Below, one piece after another: positions 1-64,000 of a stretch of 64,000 nucleotides of DNA; the first letter of the stretch is position 1; the number at the start of each line of letters is the position of its first letter. This DNA is from Bacteroidales bacterium (lineage in GTDB: Bacteria > Bacteroidota > Bacteroidia > Bacteroidales > P3). Location of the stretch: positions 651 to 64,650 of the forward strand of contig JAKSMQ010000005.1 in assembly GCA_024400565.1 (NCBI GenBank), written 5' to 3'. The notes under the pieces were generated by a model. That model saw nothing but the letters and a program-made list of their open reading frames with translations, made no database searches and was not told the origin of the DNA. The position numbers and the translations under genes are program-made.

Positions 1-1104
1 CAGCTCGTCGACGATACCATGATAACGGCAGGCATCCTCCATGTCAACCTGTCTCCCGACGACTATACCGACGACGTCATCTCCTCAACCCGGCAGGGTC
101 TCTTCCAGAACCTCCTGTCTTCCTATGGTCCCTATAGCGGCAATATCGTCCGTGAGCATATCCATTTCCGTTTCACCTATCTCAACGATAGGGGAGAGAC
201 ACTCATCAATATCCTCATAGAGCCCAGCGAGTGGGAATCCGCCTACGACCTGTCCGATTCCGTATGGATGGACACATCAGACGTCAATACCTTTCCCCCC
301 GTTACCGTCCTTGGAGTCTATAACATGCTCCTCCGTGACCTCGGCGACGACTCCATTGCCGCCGATCAGAACACGTCACTCATCCGCCAGGCCATTTCCT
401 ATTATGTCGACACAATCTTTCGTCCCACCCTTGCCGAAGATCCTTCCTCCTTGGGCCGAATCAGTCAGGACGGCCTTGCCGATATCTATGTCCGCGACAC
501 CATCATATGTCTCGTTTCCGTACTCTCCAACAAGATGTCCGCCGAGATGTCAGTCCTCGACAGCAACTATACCATCGTCCTCAACCAGCTCCTTCTTCGC
601 AAATTATTCCAGTATTCCGACCTCCTCGAGGCAGCCGTAACGGGGCGCTGTTCCATGGAGATAACCCTGGTCGATGCCAACGGAGCCCCCTTGTCCCATC
701 GTTTCTTCCCTACCCAGGAGCTGAATCTCCAGCTCGAGAGCCTCTCTGCCGAGCAGGATTCCACCCCCTTCCTCACCTCCTTTAGAGTCGAGCTGGACGG
801 TATGCGCAGCAATCTTCCCTTCTCCCTTGCCCCCGGTCTGGACCTTGTCGAATGCTATGTCTCCGACACCAATGCCGTCTACCATATCTCCTGTAGCGGC
901 GATGCCCTCAAGGAGTTGAGCTCCCTGAATCCTTCCGATAGAGAGTTTCTTCGCTTCCGCCAGATACAACAGCTCAAGACCCTCCTGGAGGCCGAGATAG
1001 AACAGGCCGTCAGCGAGCATGTATCCTTCCTCTACATCTATCTCAATCCCAAGAATAAAGAGCTCTTCCGCATCCTTATCTCCGCCGAGGATCTCCTCAA
1101 CTGA
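1..1104 (+). CDS. hypothetical protein, N-terminus probably beyond the window edge
   Basis: Long frame-1 ORF. There is no stop between nt 1 and the first ATG at 19, so it likely continues upstream. No family recognised. Composition matches the radical SAM gene that starts 35 nt downstream. Confidence 0.5.
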   Translation, partial: QLVDDTMITAGILHVNLSPDDYTDDVISSTRQGLFQNLLSSYGPYSGNIVREHIHFRFTYLNDRGETLINILIEPSEWESAYDLSDSVWMDTSDVNTFPPVTVLGVYNMLLRDLGDDSIAADQNTSLIRQAISYYVDTIFRPTLAEDPSSLGRISQDGLADIYVRDTIICLVSVLSNKMSAEMSVLDSNYTIVLNQLLLRKLFQYSDLLEAAVTGRCSMEITLVDANGAPLSHRFFPTQELNLQLESLSAEQDSTPFLTSFRVELDGMRSNLPFSLAPGLDLVECYVSDTNAVYHISCSGDALKELSSLNPSDREFLRFRQIQQLKTLLEAEIEQAVSEHVSFLYIYLNPKNKELFRILISAEDLLN

Positions 1105-1139
1105 TACGCAAACCCCATCATCCTGTCCCGTTTTCCGCT

Positions 1140-2921
1140 ATGAAGTTTCTGCTCCTTACCCCGCCTCTCACCCAGCTCAATACGCCCTATCCCGCCACAA
1201 CGGTATTGAAAGGCTTCCTCGAGTCCAATGGCCATCCTGCCGACCAGGCCGATCTGGGCATCGAACTCGTATCCCATATCCTTACAAGTCAGTTCCTTCG
1301 TCAATTGTTTGGCTCTGAGCTTACCTCCTGGCAGCAGCAGACCCTGACCGCCATCGACGTAGTGATGCGATTCTTAAGGGGCGAAGATAATACTCTGGCG
1401 CCGCGTATCGTCAACCGCAGTCTTCTGCCCGAAGGTCGGCGTTTCGACAGCCTTGCCGATATGGAGTGGGCGTTCGGAACCTCGGGAACCGAAGATAAGG
1501 CACGCTACCTCGCCACCCTTTTCATCGAAGATGTTGCCGACTATATCAGAGAAAACGTCGATTCCCATTTCGACCTCATTCGCTATGCCGAGCAGATAGC
1601 CAGCTATGCGCCAACTTTCGACGAGATAGAGCTCCATCTCAAAGCCCCGGCAACGGTTATCGACGAGTTGCTTATTTCCCTTCTGGACAGTCATCTGCAG
1701 CAGTCTGAACCCGACATAGTGTGTCTTTCCATTCCCTTCCCCGGCTGTCTCTACGGAGCCTTGCGTTGTGGCCAGTATATCAAATCGAGATATCCGTCCG
1801 TTCATATCAATCTCGGAGGAGGGTTCCCCAATACCGAATGGCGTAGCCTTACCGACGGCCGTATCTTTGATTATTGCGACACAATCTCTCTCGACGACGG
1901 CGAAACGCCACTATTGCGCCTGGCCAACAAAGAGCCTTTGGTGCGCACCTTTATCCGTAACGACAGCCACGAAGTAGTGTTTGTTGACCATCCTGCCGAG
2001 CCGCTCCTCAACACCACGACCCCCTCTTTCGAAGGCCTGCCCCTTCATCTTTATATCTCCCTTGCCGAGATGACCAATCCCATGCATCGTCTCTGGAGCA
2101 ACGGCCGGTGGAACAAGCTCATGATGGCCCACGGGTGTTACTGGCATCGTTGTGCCTTCTGCGATACCTCGCTCGACTACATAGGCCGCTATGCTGCCCC
2201 CACAGCCACACAGGTGGTCGACCATATGGAACGTATCGCTGCGCAGACCGGCAACACAGGTTTCCATTTCGTCGACGAGGCATTACCTCCCAAGCTGTTG
2301 CGCGAGGTGTGCGAAGAGATCCTGCGTCGAGGCGATGTCTTTACCTTCTGGGGCAATATCCGTTTCGAGAAGGCCTACACCCAGGAGCTCTGCGACCTGA
2401 TGGCCGATGCCGGCTGTGTAGCCGTCAGCGGAGGACTCGAGGTGGCTTCCAACCGCCTGCTCAAGCTCATCGACAAGGGTGTCACCATCGAGCAGACCGT
2501 CAACGCCTGTCGCCATTTCAAGCAGAGCGGCATCATGGTGCATACCTATCTCATGTATGGATTCCCCACCGAGACCCTCCAGGAATCCGTCAATGCCCTC
2601 GAGGTAGTACGCCGAATGTTCGACGAAGGCATCGTCCAGAGTGCCTTCTGGCATCGCTATGCCATGACGTGCCATTCCCCTTCGGGCCGCAATCCCGAAC
2701 GCTATGGAGCCCGTCGTGTCGAGGCAGCCCCCCATCCCTTCTGCAACAACGAGGTCGACTGGATGCCCCTCGAAGGACAGACAGACTCACAGTTCGACTA
2801 CGATATCGAAGCCGTAGGCGAAGCATTGCGCTTTGCGACCTACAATTATATGAACGAGATAGGACTCGATATGCCCCTCCGCCGCTGGTTCACCATCAAG
2901 GTCCCCAAGCCCACGGTCTAA
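1140..2921 (+). CDS. B12-binding-domain radical SAM protein
   Basis: The N-terminus MKFLLLTPPLTQLNTPYPATTVLKGFLESNGH is typical of the cobalamin-binding module of class B radical SAM enzymes. A Cys cluster GCYWHRCAFCD lies mid-protein. 593-aa ORF with an ATG start. Confidence 0.7.
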   Translation: MKFLLLTPPLTQLNTPYPATTVLKGFLESNGHPADQADLGIELVSHILTSQFLRQLFGSELTSWQQQTLTAIDVVMRFLRGEDNTLAPRIVNRSLLPEGRRFDSLADMEWAFGTSGTEDKARYLATLFIEDVADYIRENVDSHFDLIRYAEQIASYAPTFDEIELHLKAPATVIDELLISLLDSHLQQSEPDIVCLSIPFPGCLYGALRCGQYIKSRYPSVHINLGGGFPNTEWRSLTDGRIFDYCDTISLDDGETPLLRLANKEPLVRTFIRNDSHEVVFVDHPAEPLLNTTTPSFEGLPLHLYISLAEMTNPMHRLWSNGRWNKLMMAHGCYWHRCAFCDTSLDYIGRYAAPTATQVVDHMERIAAQTGNTGFHFVDEALPPKLLREVCEEILRRGDVFTFWGNIRFEKAYTQELCDLMADAGCVAVSGGLEVASNRLLKLIDKGVTIEQTVNACRHFKQSGIMVHTYLMYGFPTETLQESVNALEVVRRMFDEGIVQSAFWHRYAMTCHSPSGRNPERYGARRVEAAPHPFCNNEVDWMPLEGQTDSQFDYDIEAVGEALRFATYNYMNEIGLDMPLRRWFTIKVPKPTV

Positions 2922-3129
2922 CCCCCAGCCATAGGGTAGGGGACTATCCTCCATGCAACCGGTCTGCTCTGCCAGGGGTAGAAAAGATAAGTTTTTGATA
3001 TTTCTTCCTCCAGAGAGGAATGGTTTAGGCATCACGAAGCACATGTTTACGCCTGATGTGGTTAGTATTAATTAGAAAAGGCGACAGCAATAAAAGCATT
3101 TGTGTGATTTGCAATTGCATGCTCAACTT

Positions 3130-3411
3130 CTAATGCTCTATTGTCTGACCGAATTCTGACGTTGAATTCGTGTCATACAATTTCATCATATTGTAGAGTG
3201 AACGTTTGCTGTAGCCTCTGCGTTTAGGATTATGTCGCTTCAGGTAATCAGCCAATTCACTCACCACATAATCACCCCATTGAGTGTTCTTCAATCGGTC
3301 GGAGATGTAACTACCCACCTCCCCATACGTTTGTAATGTCTTAGCATTCACCTTGGCAATAGCAGTATTGGTGAGTGAGTTAACGTAAGCGAACTCTTGT
3401 TCGTGTTGCAC
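3130..3411 (-). pseudogene. DUF1016/YhcG-family N-terminal fragment (truncated PD-(D/E)xK nuclease-family gene remnant)
   Basis: The 93-aa ORF starts at GTG. The sequence (YGEVGSYISDRL...VSELADYLKRHNPKRRGYSKRSLYNMMKLYD) resembles only the N-terminal helical domain of YhcG-like proteins. The C-terminal nuclease domain is absent. Confidence 0.45.
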
Positions 3412-3500
3412 TTGTAACTAGGATTTAGGCTTTCTTTAGCCGAAAAAAAATATTTTTCCTCGTGCTATTCTTTCTCAAAAGTTGCATTTCTTATTGGAAC

Positions 3501-3962
3501 TTAGGGTAAATTTAGTGAAATATTTTCAAACGACATAGTCCAGTCTTGGCCATCAGTTTCATTAATGTCAGGCAGAAGGTAATCTTCTTTTTCGGGCAGC
3601 TCGGCCAATATAGCCTCGTCCGAAATCTGTAATTTCGCACGAATTCTCTTAAAAAAACTAATCTCGGAATATTCGATATTGTTATCCGCCTCTATTGTAT
3701 CAATGGCCAACTTGACAATTTGTAATTCTGCATGTTCAGAAAGTTGAGCAGCTGAAAGTTCTTTCAGGAATGAAGTTAGAAATTCATTTCCATCTCGTTG
3801 AATGTCTTCCACATATTCGCTAAGTTTGGACGAGATATCCAAGCCTTCAAATACAGCCTGATTTGTTGCAACACTCTTTACTAAGGCCAATTCCTCGTTG
3901 GCGATTTCGCCGTCGCATGCCATGCAGCAAAAGACGGTTTTCAAGAACAGTTCATTATTCAT
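3501..3962 (-). CDS. TerB-like (tellurite-resistance TerB fold) protein, last gene of the Hsp70 operon
   Basis: 153 aa. FCCMACDGEIANEELALVKSV plus a second half LAIDTIEADNNIEYSEISFFKRI fit the two-repeat TerB pattern (A-x-A/C-D-G-x-I-x-x-x-E). The ATG lies 5 nt after the stop of the kinase-AAA gene. Confidence 0.65.
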   Translation of the reverse strand: MNNELFLKTVFCCMACDGEIANEELALVKSVATNQAVFEGLDISSKLSEYVEDIQRDGNEFLTSFLKELSAAQLSEHAELQIVKLAIDTIEADNNIEYSEISFFKRIRAKLQISDEAILAELPEKEDYLLPDINETDGQDWTMSFENISLNLP

Positions 3963-3967
3963 AGTTG

Positions 3968-5746
3968 TTATCTTTTAAATCCAATTGGTTTGCGTTGAGT
4001 AATAGTTTGGTCGGTTTGTTCAATTTCGTTCCGAATAGACTCAAATTTCTTTAACTCTTCGAAAGGTATTGATGGCTTGTTTTTTGATATTGTCTGCAGT
4101 AGCAAGTCCATAGTTATCTTCTCGTCTTTTTCAAAAGCAATTCTAGCGGCCTCATCAACGATGAAATTCATATCGGCAGAGACATAGTTGTCCGTTTTCT
4201 CGGCCAACAAATCATAATCTATACCGAAATCTGTATATCGGTCCCTTAGTGCCAATTCAAAAAGAGCTTTACGTGCATTCTTGTCAGGAGGTCCGATATA
4301 GAACTTCTTTTCCAATCTACCGGAACCCAACATGGCCGGATCTATCATATTAGGATAATTGGTTGCCCCAATAACGAAAACCCCTTTCTCTCCAGTCCTG
4401 TCCATTTGTGCCAACATTTCATTCACAGCACTTTTTGACATTTCGTGGGAATCACTTGATCTATTGGGCAATAATTCATTTATTTCATCTATAAAGATTA
4501 TCGTTGGGGCATTCTCCTCGGCTTCTTTGAACATATTGGCTATGTTCTCTTGCGAAGCATTCACCCATTTACTTTTCAAATCAGCAGGGGTTTTCTGCAT
4601 GAAATTGAAGCCTACCTCCTCTGCCATCTTTTTAGCAAAGAAGGTCTTGCCACAACGTGGAGGACCATAGAGCAACATACCATTGGGCAAAGAAAGCCCG
4701 TAACGCTTCGACTTCTCTGGGTCCTTAATGATTCTGATAATATCCCTTGTTATCAAGTCTTTCAACTCCTGCATACCAGCCACATCAGCAAACCCATTTC
4801 CTTGAGGAATATTCACATTGCTACCTTTAGAAGATTCCTCCTTGTCAATTGGATGAGATGTTGCAATAGGTGACACTTTTATTTCACCCTTTAATGCCTT
4901 GGCAAATTCATCGGCAGACTGGAATCTGTCATCTGGATTATAGGCGAGTGCTTTGGCCATGATGTTTATCAGCTGTTCATCCAGTCCGGACTTTTCTCTG
5001 TCCAAGATTCGCAATGGTCGCTTTCGCTCATTATTGATAGTCTCTACCATAGCCAGCCTATCTCCTTTAAGTTTCGACAGATTGGTATAATATGGAGGTA
5101 GACCAAACAGTAGTTGATACAGCATAGCTCCAACAGAAAAGATGTCACTTTGTGGCGAAAACAAACCATTGAATGCTTCTGGTGCTTGGCAAAATAGGTC
5201 GAGACCATCTTTCTGAAACGAACGATGGTCTTGACTCATAAACCGGGCATAGCCAAAGTCAATGATGATTGGCTTGGCCATTCCTTTTGACATATCAAGC
5301 ATCACATTCTGCGTTGTCAGCTCATTATGAATAATTGGATTCGGCAAAGAATGAAGATACTTCAAACCGTCCAACACACCTAGCACAATTTGTTTGGCAT
5401 CAAACACAGTGCAGTCATTATCTCGTGTTGTTTTCTGCGCTGCGGTTTCGCCACTAATGAAGTCATACACCACATACAACATTCTTTTCCCATCTACCAA
5501 CATTTCACCACTATCTCGATAGTGAAGAACATTGGGATGATTCAGTTGCTCCGACACCTTCAACTCCAAACAATCACCATTCTCATCAAATTGTGTAGGA
5601 TGCAGTTTGTTGTAGGCAATCAACTTCAAGAAACAATTCTTGCCGCAAGGATCTTTAACGCGGTAAGTCTCAGCGTAAGTTCCTTGCTTTATTGGGAAGG
5701 CAACTGTGTATGAAGCAATCTCTTGATTCTTTTGTAGACTATACAT
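3968..5746 (-). CDS. Ser/Thr protein-kinase-like domain fused to a classic-clade AAA+ ATPase
   Basis: The N-terminal half has Hanks-kinase landmarks: FLKLIAY (Lys), IIHNELTTQNVML (catalytic loop, HNE in place of HRD), IIDFGYA (DFG), QAPEAF (APE) and SDIFSVGAMLYQLLFGLPPY. The C-terminal half has Walker A LLYGPPRCGKT, Walker B IIFIDEINEL, sensor-1 VIGATNYP and the second region of homology DPAMLGSGRLEKKFYIGPPD. Confidence 0.8.
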   Translation of the reverse strand: MYSLQKNQEIASYTVAFPIKQGTYAETYRVKDPCGKNCFLKLIAYNKLHPTQFDENGDCLELKVSEQLNHPNVLHYRDSGEMLVDGKRMLYVVYDFISGETAAQKTTRDNDCTVFDAKQIVLGVLDGLKYLHSLPNPIIHNELTTQNVMLDMSKGMAKPIIIDFGYARFMSQDHRSFQKDGLDLFCQAPEAFNGLFSPQSDIFSVGAMLYQLLFGLPPYYTNLSKLKGDRLAMVETINNERKRPLRILDREKSGLDEQLINIMAKALAYNPDDRFQSADEFAKALKGEIKVSPIATSHPIDKEESSKGSNVNIPQGNGFADVAGMQELKDLITRDIIRIIKDPEKSKRYGLSLPNGMLLYGPPRCGKTFFAKKMAEEVGFNFMQKTPADLKSKWVNASQENIANMFKEAEENAPTIIFIDEINELLPNRSSDSHEMSKSAVNEMLAQMDRTGEKGVFVIGATNYPNMIDPAMLGSGRLEKKFYIGPPDKNARKALFELALRDRYTDFGIDYDLLAEKTDNYVSADMNFIVDEAARIAFEKDEKITMDLLLQTISKNKPSIPFEELKKFESIRNEIEQTDQTITQRKPIGFKR

Positions 5747-5760
5747 AGCAGAGTGACAAA

Positions 5761-8304
5761 TTACAGGTAGTGAAACTTAGATTTTTGGATTTTCGTCTTT
5801 TCGTCTTCAGGTACATCTAGCAGGTCGATGACTCGTGCACACACCTGGCGGATAGATTCGGGGTCGGCATTATCATTGATCATCTGCTGAGCCTGATTGA
5901 GTAACTGTCTAGCCGTGGCAGCATCAGTCCATTTGTATCGACCAAAGTTATTATTATAGTGTTCTACAAAGGCAACTAGCTGATAAATAATTGTGACTTG
6001 GAAAAAGAGATGACCCATATCTCGCAGAACCTCTCTGCCCAATTTGGGATCTTTCTTTCGCACAGCCTCGTCAACTTGGCGGTGCATTTCGCGAACTTCA
6101 TTGTCGTATTCATTCCCCAAATCATTATTTGCAGTTTCCAGTCGCTCATATTCACTTCTGAGTTCGGCTTCTATCGATTCCCATTCGTGCATTTTCTCCA
6201 CCTCTTCCATTTTGCGGAAAGCTGTGCGAAGGTCTTTCATCAAATGGTCTTTGCCATCATCCTGTGATTTCTCACCTTCAAAACGACCAGAAACATCAGA
6301 TAGAATCTTTTCCACCTCCAATAGCTCGCTCTGCGGGATAGCCTTGCTGGATTTCAACGAACGCAATCTTCTATTAGCGTCCTGCATTCGCTGGGATAGA
6401 AGTTCTTCAGATACAGCCTGTTTGACGGAAATGGTCACTTCTTTCTCAACGGTTTCGCCACATGACACAAAGAACACCTCTAAATTGTAGTTCTGAGAGC
6501 TGTCCACCTTTAATGTCACATCAATATCGCTACCTTCTGGAATCAACATTGGCACATCATCGCCAGTAATCACAACATCATAGACATGATTGTTGTGGAT
6601 TGCGCTTGAGCCCTCAGCGCTATATTCGCCTTGATAGATGGGAATAACCATTCTATCCTGCTCCATACCAGGGCGTAAATTCTTGGGTACTTTCAATCCA
6701 TTACGGACACCTGTAGCTGGCAATTGCTGGTTTTTTTCCAAACCCTTCATCTGGACAAACACATCTCTATCTAAATCTGTATCACGAACCTCAATTCCAA
6801 TATGGTAAGGCAAGGTGGCATTGCCTACTTTCGTGCCTTGAATAATCGTTATTTCATTAGGAAAACACTGGATGGAATTACCTGTTCCGTCATATCCCTT
6901 TATAGCAAAAGCATTGGCTCTGCCTTCGTTAAGTCGACATTCTATAACATCGCCAATCTCATTCACCTCTACTTTGCCGCTGGACCAGCCCTTGTCGCTC
7001 CTTACCAGTTCTACAAATAGTTGCGACGGCATTGTGCCGACACACTCATTCGGCAATAGTTTTACTGTGACAAACTCCAAGGATTCCACACTATTGGCTT
7101 CATACTGGATATCAAGTGCCATAACCGAAGATATAGTATCAGTAGCACTAATAACTGGGCCTTCGGTATCAATACTCTGTGTAGCTGCAAATAATGCGGC
7201 GCCCTTGGCCACTGCCGTCATGGGGTCGATGCTGGTGTCCACGTTTGGCGTCACCTGGTCTTTCAGCATTTGGCGCAAAACAGGCGAGAAAGTCGGACCA
7301 CCAACTAGTATCAAACTATCCAACTTGCTGCCCGACAAATTGTTTCGCCTCAACAATTCAAGACACTTGTCAATTGCCTTCTGGAAGATAGGGGCTACAA
7401 CCTTGGCAATCTCCTCTTGCGAAATCACCATATCCAACTCGATAGCCTCACCCTCATCATCCTCGCCAAACTCGTCAATCTGAGACATGATATCGCATTG
7501 GGGTTTGAAGGAAAGCTGATTCTTGGCCTGCTCGGCATAATACTTCATGGCATCGCGCAAAATCTCACGTTTACGACTATCAGCCATTATATCATCTATG
7601 GTATAGTTGTCTTTCAAATAAGGAATGATTATCTGATCGACTATGGAATAGTCAAGGTTCTTGCCACCCAGATAGTTGTCGCCTTCAGTGTCAATCACCT
7701 TCATGATGCCATCTTCCACTTTCAATAGGGCTGCGTCGAAAGTACCGCCACCAAAGTCGAACACCATCCAATATCCGTCTTTCTTGTCTGTGCTCAAGCC
7801 GTATGCCATCGAAGCCGCAATGGGTTCTTGCAACAATTCGCAGTACTCAATACCCGCCATAGTAGCAGCACGTTTGGTGGCAGCAATCTGAGTGGCATCA
7901 AACATAGCAGGAATAGTAATAACAGCTGTATTGATGGTGTCGTCTGTAACAAACGACTTCAAAGTTTTAAGGACTTCTGAAGACAGGTCTTCTGACGAAT
8001 AGCTTCTGTCCATATTAGAACTATGGTATTGGGTGGCCAAACCCATAGTACGCTTAAACTCAATGAAAACATTTGTGGCCTCATTTGTCCATTTTTTTGT
8101 ACTTCGACTTCTGTCTGTTCTTAAGTCATTATATGCACCATCTCCGACTTTGACAATTTTCCTTTTTGAAAAGGAAACACAAGAGGGAAGAGTATCTTTT
8201 AAGGTGTCAGTTTTCTTAATAATGGGTTCTCCATTTTCCATCTTGCAGATGGCGGAATTGGTTGTACCCAAATCAATTCCGTATTTCATCTTTATTTGAG
8301 CCAT
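5761..8304 (-). CDS. divergent Hsp70/DnaK-family ATPase (847 aa) with extra inserted domain and long helical tail
   Basis: NBD motifs are GIDLGTTNS, VITIPAMF, LLQEPIAASMAYG, DFGGGTFD, DNYLGGKNLD, LILVGGPTFSPVLRQ and DPMTAVAKGAALFA. An SBD-beta-like segment follows (LPYHIGIEV...IPIYQGE...VVITGDDVP...IDVTLKVD), then about 220 aa of charged helical sequence. An alternative ATG lies at 8289. Confidence 0.85.
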   Translation of the reverse strand: MAQIKMKYGIDLGTTNSAICKMENGEPIIKKTDTLKDTLPSCVSFSKRKIVKVGDGAYNDLRTDRSRSTKKWTNEATNVFIEFKRTMGLATQYHSSNMDRSYSSEDLSSEVLKTLKSFVTDDTINTAVITIPAMFDATQIAATKRAATMAGIEYCELLQEPIAASMAYGLSTDKKDGYWMVFDFGGGTFDAALLKVEDGIMKVIDTEGDNYLGGKNLDYSIVDQIIIPYLKDNYTIDDIMADSRKREILRDAMKYYAEQAKNQLSFKPQCDIMSQIDEFGEDDEGEAIELDMVISQEEIAKVVAPIFQKAIDKCLELLRRNNLSGSKLDSLILVGGPTFSPVLRQMLKDQVTPNVDTSIDPMTAVAKGAALFAATQSIDTEGPVISATDTISSVMALDIQYEANSVESLEFVTVKLLPNECVGTMPSQLFVELVRSDKGWSSGKVEVNEIGDVIECRLNEGRANAFAIKGYDGTGNSIQCFPNEITIIQGTKVGNATLPYHIGIEVRDTDLDRDVFVQMKGLEKNQQLPATGVRNGLKVPKNLRPGMEQDRMVIPIYQGEYSAEGSSAIHNNHVYDVVITGDDVPMLIPEGSDIDVTLKVDSSQNYNLEVFFVSCGETVEKEVTISVKQAVSEELLSQRMQDANRRLRSLKSSKAIPQSELLEVEKILSDVSGRFEGEKSQDDGKDHLMKDLRTAFRKMEEVEKMHEWESIEAELRSEYERLETANNDLGNEYDNEVREMHRQVDEAVRKKDPKLGREVLRDMGHLFFQVTIIYQLVAFVEHYNNNFGRYKWTDAATARQLLNQAQQMINDNADPESIRQVCARVIDLLDVPEDEKTKIQKSKFHYL

Positions 8305-8316
8305 ATTGAGAAGTGT

Positions 8317-9174
8317 TTAGTTTTGACTTACTGTGATTTGCGCAGATTGGATCATTACTCCGTTATAATTAATCTGCGGTTTTGTGATACCTGTGATGAT
8401 TTGCTGACCCGGTTCCAAGTTCTCGTCTTCAACAAAATTAGCAACAACTTTCATTCCTTCATGATAAGGCTTTCCAAGCATATCAACAATCTCATATCCA
8501 TTGGCCAGCAGGTTACTTTTCATCTGATCAATTGATTTGGACAGTTGTTTATAACCTTTTACAGTTTTATCCATACGGTATAACGTGACTTCCATAAAAG
8601 CAATTCTGTCAGCAAGAGTCTTGATAAGGTCTGTCATGTCTTCAGACGACACATTACTTGAAGGAGCCGATGCTGCGGTGGCTATCTTCTGCAACTCTGA
8701 TAGTTCTGTATTCAGCTTTGTTACAACTTGTTCATTCAACTTATCGGCTTTCTCTTTGAGTTCGGTAATCTCATTTGTTCCATAGAGGATTCGTTTGCGC
8801 AAAACCACAAAGACTACAACAACCATAACCAATAGTGCCGCAATCAGAATAGCACCCAATATACTTTTGGATTTAATATTCTGTTCGTTGCTTGATACGG
8901 CAGTTTCAGTTGTTTTGATTTTCACACCTAAAGAATCAGCAATGACCTTTACATTGCTTGCATTCTTTTGAATGGCTTCATCTTGTTTGAGGTTAGCACT
9001 CAAAAGGTTGGCATTAGCGGAAGCAAGCGAATCATACTGTGTCTTCAAAGATTGCATTTGGAGCTCCAACGAGACCACCCTCTTATTCAACATAGATAAA
9101 CTATCTTGCTGAGCATAACTGATGAAAGTTATGGCAAGAAATAAGAATGGTAAAAATAATTTAATAAGTTTCAT
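8317..9174 (-). CDS. bitopic membrane protein with coiled coils and C-terminal GrpE-like domain
   Basis: The ATG at 9174 gives a signal-like N-terminus MKLIKLFLPFLFLAITFISYAQQ; the track start at 9222 is TTG. One internal TM is ILGAILIAALLVMVVVVFVVLRKR. The C-terminus NGYEIVDMLGKPYHEGMKVVANFVEDENLEPGQQIITGITKPQINYNGVMIQSAQITV follows the GrpE beta-domain pattern (compare E. coli [55 protein letters not shown]). Confidence 0.6.
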   Translation of the reverse strand: MKLIKLFLPFLFLAITFISYAQQDSLSMLNKRVVSLELQMQSLKTQYDSLASANANLLSANLKQDEAIQKNASNVKVIADSLGVKIKTTETAVSSNEQNIKSKSILGAILIAALLVMVVVVFVVLRKRILYGTNEITELKEKADKLNEQVVTKLNTELSELQKIATAASAPSSNVSSEDMTDLIKTLADRIAFMEVTLYRMDKTVKGYKQLSKSIDQMKSNLLANGYEIVDMLGKPYHEGMKVVANFVEDENLEPGQQIITGITKPQINYNGVMIQSAQITVSQN

Positions 9175-9184
9175 ATCGATTATT

Positions 9185-10669
9185 TTAATTACATGTTGCA
9201 ATACAAAATCCAATAATTCCAAATATTACATATATTATTATTTGAACAATACTGCCGCCATATTCGTCCCAAAAAACTCTGAAGCGACTTGTTGGAATAC
9301 CAATTTGACTACACAATTTTTTCAATGTTCTACGATTAGTATTGTATCTTTCTTTGAGGGCGGCATCCATGTCAAATTTGTCCATTAATAATGTGGCATC
9401 CCAGGCGTCTTTGAATGAGCGTCTTATAATAAATATCCTCATACTTCCCAAAGATGAATATTCCTTTTGTACCGCATTAATCTCCTCAATTACATTGTGT
9501 AATGCATTGTTCACCACCTTGGAAGACAAATTCAGATAGTAACTGTTAGTTACACCCAATTTCGCCTTCATTGCTTGCAGTTTCGGCTTGGTATTGTTTA
9601 ACAATGTAACTGAGTGCTCAATCTTGTCGGGTTTTTTACAAAAATCCTTTAACTCTTTGAATATGGCAATAGCTTCCTGCTCGACACCAGCAGGGGGCAG
9701 ATTTTTTTCTTTTTTGGCTAATGTTTCAACAGCCTGTTCGCAGCGGTCTTTGGTGATTTTTCCGACTGCTACTTTTGTGGCATACTCGGCCAGTTTCTTT
9801 GCGTTTAGTACATACTCTCTACTTTCATCACTATTATTGAAATAGTTAATGCTACATTGAAGAATCTGATTTGCCAACTTATCTGCCAATCGTTGATAAT
9901 CAACATCATTTGCACCGACCAACGCAATTAATCGAAGACGAATCCTATGAGTAGAATTACTTAACTCCTTGCCAGCCTCCTCCCATAATTTTGATTCATC
10001 ACCTTTGGTTGCTCTTGCCTTAGATATTGCATTCTCTATGATTTCGAACCGCTTCTGTATGGAATATTTTCGAATATTTTCTACCACCCAAAAATCAATA
10101 GAATTTCCGACATTTTGAAAAACATCGAATGCGTCTATCTCTTCAAAGACTTTGGAGAAGAATGTCTCTGCAAGTTCTTCTTTGGAGATTTGAATTGTAT
10201 CACCCGCAACAGCATTGACAAATCCAGTACGCATATCATCATTCTGAATCATCTTGCCCATGCAAGTTATTGCCGCAATATTCTCACCCGCAATAAACGC
10301 CAATACGCTTCGATTGACTAGTGCAGCGAATGTGTCTCGTTTGGAGAAAAGCTCTAAGGCTTTCTCCTCGTCACCCTTAACAAGATACTCCCATGCCATT
10401 GCTCCAACTGAATCTTCTGGTTTGATGAACCAAAACAAGGCATGAGTCAACTTGCCCTGAGGCAAGTTGATATTTGCTGTTGCTTGTCCAACCGACGCTG
10501 TATCTCGTTCTAACGAAGGCTGCCCACCAACACAATCAAGTGGGAAAGAAACGGTTTTGCTTGCTGCCAAATATGCCTTCAGCTTAGATTGATTGGCCGC
10601 AATTTCTTTGGCACTAGCGTTAGTGGGTACGCCTAATATTCTAAAAGGATTATTGCTAATAATATTCAT
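9185..10669 (-). CDS. tail-anchored J-domain-like protein (no HPD motif), first gene of the Hsp70 operon
   Basis: The N-terminus NPFRILGVPTNASAKEIAANQSKLKAYL matches J-domain helices I-II (YYxILGVxxxASxxEIKxAYRKLA), but the HPD position reads AAS. A long helical middle follows, then a C-terminal hydrophobic anchor IVQIIIYVIFGIIGFCIATCN. Confidence 0.55.
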   Translation of the reverse strand: MNIISNNPFRILGVPTNASAKEIAANQSKLKAYLAASKTVSFPLDCVGGQPSLERDTASVGQATANINLPQGKLTHALFWFIKPEDSVGAMAWEYLVKGDEEKALELFSKRDTFAALVNRSVLAFIAGENIAAITCMGKMIQNDDMRTGFVNAVAGDTIQISKEELAETFFSKVFEEIDAFDVFQNVGNSIDFWVVENIRKYSIQKRFEIIENAISKARATKGDESKLWEEAGKELSNSTHRIRLRLIALVGANDVDYQRLADKLANQILQCSINYFNNSDESREYVLNAKKLAEYATKVAVGKITKDRCEQAVETLAKKEKNLPPAGVEQEAIAIFKELKDFCKKPDKIEHSVTLLNNTKPKLQAMKAKLGVTNSYYLNLSSKVVNNALHNVIEEINAVQKEYSSLGSMRIFIIRRSFKDAWDATLLMDKFDMDAALKERYNTNRRTLKKLCSQIGIPTSRFRVFWDEYGGSIVQIIIYVIFGIIGFCIATCN

Positions 10670-10725
10670 TGTTTAAGTCTTCTTGCTAAAGGACATAAAA
10701 AAAGAACCGCGAACTTTTTGTTCAG

Positions 10726-10831
10726 CCCGAGGTCCTAGGATAACCTACACTACAAACAAGAAAGCCCACGGTATTACCGCGAGCGATTCTCCTTTCTTGT
10801 GTAGTGTACTTGAAATTTCCTAGGTTTCGGG
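10726..10831. repeat. long imperfect inverted repeat (about 106-nt nested hairpin) in the leader of the Hsp70 operon
   Basis: The outer arms CCCGA..TCCTAGGA (10726-10740) pair with TCCTAGG..TCGGG (10818-10831). The inner arms TACACTAC-AA-ACAAGAAAG (10746-10764) pair with CTTTCTTGT-GTAGTGTA (10792-10808). The 27-nt loop contains a small CGG/CCG stem. Confidence 0.6.
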
Positions 10832-10941
10832 TACTGCAAAGAAAAGCGAAAACGCTTTTTTATATGTTATATTTAATTATTTTCTTTCTATTTTATTGTT
10901 TTATAATGTTTTATTGTTGATTAGTATTCTTTTTCAGTTTG

Positions 10942-10949
10942 CAAATATA
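10942..10949 (-). promoter_or_regulatory. candidate Bacteroidetes -7 box (TATATTTG) for the Hsp70 operon
   Basis: The reverse complement of CAAATATA is TATATTTG, matching TAnnTTTG. It lies about 270 nt upstream of the ATG at 10669. A possible -33 TTTG at 10978-10975 sits at non-ideal spacing. Confidence 0.4.
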
Positions 10950-11082
10950 CAAAGATTTTGGAAATTAGTGGTAACAAAATGCTTGAGGACAGGTATTTTT
11001 ATGATACAATAGGGTATCAAGAAGAAATTGGTTTTTATACATCAAATATGTGATGGCTCAACCACAATCATTCTTATGTGCT

Positions 11083-11739
11083 TTATATTACAATCCCGTT
11101 CTCCTTGAGTATTTGCTCGAGATGCTCTATGCGGTCGCGCAAGGCTGCATTCTCGTTTCGAAGCATTTCTATCTGTTGTTTCTGGTTGCTACGATAGCCC
11201 AGTCTGGCCGCTGTCATCCTTTCGCGTATGCCTCCCTCTTCTACAAATTTCCGTTCTAGCTGTTCCTGGTAGGAGGTCATCAGCTTGTCGGTGATATGGC
11301 AGAGGGTAAGCGCCACATTGGCCATCTCCACATCGTCCCACACTTCGAAGTATTGTTCATAGTCCTCCACCTTGTTGTGGACGCGGCAATATTCGAGCAT
11401 AGAACGATAGCGAGGATGCCCCTCGGTCCAAACGGGCAGCTGCCGAGCACCAAGGTAGTCCTGGTAGTCTTCGCGCAGTTCCTTGAGACTTCCGCGGGCA
11501 CAATTGAGCAGTTTTACCTCCATCTCCATACTGGTCACACCATCGGCAGCCCCCTCTACAATATTTTGCTTGCCCGATCGAGCCGCTTGCACCATCTGGT
11601 CAACAGTTCGGTCGCCCTTGCGAAGGAATCGCTCGGTGAACCGATAGGTGAGCATATACAGCGTGTTGGCCTTCTGGTAGAAGTACAGTTCTTCCCAGTG
11701 GGTCTGCTTGCGCAAGAAGGTGGGGTGAGGCGTTGGCAT
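11083..11739 (-). CDS. four-helix-bundle protein (23S rRNA intervening-sequence protein / Avd-like family) with C-terminal coiled-coil extension
   Basis: LYFYQKANTLYMLTYRFTERF...QMVQAARSGKQNIVEGAA is typical of the four-helix-bundle family common in Bacteroidota. A leucine-zipper-like tail QIEMLRNENAALRDRIEHLEQILKE follows. ATG start. Confidence 0.7.
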   Translation of the reverse strand: MPTPHPTFLRKQTHWEELYFYQKANTLYMLTYRFTERFLRKGDRTVDQMVQAARSGKQNIVEGAADGVTSMEMEVKLLNCARGSLKELREDYQDYLGARQLPVWTEGHPRYRSMLEYCRVHNKVEDYEQYFEVWDDVEMANVALTLCHITDKLMTSYQEQLERKFVEEGGIRERMTAARLGYRSNQKQQIEMLRNENAALRDRIEHLEQILKENGIVI

Positions 11740-11768
11740 GATTTTTTTTATTTTTTGGTTTTTTTTGA

Positions 11769-11925
11769 GGGGGGGGATTTTCTAGGGGGGGGGGGCTAGG
11801 ATTTTCTAGGGATTCCTAGGATTTCTAGGGTTTCTAGGGATTCCTAGGGTGGGGGACTATGGGGATGGAATTTCTTGGGGGCTTGGGATTTTGGGATTCT
11901 TGTATTCTTGTGTTCTACCTTGGTT
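11769..11925. repeat. degenerate ~10-bp tandem repeat (ATTYCTAGGG) with G8 and G11 homopolymer tracts
   Basis: CTAGG occurs at 11782, 11796, 11806, 11816, 11825, 11834 and 11844 (spacings 14, 10, 10, 9, 9, 10). G8 is at 11769-11776 and G11 at 11785-11795. The array decays into TTCTTGGGG / TTTTGGGA / TTCTTGT variants up to about 11925. T8/T6/T8 tracts at 11742-11766 precede it. Confidence 0.8.
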
Positions 11926-12027
11926 ATTTTCTTTTTTGTTGTCTCTTGTTGGCATGTGTTTGGTCTATTGATAGCTATAACGTCAAAAGAACCATTTTAT
12001 TATTCTACGTTGGATATATATGAAAAG

Positions 12028-12049
12028 CCCCAGGAGGTATTCCCTGGGG
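12028..12049 (-). terminator. hairpin terminator downstream of the 506-aa gene
   Basis: CCCCAGG (12028-12034) pairs with CCTGGGG (12043-12049). On the minus strand the stem is followed by CTTTTCA. It lies about 40 nt after the stop at 12090. Confidence 0.45.
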
Positions 12050-12089
12050 TTTCAATCTTTCTGGGGCTTCATTTTTCCTCTATGCGAGG

Positions 12090-13610
12090 TTATGCAATGC
12101 ATTTAACCTTGCTGAAGGTGGTTACGATTTGCTCAATCTCCACGGGAATGCTTGTACCCTTGTGGCCCTGGGTGATGGCATCGTAGTATTTTTTCTGGTC
12201 GGCTTTCTTGCATTGAAAGATCTCATAGTGAGAGAGCTCGTCCCTTATCCCGGACTGACGGCAGGTCAGTATCTGAACAGCCTCGGATGAGAGATAGCCC
12301 GCCAGCACCAGAAGAGGACGGATGTTGACCTGAATGCCTTGCACCGAGACGCAGATATGTCGGCTGCCCGGATGGAAAACGCTATCCCATAATTTCGAGC
12401 TTTGTCGGGTTGTAATCTGCGTGCCGGCAAGGAGACGGGAAACGACTTCATTGACCTTCCAGATGGCCAGACTGTCATCGCCACACAGATGGATCATGGC
12501 CTCTTTGAAAACAGCAGTGATTTGCTGCTTGACAGCTGTGTGCTGGCTTTCGCTCAGGGCGAAGAGAGGCTGGTATTCGAAACCTTGAAAAGTGTGGTGG
12601 GAGTTGTAATACTCCAGGAGACGCTCTTTGATGATGTAATTGAAAAATGGTTGAATATCATACTTGATACCCGTTTCATCATCATTTGAAGCGAAACAGC
12701 TCCTGACTAACGATACCGCCAATTCGTCACCGGGAAGTCCATCCTCGTCGATGGTTCGGAAATATTCCTTTCCCGAAGGTGTGGCGCTAAAGGCGTGGTA
12801 TATCTGCGCGTGGACGCGTTGCAGCATATCGGTTGCGAACTTGAACTCCTCCATTGAGACACGCAGCTCGCGTTTGATACCCTCGACACTCGACTCATAA
12901 TAGTCCAAATAAGTTTTGTTGAGTGCACGTTTGCATGCGCCCGAATCATTGATGGTTTCCTTTAACTTTCCCAACGATCGCTGCAGCTTCTGCTTGTAGT
13001 CGGTTAATTTTTCGACCAGGAAGGGCAGGAGCGTGCATTCCTCCTTAAAGATGTAGTGGAATGCTTCGTCGAGCAGATCTTTAATCCTGACAGAAATATC
13101 AAGTTTGGAGAATTTCTCTTTCATGTTCTGAAAGATGCCCCGCACAATATTGTAATAGACATCGAAAGTATCGGAATTGAGTCGGTGGGCCTTCTTGATG
13201 CTACTGATATCAGAGAGCCCGTGTTCATCGCAGAATTTATCTATATCGTTCAGGAAGGAGGGTATCTGATTCAACAGATTTGCACCTTCCTGATTCAATT
13301 TTTCAAGATGTCCATTGACAAGCGTCAGAGCCTCATCCGCTGCCTGATCTGTCTCCCGTGTAAGAGATAAAAGCATCTCGCCAATAGGGTCGGGCTTAAA
13401 CTCGTTTAACTTGACGCTGAATGACTCTCTTGAAATCTCACAGCAGGAATGCGAGATTCCAGGATCGATCTCGAAAAGATTGAGCCAGATTGCCGGGCTG
13501 AAGCCGGAAAGGCTGCCTTTGTAAAATTTTTCTTCAGACTCTTCCTGAATCGGAAGGTTCATTACCTCGTAAATGTGCTCTATCACACTATATTCCAAAT
13601 GATTGATCAT
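12090..13610 (-). CDS. hypothetical protein (506 aa, predicted all-helical, no recognised family)
   Basis: Long uninterrupted ORF. The track start at 13646 is TTG and lies inside the predicted promoter. The ATG at 13610 (MINHLEYSVIEHIYEV) sits about 20 nt downstream of the predicted TSS. Confidence 0.6.
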   Translation of the reverse strand: MINHLEYSVIEHIYEVMNLPIQEESEEKFYKGSLSGFSPAIWLNLFEIDPGISHSCCEISRESFSVKLNEFKPDPIGEMLLSLTRETDQAADEALTLVNGHLEKLNQEGANLLNQIPSFLNDIDKFCDEHGLSDISSIKKAHRLNSDTFDVYYNIVRGIFQNMKEKFSKLDISVRIKDLLDEAFHYIFKEECTLLPFLVEKLTDYKQKLQRSLGKLKETINDSGACKRALNKTYLDYYESSVEGIKRELRVSMEEFKFATDMLQRVHAQIYHAFSATPSGKEYFRTIDEDGLPGDELAVSLVRSCFASNDDETGIKYDIQPFFNYIIKERLLEYYNSHHTFQGFEYQPLFALSESQHTAVKQQITAVFKEAMIHLCGDDSLAIWKVNEVVSRLLAGTQITTRQSSKLWDSVFHPGSRHICVSVQGIQVNIRPLLVLAGYLSSEAVQILTCRQSGIRDELSHYEIFQCKKADQKKYYDAITQGHKGTSIPVEIEQIVTTFSKVKCIA

Positions 13611-13635
13611 AATATAAATTGTTAAAAATTTGGTG

Positions 13636-13643
13636 CAAAGATA
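13636..13643 (-). promoter_or_regulatory. candidate -7 box (TATCTTTG) for the 506-aa gene
   Basis: The reverse complement of CAAAGATA is TATCTTTG, matching TAnnTTTG. It lies 26-33 nt upstream of the ATG at 13610. Confidence 0.5.
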
Positions 13644-13833
13644 CAAGTAAATTATGATAATGCAAGCATATTTATTGAAATTGTCAATAACTATTAGTAG
13701 AATTGTAAGAAATGAGTGTGCTTGAACGGATTTATATATCGGACAGTCAGTATGTTAGATTGCATATTGAAATGTTGTTCGGACCACGATGGCTTAATTT
13801 CTATGCCGACGTGGCGATGTGGGACGAAATTAT

Positions 13834-13873
13834 CTGGAAAACAGCTGGAAAACGAGTACAAAATCTGGAAAAC
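13834..13873 (+). repeat. three direct copies of CTGGAAAAC
   Basis: Copies lie at 13834-13842, 13845-13853 and 13865-13873 (spacing 11 and 20 nt). They sit about 75-110 nt upstream of a plus-strand -7 box. Confidence 0.7.
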
Positions 13874-13946
13874 AGGAGTTATATCGCTGATATACAATGG
13901 TGGAAAAAGAACAGAAGGAACAGAATCTTTCCATAAAAAAAGGTTG

Positions 13947-13954
13947 TATATTTG
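13947..13954 (+). promoter_or_regulatory. candidate -7 box (TATATTTG), plus strand
   Basis: Exact TAnnTTTG match in the 675-bp ORF-poor spacer. It would give a leader of about 360 nt, containing the 11-bp repeat array, ahead of the ATG at 14322. Confidence 0.4.
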
Positions 13955-14107
13955 CAAAATGAAAAAACGATGAGATAAGTTTTTTCGGTCGCAGTTCCCC
14001 GATGGAATAGGGTTGAGCGGACAGATGGTTAAACAAAAAAAATATCGAATAAAAAACAAAGATCCAACAAAAGAATGAGAGGTAGAAATGGAGAAGAAAA
14101 AGGGGTT

Positions 14108-14262
14108 GACTACAAAAGTGGCTGTTTTGACTACAAAAGTACTACAAAAACACTACAAAAACACTACAGAATCTCTACAAAAACACTATTTCGACTCTGA
14201 ATCGACTCTACAATATCTCTACAAAATCACTATATCGTCTCTACAATGTCTCTACAAAACCA
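14108..14262 (+). repeat. array of CTACAA(A/T) motifs in strict 11-bp register (phased A-tracts)
   Basis: CTACA starts at 14110, 14131, 14142, 14153, 14164, 14175, 14208, 14219, 14241 and 14252. From 14131 to 14252 every spacing is a multiple of 11. TCGACTCT is also duplicated 11 nt apart (14191, 14202). Confidence 0.85.
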
Positions 14263-14321
14263 GACACAAGCAATTCCGCCCTCGAGGAGGGCACAAGTTT
14301 AACAATTAAATTTTTATCAAC

Positions 14322-14978
14322 ATGGCAAAATTATCAGCAAAATTCGGACCAATACACGGAAATGACGGTAACACCGCTTACCGCACAATCAACGGAACCA
14401 CGTTCCAAAACTACATTGACACCGCAGCGCCCAAGAAGGAGCGTACCCCGCGTCAGAAGACCTATGGGGCATTGCTGAAGGTGATGAACAGGTATACGTA
14501 CATTCATTACCCGGATCTGACGGCATTCTTTCCCAAAGGCAATAAACGATCCTCCCGTCATGCATTCCTTGCACATAACAGGGAGAGCCTTGCCGCAGCC
14601 TTGTATTCTCTGGCAGAGCGTAGTGCAAACGGAGAGAAAATCACAGACCAGCAGATTGAGGATGCAGTCAGCACCTATGCACAGGCCAATCCCCGCAGCA
14701 TTGTGGTGGGACTGAGGAAAGGTTATCTGCCTATATACCTTGAGGGTGAATGGCCTTCAAAGTTCAGATTCCTGCTGTACGACCAGGCAGTCACCCCTGC
14801 CGAGTTTCAGACGGCAGACGGCACGTTTGTGCAGGAAGAGGGAGATGCTGACGCCAATGGCGGAACCACAGGCAATGGTGGAGATGCCAACTCGGGTCAG
14901 GGAGGCACTTCCCAGTCTCAGACTGGTGGCACCTCTAATCCTGGTGGCGGTTCCTCTGGCGGCTACGACGGCGACTAG
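14322..14978 (+). CDS. hypothetical protein with Gly/Ser/Thr-rich low-complexity C-terminal tail
   Basis: 218-aa ORF with an ATG start and a terminator hairpin downstream. The C-terminus is GDADANGGTTGNGGDANSGQGGTSQSQTGGTSNPGGGSSGGYDGD. No family confidently recognised. Confidence 0.55.
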   Translation: MAKLSAKFGPIHGNDGNTAYRTINGTTFQNYIDTAAPKKERTPRQKTYGALLKVMNRYTYIHYPDLTAFFPKGNKRSSRHAFLAHNRESLAAALYSLAERSANGEKITDQQIEDAVSTYAQANPRSIVVGLRKGYLPIYLEGEWPSKFRFLLYDQAVTPAEFQTADGTFVQEEGDADANGGTTGNGGDANSGQGGTSQSQTGGTSNPGGGSSGGYDGD

Positions 14979-15019
14979 GCTGATGAGCAGCGGGCTACAG
15001 CCTGATGCTGACGGGAAAC

Positions 15020-15052
15020 GGGCGGTCGGAAGGCCGCCCTTTTGCTTTTGTT
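15020..15052 (+). terminator. rho-independent terminator
   Basis: GGGCGG (15020-15025) pairs with CCGCCC (15034-15039), followed by TTTTGCTTTTGTT. Confidence 0.65.
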
Positions 15053-15149
15053 GCGTGACGGGGGAGGGGAGAGGGGATGCCTTCGGCTCAGGAGATAAAC
15101 GGACAGAGATGCTCCGTCCCTATGCTCTGCTGAAAAGGATGCAGACTAT

Positions 15150-16040
15150 TTAAGGATTGGGATGCTGCAGGTTGCGCTGCCATTGGGCGTGTTTTATCCT
15201 GTTGATGGCAGAATGGCGGGTGCGCCGGCGGAACTCTGTGGGGTCTGTCGCGGAGAGTGTCTCCAGCTCGCGGATTCTCTGGTCGGATATCTCTACTGTG
15301 GGGGGCACGTCTTTGTTGTACGGACACACCATCTGGCAGCAGTCGCAGCCGAAGCTGTAGCCATTCAGGGTGAGGTCGACGGGCAGTTGGGGGGCACGGT
15401 TCTCGATGGTGTTGTAGGAGATGCATCGGCGGCAATCGAGTCCTTTCTCGTCGAGGGCGTGGTTGGGACAGGCCTTGAGGCAGAGCGTACAGTCGTGGCA
15501 ACGGCTCTCTATGGGGCTGTCGTAGCGGTCGAACGCGGAGGTGGTGACCAACTCGGCCACATGACAATAGCTGCCATAGGTGGGGTTGACGAGCAGGGTG
15601 TGCTTTCCTATCCATCCCAATCCGGCCTGGGCAGCCCACAGCTTGTCGCTGATGGGGACTGTGTCGACGCAGGGCTTGGCCTCGAAGGTGGGGTGGCTTT
15701 CGCGTATGAGGGCTATCAGACGGAAGAGCATCTGCCTGATGCGCTCGTGGTAGTCGTCGCCATAGGCATACTGGGCTATGCGATGGGGACCTTGCATGGT
15801 CTGCGATGGCTTGTAGCCCAACAGGAGGCAAATGACGGATTGGGCTCCTTCGACCAGCAGCCGGGGGTCGCTCCGCATCTCGACGTGCTTTTCCATAAAC
15901 TGCATGTCGCCCTGGCGCCCCAGGCTGAGCCACGTTCTGAACCGCGCTTCAAAGCCCTCCAGCTGTGTGGCACGGGCTATGCCGCAGCCGTGAAAACCTA
16001 CGGAGCGGGCTATTGTCTTGATTTGGGCTGAGGAGAGCAT
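15150..16040 (-). CDS. queG: epoxyqueuosine reductase
   Basis: Ferredoxin-type Cys motifs are CHDCTLCLKACP and CRRCISYNT...CDCCQMVCP, together with the conserved GLGWIGKHTLLVNP. Start set at the internal ATG at 16040 (MLSSAQIKTIA), because the 86-aa Arg/Gln-rich N-terminal extension of the ORF overlaps the upstream gene. Confidence 0.85.
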   Translation of the reverse strand: MLSSAQIKTIARSVGFHGCGIARATQLEGFEARFRTWLSLGRQGDMQFMEKHVEMRSDPRLLVEGAQSVICLLLGYKPSQTMQGPHRIAQYAYGDDYHERIRQMLFRLIALIRESHPTFEAKPCVDTVPISDKLWAAQAGLGWIGKHTLLVNPTYGSYCHVAELVTTSAFDRYDSPIESRCHDCTLCLKACPNHALDEKGLDCRRCISYNTIENRAPQLPVDLTLNGYSFGCDCCQMVCPYNKDVPPTVEISDQRIRELETLSATDPTEFRRRTRHSAINRIKHAQWQRNLQHPNP

Positions 16041-16135
16041 AGGACGAAAAGGGGATGGGAGGAGGGATGAAATAGAGACGGGAAACGTGCCCGTCTCTAT
16101 CTTTTGTTGGGAGATCTGTTTCTCTTGGGGGGCGA

Positions 16136-17368
16136 TTATTCGTCCTCTCCGGCGTTCTGTTTCGATGCTTTCTTGCTGCCTTCGTAGAGCTTGAACTGGA
16201 GGAAGCGGCAGTCGAGCGAGCCGTTGAGGAGGGGAATCTTGCGCGAAGGCTTGAGACCGATGTGCTTCATGGCCTCGAAGTCGCTGGTGATGAGCCATAC
16301 CTCGCAGTTTTCGCCATAGAGGTTCTTGAAGGTGTTGCCCAGCTGTTCGTACATGAGGTTGAGGTCTTCAATCTTGATACGCTCGCCATAGGGAGGGTTG
16401 GTGACGATGAGAGTGCGTCCCTCGGGGGGCTCCTGGTTTTCGAAGCTGCCGTTGTAGAGCATGACGTCCTTGTGGAGCTTGGTGAACTGGAGGTTCTTCT
16501 CGCATTGTTCGAGTACGTTCATGTCGATGTCGTTGCCCCATATCTCGTAGTCGAAGTCGTTGCTGCCAATCTTGCGGTCTTCTTCGAGCTTGACACGTTT
16601 CCACTCGCCGAGGTTGAACTCTTTCCATTTCATGAAGCCGAATCCCTGGTGGCGGTAGTACTGGGCGGGGATGTTGTTGGCAAGCATGGCGGCCTCGATG
16701 AGCATGGTGCCCGAACCGCACATAGGATCCATGAAGTTGCAGTCGCACTTCCAGCCCGAGAGTTTGAGCATACCTGCAGCCAGCACCTCGTTGATGGGGG
16801 CAATACCTACACCCTGGCGGTAGCCGCGTTTGTGGAGCGAGTCGCCGCTCGAGTTCATGAGAAGGGTGACGTGGTTGTCGCGGATGTGGAGGTTGAACTT
16901 ATAGTCGGCGTTGTCGGTATTGATGGAGGGACGGCGACCGAAATACTTGCGGAAACGGTCGGCGATAGCGTCCTTGGTCTTGAGGGCTGCATAGTAGGAG
17001 TGGGTGAAGATTTCTCCGCTGGTGGAGGAGTCGATCATGAAGGTGCTGTCGAGGTCCATAATCTTTTCCCACTTGATGTCGAAGCACTTCTTGTAGAGCT
17101 CGTCGGTAGAGTTGGCCTCGAACTCGGCAAAGGGCTTGAGGATGGCCAGGGCGGTACGGCAGGTGTAGTTGGCACGGTAGAGGGTGCGCATATCGCCACG
17201 GAAGGAGACGGCACGGCTGAGAAGTTCGATATCTGTAGCTCCCAGCTCTCTCAACTCTTCGGCCAGTATCTCTTCCATGCCCTGCATGGTTTTGGCTATC
17301 ATGTTGAACTTGTCGAGTTTGGTAGGTTCGATGGGCACTACCCGACCATTTTTCTTCTGGATTATCAT
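16136..17368 (-). CDS. THUMP-domain class I SAM-dependent RNA methyltransferase (RlmL/UPF0020-like)
   Basis: KFNMIAKTMQGMEEILAEELRELGA is the THUMP N-terminus. DPMCGSGTMLIEAA is SAM motif I. VTNPPYGERI is the NPPY catalytic motif. Confidence 0.85.
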   Translation of the reverse strand: MIIQKKNGRVVPIEPTKLDKFNMIAKTMQGMEEILAEELRELGATDIELLSRAVSFRGDMRTLYRANYTCRTALAILKPFAEFEANSTDELYKKCFDIKWEKIMDLDSTFMIDSSTSGEIFTHSYYAALKTKDAIADRFRKYFGRRPSINTDNADYKFNLHIRDNHVTLLMNSSGDSLHKRGYRQGVGIAPINEVLAAGMLKLSGWKCDCNFMDPMCGSGTMLIEAAMLANNIPAQYYRHQGFGFMKWKEFNLGEWKRVKLEEDRKIGSNDFDYEIWGNDIDMNVLEQCEKNLQFTKLHKDVMLYNGSFENQEPPEGRTLIVTNPPYGERIKIEDLNLMYEQLGNTFKNLYGENCEVWLITSDFEAMKHIGLKPSRKIPLLNGSLDCRFLQFKLYEGSKKASKQNAGEDE

Positions 17369-17390
17369 AGGGCAATCAATTGTTTTTTTT

Positions 17391-18428
17391 CTATTGTTGG
17401 GTTTCGGGCGCAGCCTCGCGGTCCTGGGTGGCTACGGCCTTGTTGAGGAGATTCTCCTTGAGCTTCTCGGCTTTGTGCTGCATGGCTATGCGGCCTTGCG
17501 CTACGGCAATATTGATTTCGTAGCCTACAAGCAGCACGAGGCAGTTGAGGTAGATCCAAAGCATCAGCACCAGCAAAGTACCGATAGAACCGTAGAGGAT
17601 GTTGTAGCGGTTGAAGGTGGTGAGGTATATCTGGAATCCCCAGGTGAGTCCGAAAAGGAGTACGGTAGCTATTACGGTACCTATGGAGAAGAAGCCTACC
17701 CGCTGTTTCTTGCCGGGGGCGGCATAGTAGATGAGGCCGATGACCAGGAGGGCAAAGAAGGCCAGTACTATCCAGCGGATGAAGCTGATGATGAAACGGT
17801 TGAAGGCTGTATGGGCTATGAAGCCGTGTTCGAACAGCCAGGAGATGATGGAGTGGTAGCCCAGCTGGAGCACGACGATGAAGATGACCAGCAGGTAGAG
17901 CAGGAATACCAGCAGGAAACAGATGCCGTAGCGCTGGAGAAGCGGACGGGTGTCGACAGCCGGATTGGCGTAGTTGAACGACATGATCATGCTGTGCATA
18001 CCGTTGCCGGCAAGGAAGATGGAGGTTGCAAAGCCGATGGAGAGCAGGCTGTTGTGCCTGTGGCCCATAACCTCGGTAATGGTGGGCTCTATCATATTAT
18101 AGATAGAGGTGGGAAAGATGTGTCCCAGCTCGACGAGGAGGGCCTGCTGGAGGCCTTCGACGGGGAAGAGGGGTATGAGGGTGAAGAGGAAGATGAGCAG
18201 GGGAGGAATGGCCGTAAGGAAGGAGTAGGCCAGCCCCTTGGCTCTCTGCCACAGAGTGCCGTTGGCTACGCCCAGCAGGAAGAACCGGAGCACCTCCCAT
18301 ACGGGTACGCCCTTGCTGCCGGGCAGGGAGAAATGATGCAGAAAATAGACGCTCTGCATCACCCTACGCTTGAACAGCATGTGGCGTAGCTTGTCGCTAT
18401 GCTTGAGGGGTTTCTTCTGTGGTGCCAT
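17391..18428 (-). CDS. YihY/BrkB-family membrane protein
   Basis: Multi-TM protein with LAYSFLTAIPPLLIFLFTLIPLFP and YGSIGTLLVLMLWIYLNCLVLLVGYEIN, both typical of the YihY family. Confidence 0.75.
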   Translation of the reverse strand: MAPQKKPLKHSDKLRHMLFKRRVMQSVYFLHHFSLPGSKGVPVWEVLRFFLLGVANGTLWQRAKGLAYSFLTAIPPLLIFLFTLIPLFPVEGLQQALLVELGHIFPTSIYNMIEPTITEVMGHRHNSLLSIGFATSIFLAGNGMHSMIMSFNYANPAVDTRPLLQRYGICFLLVFLLYLLVIFIVVLQLGYHSIISWLFEHGFIAHTAFNRFIISFIRWIVLAFFALLVIGLIYYAAPGKKQRVGFFSIGTVIATVLLFGLTWGFQIYLTTFNRYNILYGSIGTLLVLMLWIYLNCLVLLVGYEINIAVAQGRIAMQHKAEKLKENLLNKAVATQDREAAPETQQ

Positions 18429-19277
18429 TTAGTCGCTGATAAGGCTGAGGTCGAGGCTCTTTATATGGTGGGTAAGTGCACCTACGGAGATGAAATCGAC
18501 ATTGCTCTCGGCATAGGAACGGAGGGTCTCTTCGGTAATGCCGCCGCTGGCCTCGGTCTCGTAGCGTCCGCCTATGCGGGCTACAGCCTGCTTGAGGGTG
18601 GGAACGTCGAAGTTGTCGAGCATGATGCGGTCTACTCCGCCATGCTGCATGACGCGTTCGAGCTCGTCGAGGTTGCGTACCTCTATCTCAATACGGAGGT
18701 CTTTGCCCTTGGCCTTGAGATAGTCGTGGGTGCGGTCTATGGCCTGTTCGATGCCGCCGGCAAAGTCGACGTGGTTGTCCTTGAGCATCACCATGTCGTA
18801 GAGGCCTATGCGATGGTTGGTTCCTCCGCCGCACTTGACGGCATATTTCTCGAGCAGACGCATGTTGGGAGTGGTCTTGCGGGTGTCGAGCAGGCGGGTG
18901 TGGAGGCCGTCGAGCATACGCACCATCTTGTTGGTCTGGGTAGCGATGCCGCTAAGGCGCTGCATGAAGTTGAGGGCTGTACGTTCGGCTGTGAGGATGC
19001 TGCCGGAGGGACCGGAGACACGCATTACGATGTCGCCTACCTCGAGGGCATCGCCATCGTTCTTAAGAAGTTCTACCTTAAGGGAAGGGTCGACCAACTC
19101 AAACACTTTCTTTCCCACCTCTGCTCCACAGAGAATACCGGGTTTCTTGGCTACCATCTTGGCTTTGCCCATGGCGGTGGAAGGAATGCAGGCCAGGGTG
19201 CTGTGATCACCGTCTCCCACGTCTTCGCGCAGGGCCATTGCAATGAGTTCTTCTAAGTTGTCTATGTTGGTCATCAT
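18429..19277 (-). CDS. nadC: nicotinate-nucleotide diphosphorylase (carboxylating)
   Basis: LLDTRKTTPNMRLLEKYAVKCGGGTNHRIGLYDMVMLKDNH and the C-terminal ETEASGGIT...VDFISVGALTH are characteristic NadC motifs. Confidence 0.9.
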   Translation of the reverse strand: MMTNIDNLEELIAMALREDVGDGDHSTLACIPSTAMGKAKMVAKKPGILCGAEVGKKVFELVDPSLKVELLKNDGDALEVGDIVMRVSGPSGSILTAERTALNFMQRLSGIATQTNKMVRMLDGLHTRLLDTRKTTPNMRLLEKYAVKCGGGTNHRIGLYDMVMLKDNHVDFAGGIEQAIDRTHDYLKAKGKDLRIEIEVRNLDELERVMQHGGVDRIMLDNFDVPTLKQAVARIGGRYETEASGGITEETLRSYAESNVDFISVGALTHHIKSLDLSLISD

Positions 19278-19306
19278 GTCAATTGAACTGTTGGTTATTG
19301 AGATTG

Positions 19307-19314
19307 CAAAAATA
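19307..19314 (-). promoter_or_regulatory. candidate -7 box (TATTTTTG) for nadC operon
   Basis: The reverse complement of CAAAAATA matches TAnnTTTG. It lies about 30 nt upstream of the nadC ATG at 19277. Confidence 0.5.
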
Positions 19315-19344
19315 CAAACTTTTTTCCAATTGGAGAAATATTAT

Positions 19345-19352
19345 TATCTTTG
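19345..19352 (+). promoter_or_regulatory. candidate -7 box (TATCTTTG) for cinA
   Basis: TAnnTTTG match about 46 nt upstream of the ATG at 19398, divergent from the nadC promoter. Confidence 0.5.
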
Positions 19353-19397
19353 CAAAACTAAACTTGACAGGTGTTAAATATATAACATACAATAGTA

Positions 19398-20657
19398 ATG
19401 AATGTTAGCATTATTAATATAGGTGACGAATTATTGATAGGACAGGTTGTAAATACCAACGCAAGCAACATGTCGAAGCTACTTATTTCGTCGGGTTTTG
19501 ATGTAATTGAGGTGTGCACAATTGCCGACAGAGAGGAGGCAATACGCTCTACTCTGGAGCGCTCTCTGGCTAAAAGTGATGCCGTACTCATTACCGGCGG
19601 ACTGGGACCTACCAAGGATGATATCACCAAGCATACGCTCTGCAGCTTCTTCGGAAGCCGGCTGGTCGAGAACGAAGTGGCTCTGGCCAACATCAGGCGC
19701 ATCTTTGACGAGAAGGGCTATCCGCTGACGGAGATAAACCGTCAGCAGTCGTGGGTTCCCGAATGCTGTACGATGATAAACAACGTGCTGGGAACGGCTC
19801 CAGGCATGTGGTTTGAGAAGGAGAGAGAGGGCGACAGACCTTCGCAGGTGGTTGTCTCGCTTCCCGGCGTGCCTTTCGAGATGCTCAATCTGATGGAGAC
19901 AGAGATTCTGCCCCGTCTGCGCAACCATTTCGGAGCGGAGTTTATACTCAACAAGAACATCCTTGTGCAAGGCATAGGAGAGAGTTTTCTGAGCGACAGA
20001 ATAGAGAAATGGGAGCTGGCCCTACCGGAGAGCATCCGTCTGGCCTATCTCCCTCAGGCGGGTATGGTAAAACTGCGTCTCACAGCCCGTGGAACCGACG
20101 AGCAGATGCTGCGCAGGCAGATAGCAGAGGCCGTAGAGGGACTCTATCCGCTGGCTGGAGAATTTATCGTAGGCGAGGACATGGAGAGTCTGCCCGAGGC
20201 GGTGGCCTACAAGATGAAGCAGATGGGTGCAAGCCTGGCTACGGCAGAGAGCTGTACGGGCGGCACGATAGCCTCGAAACTGACAGCAATGAGCGGCGCA
20301 AGCGAGTATTTCCGCGGCGGAGTGGTGGCCTACAGCAACGATGTGAAAGAGTGTGCCCTGGGCGTGAAACACGATACCCTCACGGCTCACGGAGCCGTAA
20401 GCGAGGAGACAGCCCGCGAGATGGCGGAAGGCGTGCGCAAGCGTCTGGGTGCCGACTTTGCCATTGCTACAACCGGAATAGCAGGCCCTACGGGCGGAAC
20501 GGCCGAGAAACCTGTTGGAACGGTATGGATTGCTGTGGCTTCGGAGAAGGAAACCGTGGCGGTATGCAAGCAGTTCGGATCGGACCGTCTGCGTACCATA
20601 GAGCGTACGTGCAACGAAGCCTACAGCCTTCTTGTTAAAGTGGCTTCGGAAGCCTAA
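19398..20657 (+). CDS. cinA: CinA-family competence/damage-inducible protein (NMN amidohydrolase)
   Basis: The N-terminal MoCF-biosynthesis-like domain has IINIGDELLIGQVVNTNA...ITGGLGPTKDDITK. The C-terminal PncC domain has ATAESCTGGTIASKLT...GGVVAYSN. Confidence 0.9.
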   Translation: MNVSIINIGDELLIGQVVNTNASNMSKLLISSGFDVIEVCTIADREEAIRSTLERSLAKSDAVLITGGLGPTKDDITKHTLCSFFGSRLVENEVALANIRRIFDEKGYPLTEINRQQSWVPECCTMINNVLGTAPGMWFEKEREGDRPSQVVVSLPGVPFEMLNLMETEILPRLRNHFGAEFILNKNILVQGIGESFLSDRIEKWELALPESIRLAYLPQAGMVKLRLTARGTDEQMLRRQIAEAVEGLYPLAGEFIVGEDMESLPEAVAYKMKQMGASLATAESCTGGTIASKLTAMSGASEYFRGGVVAYSNDVKECALGVKHDTLTAHGAVSEETAREMAEGVRKRLGADFAIATTGIAGPTGGTAEKPVGTVWIAVASEKETVAVCKQFGSDRLRTIERTCNEAYSLLVKVASEA

Positions 20658-20689
20658 TTGTCAGCTTTTATTAAATAGAATATAGAACG

Positions 20690-21505
20690 ATGAAAAGAGT
20701 ATTGCATATTGTATGCGTCTGTATGGCTGTGGTACTGATGGCTGCCATGGCGGGCTGCAAGTCGGGCGAAAGACGTAATTTCGAACGTGGCGACGTGAGT
20801 GTTGTCGACTATGGAAACGGGTTGACGTACAAGACTATCTCGTTTGCCGACAAGAAACTTTTCGGAGCCAGTCATACCATCCGTGTGGTAGAGATAGTCA
20901 AGGATGCTCCTTTCGATTTTATGTTCACCTTCGATTCGTGCCTCGCTACCGTCAGAGAACAGGCCGGAGCGTGTGGAGCCTTTGCCGCCATCAACGCCTC
21001 TTTCTTCGATACCATTCAGCCCTGTTACCTCCGTATGGGAGGCGTAAAGCTGGGCGAGAATGCCCGTCAGACGGTTGAGGGCGTGAACCCCGAGAAACGC
21101 AAGTATTTCCTTACAGGCACTCTCGTATTGGAAGAGGGACGTCTGAGGTTTCTCCGTTCGGATACCTCGCGCGTGTGGGAAGACAGTCTCCCATACGAAA
21201 ATATTATGTCGGCAGGTCCTATGCTGATTTACGACAGCGTGATACAGCCTCTCCGCCAGGACAGAACCTTTGTTACCAACCCCTTCGACCGTACGGCTAT
21301 CTGCCAGAAAGCCGACGGAAGCATCCTGATGGTTGTGGCCGACCAGCTGAATCTGATGCAGTTTGCCGATGTGCTCTCGTGGCTGGGATGCTGTCATGCC
21401 ATCAGTCTCGACGGCGGTCCCTCTACCACTATGGTCGTAGACGGAGAAGAGGTGATGGGCGAAGAGACCGAAGTAGGAACCTGTATTGTTGCAAAACGAA
21501 GATAA
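20690..21505 (+). CDS. phosphodiester glycosidase family (DUF2233) lipoprotein
   Basis: Lipoprotein signal ...MAAMAGCKSG. C-terminal HAISLDGGPSTTMVVDG is typical of the NAGPA/DUF2233 family. Confidence 0.6.
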   Translation: MKRVLHIVCVCMAVVLMAAMAGCKSGERRNFERGDVSVVDYGNGLTYKTISFADKKLFGASHTIRVVEIVKDAPFDFMFTFDSCLATVREQAGACGAFAAINASFFDTIQPCYLRMGGVKLGENARQTVEGVNPEKRKYFLTGTLVLEEGRLRFLRSDTSRVWEDSLPYENIMSAGPMLIYDSVIQPLRQDRTFVTNPFDRTAICQKADGSILMVVADQLNLMQFADVLSWLGCCHAISLDGGPSTTMVVDGEEVMGEETEVGTCIVAKRR

Positions 21506-21514
21506 CCAGTTGTT

Positions 21515-21895
21515 ATGTCGAAAGGATTTATTACAATCTTGCTGCTTATCTGCAGCAATGTGTTTATGACCTTTGCCTGGTATGGCAATCTCAAACTACA
21601 GCAACTTAAACCCTCTGTGGCCAACTGGCCCCTCTATGGAATTATTCTGCTCAGCTGGGGAATGGCCCTGCTGGAGTATTGCTTTATGATTCCAGCCAAC
21701 CGCGTGGGTTCGCAGATTAACGGAGGCCCCTTCTCGCTGATGCAACTCAAGATAATTCAGGAATGCATCTCGCTTATTATCTTCACGATAATAGTTGCAA
21801 CTATCTTCAAGGGCGAGCCTATTCATTGGAATCATATTGTCAGCTTTGGTCTGATTGTACTGGCTGTCTTCTTTGCCTTTATGAAGACAGAGTAG
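21515..21895 (+). CDS. DMT-superfamily small membrane protein (DUF486)
   Basis: 126 aa with 4 TM segments. The N-terminus ILLLICSNVFMTFAWYGNLKL is characteristic of the family. Confidence 0.75.
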   Translation: MSKGFITILLLICSNVFMTFAWYGNLKLQQLKPSVANWPLYGIILLSWGMALLEYCFMIPANRVGSQINGGPFSLMQLKIIQECISLIIFTIIVATIFKGEPIHWNHIVSFGLIVLAVFFAFMKTE

Positions 21896-22086
21896 GGGCG
21901 GAGCCTGTCGGTTCTGCAAAATCGGGCTGGAGGCATCTGCCGGACATCTTGTGATGCATCGGATATCCTCTGCTGGAGGATAGAAGAGGGTTTGTCGTGG
22001 TCTGTAAAATATGTGTGTTCCAGTCCCGAAGCAGGCATCGATGGGGCATTCGAAAATTTTAATTTGGCCAGTTTGTAAAGTTTCTG

Positions 22087-22094
22087 TATTTTTG
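22087..22094 (+). promoter_or_regulatory. candidate -7 box (TATTTTTG) for rubrerythrin
   Basis: TAnnTTTG match about 140 nt upstream of the ATG at 22236. The leader contains a CGGCAG/CTGCCG hairpin. Confidence 0.4.
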
Positions 22095-22235
22095 CAAATC
22101 GAAATTCCTCTCGGAATAGAGTCATTCTCCCGCCTTAGAAGCAGAGAGAGACTGGTATCGGCAGCCTGGAGACTGCCGGATTAGAATAGAGAAAAAGTAA
22201 TATTCAGTTTAACTATATTAAAAAATATCAAAATT

Positions 22236-22775
22236 ATGGCATCAAAATATTCAGGTACTCAGACTGAGAAAAATCTCGAAGCAGCTTTTGCAGGCGAAAG
22301 CATGGCTCGTAACAAATACACCTACTTTGCATCAAAGGCCAAGAAAGAGGGCTTTGAGCAGATGGCAGAGATATTCCTCAAGACTGCCGAAAACGAGAAG
22401 GAACATGCCAAGCTGTGGTACAAAGAACTTCATGGTATCGGAGATACCGCCGAGAACCTGGCAACAGCAGCCGATGGTGAGAACTATGAATGGACCGACA
22501 TGTATGAGAACTTTGCCAAGACGGCTCAGGAAGAGGGTTTCAACGACCTGGCTGTTAAATTCCGTTTGGTTGCTGCCATTGAGAAACGTCACGAGGAACG
22601 CTATCGCGCTCTGCTGAAGAATATCGAGGCACAGGAAGTCTTTGCCAAGAGCGAGGTAAAGGTATGGGAATGCCGCAACTGCGGTCATATTATTGTAGGC
22701 ACCAAGGCTCCTCAGGTGTGTCCCACCTGTATGCATCCCCAGTCGTATTTTGAAATACACACAGACAACTTTTAA
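22236..22775 (+). CDS. rbr: rubrerythrin
   Basis: Di-iron four-helix-bundle motifs [14 protein letters not shown] and EKEHAKLW, plus a C-terminal rubredoxin-like CRNCGH...CPTCMHP. Confidence 0.92.
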
Positions 22776-22787
22776 GAGAAAAACCTC

Positions 22788-22820
22788 GAGGGAGAAGCAT
22801 TCGGTTCTCCCTCTTTCTAT
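22788..22820 (+). terminator. rho-independent terminator after rbr
   Basis: GAGGGAGAA (22788-22796) pairs with TTCTCCCTC (22805-22813), followed by TTTC. Confidence 0.6.
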
Positions 22821-22841
22821 TAACCAATAAACCTAAAAATT

Positions 22842-23432
22842 ATGGAAACAAAATTTGTAGCGCCTCAACTCCGTTATGAGGCCGGTTCGCTGGCACCTGT
22901 CATCAGCGAGCAGACTATCGGCTTTCACTATGGCAAGCATCTGCAGACCTATGTGAACAACCTCAATACCATGGTTGTCGGCACAGAATGGGAGCATGCT
23001 TCTCTAGAAGAAATAGCTGCCAAAGCACAGGGCGGTATAGGAAATAATGCAGGCCAGGTGCTGAACCACAATCTCTACTTCGAGCAGTTTGCTCCCAAGC
23101 CCACCAGGAACAGACCCGAAGGTAAGCTGGCTGAGGCTATTGAGAAGAGCTTCGGTTCGTTTGACGAGATGAAGTCCAGGATGAGCGCAGCAGCAAGCAC
23201 GCTCTTCGGAAGCGGATGGGCATGGCTGTGTGCCGACCAGGAAGGCAATCTTTCTGTGGCTCAGATGGCTAATGCAGACAATCCCTTGCGCCACAATCTG
23301 CGTCCTATACTCACTTTCGACGTATGGGAGCATGCCTATTATCTGGACTATCAGAACCGTCGACCTGACTATCTTGCAGCCTTGTGGACTATCATAGACT
23401 GGCAGATAGTAGAGTCCAGATTCGAAAAATAA
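22842..23432 (+). CDS. sodB: Fe/Mn superoxide dismutase
   Basis: FHYGKHLQTYVNNLN, NHNLYF, and DVWEHAYYLDYQNRRPDY are the canonical Fe/Mn-SOD signature. Confidence 0.92.
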   Translation: METKFVAPQLRYEAGSLAPVISEQTIGFHYGKHLQTYVNNLNTMVVGTEWEHASLEEIAAKAQGGIGNNAGQVLNHNLYFEQFAPKPTRNRPEGKLAEAIEKSFGSFDEMKSRMSAAASTLFGSGWAWLCADQEGNLSVAQMANADNPLRHNLRPILTFDVWEHAYYLDYQNRRPDYLAALWTIIDWQIVESRFEK

Positions 23433-23462
23433 GGTAAATCATCTTTAACTAAAGACAAAGAG

Positions 23463-23489
23463 AAAGCCCTGCCGATGAAGCAGGGCTTT
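23463..23489. terminator. bidirectional terminator between convergent sod and proS
   Basis: AAAGCCCTGC (23463-23472) pairs with GCAGGGCTTT (23480-23489). A/T runs on both sides. Confidence 0.65.
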
Positions 23490-23526
23490 ACTATTAGGAT
23501 TATATGCGTGATAAACGCTATAGGTC

Positions 23527-24999
23527 TTAGTAGCTGCGGGCGAAGATTACGCGGCGCTTGGAAGGCTTGCCGGTAAGGATACATTTGCCTTCCTCTTCGG
23601 GAGCATCGTAGGCAATACAGCGGATGGTAGCCTTGGTGAGCTCCTTGATCTTCTCTTCGGTCTCGGTAGTACCGTCCCAATGGCAGAGGAGGAAGCCGCC
23701 TTTCTCGATCTCAACGAGGAATTCGTCCCAAGTATCAACCTTGCGGGTGTTGGCTTCGCGATAGTCGGCAGCCTTCTTGAGGAGGTTAGCCTGGATTTCG
23801 TTGAGAAGATTCTCAACGTAGTCAACGATGCCTTCGAGAGCAACATTATTCTTCTCGAGGGTGTCGCGGCGACATACCTCACAGGTACCGTTCTCGAGGT
23901 CGCGGGGACCGATGGCAAGACGTACGGGAACACCCTTGAACTCGTATTCGTTGAACTTCCAGCCGGGTTTGTATTCGGTACGGTTGTCGTACTTGACGCT
24001 GATGCCTTTCTTCTTGAGAGCCTCTACGATGGGAGCAACCTTCTCGTCCATCATGGCCAACTGCTCGTCGGTCTTGTAGATAGGAACGATAGCACATTGG
24101 ATAGGAGCGAGCTTGGGAGGAAGAACGAGACCGTTGTCGTCGCTGTGGGTCATGATGAGCGCACCCATCAAGCGGGTACTTACACCCCAAGAGGTAGCCC
24201 ATACGTGCTCGAGCTGGTTCTCTTTGTTGAGGAACTTCACGTCGAAAGCTTTGGCAAAGTTCTGACCGAGGAAGTGGCTGGTACCTGCCTGGAGGGCCTT
24301 ACCATCCTGCATCATAGCCTCAATACAATAGGTGTCGAGTGCGCCGGCAAAACGCTCGTTGGGACTCTTTACACCCTTGATGACGGGAACTGCCATAAAG
24401 TTCTCTGCAAAGTCGGCATAAACGTCGAGCATCTTGCGTGCCTCGGCTTCAGCCTCTTCGCGGGTAGCATGAGCGGTATGGCCTTCCTGCCAGAGGAACT
24501 CGGCGGTACGGAGGAACATACGGGTACGCATCTCCCAGCGGACAACGTTGGCCCACTGGTTGCAGAGGATAGGAAGGTCGCGGTAGGACTTGATCCAATT
24601 CTTATAGGTGCTCCAGATGATGGTTTCGGAGGTGGGACGTACGATGAGCTCTTCTTCGAGACGGGCTTCGGGGTCAACGATAACGCCGTTGCCTTCTTCG
24701 TTGGTCTTGAGGCGGTAGTGGGTAACTACAGCACACTCTTTAGCAAAACCCTTAACGTGGTCAGCCTCGCGGCTGAGGAAGGATTTTGGGATAAAGAGAG
24801 GAAAATAAGCATTAACGTGGCCGGTGTCCTTGAACATCTTGTCGAGGGCGTCGTGCATCTTTTCCCAGATGGCATAGCCGTAAGGTTTGATAACCATGCA
24901 GCCACGAACTGCGGAGTTCTCGGCGAGGTCGGCACGTACTACAAGCTGGTTGTACCATTCAGAGTAGTTTTCGGAGCGTTTAACAAAGTCTTTTGCCAT
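23527..24999 (-). CDS. proS: proline--tRNA ligase (archaeal/eukaryote-like type)
   Basis: [67 protein letters not shown] and a C-terminal ...VIFARSY. The ATG at 24999 (MAKDF) is preferred over the TTG at 25026. Confidence 0.92.
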
Positions 25000-25118
25000 A
25001 GATTTCAGGTTTGGGTTAGCAGCCAATCAGCATGTTTTTGTCAAAATAGACACACATTTCTAACAGCTACTGTTTATATTTTTTTGCAATAAATCACTAT
25101 TATATGAGAAAATTTTTG

Positions 25119-25126
25119 TACTTTTG
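25119..25126 (+). promoter_or_regulatory. candidate -7 box (TACTTTTG) for the 25205 gene
   Basis: TAnnTTTG match about 79 nt upstream of the ATG. Confidence 0.45.
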
Positions 25127-25145
25127 CACTTAAGTTTTCGGGCTG

Positions 25146-25153
25146 CAAAGATA
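25146..25153 (-). promoter_or_regulatory. candidate -7 box (TATCTTTG) for proS
   Basis: The reverse complement of CAAAGATA matches TAnnTTTG, about 150 nt upstream of the proS ATG. Confidence 0.35.
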
Positions 25154-25204
25154 CTAAATAATTGCCAATAAGCAAGAAAATGAATTAAATATAAAATTAT
25201 TTAT

Positions 25205-26251
25205 ATGAAGAAGGCTCTTAAAATCAGTTTTATATGTGTGCTATTTTTTAGCATGATGCCCTCTGTCTGCAGCTTCGCACAGTCGTTAGGCGAAGGAATG
25301 GAGTATTATTATAATCCCCGTACAGGACAGAAAGCAGTCAAGGTAAAAGCCTATAAAGACACAACTGTTTCGGACAAGAGAGATACTATTATGGTCGAAC
25401 TGGTAGGCGAGTCTGCCGAACCTGAGCAGGATAGCATCGTGGGCCGTTATGATTCTACCTATTACGACTACGAGTATGCTTCGCGAATCAACCGATTCCA
25501 CAGAGGTGTAGGCTTCTCCTACTGGATGTGGGATCCTTACTGGGATTTCTACTACGGATGGGGACCTTACATGGGTTATTGTCCTTTCTGGTATGACAGC
25601 TATGATTACTGGTGCTGGGGATTCTGCTACGATTACCATTATGTGCCTGCCTACCACTATCATGGCTATGAAGCCGGATTTAGCGATAGAGGAAGAGCTG
25701 TGGGACATTCCAATCTTTCCTCGGCAGGTCCTGTAACCCAGCGTGCTGCAACCGCATCGGGCAAGCGTCTCACCAAGCCTTCTCACATAACAGAGTCGCG
25801 TCAGGCCCTCACATCGGGACGTACTACCGCCGACCGTACGGGCTATGCTCACAACGGTCAGGCTGCAACAACAGCCTCCTCGCGCAGCACCTCGGGCTAT
25901 AACAGCTATACCTCGGGCGGTGGTGTGAGAAGTAGCGCAACTACGGCTTCTGCACGCGGTACCTCCACTACGGGTGGCCGCTCTACGGTAAGTGCCCCAT
26001 CGACCTCTTCAAGTCGTAGCAGTTACGGCTCTCCAACTACCAGCCGAAGCACATTCAGAAGCTCTCCCAGCAGCATCAGTACCTCCTCGAGCAGCCGCAG
26101 CAGCTTCAGCGGATCATCCAGTTCTCACAGCAGCTCCTCGAGCAGCCGCAGTTCCTCGTCAGGATTCTCCCATTCTTCAAGCAGTCATTCAAGCTCTTCA
26201 TCCTCTCATTCTTCCAGCAGCAGTCATTCAATATCAGGCTCCCGCCGATAA
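25205..26251 (+). CDS. secreted hypothetical protein: Tyr/Trp/Asp-rich core plus very long Ser-rich tail
   Basis: Signal peptide MKKALKISFICVLFFSMMPSVCSFAQS. Aromatic block WMWDPYWDFYYGWGPYMGYCPFWYDSYDYWCWGFCYDYHYVPAYHYHGY. The last ~170 aa are dominated by S/T/R (…SSSSRSSFSGSSSSHSSSSSSRSSSSGFSHSSSSHSSSSSSHSSSSSH). Confidence 0.6.
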   Translation: MKKALKISFICVLFFSMMPSVCSFAQSLGEGMEYYYNPRTGQKAVKVKAYKDTTVSDKRDTIMVELVGESAEPEQDSIVGRYDSTYYDYEYASRINRFHRGVGFSYWMWDPYWDFYYGWGPYMGYCPFWYDSYDYWCWGFCYDYHYVPAYHYHGYEAGFSDRGRAVGHSNLSSAGPVTQRAATASGKRLTKPSHITESRQALTSGRTTADRTGYAHNGQAATTASSRSTSGYNSYTSGGGVRSSATTASARGTSTTGGRSTVSAPSTSSSRSSYGSPTTSRSTFRSSPSSISTSSSSRSSFSGSSSSHSSSSSSRSSSSGFSHSSSSHSSSSSSHSSSSSHSISGSRR

Positions 26252-26284
26252 TTATTCAACAAATATCTCATACAAAGATACAAA

Positions 26285-27418
26285 ATGAAAAAGACATTTG
26301 TCCTCATACTCACCCTCGCTCTGTTGAGCACTTCCGCATTTGCTCAAAGCAAGAAACGTAACAAAAAAACAGAGAAGCCAGCAAAAGAACAGAAAACCGA
26401 AACTTCAAATCGTCGGGTTAAGAATATCATCTTCCTTGTCGGAGACGGTATGGGAACGGCTCAGGTCTATGCCTCCATCGTGGCCAAGCAGGATCAGTCG
26501 GCATTTCTCCGCTTCCCCTTCTCGGGTTTTTCGCGCACCTATTCCAACAACAAATATACCACAGACTCGGGTGCCGGCGGCTCAGCACTAATGACCGGCC
26601 ATAAGGTCAACAACAGTACCATAGCCCAGTCGCCCGACGGAGAGATATATCCCTCCTTCCTCAAGGTAGCACACGATGAGATGGGTAAAGCTACCGGCTT
26701 TGTAGTAAGCTGCAACGTGCTTGATGCAACCCCAAGTTCAACCTATGCCCATGTGGCCGAACGTCATATGTGGGACGAAATAAGCATGCAAATGGCACTC
26801 TGCGACCATGATGTCATGATAGGAGCCAATATCAACGCCTTCCTTCCCGGCAACCGCAAGGACGGAAAGTCGCCTCTCGACACACTCGAGAAGCGTGGCT
26901 ATACCATCATAACCGATATGCAGGAACTGATTGCTACCAAGGATAAAAAATACTGTGCCCTGCTTAGCGACGACGATGCTCCCGGAGATGCAGAAAAACG
27001 CGACAACTGGCTTGTTCCCTCTACCGTAAAGGCTATCGAGACTCTGTCGAAAGACAAGGATGGTTTCATCCTGATGATAGAAGGTTCCCAGATAGACTGG
27101 GCCGGTCACAATAACGATTTTCCCTATATGCTGAAGGAGTTGAACGAGTTTGAGCTGGTGCTCAACTATGTACTCAACTTTGCAGAACAGGATGGAGAGA
27201 CTCTCGTCGTTGTAACAGCAGACCATGAAACAGGCGGACTTACCCTCAACGACGGCAATATCGATGATGGAGAGACCTCTGCTCCCATGTTTACTACCGG
27301 CAGCCATACCGGCGTTATGGTACCTGTCTTCTCTTATGGTCCTGGCGCAGAACTCTTCTCGGGCGTACAGCAGAATACCTCTTTCTTTGACAAATTTATG
27401 TCTCTTCTCAAGAAATAG
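26285..27418 (+). CDS. alkaline phosphatase
   Basis: Signal peptide, then IIFLVGDGMG (metal-binding Asp), TDSGAGGSALMTGHK (nucleophile Ser region) and VVTADHETGG. Confidence 0.88.
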   Translation: MKKTFVLILTLALLSTSAFAQSKKRNKKTEKPAKEQKTETSNRRVKNIIFLVGDGMGTAQVYASIVAKQDQSAFLRFPFSGFSRTYSNNKYTTDSGAGGSALMTGHKVNNSTIAQSPDGEIYPSFLKVAHDEMGKATGFVVSCNVLDATPSSTYAHVAERHMWDEISMQMALCDHDVMIGANINAFLPGNRKDGKSPLDTLEKRGYTIITDMQELIATKDKKYCALLSDDDAPGDAEKRDNWLVPSTVKAIETLSKDKDGFILMIEGSQIDWAGHNNDFPYMLKELNEFELVLNYVLNFAEQDGETLVVVTADHETGGLTLNDGNIDDGETSAPMFTTGSHTGVMVPVFSYGPGAELFSGVQQNTSFFDKFMSLLKK

Positions 27419-27438
27419 CCTTCCGCTTCTTTCTCATT

Positions 27439-28272
27439 ATGAAACGAAACTCATTTATAATCTTTCTTATTGCGGGTCTGCTGGGATTCCTCCCGCAGTC
27501 GTACTCGCAGGAAATATCTCATGTCGACCCACTTGCCTGTCCTATCATAGGCGTCAATTTTGGCGTAATGGCCCCTTCGGCAGCACTCTCAAAGGCTGTT
27601 ACACCCGAAGGACTCAGGGTTGGCGGCACTATGGCAGATATGTATCTGCCCCCTTATCTCAACTTTGGCGTAGATTTTGCCTATAAGTACAAGAACAACT
27701 GGCTGCTGACGCTTGACGGCAATATCTTCTTCGGTTCAGATAATCTCGATCATCGTGTAGAGCGTATGAGTGATCTCTACACCCTCGACAGCATTATTCC
27801 CGGTACAAACGGTATGGATGCCGTAGTTACCTGCTACAACCGTGGGTTCAGTCTCAAGGCTGGCGTAGGCAAGATATTCAACTTTAACGACAAGAATCCC
27901 AACTCGGGTCTGCTGGCCAAGGTTAGCGGCGGCTGGATGATGAACCAGACTGTCTTTATGATAAACGAGGTAAATGCACCCCAGATAGACAAACCTTACA
28001 ACCGTTTATACGACCACCAGCGTTCGGGATTCATGCTTACCGAAAGCCTGGGATATATGTTTATGAGCAATCATCGTACGTTGGTAAATATGTATGTTGC
28101 CTTTGAGGTCAGTCAGAGCTGGACACGTTCAACCCGCGACTATATAATTGACGATTATATGGGTCTCCGCGGACCTGACAAGAACAAGTATTTTGACCTG
28201 CTCTATTCCTTAAAAGTTTGCTGGATGTTCCCTCTTACAGGAAAACCAGTCTATGACTACTATTACTTTTAG
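27439..28272 (+). CDS. hypothetical outer-membrane beta-barrel protein
   Basis: Signal peptide, alternating amphipathic strands and a C-terminal ...YDYYYF aromatic terminus. Starts 20 nt after the phosphatase gene. Confidence 0.5.
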   Translation: MKRNSFIIFLIAGLLGFLPQSYSQEISHVDPLACPIIGVNFGVMAPSAALSKAVTPEGLRVGGTMADMYLPPYLNFGVDFAYKYKNNWLLTLDGNIFFGSDNLDHRVERMSDLYTLDSIIPGTNGMDAVVTCYNRGFSLKAGVGKIFNFNDKNPNSGLLAKVSGGWMMNQTVFMINEVNAPQIDKPYNRLYDHQRSGFMLTESLGYMFMSNHRTLVNMYVAFEVSQSWTRSTRDYIIDDYMGLRGPDKNKYFDLLYSLKVCWMFPLTGKPVYDYYYF

Positions 28273-28333
28273 ACCGTAACAAGTAATTCTAACTGCCCCA
28301 ACTTCCCTATCTACTACTAAAAGAAAATCCGTT

Positions 28334-29560
28334 TTGAGACTACTCTATACAATTGGTATCCGATTCTATACCCTCGGCGTTCGTGTCGCTTCGCTCTGGA
28401 ATCCTAAAGCCAGGCAGATGTGCCAGGGATGGCAACGTCTGTTTGAGAAAATACCCGATCAGCGGATTGGGGAGGGTAAGACAGCCTGGTTTCATGCCTC
28501 TTCGTTAGGAGAGTTCGAACAGGCCCGTCCCGTATTGGAACAATTCAAGCGCGAACATCCCGACTATAGAATCTGTCTGACATTCTTCTCTCCTTCAGGA
28601 TATGAAGTTCGGAGGAACTATGCAGAAGCAGATATCATCTGCTATCTGCCTATGGATACACCCAGAAATGCCCGTGAGTTTGTCCGTCTCATCAATCCTA
28701 CGATAGCATTCTTCGTCAAGTATGACTTCTGGTTCAATTATCTCTCCGAGCTAAAGAAACGGCAGGTGCCTACCTATATCTTTTCTGCTATCTTCCGTCC
28801 TGGCCAGTATTTCTTCCGCTGGTATGGAGGATGGTTCCGCAGACAGTTGAACTGCTATACCCACCTGTTTGTGCAGAACGAAGAGTCGTTGAATCTGTTA
28901 AGAAAATATGGCATAAACCATTGTTCTCTGGCAGGGGATACCCGCTTTGACCGCGTGGCTGATATCGCTAAGACGGCTAAAAGATTCCCTGAGATAGAGT
29001 CTTTCATAGACGGAAAGCCTGTCCTAATGGCAGGAAGCAGCTGGGTGCCTGACGAGAATTATCTCAAGTATTGTGTTGAACACTACAAGGGAGACCTCAA
29101 GGTCGTGCTGGCTCCCCACGTGATAAGCGAAGACCATCTGGAGATTATTGAGGCACTTTTCGGGAAAGAGAATTGTGTCCGTTACACCAGGATGCAAGGA
29201 GAATCCCATAAAGATAAAAAGGTGCTGATAGTTGATACTATAGGTATGTTGTCAAGTCTTTATCAGTATGCCAGAGTAGCCTATATCGGTGGAGCATTCG
29301 GCCATGGATTACACAATACATTAGAGGCACTTACCTTCGGCAAACCAGTATGTTTTGGCCCCAAATACACCAAGTTTCAGGAGGCAAAAGATATTCTGGA
29401 GCAGGGTGGGGGATATACCTATACCGATCCGGAATTATTGTTGCAGCAGCTTCGTCTTTGGTTTGACGACGAAGAGGCCTATGATAAAGCATCCCAGGTA
29501 TGTCTCGACTATGTGAAAGCAAATCTCGGTTCAACCCAAAAGATACTTGGCCGGCTATGA
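28334..29560 (+). CDS. waaA: 3-deoxy-D-manno-octulosonic acid (Kdo) transferase
   Basis: WFHASSLGEFEQARPVLE and the GT-B C-terminal half (VDTIGMLSSLYQYARVAYIGGAF). TTG start at 28334. Confidence 0.88.
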   Translation: MRLLYTIGIRFYTLGVRVASLWNPKARQMCQGWQRLFEKIPDQRIGEGKTAWFHASSLGEFEQARPVLEQFKREHPDYRICLTFFSPSGYEVRRNYAEADIICYLPMDTPRNAREFVRLINPTIAFFVKYDFWFNYLSELKKRQVPTYIFSAIFRPGQYFFRWYGGWFRRQLNCYTHLFVQNEESLNLLRKYGINHCSLAGDTRFDRVADIAKTAKRFPEIESFIDGKPVLMAGSSWVPDENYLKYCVEHYKGDLKVVLAPHVISEDHLEIIEALFGKENCVRYTRMQGESHKDKKVLIVDTIGMLSSLYQYARVAYIGGAFGHGLHNTLEALTFGKPVCFGPKYTKFQEAKDILEQGGGYTYTDPELLLQQLRLWFDDEEAYDKASQVCLDYVKANLGSTQKILGRL

Positions 29561-31968
29561 AACAGTTGAGATATCTTCTGCCTGTGATTTGGGTATGGCT
29601 GCTGGCATCGTGTAGCGTAGATAAATATGTTACACCTACCGACAGAATACTGCGTCATAGCCATTTTGAGGTAGAAATGCCCGATGGTGGTATTCCTCCC
29701 AAGGAGATAACCGATGCACTAGCCGGCATGAAGAACTACGAAGTGCAGAGTCCCAACAAAAGTATTCTTGGTATTTACCGGTTCAAGATGAGGGAATACT
29801 GCTTGGCTAATCCCAACAGCGAAGGATGGATAAGCCGTTATCTCCGACGTGAGGGAGAAGTTCCGGTAGTGTTCGATCCTAATGCAGCTATCCGTACGGC
29901 CCAGCAATTGCAGTCCCTTCTAGAGACTAAAGGCTGTTTTAATTCTGTCGTAGAGTTTGATACACTCAACGGCAAGAATCACGATATGGATATTACCTAT
30001 CGTTTGAAACCTTCGCCCCGATTCAGGATTGACCAGGTCCGTTATCGTTGTGAAAGTAGCGATGTTACCAAATTGCTGCAGGACAAGAAGGATGAGTCGG
30101 CTCTCAAGGTAGGAGATTATTATGATCAGAACAATATCGCTTCGGAGCGCGAGCGTATTACCAAGAATCTCCGTAACGAGGGTTATTATTACCTGACAAA
30201 AGACAATATCATCTTTCTGATAGATACCACCTATAAAGACGGAGCCTTGAGTATAGAGATAGATGTTCGTAATCCCAAGATACGAACCGAAAACAATACC
30301 CTCAAGGATGTTCCGTTTCAGAAATATCGTATTGACAAAATCTACTTCTACCCCAATGGTAATCCTTCTCAGGGTGTAGATACGCTTATCTATCCATATA
30401 CTCTCAATAATCGCACCACGAATTATTTCTTCCTGAATCCGGAAGAAATGACCCTCAACCCCAGGGTGGTGGCACGATCAATGTTCCTGTTCCACAATCT
30501 GCTTTATAGAGACCGCAATGTGGAGAGAACCTATAACTCACTTATTAATCTTCGCAACTTCAAGTATATTGATATCGAGTTTACCCCTTCGCCCAATTCA
30601 ACGGTCGATTCTGCCAAACTGGATGCCCATGTAAAGTTTATTCCGGGCAACAAACAGAGAATCTCTTTATCAATGGAGGTTAACAACTCCTCTCCCTATG
30701 GCAGTAGTCTTCAGACAGGTCTCAATAGCGGTAACTTCGGGTTGGAGACGGTTCTTTCTTATCAGAACAAGAATCTTTTTGGAGGAGCAGAGTTGCTCAA
30801 TATAGAGGGTTCTTTCCTGATAGAGATGCCTAAACTCTTTCTTACAGACCGAGAAAGCAATTCAATATCGGCGTTTGAATCGGGTGTCAATATGACACTC
30901 GACCTCCCTACGTTGCTGGTTCCTTTCAACGGAGATGTCTTCTGGCAGAGATCAAAGCCTCATACCGTATTCGGTTTGGGTATCAATTACCAGGATAGAG
31001 AATATTTTGAACGTCTGCTGGCCAATATCTCCTTCGGTTACAACTGGAGTGAACGTAGCAATGTAAAGCATCAGCTTTTGCCTATAGAACTTACATTTGC
31101 CCGTTTCTATGATATTGATCCCAATTTCTGGGACCGTATTCAGAGTATTGCCAACAACGGCCGTCTAAAGTATCAATACAGCAGTCACTTCATCTTTGAT
31201 GCACGTTACGACTATCTGTATACAAACCAGCAGTTTGGCTCCAGAAAGGATTTTACCTCCTTCAATATGACCATCGAGACGGCAGGTAATCTGGTTGAAG
31301 GACTGCATCGTCTTGTCGGCGGTCCTTCGGATACCAATGGCGTAGGTCTGGTATATGGTGTGCCCTATTCCCAATATGTACGTTTCAACAGCGAACTGAA
31401 ACATTATTTCTATCATGGCCAAAAGGGCTGGTTTGTAACCAGACTGCTATTGGGTGTGGGTCTGCCTTATGGGAATTCCTCTCAGATGCAGATGCCCTAT
31501 GAGAAGAGTTTCTTCGGAGGTGGTCCTACTACAATGCGAGCCTGGCATCTGCGCCGTTTAGGTCCTGGACTCTATCATCACGATGGTAATACCATCTTTG
31601 AACGTACCGGAGATATGACCCTGGTGCTCAATCTTGAAGAACGTTATCATCTCTTTGGAATCTTTGAAGGAGCACTCTTCGTCGATATAGGAAACGTATG
31701 GCTGATATACAATAATAATGAACTGGCAGGGGGACGATTCTCGTTTAAGGATTTCTTGCCCTCTCTTGCAGTAGGTACAGGATTGGGACTGCGTGCCAAT
31801 ATATCTATTCTTACCCTACGTCTCGATGTGGGTTTGCCTGTCTATGACCCAGGATATGAGTCAGAACAGCGTTTCCGCTTGCTTCGTTGGCATTCCTATC
31901 CATGGAATATCAGAAAGTCGCAGTTCGGACCTATTACATTTAATATAGGAATTGATTATCCATTCTAA
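29557..31968 (+). CDS. BamA/TamA-family outer-membrane protein
   Basis: The lipoprotein-like start MKQLRYLLPVIWVWLLASCS at 29557 overlaps the waaA stop (ATGA). The C-terminal Omp85 barrel has FFGGGPTTMRAWHLRRLGPG and ...NIGIDYPF. Confidence 0.8.
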   Translation: MKQLRYLLPVIWVWLLASCSVDKYVTPTDRILRHSHFEVEMPDGGIPPKEITDALAGMKNYEVQSPNKSILGIYRFKMREYCLANPNSEGWISRYLRREGEVPVVFDPNAAIRTAQQLQSLLETKGCFNSVVEFDTLNGKNHDMDITYRLKPSPRFRIDQVRYRCESSDVTKLLQDKKDESALKVGDYYDQNNIASERERITKNLRNEGYYYLTKDNIIFLIDTTYKDGALSIEIDVRNPKIRTENNTLKDVPFQKYRIDKIYFYPNGNPSQGVDTLIYPYTLNNRTTNYFFLNPEEMTLNPRVVARSMFLFHNLLYRDRNVERTYNSLINLRNFKYIDIEFTPSPNSTVDSAKLDAHVKFIPGNKQRISLSMEVNNSSPYGSSLQTGLNSGNFGLETVLSYQNKNLFGGAELLNIEGSFLIEMPKLFLTDRESNSISAFESGVNMTLDLPTLLVPFNGDVFWQRSKPHTVFGLGINYQDREYFERLLANISFGYNWSERSNVKHQLLPIELTFARFYDIDPNFWDRIQSIANNGRLKYQYSSHFIFDARYDYLYTNQQFGSRKDFTSFNMTIETAGNLVEGLHRLVGGPSDTNGVGLVYGVPYSQYVRFNSELKHYFYHGQKGWFVTRLLLGVGLPYGNSSQMQMPYEKSFFGGGPTTMRAWHLRRLGPGLYHHDGNTIFERTGDMTLVLNLEERYHLFGIFEGALFVDIGNVWLIYNNNELAGGRFSFKDFLPSLAVGTGLGLRANISILTLRLDVGLPVYDPGYESEQRFRLLRWHSYPWNIRKSQFGPITFNIGIDYPF

Positions 31969-31982
31969 TATGGTTTAAGAAT

Positions 31983-32957
31983 ATGAATACATTTAAGGAA
32001 TTATTGACTAAGGTAAAGGACCTTTTTGAGAAAGAGAACTTTGTTTTCGAACCTCGCGGTCTTTATGATCCTATTGATTATACATTGTCGCTTGGAGGCA
32101 AACGTATCCGCCCTGTGCTGCTCATGGCTGCTAACGAGATGTTTGGCGGCAAAGCAGAAGAGGTGGCTCATGCCGCTCTGGGTATAGAGACATTCCATAA
32201 CTTTACTCTTCTGCACGATGATTTGATGGACCGTTCTCCTATTCGTAGAGGAATGCCGACAGTATTCCGTAAATGGAACGACAATACAGCTATCCTTTCG
32301 GGAGATACTATGTTTGCTCTAGCATGGCGCTATTTCCTGCGTCAGCCTCATGCCAACCTTCAGTCTATTCTCAATACCTTCAATGAGACTGCAATTGAGG
32401 TTTGTGAAGGACAGCAGTTCGATATGGATTTCGAGACCAGATCGGATGTAACGATTAGCGAGTATATCGAAATGATAAGGCTTAAGACGGCCGTCCTTCT
32501 TGCAGGAGCTCTAAAAATAGGTGCACTCTATGCCAATGCACCTGCGGCTGATATTGAACATCTTTATCAGTTTGGTATACATGCTGGTCTTGCATTCCAG
32601 TTGCAGGATGACTGGCTTGACTCTTTTGGTGATACTGCTACTTTCGGCAAACAGACCGGAACAGATATTAAGGACAATAAGAAGACATATCTCTTCCTTA
32701 AAGCCTTGGAGCAGTCTAATCCCGAACAGCATAATCAACTGACGTTACTTTTTAGTAATAATCCGGAAGATGCTGATTCAAAGGTAAAAGAAGTACTGTC
32801 AATATACGAAAAACTTAATATCCGCACACTCACAGAGCAGGCTATCGAAGAGGAATTTCATCTTGCAGAAGAGTCTCTAAAGGCAATACAGCTACCCGAG
32901 GAAAGAAAGTCAACATTATACGAAATTTCCAGGTCTCTATTGGGAAGGGATAAGTAG
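31983..32957 (+). CDS. polyprenyl diphosphate synthase (trans-isoprenyl diphosphate synthase family)
   Basis: First Asp-rich motif LLHDDLMD and second motif FQLQDDWLD. Confidence 0.88.
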   Translation: MNTFKELLTKVKDLFEKENFVFEPRGLYDPIDYTLSLGGKRIRPVLLMAANEMFGGKAEEVAHAALGIETFHNFTLLHDDLMDRSPIRRGMPTVFRKWNDNTAILSGDTMFALAWRYFLRQPHANLQSILNTFNETAIEVCEGQQFDMDFETRSDVTISEYIEMIRLKTAVLLAGALKIGALYANAPAADIEHLYQFGIHAGLAFQLQDDWLDSFGDTATFGKQTGTDIKDNKKTYLFLKALEQSNPEQHNQLTLLFSNNPEDADSKVKEVLSIYEKLNIRTLTEQAIEEEFHLAEESLKAIQLPEERKSTLYEISRSLLGRDK

Positions 32958-33065
32958 ACTCGGAAGTCTGTTGTTTATGCCCTTTCGTATAGGATAAAAA
33001 GGCCTCTTGTGGTATCTCTCAAGAGTCGTGTCTGCAACTTTTTTTTGAGAAAAATGCAGAAATAA

Positions 33066-33096
33066 TTTGACAATTCAGACATTTTTGCTAACTTTG
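33066..33096 (+). promoter_or_regulatory. canonical Bacteroidetes promoter (-33 TTTG, -7 TAACTTTG) for the exbB cluster
   Basis: TTTG at 33066-33069 and TAACTTTG at 33089-33096, separated by a 19-nt spacer. The ATG at 33161 lies about 65 nt downstream. Confidence 0.6.
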
Positions 33097-33160
33097 CAAA
33101 TTATTGTAATACTATTGAAATAAATTAACTAATTAATAATCTAAACATTAAAGAACAATC

Positions 33161-33994
33161 ATGAAAAAAGTATTTGCTCTGATGTCGATAGTTGGACTAT
33201 TGGCATTCACAAATTTCAATGGTTTGATGGCTCAGCCCCAGGCTACCGAGGCTACCGCTCCCCAGACTGAGCAGGTAGAAGGTACTAATGATTCCGCTGC
33301 TCCTCAGGTTGCTGAAGCAGAACAGGCTCCCGTAGAAGAGGCTGCTGCTCCCGCTTCTGACGAAAAAACCTTCCACCAGGTATTGAAAGAGAAATATATC
33401 CAAGGTGGTGCAGGCTGGATGACCCCCGTGCTCCTCTGCCTTATCCTCGGTATGGCTCTCGTTATCGAGCGTATCCTTTATCTCAACATGGCTACCACCA
33501 ATGTTAAGAAACTTCTCGCTGGTATTGAAGAGAATGTAAAGAAAGGTGACTACAATGCTGCTAAGGAACTTTGCCGCAGCACCCGTGGTCCTGTAGCTAG
33601 CATCTTCTATCAGGGTCTCGACCGCGTAAGCGAAGGTCTTGAAAACGTAGAAAAGGCTGTTACTTCCTATGGTGGCGTTATGATGGCTCGCCTCGAAAGC
33701 AACATGACCTGGATTGCTCTGTTCATCGCTCTTGCTCCTTCTTTCGGATTCCTCGGTACCGTTATCGGTATGGTACAGGCATTCGATGATATCGAAGCTG
33801 CTGGTGATATTAGCCCCACCGTTGTTGCTGGTGGTATGAAGGTTGCTCTTCTTACTACCGTATTCGGTCTTATCGTAGCTATCGTTCTTCAGATTTTCTA
33901 CAACTACATCCTTACCAAGATTGAGAGCCTCGTTGCTGAAATGGAAGATGGTTCCATCTCTTTCATGGATATCCTCGTAAAGAACCAGAAATAA
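33161..33994 (+). CDS. exbB: MotA/TolQ/ExbB proton-channel protein
   Basis: Signal/TM, then a Pro/Ala/Glu/Gln-rich spacer, then the conserved C-terminal TM pair (LAPSFGFLGTVIGMVQAF, ALLTTVFGLIVAIVLQIFYNY). Confidence 0.85.
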   Translation: MKKVFALMSIVGLLAFTNFNGLMAQPQATEATAPQTEQVEGTNDSAAPQVAEAEQAPVEEAAAPASDEKTFHQVLKEKYIQGGAGWMTPVLLCLILGMALVIERILYLNMATTNVKKLLAGIEENVKKGDYNAAKELCRSTRGPVASIFYQGLDRVSEGLENVEKAVTSYGGVMMARLESNMTWIALFIALAPSFGFLGTVIGMVQAFDDIEAAGDISPTVVAGGMKVALLTTVFGLIVAIVLQIFYNYILTKIESLVAEMEDGSISFMDILVKNQK

Positions 33995-34050
33995 TAGTTC
34001 TAAGGACTAAATATAAATAATACTTTAATCTTTTAATCCTTTTAACTGTT

Positions 34051-34473
34051 ATGCAAGAAAAAACAAGAAAACTCATCACTTGGATTTGCATGGGCATCGC
34101 AGTTGTTGCTTCCGTATTCGCTGTTCTGTTTGCAATGGATCAGGAGAAATTTGCCGGAATGTACAACATGGCCTATGGCATCCTTCTCTTCTTCGTTGCC
34201 CTTGCTATCGTTGCTATTGTACTGTTCCTCCTTTTGAACATTCGTACTAGTAAGGGTTTATTCATTGGCCTTGGCGCTCTCGTTGTTGTAGGATTGGTAG
34301 CATTCCTGCTTTCCTCCGGCTCCGATGTTAATCCCGCCCTTTTGGCCAAAAACGGTTTAACCGAAGGCGCTTCTAAAATTATCGGTGCTGGTTGCTTCAC
34401 AGTGTATATTCTTTGCGCTCTTGCAGCCATCGCAATCGTTTACGTTGAAGTAGCTCGTTTCTTTAAAAAGTAA
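34051..34473 (+). CDS. hypothetical 4-TM membrane protein (between exbB and exbD)
   Basis: 140 aa with four hydrophobic helices, tightly packed in the exb cluster. Confidence 0.55.
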   Translation: MQEKTRKLITWICMGIAVVASVFAVLFAMDQEKFAGMYNMAYGILLFFVALAIVAIVLFLLLNIRTSKGLFIGLGALVVVGLVAFLLSSGSDVNPALLAKNGLTEGASKIIGAGCFTVYILCALAAIAIVYVEVARFFKK

Positions 34474-34479
34474 CAATTT

Positions 34480-35055
34480 ATGGCAAAGAGAAAAACTCCC
34501 GGTCTGAACACCAGTTCTATGGCAGATATCTCGTTCTTGCTGCTCACGTTCTTCCTTATGACGTCGAGTATCAATACAGATATGGGTATTGCTCGTAAGC
34601 TCCCTCCCCCTCTGCCTGAAAACTTTGAAAAGCCGGAAGTTCACGAAAGAAATATCTTTGTCGTCAAGGTCAACAGCAAGGATGGTCTTCTCTTCAACAA
34701 AGAGTATGGCGACATCCGCGACCTCAGGGCTCGTGCTAAGGAGTTCCTCAGCAACCCCAATGATGATCCCAATCTGCCCGAAAAGAATGAGATTGAGATT
34801 GACGGCTTAGGCAAGTACAGAGTTTCAAAGGGTGTTATCTCCCTCCAGAACGACCGTGGTACTTCCTACGATATGTATTTCCGTGTGCAAAACGAGTTGG
34901 CAGCAGCCATCAACGAAATGCGCGACGAACTTTCGACTGATAAGTTTCATAAGAAATACTCCGACTTGAATGAAAACCAGAAGACTGCTATCGAGAAGGC
35001 TATTCCTGTATCCATCTCTGAGGCAGAACCTAAAAATGTAGGAGGTAAGAAATAA
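34480..35055 (+). CDS. exbD: ExbD/TolR-family biopolymer transport protein
   Basis: N-terminus LNTSSMADISFLLLTFFLMTS, the conserved ExbD TM helix. Confidence 0.85.
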   Translation: MAKRKTPGLNTSSMADISFLLLTFFLMTSSINTDMGIARKLPPPLPENFEKPEVHERNIFVVKVNSKDGLLFNKEYGDIRDLRARAKEFLSNPNDDPNLPEKNEIEIDGLGKYRVSKGVISLQNDRGTSYDMYFRVQNELAAAINEMRDELSTDKFHKKYSDLNENQKTAIEKAIPVSISEAEPKNVGGKK

Positions 35056-35528
35056 TGGCACGTTTTACCGGTAAAAAAGCAAAGGAGACTCCCGGTCTCA
35101 ACATGGGTTCCATGTCCGACATTATCTTCATGCTCCTCTTCTTCTTCATGGTTATTACCACCATGCGCGAGAGTTCCCTTTTCGTACAGATTTCTGCACC
35201 TAAAGGTACCGAGGTCGTGAAGCTTGAAAAGAAGAGCCTTGTTAGTTACATTAACATTGGTATTCCTATGAAGGATTATCAGGCTAAGTACGGCAAGGAG
35301 CCTCGTATCCAGCTCAATGATGCTATCGCCGATGTTGCTGATATTTCTCGTTTCGTAGAGACCGAACGTTCTGCTCGTCAAGAGGCAGACCGTCCCTTCC
35401 TCACTATGGCTATCAAAGCCGATAAGACCGCTACTATGGGTCTTGTGAGCGATATCAAGCAGGAACTTCGTAAGGCTGGTTCATTCAAGATTTTCTACAA
35501 TGCTAGTAAAGGTTCTGCTATTGATTAA
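35055..35528 (+). CDS. exbD: ExbD/TolR-family biopolymer transport protein (second copy)
   Basis: LNMGSMSDIIFMLLFFFMVITT. The start overlaps the previous stop (TAATG). Confidence 0.85.
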   Translation: MARFTGKKAKETPGLNMGSMSDIIFMLLFFFMVITTMRESSLFVQISAPKGTEVVKLEKKSLVSYINIGIPMKDYQAKYGKEPRIQLNDAIADVADISRFVETERSARQEADRPFLTMAIKADKTATMGLVSDIKQELRKAGSFKIFYNASKGSAID

Positions 35529-35552
35529 TAGCTAACCTCACTTTCTAACTCC

Positions 35553-35590
35553 AGGCGGCAATCTTCACAGATTGTCGCCTTTTTCTTTTA
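35553..35590 (+). terminator. rho-independent terminator after the exb cluster
   Basis: AGGCGGCAATCT (35553-35564) pairs with AGATTGTCGCCT (35569-35580), with one G-U pair. TTTTCTTTT follows. Confidence 0.7.
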
Positions 35591-35864
35591 TATAATGAAT
35601 GATAGGTGTGGATGGACGTGCCCATATATAAGAGACGAAGTAATCAATTTCGTTGGATGGAATTGTATGATGTGTTATTTATTTGTATTTATTTTTGCAC
35701 TTTCATTAAATGGACTTTGTATATATAGTATATAGTTAAGGAAAAGCAGGTTGTTGATACTCTTTTCTGATTCGATAGTAAGTCGACAACCATATTGTTA
35801 TAATGATAAATTGTTTTCATTAAAACACTTATTTTTGAATAATACGAGAATCTAGTATATAGGC

Positions 35865-36389
35865 ATGGGGCATAGATGTGAACAGAATGATTTAAAAATC
35901 AGGTTTTCTAATCTGGTAGAGCGGCAAAGCGATAGGCTTGAAGCAGTATGCCGTCAGTTCTTTCCTTGGGATGAGTATCATCAGAGAGAACTGATTCAAT
36001 ATATTTTGTTGCGTTTATGGGATTATATGCAAGAACATTCTAACGAAGATGAGCAACAGTGGGAGCAATGGTGTCCTAATATCGCGAGACAAGTAGCTTG
36101 TAATTATTTGAAGACGCATGAGTACAACCAAGGAATTCGTATGGTTTTGCTTGATGATAACCTAAAAGGGATACTTTCAGATATCGACGATGGTTCTGCT
36201 GAAGAACTTGAGCGCACTCAAAAAATCTTGCAGAAACTGAGTGCAGACGATTATCTTCTTGTTCAACTCTATACATCAGGTATTCCACATACACAAATTG
36301 CAAAAGAAATAGGAATTAGCTTGCGAAAGTTGCAATATAGGATTCGTAATGTTAAACAACAACTCAAGAAATTATCAGTTGAACAATAA
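35865..36389 (+). CDS. divergent ECF-type RNA polymerase sigma factor
   Basis: Region-4 helix-turn-helix YTSGIPHTQIAKEIGISLRKLQYRIRNVKQQLKKL and a region-2-like LIQYILLRLWDY. AT-rich gene. The start codon is uncertain. Confidence 0.6.
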   Translation: MGHRCEQNDLKIRFSNLVERQSDRLEAVCRQFFPWDEYHQRELIQYILLRLWDYMQEHSNEDEQQWEQWCPNIARQVACNYLKTHEYNQGIRMVLLDDNLKGILSDIDDGSAEELERTQKILQKLSADDYLLVQLYTSGIPHTQIAKEIGISLRKLQYRIRNVKQQLKKLSVEQ

Positions 36390-36403
36390 CCAAATGTATA
36401 AAA

Positions 36404-37027
36404 ATGAACAGCGAGAAAAAAGCAATAACGTTGCGCGGTATTAAACGCTTGTGGAAACATACAGGTCGCCCTATAGAGGTGCCGCTAATTACAAAAGAGT
36501 TGATAAATCAGATAACCTCTCAATCACGTCAATCCAATGAAGAGATTGTAAAGATAGATTTTCAATTCAGTAATAATGTTATCAAGCATAGTCACCATAA
36601 GTGGTTATCCGTGGCTGCTTGTGTGACAGTACTTATTTCCATAGGTATTCTTTGGACGACTTTTCATATGAGTACACAATTTAGCCAACAAGACAGAGAT
36701 TCAATGGATTTGAGTGTTAATCAATATGTTACTGCTAAAAAAATGCAAGAAGAAGGCTTAATTGTAGCCAAGATAGAACATCCATCGTCAGGGAAATCCT
36801 CCTCTCATGTAATAAATCGACAGTCAAATAACATAAAGAAAACAGAAAATTCCTTTGTATCAGATTCGATTAGAAATGAGTGGTGGTCAGATATAGAACT
36901 ATCTCCGGATATTTCGGAACACGGAAATAGTGGGATGATTTGCTATAGTGGCGGCTCGCTTTCAAGTACCTGCGATGAAGAAATGGTTACTTCTATGCTC
37001 TTGACATTTATAAAGATTGATTTCTAG
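36404..37027 (+). CDS. putative anti-sigma factor (single-pass membrane protein)
   Basis: Starts 14 nt after the sigma gene. One TM (WLSVAACVTVLISIGILWTTF) separates a short cytoplasmic N-terminus from an extracytoplasmic domain. Confidence 0.45.
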   Translation: MNSEKKAITLRGIKRLWKHTGRPIEVPLITKELINQITSQSRQSNEEIVKIDFQFSNNVIKHSHHKWLSVAACVTVLISIGILWTTFHMSTQFSQQDRDSMDLSVNQYVTAKKMQEEGLIVAKIEHPSSGKSSSHVINRQSNNIKKTENSFVSDSIRNEWWSDIELSPDISEHGNSGMICYSGGSLSSTCDEEMVTSMLLTFIKIDF

Positions 37028-37085
37028 TAATTTTGGTATTGAATCTCTTATGAATTAATCTCTTCAATCAAAGGTCTATCATATT

Positions 37086-37592
37086 ATGAAAAATTGTCGA
37101 ATTACATTATTATTGTTGTTTCTGATAACACCATTTTTGTCAATAGCGCAGGAAGAATTAGCCAAATATCTAGGCTCTCATAAAGAATGGAATGTTGCTT
37201 ATGTTAAGGATTTGCGTGTAGATTCTACACTCATAACTAATGCCATTCTTATCCAGGCTTATAGTGATGAAGAATGGGCAGTATTGCTAGATACACTAGG
37301 TGTGAATGGAGAAGGGCTTCGTATGGGTGGTAACTCTGAGAATATTCTGTTTTGGTTTGCTGATACCGCCTCATGCGAACAAGGCATCATTAGAAATGAA
37401 TTGCGTGTTTCCTATATGGGATTTGGCCGAACTGCAGACCGAACAATTGCTATCTACTTCCCACATACGACTGTAGACCTCAGTCGTATCTTTGCTCTCT
37501 ATCTGACAAAAAGTCAGCATGAATTGCGTCTTTTTTCTCAGAAATGTCGCATTCAGCATGTCTCCATAAAGAAAGCAAATGATATCAAATAG
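37086..37592 (+). CDS. hypothetical secreted protein
   Basis: Signal peptide MKNCRITLLLLFLITPFLSIAQE. No family recognised. Confidence 0.45.
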   Translation: MKNCRITLLLLFLITPFLSIAQEELAKYLGSHKEWNVAYVKDLRVDSTLITNAILIQAYSDEEWAVLLDTLGVNGEGLRMGGNSENILFWFADTASCEQGIIRNELRVSYMGFGRTADRTIAIYFPHTTVDLSRIFALYLTKSQHELRLFSQKCRIQHVSIKKANDIK

Positions 37593-37622
37593 TTTTTTAC
37601 AAACCCAATAATACTTTACATA

Positions 37623-39836
37623 ATGAAACGGCTCATCATCATTCTGATTATTTCGTTATCGTTTACTCTCTATGCCCAACAAGATAGTGTCAGTATCCAA
37701 AATGACAGCATATTGCGAGAGATTTCTACCCTTAAAGCAATCCAGATCAAAGCACCGAGACCCATCTATAGTATGGATGCAGGTGTGGTGAACTATAATG
37801 TGGCCAATGATGAGACCATAAAGGGAGGTAATGCTCTAGATGCCTTGCGTAATGCTCCTAGTGTGGAAGTTGATGTAGAAGGGAATGTACTTTTGAGAGG
37901 GTCTTCAAAAGTTCAGATTTGGCTCAATGGCTATCCTACCTATATGAACGGACAAAGCTTGCAAATATACCTCACCTCACTATCGGCAGAAGTGATAGAT
38001 CATATCGAGGTCATCAAGAATCCATCTGCAGAATATATGGTAGCAGACGGAACGGCCATTATCAATATTGTGATGAGAGCTAAGTTACGTCGCAACCAGT
38101 TTCTTGCTCTCGGGTTGAGTGGTAATAACAGACCCTATGCCAGTCCTTGGACTTCCTATGTTTATGATGGAGATAAATTGGATTTTAACGTCTATCTTGC
38201 TCCTAGTATTTCTCACCATAATACCGCAAGTCAAGGTACCTCCTTTTCGTTCAAAGATAGTTCTAATGGAGGTTTTGATACCATTCAGAGTCAAAGTTGG
38301 AATACCACAGATACTAGTCGAGACTACTTTTCGATGCTCAATTTAGGACTAACCTATATGATTGACTCAATGAATGATCTTACCTTTAACTCGTTCTCAC
38401 TCTTTCAAGGATTTATTTCACATTCATCTGACGACCGCTATCGTGCAGATTATATGCCTGCATTCCAGTCGTTACACTATGTCACATGCATAGATAATAA
38501 CAGTATTAGTGCCAATGGATTCTCCACGCTGACCTATCGTCACAAATTTGATAACTCAGGGCATAATCTTTCGTTTGTTGTAAATGCCAATTGGTGGTAT
38601 TCCTCCTATAATACTAAGACTATTAGATTGTTCGAGGACTTTTGTCCAAATGAACTACTGATGTCGAAATCACGAAAGTATACTATAGATCCCAGTTTCT
38701 CCTTACGTTACCGCAAACCTATCGGAGAACGCGATTATATCACTTTTGGCGCTGGTTTCTCCCCAAACAGATTCAAAGACCTTTCAATAAATCATTATTT
38801 TGATTCATCTTCCATGTCCTATTCACAGAGCGATATGTTGCGAAATCGAGTTGTCTGTACTCGTGATAGAGAAGAATACTTGTCCCTCAACTGGCGTCAC
38901 CAGACAAAAGTCTTCTCTACCACGCTAGGCATAATGGCAGAATCACATCAGATAGCCTATTCTGTCCAGTCTGTCATTCCAGATAGTCTGTTACTCACCT
39001 ATATTGCATTACGTCCCACTTTCAACTTTACTTATCATACTAAGAGTATGCATTACTTTTCTGTCAACTACACCCTTTCTTCGTCTCATCCGTCTCCTAC
39101 ACAATTGTCTCAGTCTCCTGTCTACCAATACGACAGTTATAGTATTGGAAATCCTATGCTAAAGCCGTATCTCAGTCACAAGGCTGATGTCAGTTGGAAC
39201 AAATATTTCAAATCAGGTAGTTCTGTCAGCGTTGAGGCCTATGGAGAGTGGAAAGACAACGCTATTGAGTCTATACAAGAATCTACCTCATCGCCAGATC
39301 CTTATCTTGACAGAATTATTTCCTACTCAACATACTACAATATCGGAAGAAATTACAAATACGGAATGGAGAGCAATATTACCTATCGTATAAATGCCTT
39401 TCTGCGATTTGGCGTCTATGCGAATCTCTACTATTCTGCCTATCAGATAAATCATCCTAAGATAGGCCTCTATGGAGATAGCGCGCTTACTTACGACCTG
39501 CGTCTCAATTGTAGCGCCAAACTATTCAAAAAGATAAACATAAATCTGTCGGGCGACTACACTTCTCCAACCATTAATCCCTTTGCAGAAAAACGAACCA
39601 GTTATACCGTTGACCTTAGTGCTACGGCAGATTTCTTCGACAATCGTCTTTCTGTCCGTTTCAGTATAAGTGACCTCTTTAATTGGCATAAGACGAACAT
39701 AATCAATACTAATCCTTATTATATGACTACAGAGTCTACCCATAGGGACAGCCGCTTTATTACATTGGGAGTAACCTATCGCATAGGCAAGATGAACCTT
39801 CAATACCGCACTCAGTCAGGTGCTGGTATGCAGTAA
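37623..39836 (+). CDS. TonB-dependent-receptor-like outer-membrane beta-barrel protein
   Basis: Signal peptide, a plug-like segment (GGNALDALRNAPSVEVDVEGNVLLRGSSKVQIWLNGYP) and a long beta-strand-rich C-terminus. Confidence 0.7.
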   Translation: MKRLIIILIISLSFTLYAQQDSVSIQNDSILREISTLKAIQIKAPRPIYSMDAGVVNYNVANDETIKGGNALDALRNAPSVEVDVEGNVLLRGSSKVQIWLNGYPTYMNGQSLQIYLTSLSAEVIDHIEVIKNPSAEYMVADGTAIINIVMRAKLRRNQFLALGLSGNNRPYASPWTSYVYDGDKLDFNVYLAPSISHHNTASQGTSFSFKDSSNGGFDTIQSQSWNTTDTSRDYFSMLNLGLTYMIDSMNDLTFNSFSLFQGFISHSSDDRYRADYMPAFQSLHYVTCIDNNSISANGFSTLTYRHKFDNSGHNLSFVVNANWWYSSYNTKTIRLFEDFCPNELLMSKSRKYTIDPSFSLRYRKPIGERDYITFGAGFSPNRFKDLSINHYFDSSSMSYSQSDMLRNRVVCTRDREEYLSLNWRHQTKVFSTTLGIMAESHQIAYSVQSVIPDSLLLTYIALRPTFNFTYHTKSMHYFSVNYTLSSSHPSPTQLSQSPVYQYDSYSIGNPMLKPYLSHKADVSWNKYFKSGSSVSVEAYGEWKDNAIESIQESTSSPDPYLDRIISYSTYYNIGRNYKYGMESNITYRINAFLRFGVYANLYYSAYQINHPKIGLYGDSALTYDLRLNCSAKLFKKININLSGDYTSPTINPFAEKRTSYTVDLSATADFFDNRLSVRFSISDLFNWHKTNIINTNPYYMTTESTHRDSRFITLGVTYRIGKMNLQYRTQSGAGMQ

Positions 39837-40074
39837 TTTACCATACTCCTTTTGCAGACAGGAGAAATCCTTTATCTATCTATGCAAGGATAAAGGAATT
39901 TATGGGTAACGCATCTATTGTGAAAGGCAGAATGAGACAATAGATGCGATACCTGTTTATAGGCAAGTAGCGAAATCAATCCTTGGTTTCTTTACTCATA
40001 TTGAGATTTGAAGGGAGAAACAGATTTTGTTCTTCAATATTTCATTATTATATCCCTGTTTTGATTTTTTTTTA

Positions 40075-40082
40075 TATATTTG
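40075..40082 (+). promoter_or_regulatory. candidate -7 box (TATATTTG) for the nucleoid-associated protein gene
   Basis: TAnnTTTG match about 118 nt upstream of the GTG start at 40200. Confidence 0.4.
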
Positions 40083-40199
40083 CAATATTGTACTCTAGCC
40101 CGTACTTGGTCGTTGGGGTCTCCTTATTACGCAGTTACAAGGAGTTTCGCAACTATATCTTGGAATGATTTTTGATAATTAATATAATATTTTCGTCAA

Positions 40200-41282
40200 G
40201 TGCCCGTATTTGAATCTGAATCCATACAACATGTTGCCTTGCATAGAGTAGGAAACAAGGCCACGGATGAAGGTTTTATTCTTTCAAAACACACTCTTCA
40301 TCTTACCGACCAGCTGCAGGACTTGCTGGTACGATATTTTATTTCTCCATTCAAAGTAGAGGAGTATTATCATCTGATTGGAGATGAGGGCTCTATCGAG
40401 AGTAATAAGGTCTTTGACAGTTGTCATAGCATCTTTGCCGATTCGGATTGTTTTCTCGAAGAAAGCCGCAGGCTGGCCAGTCATCTTTACGATCAGAGTA
40501 CTCATGCCAATATCAAAGGCGGAGATTTCTTTGTAGTCTATTTCTCTCGTTGTGTATTGGATGGCGAAGAGATGTCAGCAATAGGTCTTTTCAAGAGCGA
40601 GAACAAAGAGTCTTTTTTAAAGGTGCTTCATGGCGACGAGGAGTGGAGTCGTCAGGAGGGAGAGAATAATGCAGAGAGTGACTACCATCTTGAGGTACAC
40701 CAAGGTATCAATATCAACAAACTGGATAAGGGTGCACTTATTTTCAATACAGAAGAGGAAAACGGCTATGTGGTGAGTGTGGTAGATGCTACCAACAGGA
40801 CGATGGATGCTCTGTATTGGAAGGATAGCTTTCTGCATATAGAGCAACGCCAGGACGACTATTATCAGACTCATCAGGTAATGAAGGTGTATAAGGATTT
40901 TGTGACCAAACGTTTCCCGGATGAATTTGACGATGTGACAAAAGCCGATCAAGCAGAATTGCTGAACAAGAGTGCTTCGTTCTTCAAACAGAACGAAAGC
41001 TTTGATATGGAAGACTTCACCCGCGACGTTCTTGAACAGCCTGCCGTAATTGACAGTTTTCAGCAGTTCCGTAACGACTATGAGAAAGAACACGATGTGA
41101 AGATTGAAGATCAGTTTGATATCAACGATAGTGCTGTAAAGAAACAGGCGCGAGCATACAAGAGTGTTATCAAACTAGACAAGAATTTCCATATCTATGT
41201 GCACGGAGACAGCAAGATGATAGAGCAGGGAGAAGATGAGAAAGGAAAGTTCTATAAGGTGTACTACAAAGAAGAGTCCTAA
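40200..41282 (+). CDS. nucleoid-associated protein (NdpA/YejK-like family)
   Basis: The N-terminus IQHVALHRVGNKATDEGFILS is characteristic of the family. About 360 aa. GTG start; there is no in-frame ATG nearby. Confidence 0.65.
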   Translation: MPVFESESIQHVALHRVGNKATDEGFILSKHTLHLTDQLQDLLVRYFISPFKVEEYYHLIGDEGSIESNKVFDSCHSIFADSDCFLEESRRLASHLYDQSTHANIKGGDFFVVYFSRCVLDGEEMSAIGLFKSENKESFLKVLHGDEEWSRQEGENNAESDYHLEVHQGININKLDKGALIFNTEEENGYVVSVVDATNRTMDALYWKDSFLHIEQRQDDYYQTHQVMKVYKDFVTKRFPDEFDDVTKADQAELLNKSASFFKQNESFDMEDFTRDVLEQPAVIDSFQQFRNDYEKEHDVKIEDQFDINDSAVKKQARAYKSVIKLDKNFHIYVHGDSKMIEQGEDEKGKFYKVYYKEES

Positions 41283-41316
41283 GGTAAAGTTCAATAACCG
41301 ATAATTATCAGCTACA

Positions 41317-41775
41317 ATGAAGAATATATTTATCATTATGACCGCACTTATGATAGCTATGTGCGGATGCAAGAGTCACAAAAACCAGGCATCAAATAAT
41401 ACCATGCAACCTAAATTTGAAGAGAATGTCGAGTGGCAACTGGTCACCATTAGGGGAAAGCGTGTAGAATACAAAGAAGACCAGAGACATGTAACCATTA
41501 GCTTTAACCCTGAGGCCAACAACGTAAGTGGTTGCAGCGGATGCAACCGTTATTTTGGTACCTATGAGGCTAATATTTCAAAAGGACTGCTCTCTCTCGG
41601 AGAGATGAATAGTACCAAGATGGCCTGCCCTGAACCTTTCATGAAACTGGAACGTCAGTATCTCAGCGCCTTGCAGAAGGTGGATCGCTATGATATGGGC
41701 GAATACGAACTGAAACTGTATCAGGGTGCAACAGAAGTACTAGGCTTTGAAAAGGTTCAGAAAGAAGCCGAATAG
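41317..41775 (+). CDS. META-domain (HslJ-like) lipoprotein
   Basis: Lipoprotein signal ...LMIAMCGCKS, plus WQLVTIRGK, GCNRYFGTYE and TKMACPEPFMKLERQYLSAL. Confidence 0.8.
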   Translation: MKNIFIIMTALMIAMCGCKSHKNQASNNTMQPKFEENVEWQLVTIRGKRVEYKEDQRHVTISFNPEANNVSGCSGCNRYFGTYEANISKGLLSLGEMNSTKMACPEPFMKLERQYLSALQKVDRYDMGEYELKLYQGATEVLGFEKVQKEAE

Positions 41776-41789
41776 ATAAAACCGAATCT

Positions 41790-44324
41790 ATGGAGAGAAA
41801 GACCCTCTTTGTCGAAGTCCTGTTACCACTTCATCTGCCCGATACCTACACCTATCGAGTACCATTCGAGTACAATGACAGCATAGCTGTAGGACAAAGG
41901 GTAGTTGTTCAGTTCGGCAATAAGAGGCTTTACTCCGCTTTGATACGACGCATTACTGAAGAAGTACCGAAGTATCAGACTAAATACATACTGGGAGTAT
42001 TGGATGCTACACTCTCAGGACAGCCACTTCCTATTGTAAATGAGCGTCAGTTTGCCTTTTGGGAATGGATGTCGCGTTACTATATGTGTTATCCTGGCGA
42101 TGTGATGGCCGTAGCTGTTCCTGCGGCATTCAAGCTGACCAGCGAGTCTTATATAGTAATACATCCCGATTTTGACGGAGACTATACCAATCTGAATGAA
42201 TATGAGATGCGGGTTGTAGAGGCTTTGATGAACAGAACAACTCCCACCAAAGTAGGTGTGCTTAGTGTTGGGGAAGTGTCGGAGATTACCGGCTTTCAGA
42301 AGATAATGCCTCTAATCAAGACCATGATAGAGAAGCAGGTCGTCCTGATGGAAGAGGAGTTGAAGCAACGCTTTACACCCAAGGCTACAGCCCATCTGTC
42401 GCTCAATCCTGTCTATCAGGATGAGCAGGCTATGCGCGAACTGTTCGACCAGTTGGAGAAGAAGTCTACCACCCACAAACAACTGTCCGTTCTAATGAAA
42501 TTCATGCAGTTGAGTCAGTTTGGAAAAGAAAGTATCAAGAAGAAAGAACTTACTGGCTGTCAGGAGTTGTCGGCATCGGCGATAGCAACGCTCATAAAAA
42601 ACGAAGTTCTCCTTCAGGACAATAGAGTTGAAAGCCGGTTGAAGGATTTTGAAGCCGAAACGAGCGTAGATACTATCCAACTCAACGAGGAGCAGCAGGC
42701 GGCTTTTGACTTGCTGGCTCGTGGTCTCAAAGATCCGGAACTCAAAAAACAGATTCCGGCAACATCACTTCTGTATGGCGTAACCTCATCAGGTAAGACA
42801 GAGGTCTATATCAAACTTATAGACCTTGTTCTCCGTCAGGGTAAACAGGTATTGTTTCTATTGCCAGAGATAGCCCTAACGGCACAGATAATCAACCGTC
42901 TCAGAAAATATTTCGGCAAAAGGGTTGGAGTGTATCATAGCCGTTTCAACGCTAACGAACGAGCCGAGGTGTGGAACAAGACAATGGATCCTGGTCCCGA
43001 TGGATACACACTCCTGCTAGGGGCTCGCAGTTCGGTATTTCTGCCATTCCATAATTTGGGACTGGTCATTGTAGATGAAGAACATGATTCTTCCTACAAG
43101 CAGCAAGACCCGACTCCCCGATACAATGGTCGTGATTCGGCCATCTATCTGGCCTATATGTGGGGTGCTCAAACTATTCTGGGTTCTGCAACACCCTCTA
43201 TAGAGTCCTATTACAATGCTTTGCAGGGCAAGTATGCTCTTGCAACTATGACCAAGCGTTATGGAGGTCAGCAGTTGCCCGAGGTAATGTGTGCAGATAT
43301 GAAAGAGGCCTCCCGCAACAAGGAGATTATGGCAGATCATTTCTCCAAGTTCCTTGTTGACCATATCAAGGAGGCTCTGAAGGAGAAAGAACAGATTATC
43401 CTGTTTCAGAACAGACGAGGATTCTCGTTACGGTTAGAGTGTGATGCGTGCCATTGGATACCTCAATGTCAGAATTGTGATGTCTCTCTGGTTTATCACA
43501 AGGCAACCAACAGTCTGCGTTGCCATTATTGTGGCTATTCTATCCAGGTCCCAACAGAATGTCCCCAATGCCATAGTACACATCTCAAGATGAAAGGATT
43601 TGGTACAGAACGTATCGAGGACGACCTTTCTATTATATTCCCCAATGCCAGGATAGCCCGAATGGATCTTGACAGCACTATGCAGAAGCAGAGGTATCTG
43701 GAGATACTCAACGAATTTGAAGATCACAACATAGATATCCTGGTGGGTACGCAGATGGTGACCAAGGGATTGGATTTTGATAATGTGAGTGTTGTAGGCA
43801 TATTGAGTGCAGATAACCTGATTTCATATCCCGATTTCAGAGCCTATGAGCGTGCATTCCAGCAGATGACCCAGGTGAGTGGCCGAGCCGGGCGTCACGG
43901 AAAGAGAGGAAAGGTAATCATCCAGTCCTATAATCCTTGGCATCAGGCCATCCGCGACAGTATGGAGAATGACTATGAGAATATGTACAAGAGTCAGATT
44001 CAGGAACGTCGCATCTTCCGTTATCCTCCATATTTCAAACTGATAGATATCACCCTGCGTCATAAAGACCAGCAGGTACTCAATCAGGCTGCCGCCTATT
44101 ATGCCCAATTGTTGCGTAATGATTTTGGAGAGAGAGTGATGGGACCGGAGTTCCCCAATGTGAGTCGTGTGCGCGGGTTGTATATTAAGAAGATTATCGT
44201 CAGGTTCAATCGTACAGAACCTATCCAGCAGGGTAAAGAGATGATACTGAATCATGCAGATACGCTCCTCAACCAGAAAGCCTACGCAAGGGTAATGATA
44301 GGATTTGATGTTGACCCTCAATAG
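41790..44324 (+). CDS. priA: primosomal replication-restart helicase PriA
   Basis: Walker A GVTSSGKTEVY, DEEH box VIVDEEHD, and zinc-binding cysteines CDACHWIPQCQNCDVSLVYH...LRCHYCGY...CPQCHS. Confidence 0.92.
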   Translation: MERKTLFVEVLLPLHLPDTYTYRVPFEYNDSIAVGQRVVVQFGNKRLYSALIRRITEEVPKYQTKYILGVLDATLSGQPLPIVNERQFAFWEWMSRYYMCYPGDVMAVAVPAAFKLTSESYIVIHPDFDGDYTNLNEYEMRVVEALMNRTTPTKVGVLSVGEVSEITGFQKIMPLIKTMIEKQVVLMEEELKQRFTPKATAHLSLNPVYQDEQAMRELFDQLEKKSTTHKQLSVLMKFMQLSQFGKESIKKKELTGCQELSASAIATLIKNEVLLQDNRVESRLKDFEAETSVDTIQLNEEQQAAFDLLARGLKDPELKKQIPATSLLYGVTSSGKTEVYIKLIDLVLRQGKQVLFLLPEIALTAQIINRLRKYFGKRVGVYHSRFNANERAEVWNKTMDPGPDGYTLLLGARSSVFLPFHNLGLVIVDEEHDSSYKQQDPTPRYNGRDSAIYLAYMWGAQTILGSATPSIESYYNALQGKYALATMTKRYGGQQLPEVMCADMKEASRNKEIMADHFSKFLVDHIKEALKEKEQIILFQNRRGFSLRLECDACHWIPQCQNCDVSLVYHKATNSLRCHYCGYSIQVPTECPQCHSTHLKMKGFGTERIEDDLSIIFPNARIARMDLDSTMQKQRYLEILNEFEDHNIDILVGTQMVTKGLDFDNVSVVGILSADNLISYPDFRAYERAFQQMTQVSGRAGRHGKRGKVIIQSYNPWHQAIRDSMENDYENMYKSQIQERRIFRYPPYFKLIDITLRHKDQQVLNQAAAYYAQLLRNDFGERVMGPEFPNVSRVRGLYIKKIIVRFNRTEPIQQGKEMILNHADTLLNQKAYARVMIGFDVDPQ

Positions 44325-44333
44325 TCTGCCAAT

Positions 44334-45734
44334 ATGAAAAAGACCATTCTGATTATACTCCTTTTGCTGCTGACCATCGTGTCGAATGCAAAAGACTACA
44401 ATATAACTCATTTCGGCGCGCGTGGCGATGGCATCATGCTATGCACGTCTACTATCCAGCATGCCATCGACTTCGTCTCACAAGAGGGTGGGGGACGTAT
44501 TGTTTTTCCCCAAGGAACCTATCTCTGTGGTTCTATCTATATGAAGAATGGCGTAGAGTTGCATCTGAAGAAAGGTGCCGTTCTGTTGGGAAGTACCAAT
44601 GTATTTGACTATGTTAGGGATTCTGTCACCCGTTGGCATTCTTTCATCCATGCTGTAGGGGTGGAACATATAGCTATTACAGGCAAAGGAACTATTGACG
44701 GACAAGGTTTCAAGGTGGCCAACTCGATGGTAGACTACATTCATAAAGGGCTGGTAAAGGATGCCTTAAAATATGATAGGCCTAATGAGACCAACCGTCC
44801 GGGAAACATCTATTTCCGCAATTGTAGAAATGTATTGGTAAGAGATATTACCCTCAAGGATCCGGGTTGCTGGTGTCAGACCTACGACCGATGCGAGGAC
44901 CTCACAATAGAGGGAATAAAGGTGGATGCCTGCTGCTATTGGAATAACGACGGATTGGATATTGTGGACTGCAAGAGGGTATGGGTAAGGAATTGCAATA
45001 TCAATTCGAGCGACGATGCTATCTGTCTCAAGAGTCATTCCAAGGACTATTGTTGCGACTCCATCCTCATAGAACATTGTGTTGCCCGTTCGTCGGCCAA
45101 TGGAATCAAGTTCGGAACGATGTCGTTGGGAGGTTTTCGCAACATAGTTATCCGCAACATCAAGGTATATGATACCTATCGGTCGGCTATTACCCTGGCT
45201 TCTGTCGATGGAGGATTTGTGGAGAATATCAGCATATCCGATATAAAGGCTGAGAATGTGGGTAATGCTATCTTCTTGCGCATAGGCAACCGACGGGGCG
45301 ATCTGAGCAGAGCCAGGATGGAGAATGTCGCTATAAGCAATATAGATTGTACCATAGCAGCCGACAAGCCTGATAAGGGTTATCGTTATGAAGGCCCTAT
45401 AGAGGATTTGCCCCGCAATATTTCTCCTGCCATTATCATAGTCGGATTGCCCGATAGGCCTATTGGAAAGGTCTCTTTGAGGAATATCCATGTAATCCAC
45501 CCTGGTGGTGGAGACTCTACCTATGCCTACTATCCCAAAGAGAGATGGAACGAATTGCCCACTTTGGAAAAGCAATATCCCGAGTTCTCTATGTGGAAGG
45601 AACTGCCAGCCTGGGGTATTTGTGTGTTGCATGCCAATGTGACTTGTTATGGTCCCTTAGATCTCAGATGCCTTCGCCCCGACTACAGGGTTGAGAAAAT
45701 AGGAGAGATAGTTGTCCGTCCGATAGATAAATAG
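44334..45734 (+). CDS. glycoside hydrolase family 28 (polygalacturonase-like beta-helix)
   Basis: Signal peptide, then YNITHFGARGDG, NNDGLDIVDC, SSDDAICLKS and GIKFGT, the GH28 catalytic motif series. Confidence 0.85.
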   Translation: MKKTILIILLLLLTIVSNAKDYNITHFGARGDGIMLCTSTIQHAIDFVSQEGGGRIVFPQGTYLCGSIYMKNGVELHLKKGAVLLGSTNVFDYVRDSVTRWHSFIHAVGVEHIAITGKGTIDGQGFKVANSMVDYIHKGLVKDALKYDRPNETNRPGNIYFRNCRNVLVRDITLKDPGCWCQTYDRCEDLTIEGIKVDACCYWNNDGLDIVDCKRVWVRNCNINSSDDAICLKSHSKDYCCDSILIEHCVARSSANGIKFGTMSLGGFRNIVIRNIKVYDTYRSAITLASVDGGFVENISISDIKAENVGNAIFLRIGNRRGDLSRARMENVAISNIDCTIAADKPDKGYRYEGPIEDLPRNISPAIIIVGLPDRPIGKVSLRNIHVIHPGGGDSTYAYYPKERWNELPTLEKQYPEFSMWKELPAWGICVLHANVTCYGPLDLRCLRPDYRVEKIGEIVVRPIDK

Positions 45735-45741
45735 TGACAGT

Positions 45742-46206
45742 ATGATGAAACACTTGATATTAACTTTGTTCCTCCTATGCTCTTGGGCGACTTTTGCCCA
45801 ACAGTATAATGCTTCTCTCTTTGGAATCAAGAGCGATGGGACTACCAATAATACAGGCTCCATCAATCGTGCGATGGTTTACATTAGCGAGAATGGAGGC
45901 GGAGAACTCCATTTCTATGTAGGCCGCTACCTTACGGGTACTATAGAGATAAAAGAGAATGTGAAGATAGTCTTGCACGAAGGGGCTGTAATCCTTGGCA
46001 GTACCAATCCCTACGACTATCCTCAGGCTTCTTTGCTCTATTCCCAAAAGGAAAACCGAATAGAAGGCACGGGTGTGATAGATACGCAACAGGAGGAGTT
46101 GAAGAAGAACTTCGCCGATCAGCTAAAGAAAGGATTCGTTCAAGGACCGGTACCCACTCCCCTAAGCGGCACAATTACAACAGATTCAACCATAATAATA
46201 AAATAG
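45742..46206 (+). CDS. short secreted paralogue of the GH28 N-terminal cap only (possible gene remnant)
   Basis: 154 aa with a signal peptide. YNASLFGIKSDGTTNNTGSINRAMVYISENGGGELHFYVGRYLTGTIEIKENVKIVLHEGAVILGSTNPYDY aligns by eye with residues about 22-95 of the preceding GH28. It lacks all catalytic motifs. Its stop lies 1 nt before the GH92 ATG. Confidence 0.5.
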   Translation: MMKHLILTLFLLCSWATFAQQYNASLFGIKSDGTTNNTGSINRAMVYISENGGGELHFYVGRYLTGTIEIKENVKIVLHEGAVILGSTNPYDYPQASLLYSQKENRIEGTGVIDTQQEELKKNFADQLKKGFVQGPVPTPLSGTITTDSTIIIK

Positions 46207-46207
46207 A

Positions 46208-48685
46208 ATGAAAAGGCTGGTTCTCTCCCTTGTGGCACTTTGTCTCTCTTTGAGCGTTGTAGCCCAGAGCAACAAAATGCAGTATGTCAATCCCTTTATC
46301 GGTACCAATGGCATGGGTCATACATTCCCCGGAGCCTGTTACCCTTATGGCTCTGTACAATTGAGCCCCGATACCGATACCATTCCCCACAACGTGAATG
46401 GTGTCTATCAGCCCCGAGCCTATGATTATTGTGCAGGCTATCAGTATAGAGACAACACGATTGTCGGTTTCTGCCACACTCATTTCAGTGGAACAGGCCA
46501 TAGTGACTTGGGTGATTTCCTTATTATGCCCTATAGTGGCGAGACGAAACTCAATCCAGGGACCAAGGAGAATCCTGATGGGGGATACCGCCAACGCTAT
46601 CGCCACGAGACAGAAGTGGCCCGTCCGGGCTATTATGCCGTAACGCTCGACGACGACAATATCCGTTGCGAGCTTACAGCCACCCCTCATTGTGGCGTAC
46701 ATCGCTACATCTTTCCCAAGGGAGCAGCCCAAAAGATAATCCTCGATCTCAACCATGGCATCTACAACTACGAAGGCAAGACCCTCTGGGCACAATGCAA
46801 CGTGACGAGATTTGGATTCGACGCCGGCAGCAGCAGTCCCGTTGTGAAGGGCTACCGCCTCACCAATGGCTGGAGCCGAACCAACTACACCTATTTTGCC
46901 ATCAGCTTCAATAAGAATATTAAAAGCTACGGTTGCAAGGACTTTTTCCGCAACGGCTATCGTGGTTTCTGGGATAAATTCGATACCGAGCACGACTTCC
47001 CCGAGATGGGTGGCCGCAAGCTGGTAACCTGGTTTGAATTTGAGGACGACGGCAACGATACGCTGGTGATCTTTGTGGGACTTTCGTCAACAGGGATGAA
47101 TGCTGCGTTCCAAAATATGTTTAAAGACCAATTTGCTATAAATCAGGATGGATTGCAAATGTTTAATCAATACGATTTCGACAAACAGCTATCCAATACA
47201 ATATCGGCTTGGGAAAAACGCCTCTCTACCATCGAGTGCAAAGGAACACCTGACCAGCAGACTATGCTATATACTTCGCTCTACCACACGCTCATCAACC
47301 CCTCACTCTATCAGGATGCTAAGGGTACCTACCGAGGAGTGGACCAGGAGATTCACCAATCGCCCCAAGGCCGCACAAACTACACGGTCTTCTCTCTTTG
47401 GGACACCTACCGGGCTCTGCATCCGCTCCTTACCCTTCTCGACACCACGCTGGTGCTTGACATCGCCCAATCGTTTGGCAATCACTATGCCCAGAGTCCT
47501 CACCATCTGCTCCCTGTATGGAGCCACATGGGTAGCGAGAACTGGTGTATGATAGGCTATCATGGTGTATCTGTTTTGATGGATGCCCTTCAGAAAGGAA
47601 TCCTGGACGCGGTATCGTCGTCTCAAAATGTGGAATTGCCATTGATGGTAGTCTCTTCCTCAAACCGCGACTATTACGGCGGTACAGACGACTACAAGCA
47701 ACTGGGATTTGTGCCTGTGGACAAGAACCGTTCGGGAACCAGTATCACCCTCGAGAACGCCTATGAGGACTGGACCATCTATAGGGGCATGGAACAATGG
47801 GGCGAGGCAGTCTACCGGTCCACAATTGAGCAGAACACAGAGGCCTGGGGCGCAGAAGAGGCCGCACGAATTGCAGAAATGGAGCGTAAGGCCTACCTCG
47901 CGGCCGCTGAGATCTATAAGCAGAGGGCGTTGAACTATCGCAACGTGTTCGATACCACCATAGGATTTGCCCGTGCCCGCTATTCCGACAGCTCGTGGAA
48001 GCAGGACTACTCGCTACTCTCAACCTCCGAACTCGGCCTCGTGGAGGGCAACGCCTGGAACTATTCCTTCTATGTGCCTCACGATGTGAACGGACTCATG
48101 CGGCTGATGGGTGGCGAGAAGCGCTTTGTGGAAAAACTCGACACGCTCTTCACTATGCACGTGCCCGATGAGTTCTTTGCTGAGACCGAAGATGTTACCC
48201 GCGAGGGCATGCTGGGCGGCTATGTGCATGGCAACGAGCCCAGCCACCATATTCCTTACCTCTATATGTGGACCTCCCAGCCCTGGAAGACCCAATATTG
48301 GGTACGAGAAATCATGAACCGCATGTATCGCAACCATATCGACGGCCTCTGCGGAAACGACGACTGCGGCCAGATGAGCGCCTGGTACATTTTCTCGGCC
48401 ATGGGTTTCTATCCTGTCTGCCCGGGAAGTGGCGAATATGTAATCGGAGCCCCTTATATGCCATATATGAAAGTGCGTTTGGCCAATGGCAACAGTCTCG
48501 AAATCAAAGCCCCCAAGGTAAGTGACAAGAACCGCTATATCCAGAGCATCAGGCTGAATGGTAAGCCTTACCGCAAGGCCTATTTCACTCATTCGGATAT
48601 CATGGAGGGAGCCGTCCTTGAGTTTGAGATGGGTTCGCGACCCAACCGCAAATGGTTTACCGATAAGCCCTATTCGATGGAATAG
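46208..48685 (+). CDS. glycoside hydrolase family 92 (alpha-mannosidase)
   Basis: VNPFIGTNGMGHTFPGA, GFCHTHFSGTG, FSLWDTYRALHPL, GNEPSHHIPYLY and GNDDCGQMSAWY are GH92 hallmark motifs. Confidence 0.9.
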   Translation: MKRLVLSLVALCLSLSVVAQSNKMQYVNPFIGTNGMGHTFPGACYPYGSVQLSPDTDTIPHNVNGVYQPRAYDYCAGYQYRDNTIVGFCHTHFSGTGHSDLGDFLIMPYSGETKLNPGTKENPDGGYRQRYRHETEVARPGYYAVTLDDDNIRCELTATPHCGVHRYIFPKGAAQKIILDLNHGIYNYEGKTLWAQCNVTRFGFDAGSSSPVVKGYRLTNGWSRTNYTYFAISFNKNIKSYGCKDFFRNGYRGFWDKFDTEHDFPEMGGRKLVTWFEFEDDGNDTLVIFVGLSSTGMNAAFQNMFKDQFAINQDGLQMFNQYDFDKQLSNTISAWEKRLSTIECKGTPDQQTMLYTSLYHTLINPSLYQDAKGTYRGVDQEIHQSPQGRTNYTVFSLWDTYRALHPLLTLLDTTLVLDIAQSFGNHYAQSPHHLLPVWSHMGSENWCMIGYHGVSVLMDALQKGILDAVSSSQNVELPLMVVSSSNRDYYGGTDDYKQLGFVPVDKNRSGTSITLENAYEDWTIYRGMEQWGEAVYRSTIEQNTEAWGAEEAARIAEMERKAYLAAAEIYKQRALNYRNVFDTTIGFARARYSDSSWKQDYSLLSTSELGLVEGNAWNYSFYVPHDVNGLMRLMGGEKRFVEKLDTLFTMHVPDEFFAETEDVTREGMLGGYVHGNEPSHHIPYLYMWTSQPWKTQYWVREIMNRMYRNHIDGLCGNDDCGQMSAWYIFSAMGFYPVCPGSGEYVIGAPYMPYMKVRLANGNSLEIKAPKVSDKNRYIQSIRLNGKPYRKAYFTHSDIMEGAVLEFEMGSRPNRKWFTDKPYSME

Positions 48686-48979
48686 AGTAGGGGAGAGCCC
48701 GAAAAAAACAGAAGAAACGCCTGTCGTATCGGCCTAGACAGCATATAACCTCCACCTTCTCTCCACTCAATCGGCACTCAATTCCCACTTTTTAACATTT
48801 GGGTGGACTTTGTGTGGAAGTAATGTGGACAGAATGCAGACCCTGGGTGCCGTCGGCCCGAAGGCAAGAGTCCGTCCTCAGCCGTAAATAACATATAAAG
48901 GAACCAGTCATAAAAAAGCAGAACAGGAGACTGTCTTTCGGCAGAAAAATATTTTTTCATAGTATTGACAAATATTTCG

Positions 48980-48987
48980 TATCTTTG
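48980..48987 (+). promoter_or_regulatory. candidate -7 box (TATCTTTG) for the DPP-IV gene
   Basis: TAnnTTTG match about 108 nt upstream of the ATG at 49095. Confidence 0.45.
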
Positions 48988-49094
48988 CAGACCGAATGGC
49001 CTTGTGCGGAAAGACGTACGGTTTCAGTTGGACGCTGTGTTACAATGCAATGTGTCCGCAACATCTGTTAATTGTGAAATAAATATATTGCAAT

Positions 49095-51275
49095 ATGAAG
49101 AAACTTCTTTTAACCTTTGCCTGCATGGCTACCCTCTTTTCGAGTGTAGTCCTAGCCCAGGGAACCAAACAAATTACCCTCGAGGATATCTGGGCCTCCG
49201 GAAAATTCTATCCCCAGAGTGTTATGGATATCCGTTCGATGAACGACGGCGAACACTATTGCATCCGCACCCGTCAGGGCATAGAAAAATACGCCTATAA
49301 GACTGGCGAACGCGTAGAGCTTGTTTGCAATTTCACAGCCAAACAGTCGCTCAAGGCCAAGCCTCTGCCTCCTTTCAGCGACTACACATTCTCTGCCGAC
49401 GAGCAGAAGATCCTGCTCGAGACAGGTTTCGAGCCCATCTACCGTCATAGCGGTGTGGCCGATTACTATATCTACGACGTGAAGGAACAGTCCTTTACCA
49501 AGATTTCTGTCAATGGCAAACAGCGTCTTACAACCCTCTCTCCTGATGGCAAGATGGTTGCCTTTGTTCGCGATAACAACCTCTATACTCTCGACCTTGC
49601 CACCCTCGAAGAGCATCAGATTACCTCCGACGGCAAGATGAATGAGATTATCAACGGAACCACCGACTGGGTTTACGAAGAGGAGTTTGCCATCACCCAG
49701 GGCTTCTATTGGAGTCCCGACAGCAAGAAGATTGCCTTCTATCGCTTCGACGAGAGCAAGGTAAAGGAATTTACCATGCAGTATTGGGGCGAGCTCTATC
49801 CCGACAACTATACCTACAAATATCCCAAGGCCGGCGAAGACAATTCGGTAGTAGACGTACTTGTCTACGATCTCGCTACCGGTAAGACTCTCAAACTCGA
49901 CATTGGCAGTCAGAACGACCAGTATATGCCCCGTATGCAATGGACCAACGATGCCAACACGCTGGCCCTCATGCGTATGAATCGCCTTCAAAATAAGATG
50001 GAACTCCTTCTGGCCGATGCCGCTTCGGGTGCCATCCGTCCCCTCCTTACCGAAACCAGCGACACCTATGTCGATGTTCCCGATACATGGGTCTTCCTCA
50101 AAGATGGAAAACATATGCTTCTTACCTCCGAGAAAGACGGTTACAACCACATCTATATGTACGACCTGCAGGGCAACCTGGTACGTCAGATTACCAACGG
50201 AACCTTCGACGTCAAGGCTATCTGTGGCATAGACGAGAAGAAGGGCAATATCTATTACACCTCTCACGAGAGCAGCCCCATCAATACCGACCTCTATATG
50301 ATTGACTTCAAGGGCAAGAAGAAAGTATCCCTTACCCAGGAGAAAGGTACCTACAGCGCCGCTTTCAGCAAAGGCTGCAAATACTACATCCAGACCTACA
50401 GCAACGCCAACCACGCTCCCGTTTACACGCTCCACGACAGCAAAGGCAAGATGGTTAAGGTGCTCGAGGACAACGCTCAGCTGCAGCAGACTATGGCCGA
50501 ATATGGCGCAGGCCGCAAGCAGTTTGGCTCCTTCAAGGCCAGCCACGGTACCGAGCTCAACTATTATATGATTCTTCCTCCCGACTTCGACTCCACCAAG
50601 CAGTATCCTCTGTTCTTCTTCGTATATGGCGGCCCCGGCAACCAGCAGGTCAACAATAGCTACGGCTATATGGATTACTTCTGGCATCATATGCTCTCCC
50701 AGAAGGGCTACATCGTATGCTGTTTCGATGGTCGCGGAACCGGTGGCCGTGGAGCCGCTTTCAAGAAATGTACCTACAAGAATCTTGGAAAATACGAATG
50801 CGAAGATGCTATCGAGGCAGCCAGATATTTCGGCGCTAAGAGCTGGGTCGACGAGAGCCGTATAGGCATCTTCGGCTGGAGCTTTGGCGGTTACCTCTCC
50901 ACACTCTCCATCCTCAAGGGCAACGATGTGTTCAAGAGCGCAATAGCTGTGGCTCCCGTAACCACCTGGCGTTATTATGACAACATCTACACCGAGCGTT
51001 TCCTCCAGCGTCCCCAGGACAATGCTCAAGGCTACGACCTCAACTCGCCCATCAACTATGCCGATCAGCTCAAGGGCAACTACCTCCTCATTCATGGTAC
51101 TGGCGATGACAACGTCCATTTTCAGAATGCCCTCGACCTCATTACCGCTCTCAACAAGGCCAACAAGCAGTTCGAGATGCGCGTCTATCCCAACAAGAAC
51201 CACAGCATCTACGGCGGCAACACCCGTCTCAACCTCTACGAGCTGATGACAGACTTCATCCTCCGCAAGCTCTAG
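49095..51275 (+). CDS. dipeptidyl-peptidase IV (S9B family serine peptidase)
   Basis: Signal peptide, an N-terminal beta-propeller (DWVYEEEF) and the catalytic GWSFGGY Ser motif, with downstream LIHGTGDDNVHFQN. Confidence 0.9.
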   Translation: MKKLLLTFACMATLFSSVVLAQGTKQITLEDIWASGKFYPQSVMDIRSMNDGEHYCIRTRQGIEKYAYKTGERVELVCNFTAKQSLKAKPLPPFSDYTFSADEQKILLETGFEPIYRHSGVADYYIYDVKEQSFTKISVNGKQRLTTLSPDGKMVAFVRDNNLYTLDLATLEEHQITSDGKMNEIINGTTDWVYEEEFAITQGFYWSPDSKKIAFYRFDESKVKEFTMQYWGELYPDNYTYKYPKAGEDNSVVDVLVYDLATGKTLKLDIGSQNDQYMPRMQWTNDANTLALMRMNRLQNKMELLLADAASGAIRPLLTETSDTYVDVPDTWVFLKDGKHMLLTSEKDGYNHIYMYDLQGNLVRQITNGTFDVKAICGIDEKKGNIYYTSHESSPINTDLYMIDFKGKKKVSLTQEKGTYSAAFSKGCKYYIQTYSNANHAPVYTLHDSKGKMVKVLEDNAQLQQTMAEYGAGRKQFGSFKASHGTELNYYMILPPDFDSTKQYPLFFFVYGGPGNQQVNNSYGYMDYFWHHMLSQKGYIVCCFDGRGTGGRGAAFKKCTYKNLGKYECEDAIEAARYFGAKSWVDESRIGIFGWSFGGYLSTLSILKGNDVFKSAIAVAPVTTWRYYDNIYTERFLQRPQDNAQGYDLNSPINYADQLKGNYLLIHGTGDDNVHFQNALDLITALNKANKQFEMRVYPNKNHSIYGGNTRLNLYELMTDFILRKL

Positions 51276-51303
51276 AAGGAATTATCAGCCGACATATATC
51301 GAA

Positions 51304-51335
51304 AGCCCAAGGACACCCTTGGGCTTTTGTTTTTT
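51304..51335 (+). terminator. rho-independent terminator after DPP-IV
   Basis: AGCCCAAGG (51304-51312) pairs with CCTTGGGCT (51317-51325), followed by TTTTGTTTTTT. Confidence 0.75.
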
Positions 51336-51853
51336 CAGACAATTTGCCGTCGCGCAATTAGAGAGCCATAATGCATGCGTCCTATAAACAGTATACCTAC
51401 GACCCCTAAACAATATACTTACACCCGATAAATAGCATGCTTGTGCAACTCAGACAACATTCACACGATCCAAAAAACAAATAGAGCACCCCCTTTTAGA
51501 CACACCAGGTGTTATCCGATAGAGACTCCCGTTGTGTTTGAGATTTTTCAACCCAGAGCATCGCGTATCAGCTACATAATGGGAAGCAGGAATATTAGTT
51601 GGTTCGAAATACGACGAACAGACGGGAGGTGCATGACGGCAATCCCTTTTCTTTTTTTTTTGTTGCATGAGTTTGTTGCAACTCAATCGCAGCGTCTCAA
51701 TGGAGGAGGCCTTTCGTGGGGACGAGTTGTTTTAGAGTGTGGGTTGTAGGGTGTTGAAAATAAAATTCTTGTAAGGTGTTGGTGACCACTTTTAGTGAGC
51801 AGAATAATCGTGAATCACTACCATTGATGAGTGTCGGAGAGTAAAGATAGTTG

Positions 51854-51861
51854 TACTTTTG
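51854..51861 (+). promoter_or_regulatory. candidate -7 box (TACTTTTG) for the porin-like/imelysin cluster
   Basis: TAnnTTTG match 31 nt upstream of the ATG at 51892. It overlaps the TTG start that the ORF track proposes at 51859. Confidence 0.5.
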
Positions 51862-51891
51862 CACCGAAAAAACAATATTTGTTATTTGTCT

Positions 51892-53181
51892 ATGAAATCA
51901 AGAATATCAATTCTTTGCATCGCATTTCTGCTGCTGTCTATCAGCGCTAAATCTCAACAGGACGGGGATACACTCCGTCGGCAGCTCCCCCCACGACTTA
52001 CTATCGGAGGATATGGCGAAGCGGTTTATAGCCGTCACATGTATAGCGACAATGTGTTCCGCTACTCTTTTGCCGACCGATATGCCGACTCTCGCGGACA
52101 TAGCCAGGTGGATATTCCCCACATGGTGATAATGATGGGCTATGATTTCGGACATGGCTGGACCATGGGTTCAGAGATTGAGTTTGAACACGGAGGAACA
52201 GAATGTGCGGTAGCGCTCGAAAGCGAGGAGACAGGTGAATACGAAAAGGAGATAGAGCGTGGTGGCGAGGTAGCCCTGGAGCAGTTCTGGATTCAGAAAA
52301 GCTGGGGGCGGGGGCTGAACCTTCGTATGGGGCACGACGTGGTGCCTGTGGGTGCTACCAATGCGGCTCATCTTCCTTCGCAATATTTCGGCGTGTACCG
52401 TCCTGAGGGAGAAGCTACTATATTGCCTTGCACCTGGCATGCTACAGGCGTGAGTGTGTGGGGCAGGATTGGCGCCTGGCGCTATGGAGTATGGCTCATC
52501 CCTTCTCTCAACTCCACTCTCTTCAGTGTAAGCAACTGGGCTGGCGGGGCTTCGGCCTCTCCCTACGAGTTCACTGTTGCCAACAAGTTAGCCCTGGCCT
52601 CCAGGGTGGATTACTATGTAACCCAAGGCGTGAGGATAGGTGTAAGTGGTTTTGTGGGCAACACGTTCAATAACGATATTGTCACCGACGAGTTCTCCAA
52701 CAAGTATTCTAATGTGAAGGCCCTGATGCTATTTGGATCGATAGATTTCAGCATAGAGAAAGGTCGCTTCACTGCTCGTGGCAACTTAGATTACGGTCAT
52801 TTGAACGATGCCGCCAAAGTGTCGGCCTACAACTCCACCCTCTCCAACAGCAGTCAGTCGCCCTATCCTCACACGCTGGTGGGCGAAGAGGCTGTGGATG
52901 CCGCCTTGGAGCTGGGTTGGAACTGGATTAATCCATCGTCTGATAAGCAGTTTGTCACCTTTGCACGTTGCGACTACTATGACAGCTATATCCCAGTGGC
53001 TGGCCTCACGGAATACGGATGGGCAAAACGGATGTGTTGGAGCGTGGGTGCAAACTACCGACCAGTGAAAGAGGTTATTCTCAAGGCTGAGGTAGGTATG
53101 CGCCAACTGCAGAAACAGTATAACAGCGAACCTTGGGTGGCGTTGGGTGTAACCTATGCAGGTCTCTTCAAATCGAACTAG
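51892..53181 (+). CDS. putative outer-membrane porin-like beta-barrel protein
   Basis: The start at the ATG at 51892 gives the signal peptide MKSRISILCIAFLLLSISAKSQQ. Beta-rich sequence ending ...GVTYAGLFKSN. Confidence 0.55.
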   Translation: MKSRISILCIAFLLLSISAKSQQDGDTLRRQLPPRLTIGGYGEAVYSRHMYSDNVFRYSFADRYADSRGHSQVDIPHMVIMMGYDFGHGWTMGSEIEFEHGGTECAVALESEETGEYEKEIERGGEVALEQFWIQKSWGRGLNLRMGHDVVPVGATNAAHLPSQYFGVYRPEGEATILPCTWHATGVSVWGRIGAWRYGVWLIPSLNSTLFSVSNWAGGASASPYEFTVANKLALASRVDYYVTQGVRIGVSGFVGNTFNNDIVTDEFSNKYSNVKALMLFGSIDFSIEKGRFTARGNLDYGHLNDAAKVSAYNSTLSNSSQSPYPHTLVGEEAVDAALELGWNWINPSSDKQFVTFARCDYYDSYIPVAGLTEYGWAKRMCWSVGANYRPVKEVILKAEVGMRQLQKQYNSEPWVALGVTYAGLFKSN

Positions 53182-53284
53182 AATGACCGACTCTCCTCTA
53201 CAGTATCTAAAATAGAATCGTATCACCTTATTTTTTAAACATCACTAATAATCGAAAATTATCAAACGTAAAATAATATCAACC

Positions 53285-54427
53285 ATGAAAAAGACACTAT
53301 TTTTAGTCCTGACAATTGCCATGTGGGGCTTTATGGGCTCCTGCGAACGTGGCGAAGCAGAAGACACCAACGATGCTGCCATGCAGGCGGTAGCAGAGCA
53401 GTATGTTAACCATGTAATTGCTCCCACCTATGGGGCATTGGCAGAAGCCAGCGAGCGGCTGGTGGAGGATCTCCGACGCCTTCAAACCTCGCGTACCGAC
53501 GCTAACGTACAGGCCGCCTGTGCCACCTTCCTCGAGGCACGTGCCTGGTGGGAGAAGAGCGAAGCATTCCTCTATGGGGCTGCCAGCGATTTCGGCATCG
53601 ACCCCCACATCGACTCGTGGCCGCTCGATGAGGATGGGTTCAACACCCTGATGAGCAACACGGCTCAGATCAATGCCATGAGCGGTGAGGATGGCGACGA
53701 GTATGCAGGCAGCTATCTGGGCAACTCGCTGCTAGGATTTCACGGCATTGAGTATATCCTGTTTGAGGATGGCCATGCCAAATCGGCTTCCCTCATCAGC
53801 GACCTGCACATGATCTATGCAGTCGCTGTGGCTGGCGACTTGCGCAACAGCTGCTTTCAGCTGGAGGTAAGCTGGATGGGAGACAAGGCTCCTGCTTCAC
53901 ATTGCGAGAAGGTTGAGGCACTGGAGCTGAACACCACCATCAATGGTGGCAACAGCTATGGTGACAACTTCACCATGGCAGGTAAGGCTGGCAGCACCTA
54001 TAGCAGTCGCACTGGTGCGATGATGGCTATCCTGGACGGCTGTGCAACCATCGCTGACGAGGTGGGCACCAGCAAGATTGGCAAACCTTACAATGGCGAG
54101 GACCCCCACTATATCGAATCGCCCTACAGCCAGAAGTCGATCGAGGATTTCTATGACAACATCATCAGCATCCAGAACGCCTACATGGGTGGCATAGAGG
54201 GCCAGCGTAACAACAGCCACTCTCTGCATGCCCTAATGGCTGAGATAGATGCTGACGTAGACGCCCGAATCACCCATGCTATTGAGAATGCCCTTGGCAA
54301 GATCAGACAGATGAAAGCCCCCTTTGTGCTCAACTACACCGACGCTTCCTGTCTGGAGGCCATCAATGCCTGCCAGCAGCTGGACGAGGCTCTCAGCATG
54401 GGCATCACTTCACTTCGCAATAATTAA
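53285..54427 (+). CDS. imelysin-family (peptidase M75-like) lipoprotein
   Basis: Lipoprotein signal ...GFMGSCE, plus HIDSWPLDE and GFHGIEYILFEDG, the imelysin GxHxxE-type motifs. Confidence 0.75.
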   Translation: MKKTLFLVLTIAMWGFMGSCERGEAEDTNDAAMQAVAEQYVNHVIAPTYGALAEASERLVEDLRRLQTSRTDANVQAACATFLEARAWWEKSEAFLYGAASDFGIDPHIDSWPLDEDGFNTLMSNTAQINAMSGEDGDEYAGSYLGNSLLGFHGIEYILFEDGHAKSASLISDLHMIYAVAVAGDLRNSCFQLEVSWMGDKAPASHCEKVEALELNTTINGGNSYGDNFTMAGKAGSTYSSRTGAMMAILDGCATIADEVGTSKIGKPYNGEDPHYIESPYSQKSIEDFYDNIISIQNAYMGGIEGQRNNSHSLHALMAEIDADVDARITHAIENALGKIRQMKAPFVLNYTDASCLEAINACQQLDEALSMGITSLRNN

Positions 54428-54441
54428 TTCCATTACATAAA

Positions 54442-56010
54442 ATGAATACAAATAAATATATATACATGATAGCCGCAGCCATGATGCTGCTCTGTTCCTG
54501 TATCAGGGAGGAGGAGGAAAATTCCACTCCCGGCTGGATTGACGAAGAGACATACGCAGGTGGTCGTTTAGGCACTACCTTCAACTTCTCTGCCTCTGCC
54601 TATCAGGATCCCTCGCCTGCTGTGGCCAATGCAGGCATGGTGAGCCAGTTCAAATACGGCGAGTATTTTTTTGACCGCACCATCACCCAGAACAATGCAC
54701 CCTTCAACGGCCTGGGTCCTCTTTATATCCGCTCCAGCTGTGTGGCCTGTCATCCTGGCTACGGCCATGGAAAGCGCATGGAACGCTACCGCGCCGACGA
54801 CTGGGGCAACGGATATCTGCTGGTGATTACGGACCAGAACGACACCTATCTTTCCAGCCTCACAGGTATGCCTCAAACCAAGGCTGTAGCCCCCTTCAAA
54901 GCTCCTATCGACGAATCGCAGATACAGATATCCTGGCTGCCCTACACCGACGAATGGGGCAACAGATTTCCTGACGGTGAGCAATATGACCTGATCTATC
55001 CTGAGGTAACCATCCCTGAGCAGGCCTACTATGTACCCCTGCAAGTGGGCGGACAGAATATCCCTTACAGCAATGTCAGGGTTCGTCTGGAATCTACCAT
55101 AGGTGTGTATGGCGTTGGCCTCATCGATGCCATCGACGACGATTCTCTCAAGGCCCAGTATGTCAAGGAGGAAATGGAGGGTGCACGCATCAATCCTGCC
55201 ATCTTTGCCAACGGCGAGTGGGTCAAGACCTACGGTAATACCGGTCATCCACTCCGCTACACCTATGCCCTCTCCCGCGGTCCTCTTCAGGATGCCCCTG
55301 GCAGCAACGCCATCTGGAACATCACCAATGTAACCCGTAGCAACAAGCGTGCACACTATATGACCACCGCCTACGCCACCGTGGCATCGCGCGATCCAGA
55401 GGTACAAGAACAGTTTTATGCCTATTTCCCCGAATGGAACAAAACGAGCAACGTAGAACAGGATATCTACAACTATCTCACCTCTACCGAATTGCCAGTG
55501 GAGATGAGCGATGAGGACTACGTCAACTTCATGGTATGGCATCGCGGATTGGCTGTTCCTGCAGCCCGCAATCTCAGCGACATCACCGTGCAGCGTGGCC
55601 GTCAGGTGTTCCGCGAGATTGGCTGTGCCACCTGTCACCGCCCCTCCTGGACAACTGGAGCTGACCGTTTTACCGATCCTACAGGATTCTTTGCCGATGG
55701 CGACTCTCGTCTGCCTCGCTATCCCTACCAGAAGATATGGCCCTACAGCGACTTTGTTCAGCACAAGCTATGCATGAAGAATGATATCCGCACGGGTTGG
55801 TGCCGCACGACACCTCTGTGGGGCAGAGGCCTCAGCATGATCTGCACTGGAGCATCCGACAGACTGCATGACTGCCGTGCACGTAACACCCTTGAGGCTA
55901 TCATGTGGCATGGTGCTGCTGACTCTGACGCCCGCTGGACAGTGGAGAAATTCCGCAAGTTGAGTAAATCGGACCGCGACGCTGTGGTTAAGTTCATTGA
56001 GTCGATATGA
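54442..56010 (+). CDS. di-heme c-type oxidoreductase (DUF1111 / cytochrome-c-peroxidase-like)
   Basis: Two CxxCH haem-attachment motifs, SSCVACHPG and GCATCHRP. Lipoprotein-like signal ...MMLLCSC. Confidence 0.75.
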   Translation: MNTNKYIYMIAAAMMLLCSCIREEEENSTPGWIDEETYAGGRLGTTFNFSASAYQDPSPAVANAGMVSQFKYGEYFFDRTITQNNAPFNGLGPLYIRSSCVACHPGYGHGKRMERYRADDWGNGYLLVITDQNDTYLSSLTGMPQTKAVAPFKAPIDESQIQISWLPYTDEWGNRFPDGEQYDLIYPEVTIPEQAYYVPLQVGGQNIPYSNVRVRLESTIGVYGVGLIDAIDDDSLKAQYVKEEMEGARINPAIFANGEWVKTYGNTGHPLRYTYALSRGPLQDAPGSNAIWNITNVTRSNKRAHYMTTAYATVASRDPEVQEQFYAYFPEWNKTSNVEQDIYNYLTSTELPVEMSDEDYVNFMVWHRGLAVPAARNLSDITVQRGRQVFREIGCATCHRPSWTTGADRFTDPTGFFADGDSRLPRYPYQKIWPYSDFVQHKLCMKNDIRTGWCRTTPLWGRGLSMICTGASDRLHDCRARNTLEAIMWHGAADSDARWTVEKFRKLSKSDRDAVVKFIESI

Positions 56011-58157
56011 AGAAGCTGTCTATTCTTGTTTTAGTTGTTTCCGTGGTACTGGCAATGGCTGTCGGTACCATGGTGCAACGTCTATATGGTGCTGCCTTTG
56101 CTATAGAGCATGTGTATCATGCGTGGTGGTTTACGGGTATGTGGGTGCTGCTGGCTGTCTTGGGCATTGTTGCCTTGGTTAGGAAGCGCGTCATGAAACG
56201 TCCTGCTGTTATGGGTATCCACCTGGCTTTCCTGTTTATCATGACAGGCATGATTGTCTCCTCGTTTGCTGCTCGGTCGGGCCGTATTGTGCTTGCTCCT
56301 GGCCAGAATGTGTCGACATTTGAGACGGATCATGGCGACAGGGAATTGCCTTTCGGCGTATTGCTGGACCATTTTGAGGTGGTTTACTATCCTGGCACGC
56401 AGTCGCCACAGGATTTTGTGAGTGTCGTTACCTACAACCATGACCAGCAGGATACCATTTCGATGAACCATATTGGTCGCTATGGTGGCTATCACTTCTG
56501 TCAGTCGGGCTACTCTCCCGATGGGGAGGTGATGCTCACGGTGACACACGATCCCTGGGGCACAGGACTCAACTATGCAGGGTACCTAATTCTACTGGTG
56601 AGTATGCTGGGCTTCTTCCTTGACCCTCACAGCCGTTTTCGTCAGCTGGCAAGAGGAGGAATGACGTTGCTGCTGCTGGCAGTCTCGGTGGAGGTTCAGG
56701 CTTTGCCTCGCACGCTACCCTGTGAGAGTGCTGAACGTATGGGCAAGCTATGCGTGAACTATCAGGGTCGCATATGCCCTGTGTCGACCTTGGCGCGTGA
56801 CTTCACGACCAAGCTTTATGGCTCGCCTACATACAAGGGGCTTACGAGCGAACAGGTGCTCTCCGGTTGGATTTACTATTATTCTGACTGGCAACAGGAA
56901 CCTATCATCAAGCTGAAAGGTGGTGAGTCTGTGAAATCCCTGTTTCATACCACTTCTAGATATGTGTCGTTGAACGACTATATTGACAACATGGGGCAAT
57001 ATAGGCTCAAGATGCTTGACACAATGTCTGCTACCGACCCTCGCTACTCTTCTCTGATGGCTGTCAACGAGAAGTATCTGCTTGTGACTATGCTCTATGG
57101 TGGAGAATTGCTCAAGATGTATCCCATTGCTGACAGTATGGGCAACATAGGATGGTATTCTCACAGCGATGCTCTGCCGCTGCAACTGCCGGATGATGAG
57201 TATCTCTTTATCCGCAGAAGTCTCAGCTATAGCCAGGAACTTGTGCTGATGCAGGATTTCGCCTCCTTGGATACATTGCTGGAGAAAACGCTCTCCTATC
57301 AGAAAAATCGTGGTGGACATACCGTCCCTTCAGACGCACGCCTCAAGGCAGAACGGCTCTACAATAGAGTCTCTCCCAGCAAGATTGCATCGGTATGCTG
57401 CATCATGGCAGGTTTGTGCCTGTTTCTCCTGCTGCTCGTCAGAAAGCCCTCTTCCTCAACGGTATTTTCGAAGATCTCTCTGGTACTGATGGCGTTGGAG
57501 GCTCTCTATCTGTTGTTGCTTTTCGTGTTGCGATGGTGTGTGTCGAGGCATGTGCCTCTCAGCAATGGATATGAGACTATGTATTTCCTTGCTCTGAGCT
57601 TGTCTGTGCTGACACTCCTCCTCCATCGTCGCATGCCTGTGGTTCTGGCTGTGGGGCCTCTGCTGACAGGTGTGACCATGATGGTGGCTATGATGGGAAG
57701 TGCCAGCCCTATGGTTACTCAGCTGATGCCTGTATTGCATTCTCCTTTGCTCTGCATTCATGTGGCTACTATCATGCTTTCTTATGCCCTGCTGGCTTTG
57801 ATGGCCATTCTTGCCATAGCAGCGCTGTTCTTCATGGATGCCACAGGACAGGAGCGTATGGCCTGTACCTGTCAGATTGTTGTCTATCCTGCATTGTTTC
57901 TGCTCACGGCGGGCATATTCATTGGTGCTGTGTGGGCCAACCAGTCATGGGGTATCTATTGGTCGTGGGATCCTAAGGAGGTATGGGCTCTTGTCACGAT
58001 GATGGTCTATTCTGCACTTCTTCACGGTCGTAGCTTGACCTTCATGCAGCGCCCTCGGCCCATCCTCGTCTACTGCATTGTTGCTTTTCTAAGCGTGCTT
58101 ATCACCTACTTCGGTGTCAATTTTTTCCTGGGTGGCATGCATTCCTATGCGAGATAA
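56007..58157 (+). CDS. ccsBA: fused ResB/CcsB-CcsA cytochrome c biogenesis (System II) protein
   Basis: Polytopic membrane protein whose C-terminal Trp-rich WWD-type motif is WANQSWGIYWSWDPKEVWALV. The start overlaps the stop of the di-heme gene (ATGA). Confidence 0.75.
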   Translation: MKKLSILVLVVSVVLAMAVGTMVQRLYGAAFAIEHVYHAWWFTGMWVLLAVLGIVALVRKRVMKRPAVMGIHLAFLFIMTGMIVSSFAARSGRIVLAPGQNVSTFETDHGDRELPFGVLLDHFEVVYYPGTQSPQDFVSVVTYNHDQQDTISMNHIGRYGGYHFCQSGYSPDGEVMLTVTHDPWGTGLNYAGYLILLVSMLGFFLDPHSRFRQLARGGMTLLLLAVSVEVQALPRTLPCESAERMGKLCVNYQGRICPVSTLARDFTTKLYGSPTYKGLTSEQVLSGWIYYYSDWQQEPIIKLKGGESVKSLFHTTSRYVSLNDYIDNMGQYRLKMLDTMSATDPRYSSLMAVNEKYLLVTMLYGGELLKMYPIADSMGNIGWYSHSDALPLQLPDDEYLFIRRSLSYSQELVLMQDFASLDTLLEKTLSYQKNRGGHTVPSDARLKAERLYNRVSPSKIASVCCIMAGLCLFLLLLVRKPSSSTVFSKISLVLMALEALYLLLLFVLRWCVSRHVPLSNGYETMYFLALSLSVLTLLLHRRMPVVLAVGPLLTGVTMMVAMMGSASPMVTQLMPVLHSPLLCIHVATIMLSYALLALMAILAIAALFFMDATGQERMACTCQIVVYPALFLLTAGIFIGAVWANQSWGIYWSWDPKEVWALVTMMVYSALLHGRSLTFMQRPRPILVYCIVAFLSVLITYFGVNFFLGGMHSYAR

Positions 58158-58246
58158 ATAGGTGTGCCTCCCCTTTTATATGTCAAATACTTTATTTACA
58201 ATGATGCAGTATAATAATACTATCTGATAGACTTTCTGTCAGGATA

Positions 58247-58283
58247 CCCAACTCCTTTAAACGCAGGAGTTGGGCTTCTTTGC
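58247..58283 (+). terminator. rho-independent terminator after ccsBA
   Basis: CCCAACTCCT (58247-58256) pairs with AGGAGTTGGG (58265-58274), followed by CTTCTTTGC. Confidence 0.65.
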
Positions 58284-58786
58284 TTGATTGAAAGCGCTCT
58301 AATAAAAATTAATCTCATTTCTGGTGGTCATTCGGTACCTTTCTTCAGGCATTCTTTGTAAATACAAATTTAGACGTCCAAAGAACGAATCAAAATATAT
58401 GTAATATATGAGAACGATTCTTCTCTTCTCGAAAGTCTACAACCAGCTTCCAATATTGCATTTTGCCTGACGAATCCATATCCATACAGTTTCCAAGATT
58501 AGTGTATTATTATTTTTTTTACAAAATTTCCAACCATTTTATTCCAACTCTATCCTAATACATTTCATAGATTGAGCCTACAAGATTTAACTCGTACTGG
58601 TTTATTACGTTTAGAATACATCTGTATTCACTCCATAACTTTTATCCATCATACTAGGATAAAACATTCGTCCGATGATAGATAATGTTGTTGTACCTGT
58701 ACGATGAATAAATGGTGTTAAATACGTGTTTGCGGAATTCTATTATCAACCTTTCTTTATTTACGCAAAAAGAGATAAGATTCTAA

Positions 58787-59950
58787 TTACGAGTGCTCTA
58801 TTGATTGGCTGTGACTTGTGATATATGTGTGTGCTAGAAAAATAAGTGCCAAAAGGACGCCCACTTGATAGGGTGAGGTGGTACCCTTAAGTAATTGGGA
58901 GCAGGGATTGACGATTATAGGGGATAGGAATTGTCCGGCATACAAAGCTGCACTTATCAAAGGCATAATGGTTGTACTTGCGTGTCGGCCGCCTTTGATG
59001 CTGGCAATGGTATTGATATAAGGAACGCCAATACCATTGGCTATGCCCACGAAAAGACATCCAAGTAATAGGCAAATAATTTCCGAGCCGAGGGAAAATG
59101 CTGCATATCCTAATAGAAAACAAAGAGGTGTGAGATATTTAATCCAAGTCTTGCAGAGTTGCATAATAGAACTGAAACAGAGTCCAATAAGTAATGCGAA
59201 AACATCAAGGCCCACCATGAGTAGGGTGATACTATTTGTGGAGAGTCTAGGATTTGATTGCGCCGTGATTGCGAAGTTTGTAGGGAAGATAAAGAAAAGT
59301 ATCATTATCAGACACATAGCTCCTATATATGGATGATATGTTCTGAATAACTGTCGTGCAGAGGCATCGTTAACCTTGGTGGATTTGTCGGTAAGGCTGT
59401 CATTAGGAAGATATTTGGCCACTAGAACTAGTGCAAAAAGACCAAGCAGATAGACAAGGAATGAACTATTCCAACTAATATTGGCTAGGATTCCGGCCAC
59501 TAAGGTGGCCACAATTCCGCCTAGCTGATTCGTGGCAGCGGCTAATCCCATGAGTTGCGATTGTCTTTCTGGTGGGAAATAATAGGTCAAAAGACCTGTG
59601 GAGAGGGGCATGATAATGCCTACACTTATGCCGAGTAATGCGCGGAATATCAAAAGTAAAGCCATGTTGTCAATCCAATATGCACCAACGCCTGCAACTA
59701 TATATAATAGCAGACCCCCAATGGCCAATGATAGGGATTTTATCCTTCGGCACAACAAAGGGAAAGTCAGGTTGGTGAGAATAATGAACAATGCTGGTAG
59801 CGACACAATGAATTGAACAGTCAAGGAGTTGTAGCTATCAAAATGTTGACGGATAACGCCCAATGCTGGGGCCATTGCAGCACCGGCCATTACGGTCAAT
59901 AGCGACATTGACAGAATAGAAATAGTCAATTTTTTAGTTACTTTTTTCAT
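58787..59950 (-). CDS. MFS transporter
   Basis: 387 aa with about 12 hydrophobic helices. AT-rich relative to its neighbours. Confidence 0.75.
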   Translation of the reverse strand: MKKVTKKLTISILSMSLLTVMAGAAMAPALGVIRQHFDSYNSLTVQFIVSLPALFIILTNLTFPLLCRRIKSLSLAIGGLLLYIVAGVGAYWIDNMALLLIFRALLGISVGIIMPLSTGLLTYYFPPERQSQLMGLAAATNQLGGIVATLVAGILANISWNSSFLVYLLGLFALVLVAKYLPNDSLTDKSTKVNDASARQLFRTYHPYIGAMCLIMILFFIFPTNFAITAQSNPRLSTNSITLLMVGLDVFALLIGLCFSSIMQLCKTWIKYLTPLCFLLGYAAFSLGSEIICLLLGCLFVGIANGIGVPYINTIASIKGGRHASTTIMPLISAALYAGQFLSPIIVNPCSQLLKGTTSPYQVGVLLALIFLAHTYITSHSQSIEHS

Positions 59951-60125
59951 GATTCATATATAAGTTAAATAGTCAATTATCAGACCTATGTCGGAAAATG
60001 AAAGTAATACCAATCTGAAAGTCTTTCAATTTCAGAAATCTTGGCACTTACAAATAAATCTTGGAAGGTTCACTAAACTGAAAATCAATCTACAATTTAG
60101 ATTTCAGCGCTACAATTTCGGTATG

Positions 60126-60133
60126 CAAAGATA
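60126..60133 (-). promoter_or_regulatory. candidate -7 box (TATCTTTG) for the MFS gene
   Basis: The reverse complement of CAAAGATA matches TAnnTTTG, about 175 nt upstream of the ATG at 59950. Confidence 0.4.
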
Positions 60134-60194
60134 CAAAAATAAAATCGAAGGCTACAATTTTTTTTTGTTTTTCTCGCAGACGTGGAAACAAAAA

Positions 60195-60223
60195 AGGAGG
60201 AAACCTGTTGTTGGTTTCCTCCT
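60195..60223 (-). terminator. strong hairpin terminator after the envelope operon
   Basis: AGGAGGAAACC (60195-60205) pairs with GGTTTCCTCCT (60213-60223). On the minus strand the stem is followed by TTTTTGTTTCC. It lies about 20 nt after the stop at 60245. Confidence 0.75.
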
Positions 60224-60244
60224 TTGTATGTATAATCCTAAGGT

Positions 60245-60637
60245 TTATCGGAGTGTCTTCTCGTCGAAGATATTCTCGTCTTCGTCTACGCTTATCAGCG
60301 ATACCTCGGGCAGGTTGTTGTTGTAGACTATTAGACAGTTGAGAGCGGAGAAGTCCTTATACTCGTAGGCTACGCCATAGATGGTCTCTCCGTCCTTGAG
60401 GCGGCGGGTGGCCTGATATCCCATAACGGCATTCTGATATCGGGTTCCGTTGATGGTAATGGTGTCGCCATAGCCTTCGGGTTTCTCAAAGTCGATAATG
60501 TAACCGATGATGCGACTGGAACACATCTCTGCGCCTACTACTTTGCCCTTGAACTTGAACTCTTCGTAGTTGCGTTTGCATGCGCTCAGTCCCATAAGGG
60601 CCAGACTCAGGAGTGCGAAGACGATGGATTTCTTCAT
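60245..60637 (-). CDS. hypothetical small lipoprotein
   Basis: Lipoprotein signal MKKSIVFALLSLALMGLSACKRN. Starts 3 nt downstream of the barrel gene. Confidence 0.55.
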   Translation of the reverse strand: MKKSIVFALLSLALMGLSACKRNYEEFKFKGKVVGAEMCSSRIIGYIIDFEKPEGYGDTITINGTRYQNAVMGYQATRRLKDGETIYGVAYEYKDFSALNCLIVYNNNLPEVSLISVDEDENIFDEKTLR

Positions 60638-60640
60638 AGA

Positions 60641-62056
60641 TTATTTGCTCGTGTTGGAGAGTAGGAGATTGAGACCTAAGCTTACGTTGAAGGATTTGGC
60701 TTCAACCAGACGGAGGTTGGAGATGTAGTCCATCATGCCATAGATCTGGATGGCGCGACCCAGCGATACGCTAACGCCGAGACCGGGGTTGAACCAGTTT
60801 ACCTTGTGGCCGTCGTCAACAACGGAGAAGGACGCAAGAATCTCTACCCAGTCGGCAATATTCATTTCTCCTACGATAGAGGTTGAACTGTGGAAACTGT
60901 TGTTACGGATGGCCTGGTTGGCAGCATCGAGGTTTTCGATGGTATGATCAAACTCGCCATGGAAGAGGGCTCCGGCACGGAAGCGTCCAAGTTTTACCAT
61001 TCCGCTGAGATTGAACTTGGTGGGGATATGGGTCTTGTAGCTTTCGCCTTCCAGATAGCTGGGAGTTACGATGTTCATGATGGTGTCGGTGATGTTGTTG
61101 AACATGGAGGTGTCCATGCTGCCGTTCTGGATGAGGCCGGTAAGGTCGAGACCGGTAAAGGAGAAGCTTCCTTCGCCGTTGGAGGGAACGATGTTCTTGA
61201 CATTCTCAGACCAGGTGATGGTGGATGCTATATCGTTAATAGAAGCGGAGATGTCGAACATGTCGTTCTCGAAGCGTGCTCCCAGGTCGAATCCAACGCC
61301 GTAGTTGTTGGGGATATAGTTGCTGATGCTGAAATTGTTGTTGCTGTCGATAGCTATGCAACCTGCAGAGCGGAGCTGATAGTTGATGTCGGCACGCAGC
61401 TCGTCGGCTCCTGTGGAGGTGTAGAGACGGAGCATGGTGTTGACGGTAGACATATTAAAGTATCCGTCCATTATCTTGAAACGGGCTCCAACGGTGAGGT
61501 TGTCGGTAAGGCGCAGACCTGCAGCTACTCCGGCTTCAGCATAGAGGGTGGCGTCGAGGAGGTTTCCGTCGAGCAGATAGAGCTCGTTGCCGGCACCACG
61601 GAAGGGCACATTTCCCTGGTTGAGGAAGGTGGAGAGACCTACGGGGATTCCGATTGAGGAGTTGAGCTTGACACCTACATTGGCGGTAAGGAAGAACTTG
61701 CCCAGGTCGAGACCTACGCCAGCTACAGGCACATCTAGGTCGAACGCCAGGTTGCCATTGGCTCCCAGGGTGTCGAGAAGATGGTTCATGTTGATGAAAG
61801 CTGCGGTGTCGCCCTGCTGATATTCAAAGATATTATTGAATGAGAGTGGGCTCTGGAAATTGATGTTGACACCGGGCAGCGCGAGGTAGAATCGGTTGCG
61901 CGAGGGGTAAAGGGCGGGGTTGGCCAGATTGCTCTGGGGCATACGGGTTGCAGAATAGATAAGGTTGCTGTTCTGTGCCTGAGCCTGGGGTGCTATAAAG
62001 AAGCTGCCTGCCATCATGGCAAGACCTGCTATCAGGGTTGTTAGTTTGCGTTTCAT
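60641..62056 (-). CDS. hypothetical outer-membrane beta-barrel protein
   Basis: Signal peptide ...FFIAPQAQAQ. Gly/Asn/Leu-rich alternating strands throughout. Confidence 0.55.
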   Translation of the reverse strand: MKRKLTTLIAGLAMMAGSFFIAPQAQAQNSNLIYSATRMPQSNLANPALYPSRNRFYLALPGVNINFQSPLSFNNIFEYQQGDTAAFINMNHLLDTLGANGNLAFDLDVPVAGVGLDLGKFFLTANVGVKLNSSIGIPVGLSTFLNQGNVPFRGAGNELYLLDGNLLDATLYAEAGVAAGLRLTDNLTVGARFKIMDGYFNMSTVNTMLRLYTSTGADELRADINYQLRSAGCIAIDSNNNFSISNYIPNNYGVGFDLGARFENDMFDISASINDIASTITWSENVKNIVPSNGEGSFSFTGLDLTGLIQNGSMDTSMFNNITDTIMNIVTPSYLEGESYKTHIPTKFNLSGMVKLGRFRAGALFHGEFDHTIENLDAANQAIRNNSFHSSTSIVGEMNIADWVEILASFSVVDDGHKVNWFNPGLGVSVSLGRAIQIYGMMDYISNLRLVEAKSFNVSLGLNLLLSNTSK

Positions 62057-62068
62057 ATCTCGATCAGG

Positions 62069-63343
62069 TTATTTGTTACTGGTGTTGATGATAGGAATGT
62101 TGATATGGACGTTAGGACGAACCTGAACATATACTCTAACCTTGAGGGCATCGGAGCCGCGTACCGAGCATACGGGATGGGTGGAGCCGGAAGCAGAGGT
62201 GGAGATGGAAGTCTGGATAGAAAGCTTCTTCGATTTCAGGAATGCCTGCATCTTGCTGTTGGTAAGTGGGATGCGGATGGTAGAGGTGGTGGGAGCCGCT
62301 ACGACATTGGTTCCGTTGGCTGCGTCGGGGGCAATCTGTCCGCCCTCGATGGTGACCAGTCCTCCGTCAAAGAGGTCGTAGTGTACATTGGTCAGACTGT
62401 CTACGAAGCTGGCGCCGAGCTTGAAGCTTATGGGCAGGCCGTTTTCCATCTCGAGCACGATGCTGGAGGTATCGATGGTGAGCTCGTCGAGAGTCTGGTT
62501 GCTGAGACCGAGAGCGAGATCTACGTTAGATTCGAGATCTTCGAGAGATACGGAGAGGGGAAAATGGGTTCCGAACATCACGTCTACATCCATCTTATTG
62601 ATCTCGAGAGAGTCGGCGATGAACTGGAACATAGACAGGTCGCTTTCAAATACGCGTCCTGGAACGGCTACATTCATGCGTACGGCATAGGTGAGCTTGG
62701 TGGGCATGCAATTGATAAGCTGGGAGATATCGTCATCGTTGAAGAGTACAACGGTGTCTCCGTTGAGGAAATCGTGGCAGGCAATAGCGCCGTCTTCGGT
62801 CTGGATGGAGAAGTTGCCTCGTTTGCCCAGAGCGTCAAGACGGATGCTGTCGAAGGTGATCTGAAGACCCTGCTCGTTGATGAACTGCTCGGTCTGGGGA
62901 CTGCCGTGAACCTTGACGAAAGCTGAAAGGTCGACGATAATGTTCTGGATGTTTACCTTTTCGAGTTCTCTTACGTTGTTGAAGAGGTCGATAGGCAGCT
63001 CGCCCGAAAGCACGCTGGTGAAGACAGCCATGGAGTCTTCTAGTGCCTTACGCTTGCTGTTGAAGTTGATGGTTGTGCTATAGGACGAGTCGTAGCATAC
63101 CGTTACGAGGTCGTTGGCGGGGTCAATCTGGACATAGGACTGAGCCTGTTTAAACATGTTAAGCAGGTCGTTCACGGTGAGAGTGGCGCCTCCCAGAGGA
63201 ACGCCAAGGTCAGGATTGAAATCGCCCTGCAGATAGATAGGGTGCTTCAGAGCGTCAAAGTCACCTTCCTTGATACAGGAGGTGGTGAGGCCGCAGAAAG
63301 CCAGCAGGAGTGCTGCAACTGCAAATAATCTCATCTTTTTCAT
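62069..63343 (-). CDS. hypothetical lipoprotein
   Basis: Lipoprotein signal MKKMRLFAVAALLLAFCGLTTSC. First gene of a three-gene envelope operon. Confidence 0.55.
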   Translation of the reverse strand: MKKMRLFAVAALLLAFCGLTTSCIKEGDFDALKHPIYLQGDFNPDLGVPLGGATLTVNDLLNMFKQAQSYVQIDPANDLVTVCYDSSYSTTINFNSKRKALEDSMAVFTSVLSGELPIDLFNNVRELEKVNIQNIIVDLSAFVKVHGSPQTEQFINEQGLQITFDSIRLDALGKRGNFSIQTEDGAIACHDFLNGDTVVLFNDDDISQLINCMPTKLTYAVRMNVAVPGRVFESDLSMFQFIADSLEINKMDVDVMFGTHFPLSVSLEDLESNVDLALGLSNQTLDELTIDTSSIVLEMENGLPISFKLGASFVDSLTNVHYDLFDGGLVTIEGGQIAPDAANGTNVVAAPTTSTIRIPLTNSKMQAFLKSKKLSIQTSISTSASGSTHPVCSVRGSDALKVRVYVQVRPNVHINIPIINTSNK

Positions 63344-63515
63344 TTCGTAATGTTATAGGTTAATGCAATTAATTTGCTATTTTGTAATGCTTTGTATTGG
63401 TATTACGGGTTGGAATCATGACTCCATCCGAATGCAAAAGTACGAATATTTATCAAATTCCAAGCGTTTTTTATATAAATATTTCAAGTTATTATAGATA
63501 ATTGGGCCCGGACGG

Positions 63516-64000
63516 CTATTTTCTGACCGTCTCTTTTCTCACATAGCGCAGGTCGAGGGCGTTCATGTCGTTGCTTCTCAGGCCGGATATTTCGGGATGG
63601 GTGAAATGGAGAATCTGGTCGTAATAGAGCACGATGACGGGAGCGTCGTCCATCAGGATAGAGTCCATCCTGTGGTACATCTCCATGCGCCTGTAGGTGT
63701 TGGTCTCCATCTTGGCCTTGTCGTAGAGCGAGTCGAACGTGGGGTTGGAGTAGTGGGTATAGTTGGGACCCGCGGGTGCGTGGTTGGGCGTGTAGAAGAG
63801 CGACAGATAGTTCTCTGCGTCGGGGTAGTCGGCAATCCACGATCCGCGGAACCAGTTGCTCTTTCCCTGGGCAATCTGTTCGCGAAGGGCAGCCGGAGGG
63901 TTGACGTCAATCTTTACCTTGATGCCTATCAGGTCGAGTTGCTGCTGGATATAGCGGCAGAGGTCGAGATAGGAACTGGTGGTGGCAAGCATGATTTCGG
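63516..64000 (-). CDS. ABC transporter substrate-binding protein (family 5, peptide/nickel type), C-terminal part only
   Basis: GSWIADYPDAENYLSLFYT...YSNPTFDSLYDKA...MDDAPVIVLYY is the typical C-terminus of this family. The frame stays open upstream of the ATG at 63992 to the window edge. Confidence 0.7.
   Translation of the reverse strand, partial: EIMLATTSSYLDLCRYIQQQLDLIGIKVKIDVNPPAALREQIAQGKSNWFRGSWIADYPDAENYLSLFYTPNHAPAGPNYTHYSNPTFDSLYDKAKMETNTYRRMEMYHRMDSILMDDAPVIVLYYDQILHFTHPEISGLRSNDMNALDLRYVRKETVRK

Follow-up and report, generated by a model that had tools for sequence, protein, structure and literature searches.

The closest described relative of the repeat block analysed here is BrickBuilt, a minisatellite-MITE of Porphyromonas gingivalis (Klein et al. 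2015, PMC4596501). BrickBuilt is species-specific and intergenic. In it, a leader precedes 23-nt units that are repeated without spacers, and a tail with inverted ends follows; it has been shown to have bidirectional promoter activity (PMC4596501). Long simple sequence repeats, with units of 5-11 nt, were described by Mrazek et al. (2007; summarised in PMC4679880). Like the heptamer arrays of Beggiatoaceae and cyanobacteria, these are abundant and mostly intergenic short-unit arrays that are scattered sporadically across the phylogeny and for which no function is known. Kinetoplast-type bends and curved upstream promoter DNA carry A-tracts in phase with the helix. Plasmid iterons and the parC site of plasmid R1 are tandem direct repeats of about one helical turn, parC being made of 11-bp direct repeats bound by the protein ParR. 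The array that we describe resembles each of these systems in some respect and departs from each of them in others.

The array lies in the window (the whole stretch of DNA analysed, 64 kb in length), within a 675-nt spacer between listed ORFs and ahead of a gene encoding a 218-aa protein, gene 14322 (Table 1). The sequence-only reading had drawn attention to this spacer, whose length it gave correctly, because of CTACA words locked in an 11-nt register. These words indeed start at 14110, 14131, 14142, 14153, 14164, 14175, 14208, 14219, 14241 and 14252; the nine from 14131 to 14252 share one 11-nt register and the word at 14110 is off by 1. Seven of the ten are followed by A3-A5, in agreement with the statement that most copies are, and the TCGACTCT duplicate is present at 14191 and 14202, 11 nt apart. 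When the register is counted backwards from the sharp 3' end, the array resolves into units arranged strictly head to tail, with CT at unit positions 3-4 without exception in units 3-14. TRF assigned a period of 11 to the array, and 44 as a higher order. The window contains three instances of three CTACA words spaced by 11 nt, compared to 0.00 expected from 100 dinucleotide-preserving shuffles. Since a period of 11 nt cannot be read in frame, the array is not coding. The possibility of a coding remnant was rejected: ORF 14088-14309 (73 aa) has no Pfam match and a single weak PHROG match (E 0.0029), its ATG is absent or frame-shifted in the other copies described below, and the frame is not kept.

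Table 1. Features of the spacer upstream of gene 14322 and of the gene itself (window coordinates)
Feature	Position	Strand	Remarks
Three CTGGAAAAC words	13834..13873	+	80-115 nt upstream of the -7 box; candidate operator or micro-array
Small palindrome TATATCGCTGATATA	13880..13894	.	
TATATTTG -7 box	13947..13954	+	Sole TAnnTTTG on the + strand of the spacer
Conserved leader segment	13958..14035	+	Counterparts with 76-78% identical DNA precede three homologous loci of the sister species G005
Purine-rich leader, AAATGGAGAAGAAAAAGGGG-like	14084..14106	+	More loosely common to the four 14-unit copies; BLAST similarity begins here
Tandem array	14107..14260	+	14 x 11-nt units, consensus cACTACAAAAw; core of the dispersed element
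TACTTTTG, Bacteroidetes -7-box-like word	14134..14141	-	Antisense; putative promoter
Hairpin GCCCTC-GAG-GAGGGC	14278..14292	+	Between array and start codon, outside the dispersed element
Gene 14322, 218 aa	14322..14978	+	Gly/Ser/Thr-rich tail; small paralogous family

The window's own genome, a 1.89-Mb, 72%-complete Bacteroidales MAG, was searched by pattern and by BLAST of the spacer. A block of about 180 nt was found in six copies, all of them intergenic, on contigs C45 (the window), C32, C9, C55, C31 and C18; this genome holds no further CTACAA cluster, inverted ones included. BLAST identity of the five other copies to the window copy is 82-95%, and the six copies are 80-98% identical overall. 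Four copies have 14 units and align over 154 nt without a single indel (133-151/154 positions identical), and the two copies with 18 units align over 198 nt, again without indel, at 191/198 positions (96%). In an alignment that included 400-nt flanks for each copy, similarity sets in within a purine-rich leader, some 25 nt ahead of unit 1, and ends at CTCTACAAAAC; beyond these sharp borders the flanks are unalignable. When the proteins encoded within 6 kb of each copy were compared, none resembled one from the surroundings of another copy. The downstream genes are functionally unrelated (rsfS-ftsH at the C18 copy, a membrane protein, a short-chain dehydrogenase (SDR) and the 218-aa gene), and a DNA-methylase-like gene is also among the neighbours. 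Unrelated flanks and neighbours mean that the block is a dispersed element and not a device of gene 14322.

The earlier suggestion of a regulatory region specific to gene 14322 is therefore not supported: five more copies adjoin unrelated genes, and three of them (C32, C55 and C18) lie upstream of the neighbouring gene's own -7 box, by 100-290 nt. Five of the six copies are oriented towards the next gene, a bias that might point to a function although it is not significant. Because the position relative to the promoter differs among loci, there is no consistent regulatory geometry. In this respect the array also departs from curved promoter DNA, which it resembles in its A-tracts: it is a six-copy dispersed repeat, with three copies upstream and one downstream of a promoter box, and this mixed placement shows that it is not a fixed promoter element.

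The copies are mosaics. Over its last 77 nt the window copy matches the C31 copy, which is of the 18-unit type, at 73/77 positions and the C9 copy at 62/77, whereas over its first 77 nt it matches the C9 copy at 72/77. Together with the indel-free alignment of the whole block, the mosaics indicate that the block was copied whole and that the copies exchanged parts. As a MITE would be, the block is multi-copy, non-coding and intergenic, with sharp borders and unrelated flanks. Unit number does not range from copy to copy: it is 14 in four copies and 18 in two, and both subfamilies are free of indels. Terminal inverted repeats are absent, the 5' end (TGACTACAAAAG or purine-rich leader) and the 3' end (TCTCTACAAAAC) being direct and not inverted. 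No target-site duplication is visible at the six borders, and no transposase was found near any of the six copies. For these reasons the block probably spread via host recombination or an enzyme acting in trans.

The likeness to BrickBuilt goes beyond this. Both elements occur in Bacteroidales, are species-restricted, strictly intergenic and multi-copy, consist of a leader followed by a spacer-less tandem array of short imperfect units, lie tens to hundreds of nt from neighbouring genes and carry promoter-like words. In our block, the antisense TACTTTTG occupies an identical position in all four 14-unit copies and is missing from both 18-unit copies. The differences concern the unit, which is 11 nt long in the block and 23 nt in BrickBuilt; the unit number, fixed at 14 or 18 as opposed to 1 to 22.8; the leader, of about 25 nt as opposed to up to 285 nt; and the number of copies, six as opposed to 19. 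Unlike BrickBuilt, the block has neither a tail nor terminal inverted repeats, and no sequence similarity between the two is evident. Relatives of the element were also sought elsewhere. An exact 23-mer common to the six copies gave zero matches in genome, viral and metagenome contig collections. Looser periodic patterns retrieved many unrelated 11-nt arrays from all phyla, with no full-length relative of the element among the matches, and a three-unit CTACAA pattern run against 142 other genomes of the genus matched only short arrays with other units.

Comparison between strains gives a picture of stability. Contigs (k141) from other samples span the C18 (rsfS) and C32 copies. Four or five assemblies could be compared for C18 and two for C32, and the unit number is unchanged in every one. 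With a unit number that is constant in the copies examined, the element is fixed and stable, and not a phase-variable repeat. At the window locus, five other samples supply contigs with a gene for the 218-aa protein, either identical or 91% identical, and all of these contigs start in the last ~31 nt of the array. This 31-nt end and the next 60 nt, up to the start codon, are identical to the window. Breakage of contigs inside the array end suggests that the array is repeated in those genomes too; thus, at the window locus it is probably present, and multi-copy, in those five samples. Indeed, a dispersed repeat explains why short-read assemblies of the species break exactly there. Sequence variation within the spanned copies is low: at C18, variable sites amount to 1/196 in the element versus 32/600 upstream, and at C32, to 2/154 in the element versus 15/600 upstream and 21/100 just downstream. 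This low diversity between strains could result from selection for function or from homogenisation between copies. No presence/absence polymorphism was encountered, every strain examined carrying the copies looked at, and the mobility of the element is accordingly deduced from its dispersed copies alone. In G005, a sister species, no array precedes rsfS, but gene order is not conserved on the 5' side of that locus.

The block belongs to a much larger population of repeats. TRF, run on the whole genome, returned 461 tandem-repeat loci, of which 208 (45%) have a period that is a multiple of 11 nt (hereafter 11n): 120 loci with period 11, 63 with 22, 21 with 33 and 4 with 44, compared to 18 with period 10 and 36 with period 12. 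A Markov-shuffled genome yields 2-3 such loci. According to a crude ORF mask, 175 of the 208 (~84%) are intergenic. They are frequent in long spacers, 57 of the 119 spacers of at least 500 nt and 32 of the 126 spacers of 300-499 nt holding an 11n array, and 21 pairs consist of an array and its reverse complement. The unit sequences form many unrelated vocabularies, for example TAGCGTCCAC, AGACAGCATAT and ATAATTCATGG. In 200-kb samples from two other species of the genus, G005 and G109, period 11 is also the commonest, with other units. The CTACAAA block is thus a member of a genus-wide intergenic class whose unit is one turn of the DNA helix (11, 22, 33, 44). Among arrays of at least 60 nt, CTACAAA is the sole family that recurs as a whole block, flanks included, at three other loci.

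With an 11-nt unit, a length greater than chance allows and a class that is mostly intergenic, the array is itself a long simple sequence repeat in the sense used above. In those other genomes heptamers dominate, whereas here 11n periods make up 45% of the tandem-repeat loci and involve many unrelated units. The literature that we searched contained nothing on 11-nt or 11-bp repeats in Prevotella or Bacteroidales, so that the genome-wide occupation of large intergenic gaps by tandem arrays with a unit of exactly 11 bases is a habit that apparently has not been described. Genes for the four-helix-bundle protein (23S rRNA IVP) were considered as candidate "readers" of the arrays and were set aside, the genome having only two copies.

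The sequence-only reading had further proposed that phased A-tracts make this DNA curved, and the prediction bears this out. The array has A-tracts of at least four, in phase with the helix over several turns, its A4-A5 tracts returning with each helical turn over about 150 bp, and its AAA periodicity peaks at 11 nt. A-tracts every 11 bp lead one to predict that the block is strongly curved. In a dinucleotide wedge model, the values of which are indicative only, the end-to-end/contour ratio falls to 0.42 at the array, whereas the window as a whole has a median of 0.96 and a 0.1 percentile of 0.56. By the same model the twelve most curved 150-nt windows of the 64 kb all overlap the array, which is thus predicted to be the most curved 150 nt of the window. 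Since the phasing is 11.0 bp and not 10.5 bp, the bend should be superhelical rather than planar. The idea that strong curvature extends to the entire class was rejected: compared to random intergenic DNA, 11n arrays show no excess of it (p=0.18), and the CTACAAA family is among the most curved of them in the wedge model. Curvature is therefore a property of the CTACAAA A-tract family.

Taking these data together, we consider it reasonably probable (roughly 0.6) that the array represents a single copy of a repeat block that is dispersed, fixed, lineage-specific, non-coding and predicted to be curved, within a genus-wide class. The block would first have grown by duplication of units; it would then have been copied as a whole, and the copies would later have swapped halves by recombination or gene conversion. 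At the window locus, the block would lie within the leader of gene 14322 and hence would probably be transcribed, as an unstructured A/C-rich RNA. At three other loci, where it is upstream of a promoter box, it could act only as curved upstream DNA. Effects on neighbouring genes would then be a by-product of the landing site, and not the reason for the existence of the element. For annotation, this means that the array should be marked as a dispersed repeat; labels such as origin, switch or operator dedicated to gene 14322 do not apply.

The class raises a wider possibility. Nearly half of the tandem repeats of this genome have units of one helical turn and sequences that are unrelated, a situation for which we found no description in the literature searched. 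A rule of length without a rule of sequence points to a physical ruler, which might be the DNA helix, a filament-forming protein or a repair intermediate. One may tentatively imagine that the genus has such a "one helical turn" ruler, i.e. a protein or a repair process that creates, copies and perhaps reads 11-bp arrays regardless of their sequence. The CTACAAA block would then be a mobile curved module kept intact by selection, and each gene of the 218-aa type would carry an array in its conserved leader. We regard this as doubtful in its full form. The idea of a ruler could conveniently be tested on the CTACAAA block, given that it occupies six defined sites and that a strong bend is predicted for it.

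About as doubtful is the proposal that the array is a platform for a protein, whether a nucleoid-associated protein, a regulator or a ParR-like ribbon-helix-helix protein, that polymerises on 14 sites spaced by one helical turn, the six arrays forming a small regulon or a set of chromosome-organising sites. The ParR-bound 11-bp direct repeats in parC of plasmid R1 provide a precedent. The invariant CT in units 3-14, the strict 11-bp phasing and the lack of indels across the four 14-unit copies are what such a protein might impose; moreover, the copies vary less between strains than the flanking spacer DNA, five of the six face the downstream gene, and three are situated 100-290 nt upstream of a -7 box. 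However, differences between paralogous copies do not avoid the supposed binding core: they affect 12/72 positions in CTACAA and 11/60 in the spacer positions (p=0.82). This even spread is as expected for drift and gives no hint of selection on a core. No gene for a candidate binder adjoins any copy, and the downstream genes are functionally unrelated, with inconsistent positions of the arrays relative to promoters. Finally, an 11-nt period is common to dozens of unrelated units, which argues that the period is not set by the site of one protein. The dispersed repeat remains the preferred reading.

A role for the array as RNA depends on its being transcribed. The TATATTTG -7 box, which is situated exactly where it had been reported, is likely to be the promoter of gene 14322, and it is found 139 nt upstream of the element. 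A promoter at 13947 would start transcripts at about 13961 and would place the array inside the 5' leader of gene 14322; on this sequence evidence the array is probably part of a leader of about 360 nt. Transcription of the array from this promoter is plausible, in view of the single sense box and of its retention, together with the ~80-nt leader, in the sister species. Indeed, the box and the next ~80 nt are conserved upstream of three homologues of the 218-aa gene in G005. The segment 13958-14035 is predicted to fold into two hairpins, with 3 compensatory pairs derived from effectively 2 independent sequences. The array RNA has no significant predicted secondary structure on either strand (z = -0.48 for the sense strand), and in an unstructured sense RNA the CUACAAA motifs would be accessible. 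At the position of the array, the homologous G005 leaders contain other 11-nt arrays, GGTAGACTTCT x9 and TATCCTTGCTA x3, which recur at three or two other loci of that genome.

An A/C-rich RNA with about 10 CUACAAA motifs might accordingly sequester an RNA-binding protein or tune downstream translation, being transcribed from the 13947 promoter at the window locus and by read-through or from other promoters elsewhere. The conserved sense box, the predicted lack of structure and the 11-nt arrays in the G005 leaders are in its favour. Nevertheless, we hold this role to be improbable, more so than protein binding. A titrating RNA of the CsrB/RsmZ type would have its own promoter and terminator; the element has no conserved sense promoter or terminator and no sense TAnnTTTG within it, and its flanks are not conserved between copies. 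The C32, C55 and C18 copies are located upstream of the neighbour's promoter box. The G005 leader arrays are unrelated in sequence to CTACAAA and have no RNA motif in common with it, and there is no match to an Rfam family at E<=1.

Another proposal of the sequence-only reading, that the array is a remnant of a replication or transfer origin, is not supported either. In its developed form, an iteron origin, a partition site or a transfer-origin remnant would derive from an element that delivered the accessory island at 2925-15150 of the window. Helix-phased tandem direct repeats do occur near the right edge of this AT-rich island, and the Hsp70-like ATPase of the island weakly matches a phage 'partition protein' family (phrog_691, E 3.7e-07), but the Hsp70/actin fold of this ATPase (Pfam HSP70, E 1.2e-65) accounts for that match. 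Origins and partition sites have an adjacent Rep or Par gene and one locus per replicon. Here, six copies sit on six chromosomal contigs beside unrelated, partly housekeeping genes, and a Pfam and PHROG search of 20 neighbouring ORFs detected no Rep, ParA/ParM/ParR, relaxase or integrase. Nor is there a match in viral contigs or a second array at the other edge of the island. Unlike parC, the array has no promoter embedded between two repeat clusters. We consider such an origin very unlikely. Equally hard to credit is a phase-variable contingency repeat, in which gene 14322 would be turned on or off as units are added or lost: a short tandem repeat does stand between promoter and start codon, but its units are degenerate, which disfavours slippage, their number is equal in the four 14-unit copies and across strains at the two spanned loci, and the array end with the next 60 nt is identical in five samples at the window locus.

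The 218-aa protein itself belongs to no Pfam or NCBIfam family and has five database relatives in all. Its AlphaFold model has a mean pLDDT of 61 and zero fold matches in the PDB at E<=0.001. The family has 3 matches in the window's genome and 8 in G005, and no array precedes the paralogue on contig C6. Since arrays fill many long spacers anyway, their occurrence ahead of members of this family does not demonstrate a link between the two. The presence of arrays at the leader position in G005 could mean that an array is needed there, beyond being merely tolerated. With regard to the idea of a ruler, it may be added that a leader array taken from a family that also marks other chromosomal sites is the pattern seen both at the window locus and in G005.

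The part of the spacer upstream of the -7 box carries features of its own. The CTGGAAAAC words were found, as described, at 13834, 13845 and 13865, with spacings of 11 and 20 nt. These three are the only ones in the window, all within 40 nt, compared to 0.51 expected window-wide; there are 17 occurrences in the genome, and the sole cluster is at the window locus. Judged from its composition and position, this cluster could be an operator or a micro-array. The small palindrome TATATCGCTGATATA is also present, one base to the left of the 13881-13895 first assigned to it. On the other side of the array, the hairpin that precedes the start codon is identical in the five other samples.

Across the whole of G000, the genome to which the window belongs, 208 of the 461 tandem-repeat loci (45%) have a period of 11, 22, 33 or 44 nt. 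The unit sequences of these 11n arrays are many and mutually unrelated. In 21 cases, a forward array is followed, at a distance of 150 nt or less, by its own reverse complement, and contigs C23 and C54 carry a composite of about 800 nt that is built of several different 11-nt arrays and recurs in inverted orientation. The CTACAAA element is a systematic assembly breakpoint, since short-read unitig assemblies of the same species, from many samples, end exactly within it (Logan contigs L278-L282 and L288-L293).

Other 11-nt arrays, with the units GGTAGACTTCT and TATCCTTGCTA, occupy the equivalent leader position in homologues of the 218-aa gene in the sister species G005. Each of these two families is also found at two or three further G005 loci that lack a gene of this type. 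Array placement in G005, in the leader of a homologue and at other loci, parallels that in G000.

The leader of the 218-aa gene itself contains a segment of about 80 nt (window 13958-14035), directly 3' to the -7 box, that is 76-78% conserved at three G005 loci. It is predicted to form two hairpins, in which three pairs are compensatory, and no family in Rfam matched it. The segment is possibly a structured leader, so far undescribed, of the 218-aa gene family. Further upstream, 80-115 nt from the -7 box, lie three CTGGAAAAC words (window 13834-13873), the sole such cluster in G000. For the 218-aa gene, they are a candidate operator or activator site.

The N-terminal domain of the 218-aa protein (window 14322-14978) is conserved (HGNDGN.AYRTING ... 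MNR ... HY ... RHAF), and the tail is Gly/Ser/Thr-rich; neither a family assignment nor a fold match was found for this protein. It has two paralogues in G000 and eight matches in G005; among the relatives, P0003 carries a PF18998 domain at its C-terminus.

In rumen Prevotella MAGs, 11-nt arrays of the GCCTACATAAA type form inverted pairs that make up elements of about 500 nt; each end of such an element bears an outer GCCTACATGCCTACATAAAA word, and its centre holds two AATTCTCTAGAGAATT palindromes. In appearance, these elements are MITE-like, with subterminal sites arranged in arrays.

Coordinates of arrays, leader segments and related genes (L, retrieved sequences; C, contigs)
Feature	Genome	Location
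Counterparts of leader segment	G005	L256:1088-1165; L263:2320-2392 (-); L277:1558-1630
11-nt arrays in homologue leaders	G005	L256 (C119:9514-9620); L263 (C164:2848-2880)
11n array examples	G000	C14:10871-10973; C55:28164-28263; C23:25380-26160; C54:12180-12880
Paralogues of 218-aa protein	G000	C24:8-364; C6:39041-39601
Elements of about 500 nt	rumen Prevotella MAGs	L040:5950-6420; L048:3170-3660; L097:3700-4220
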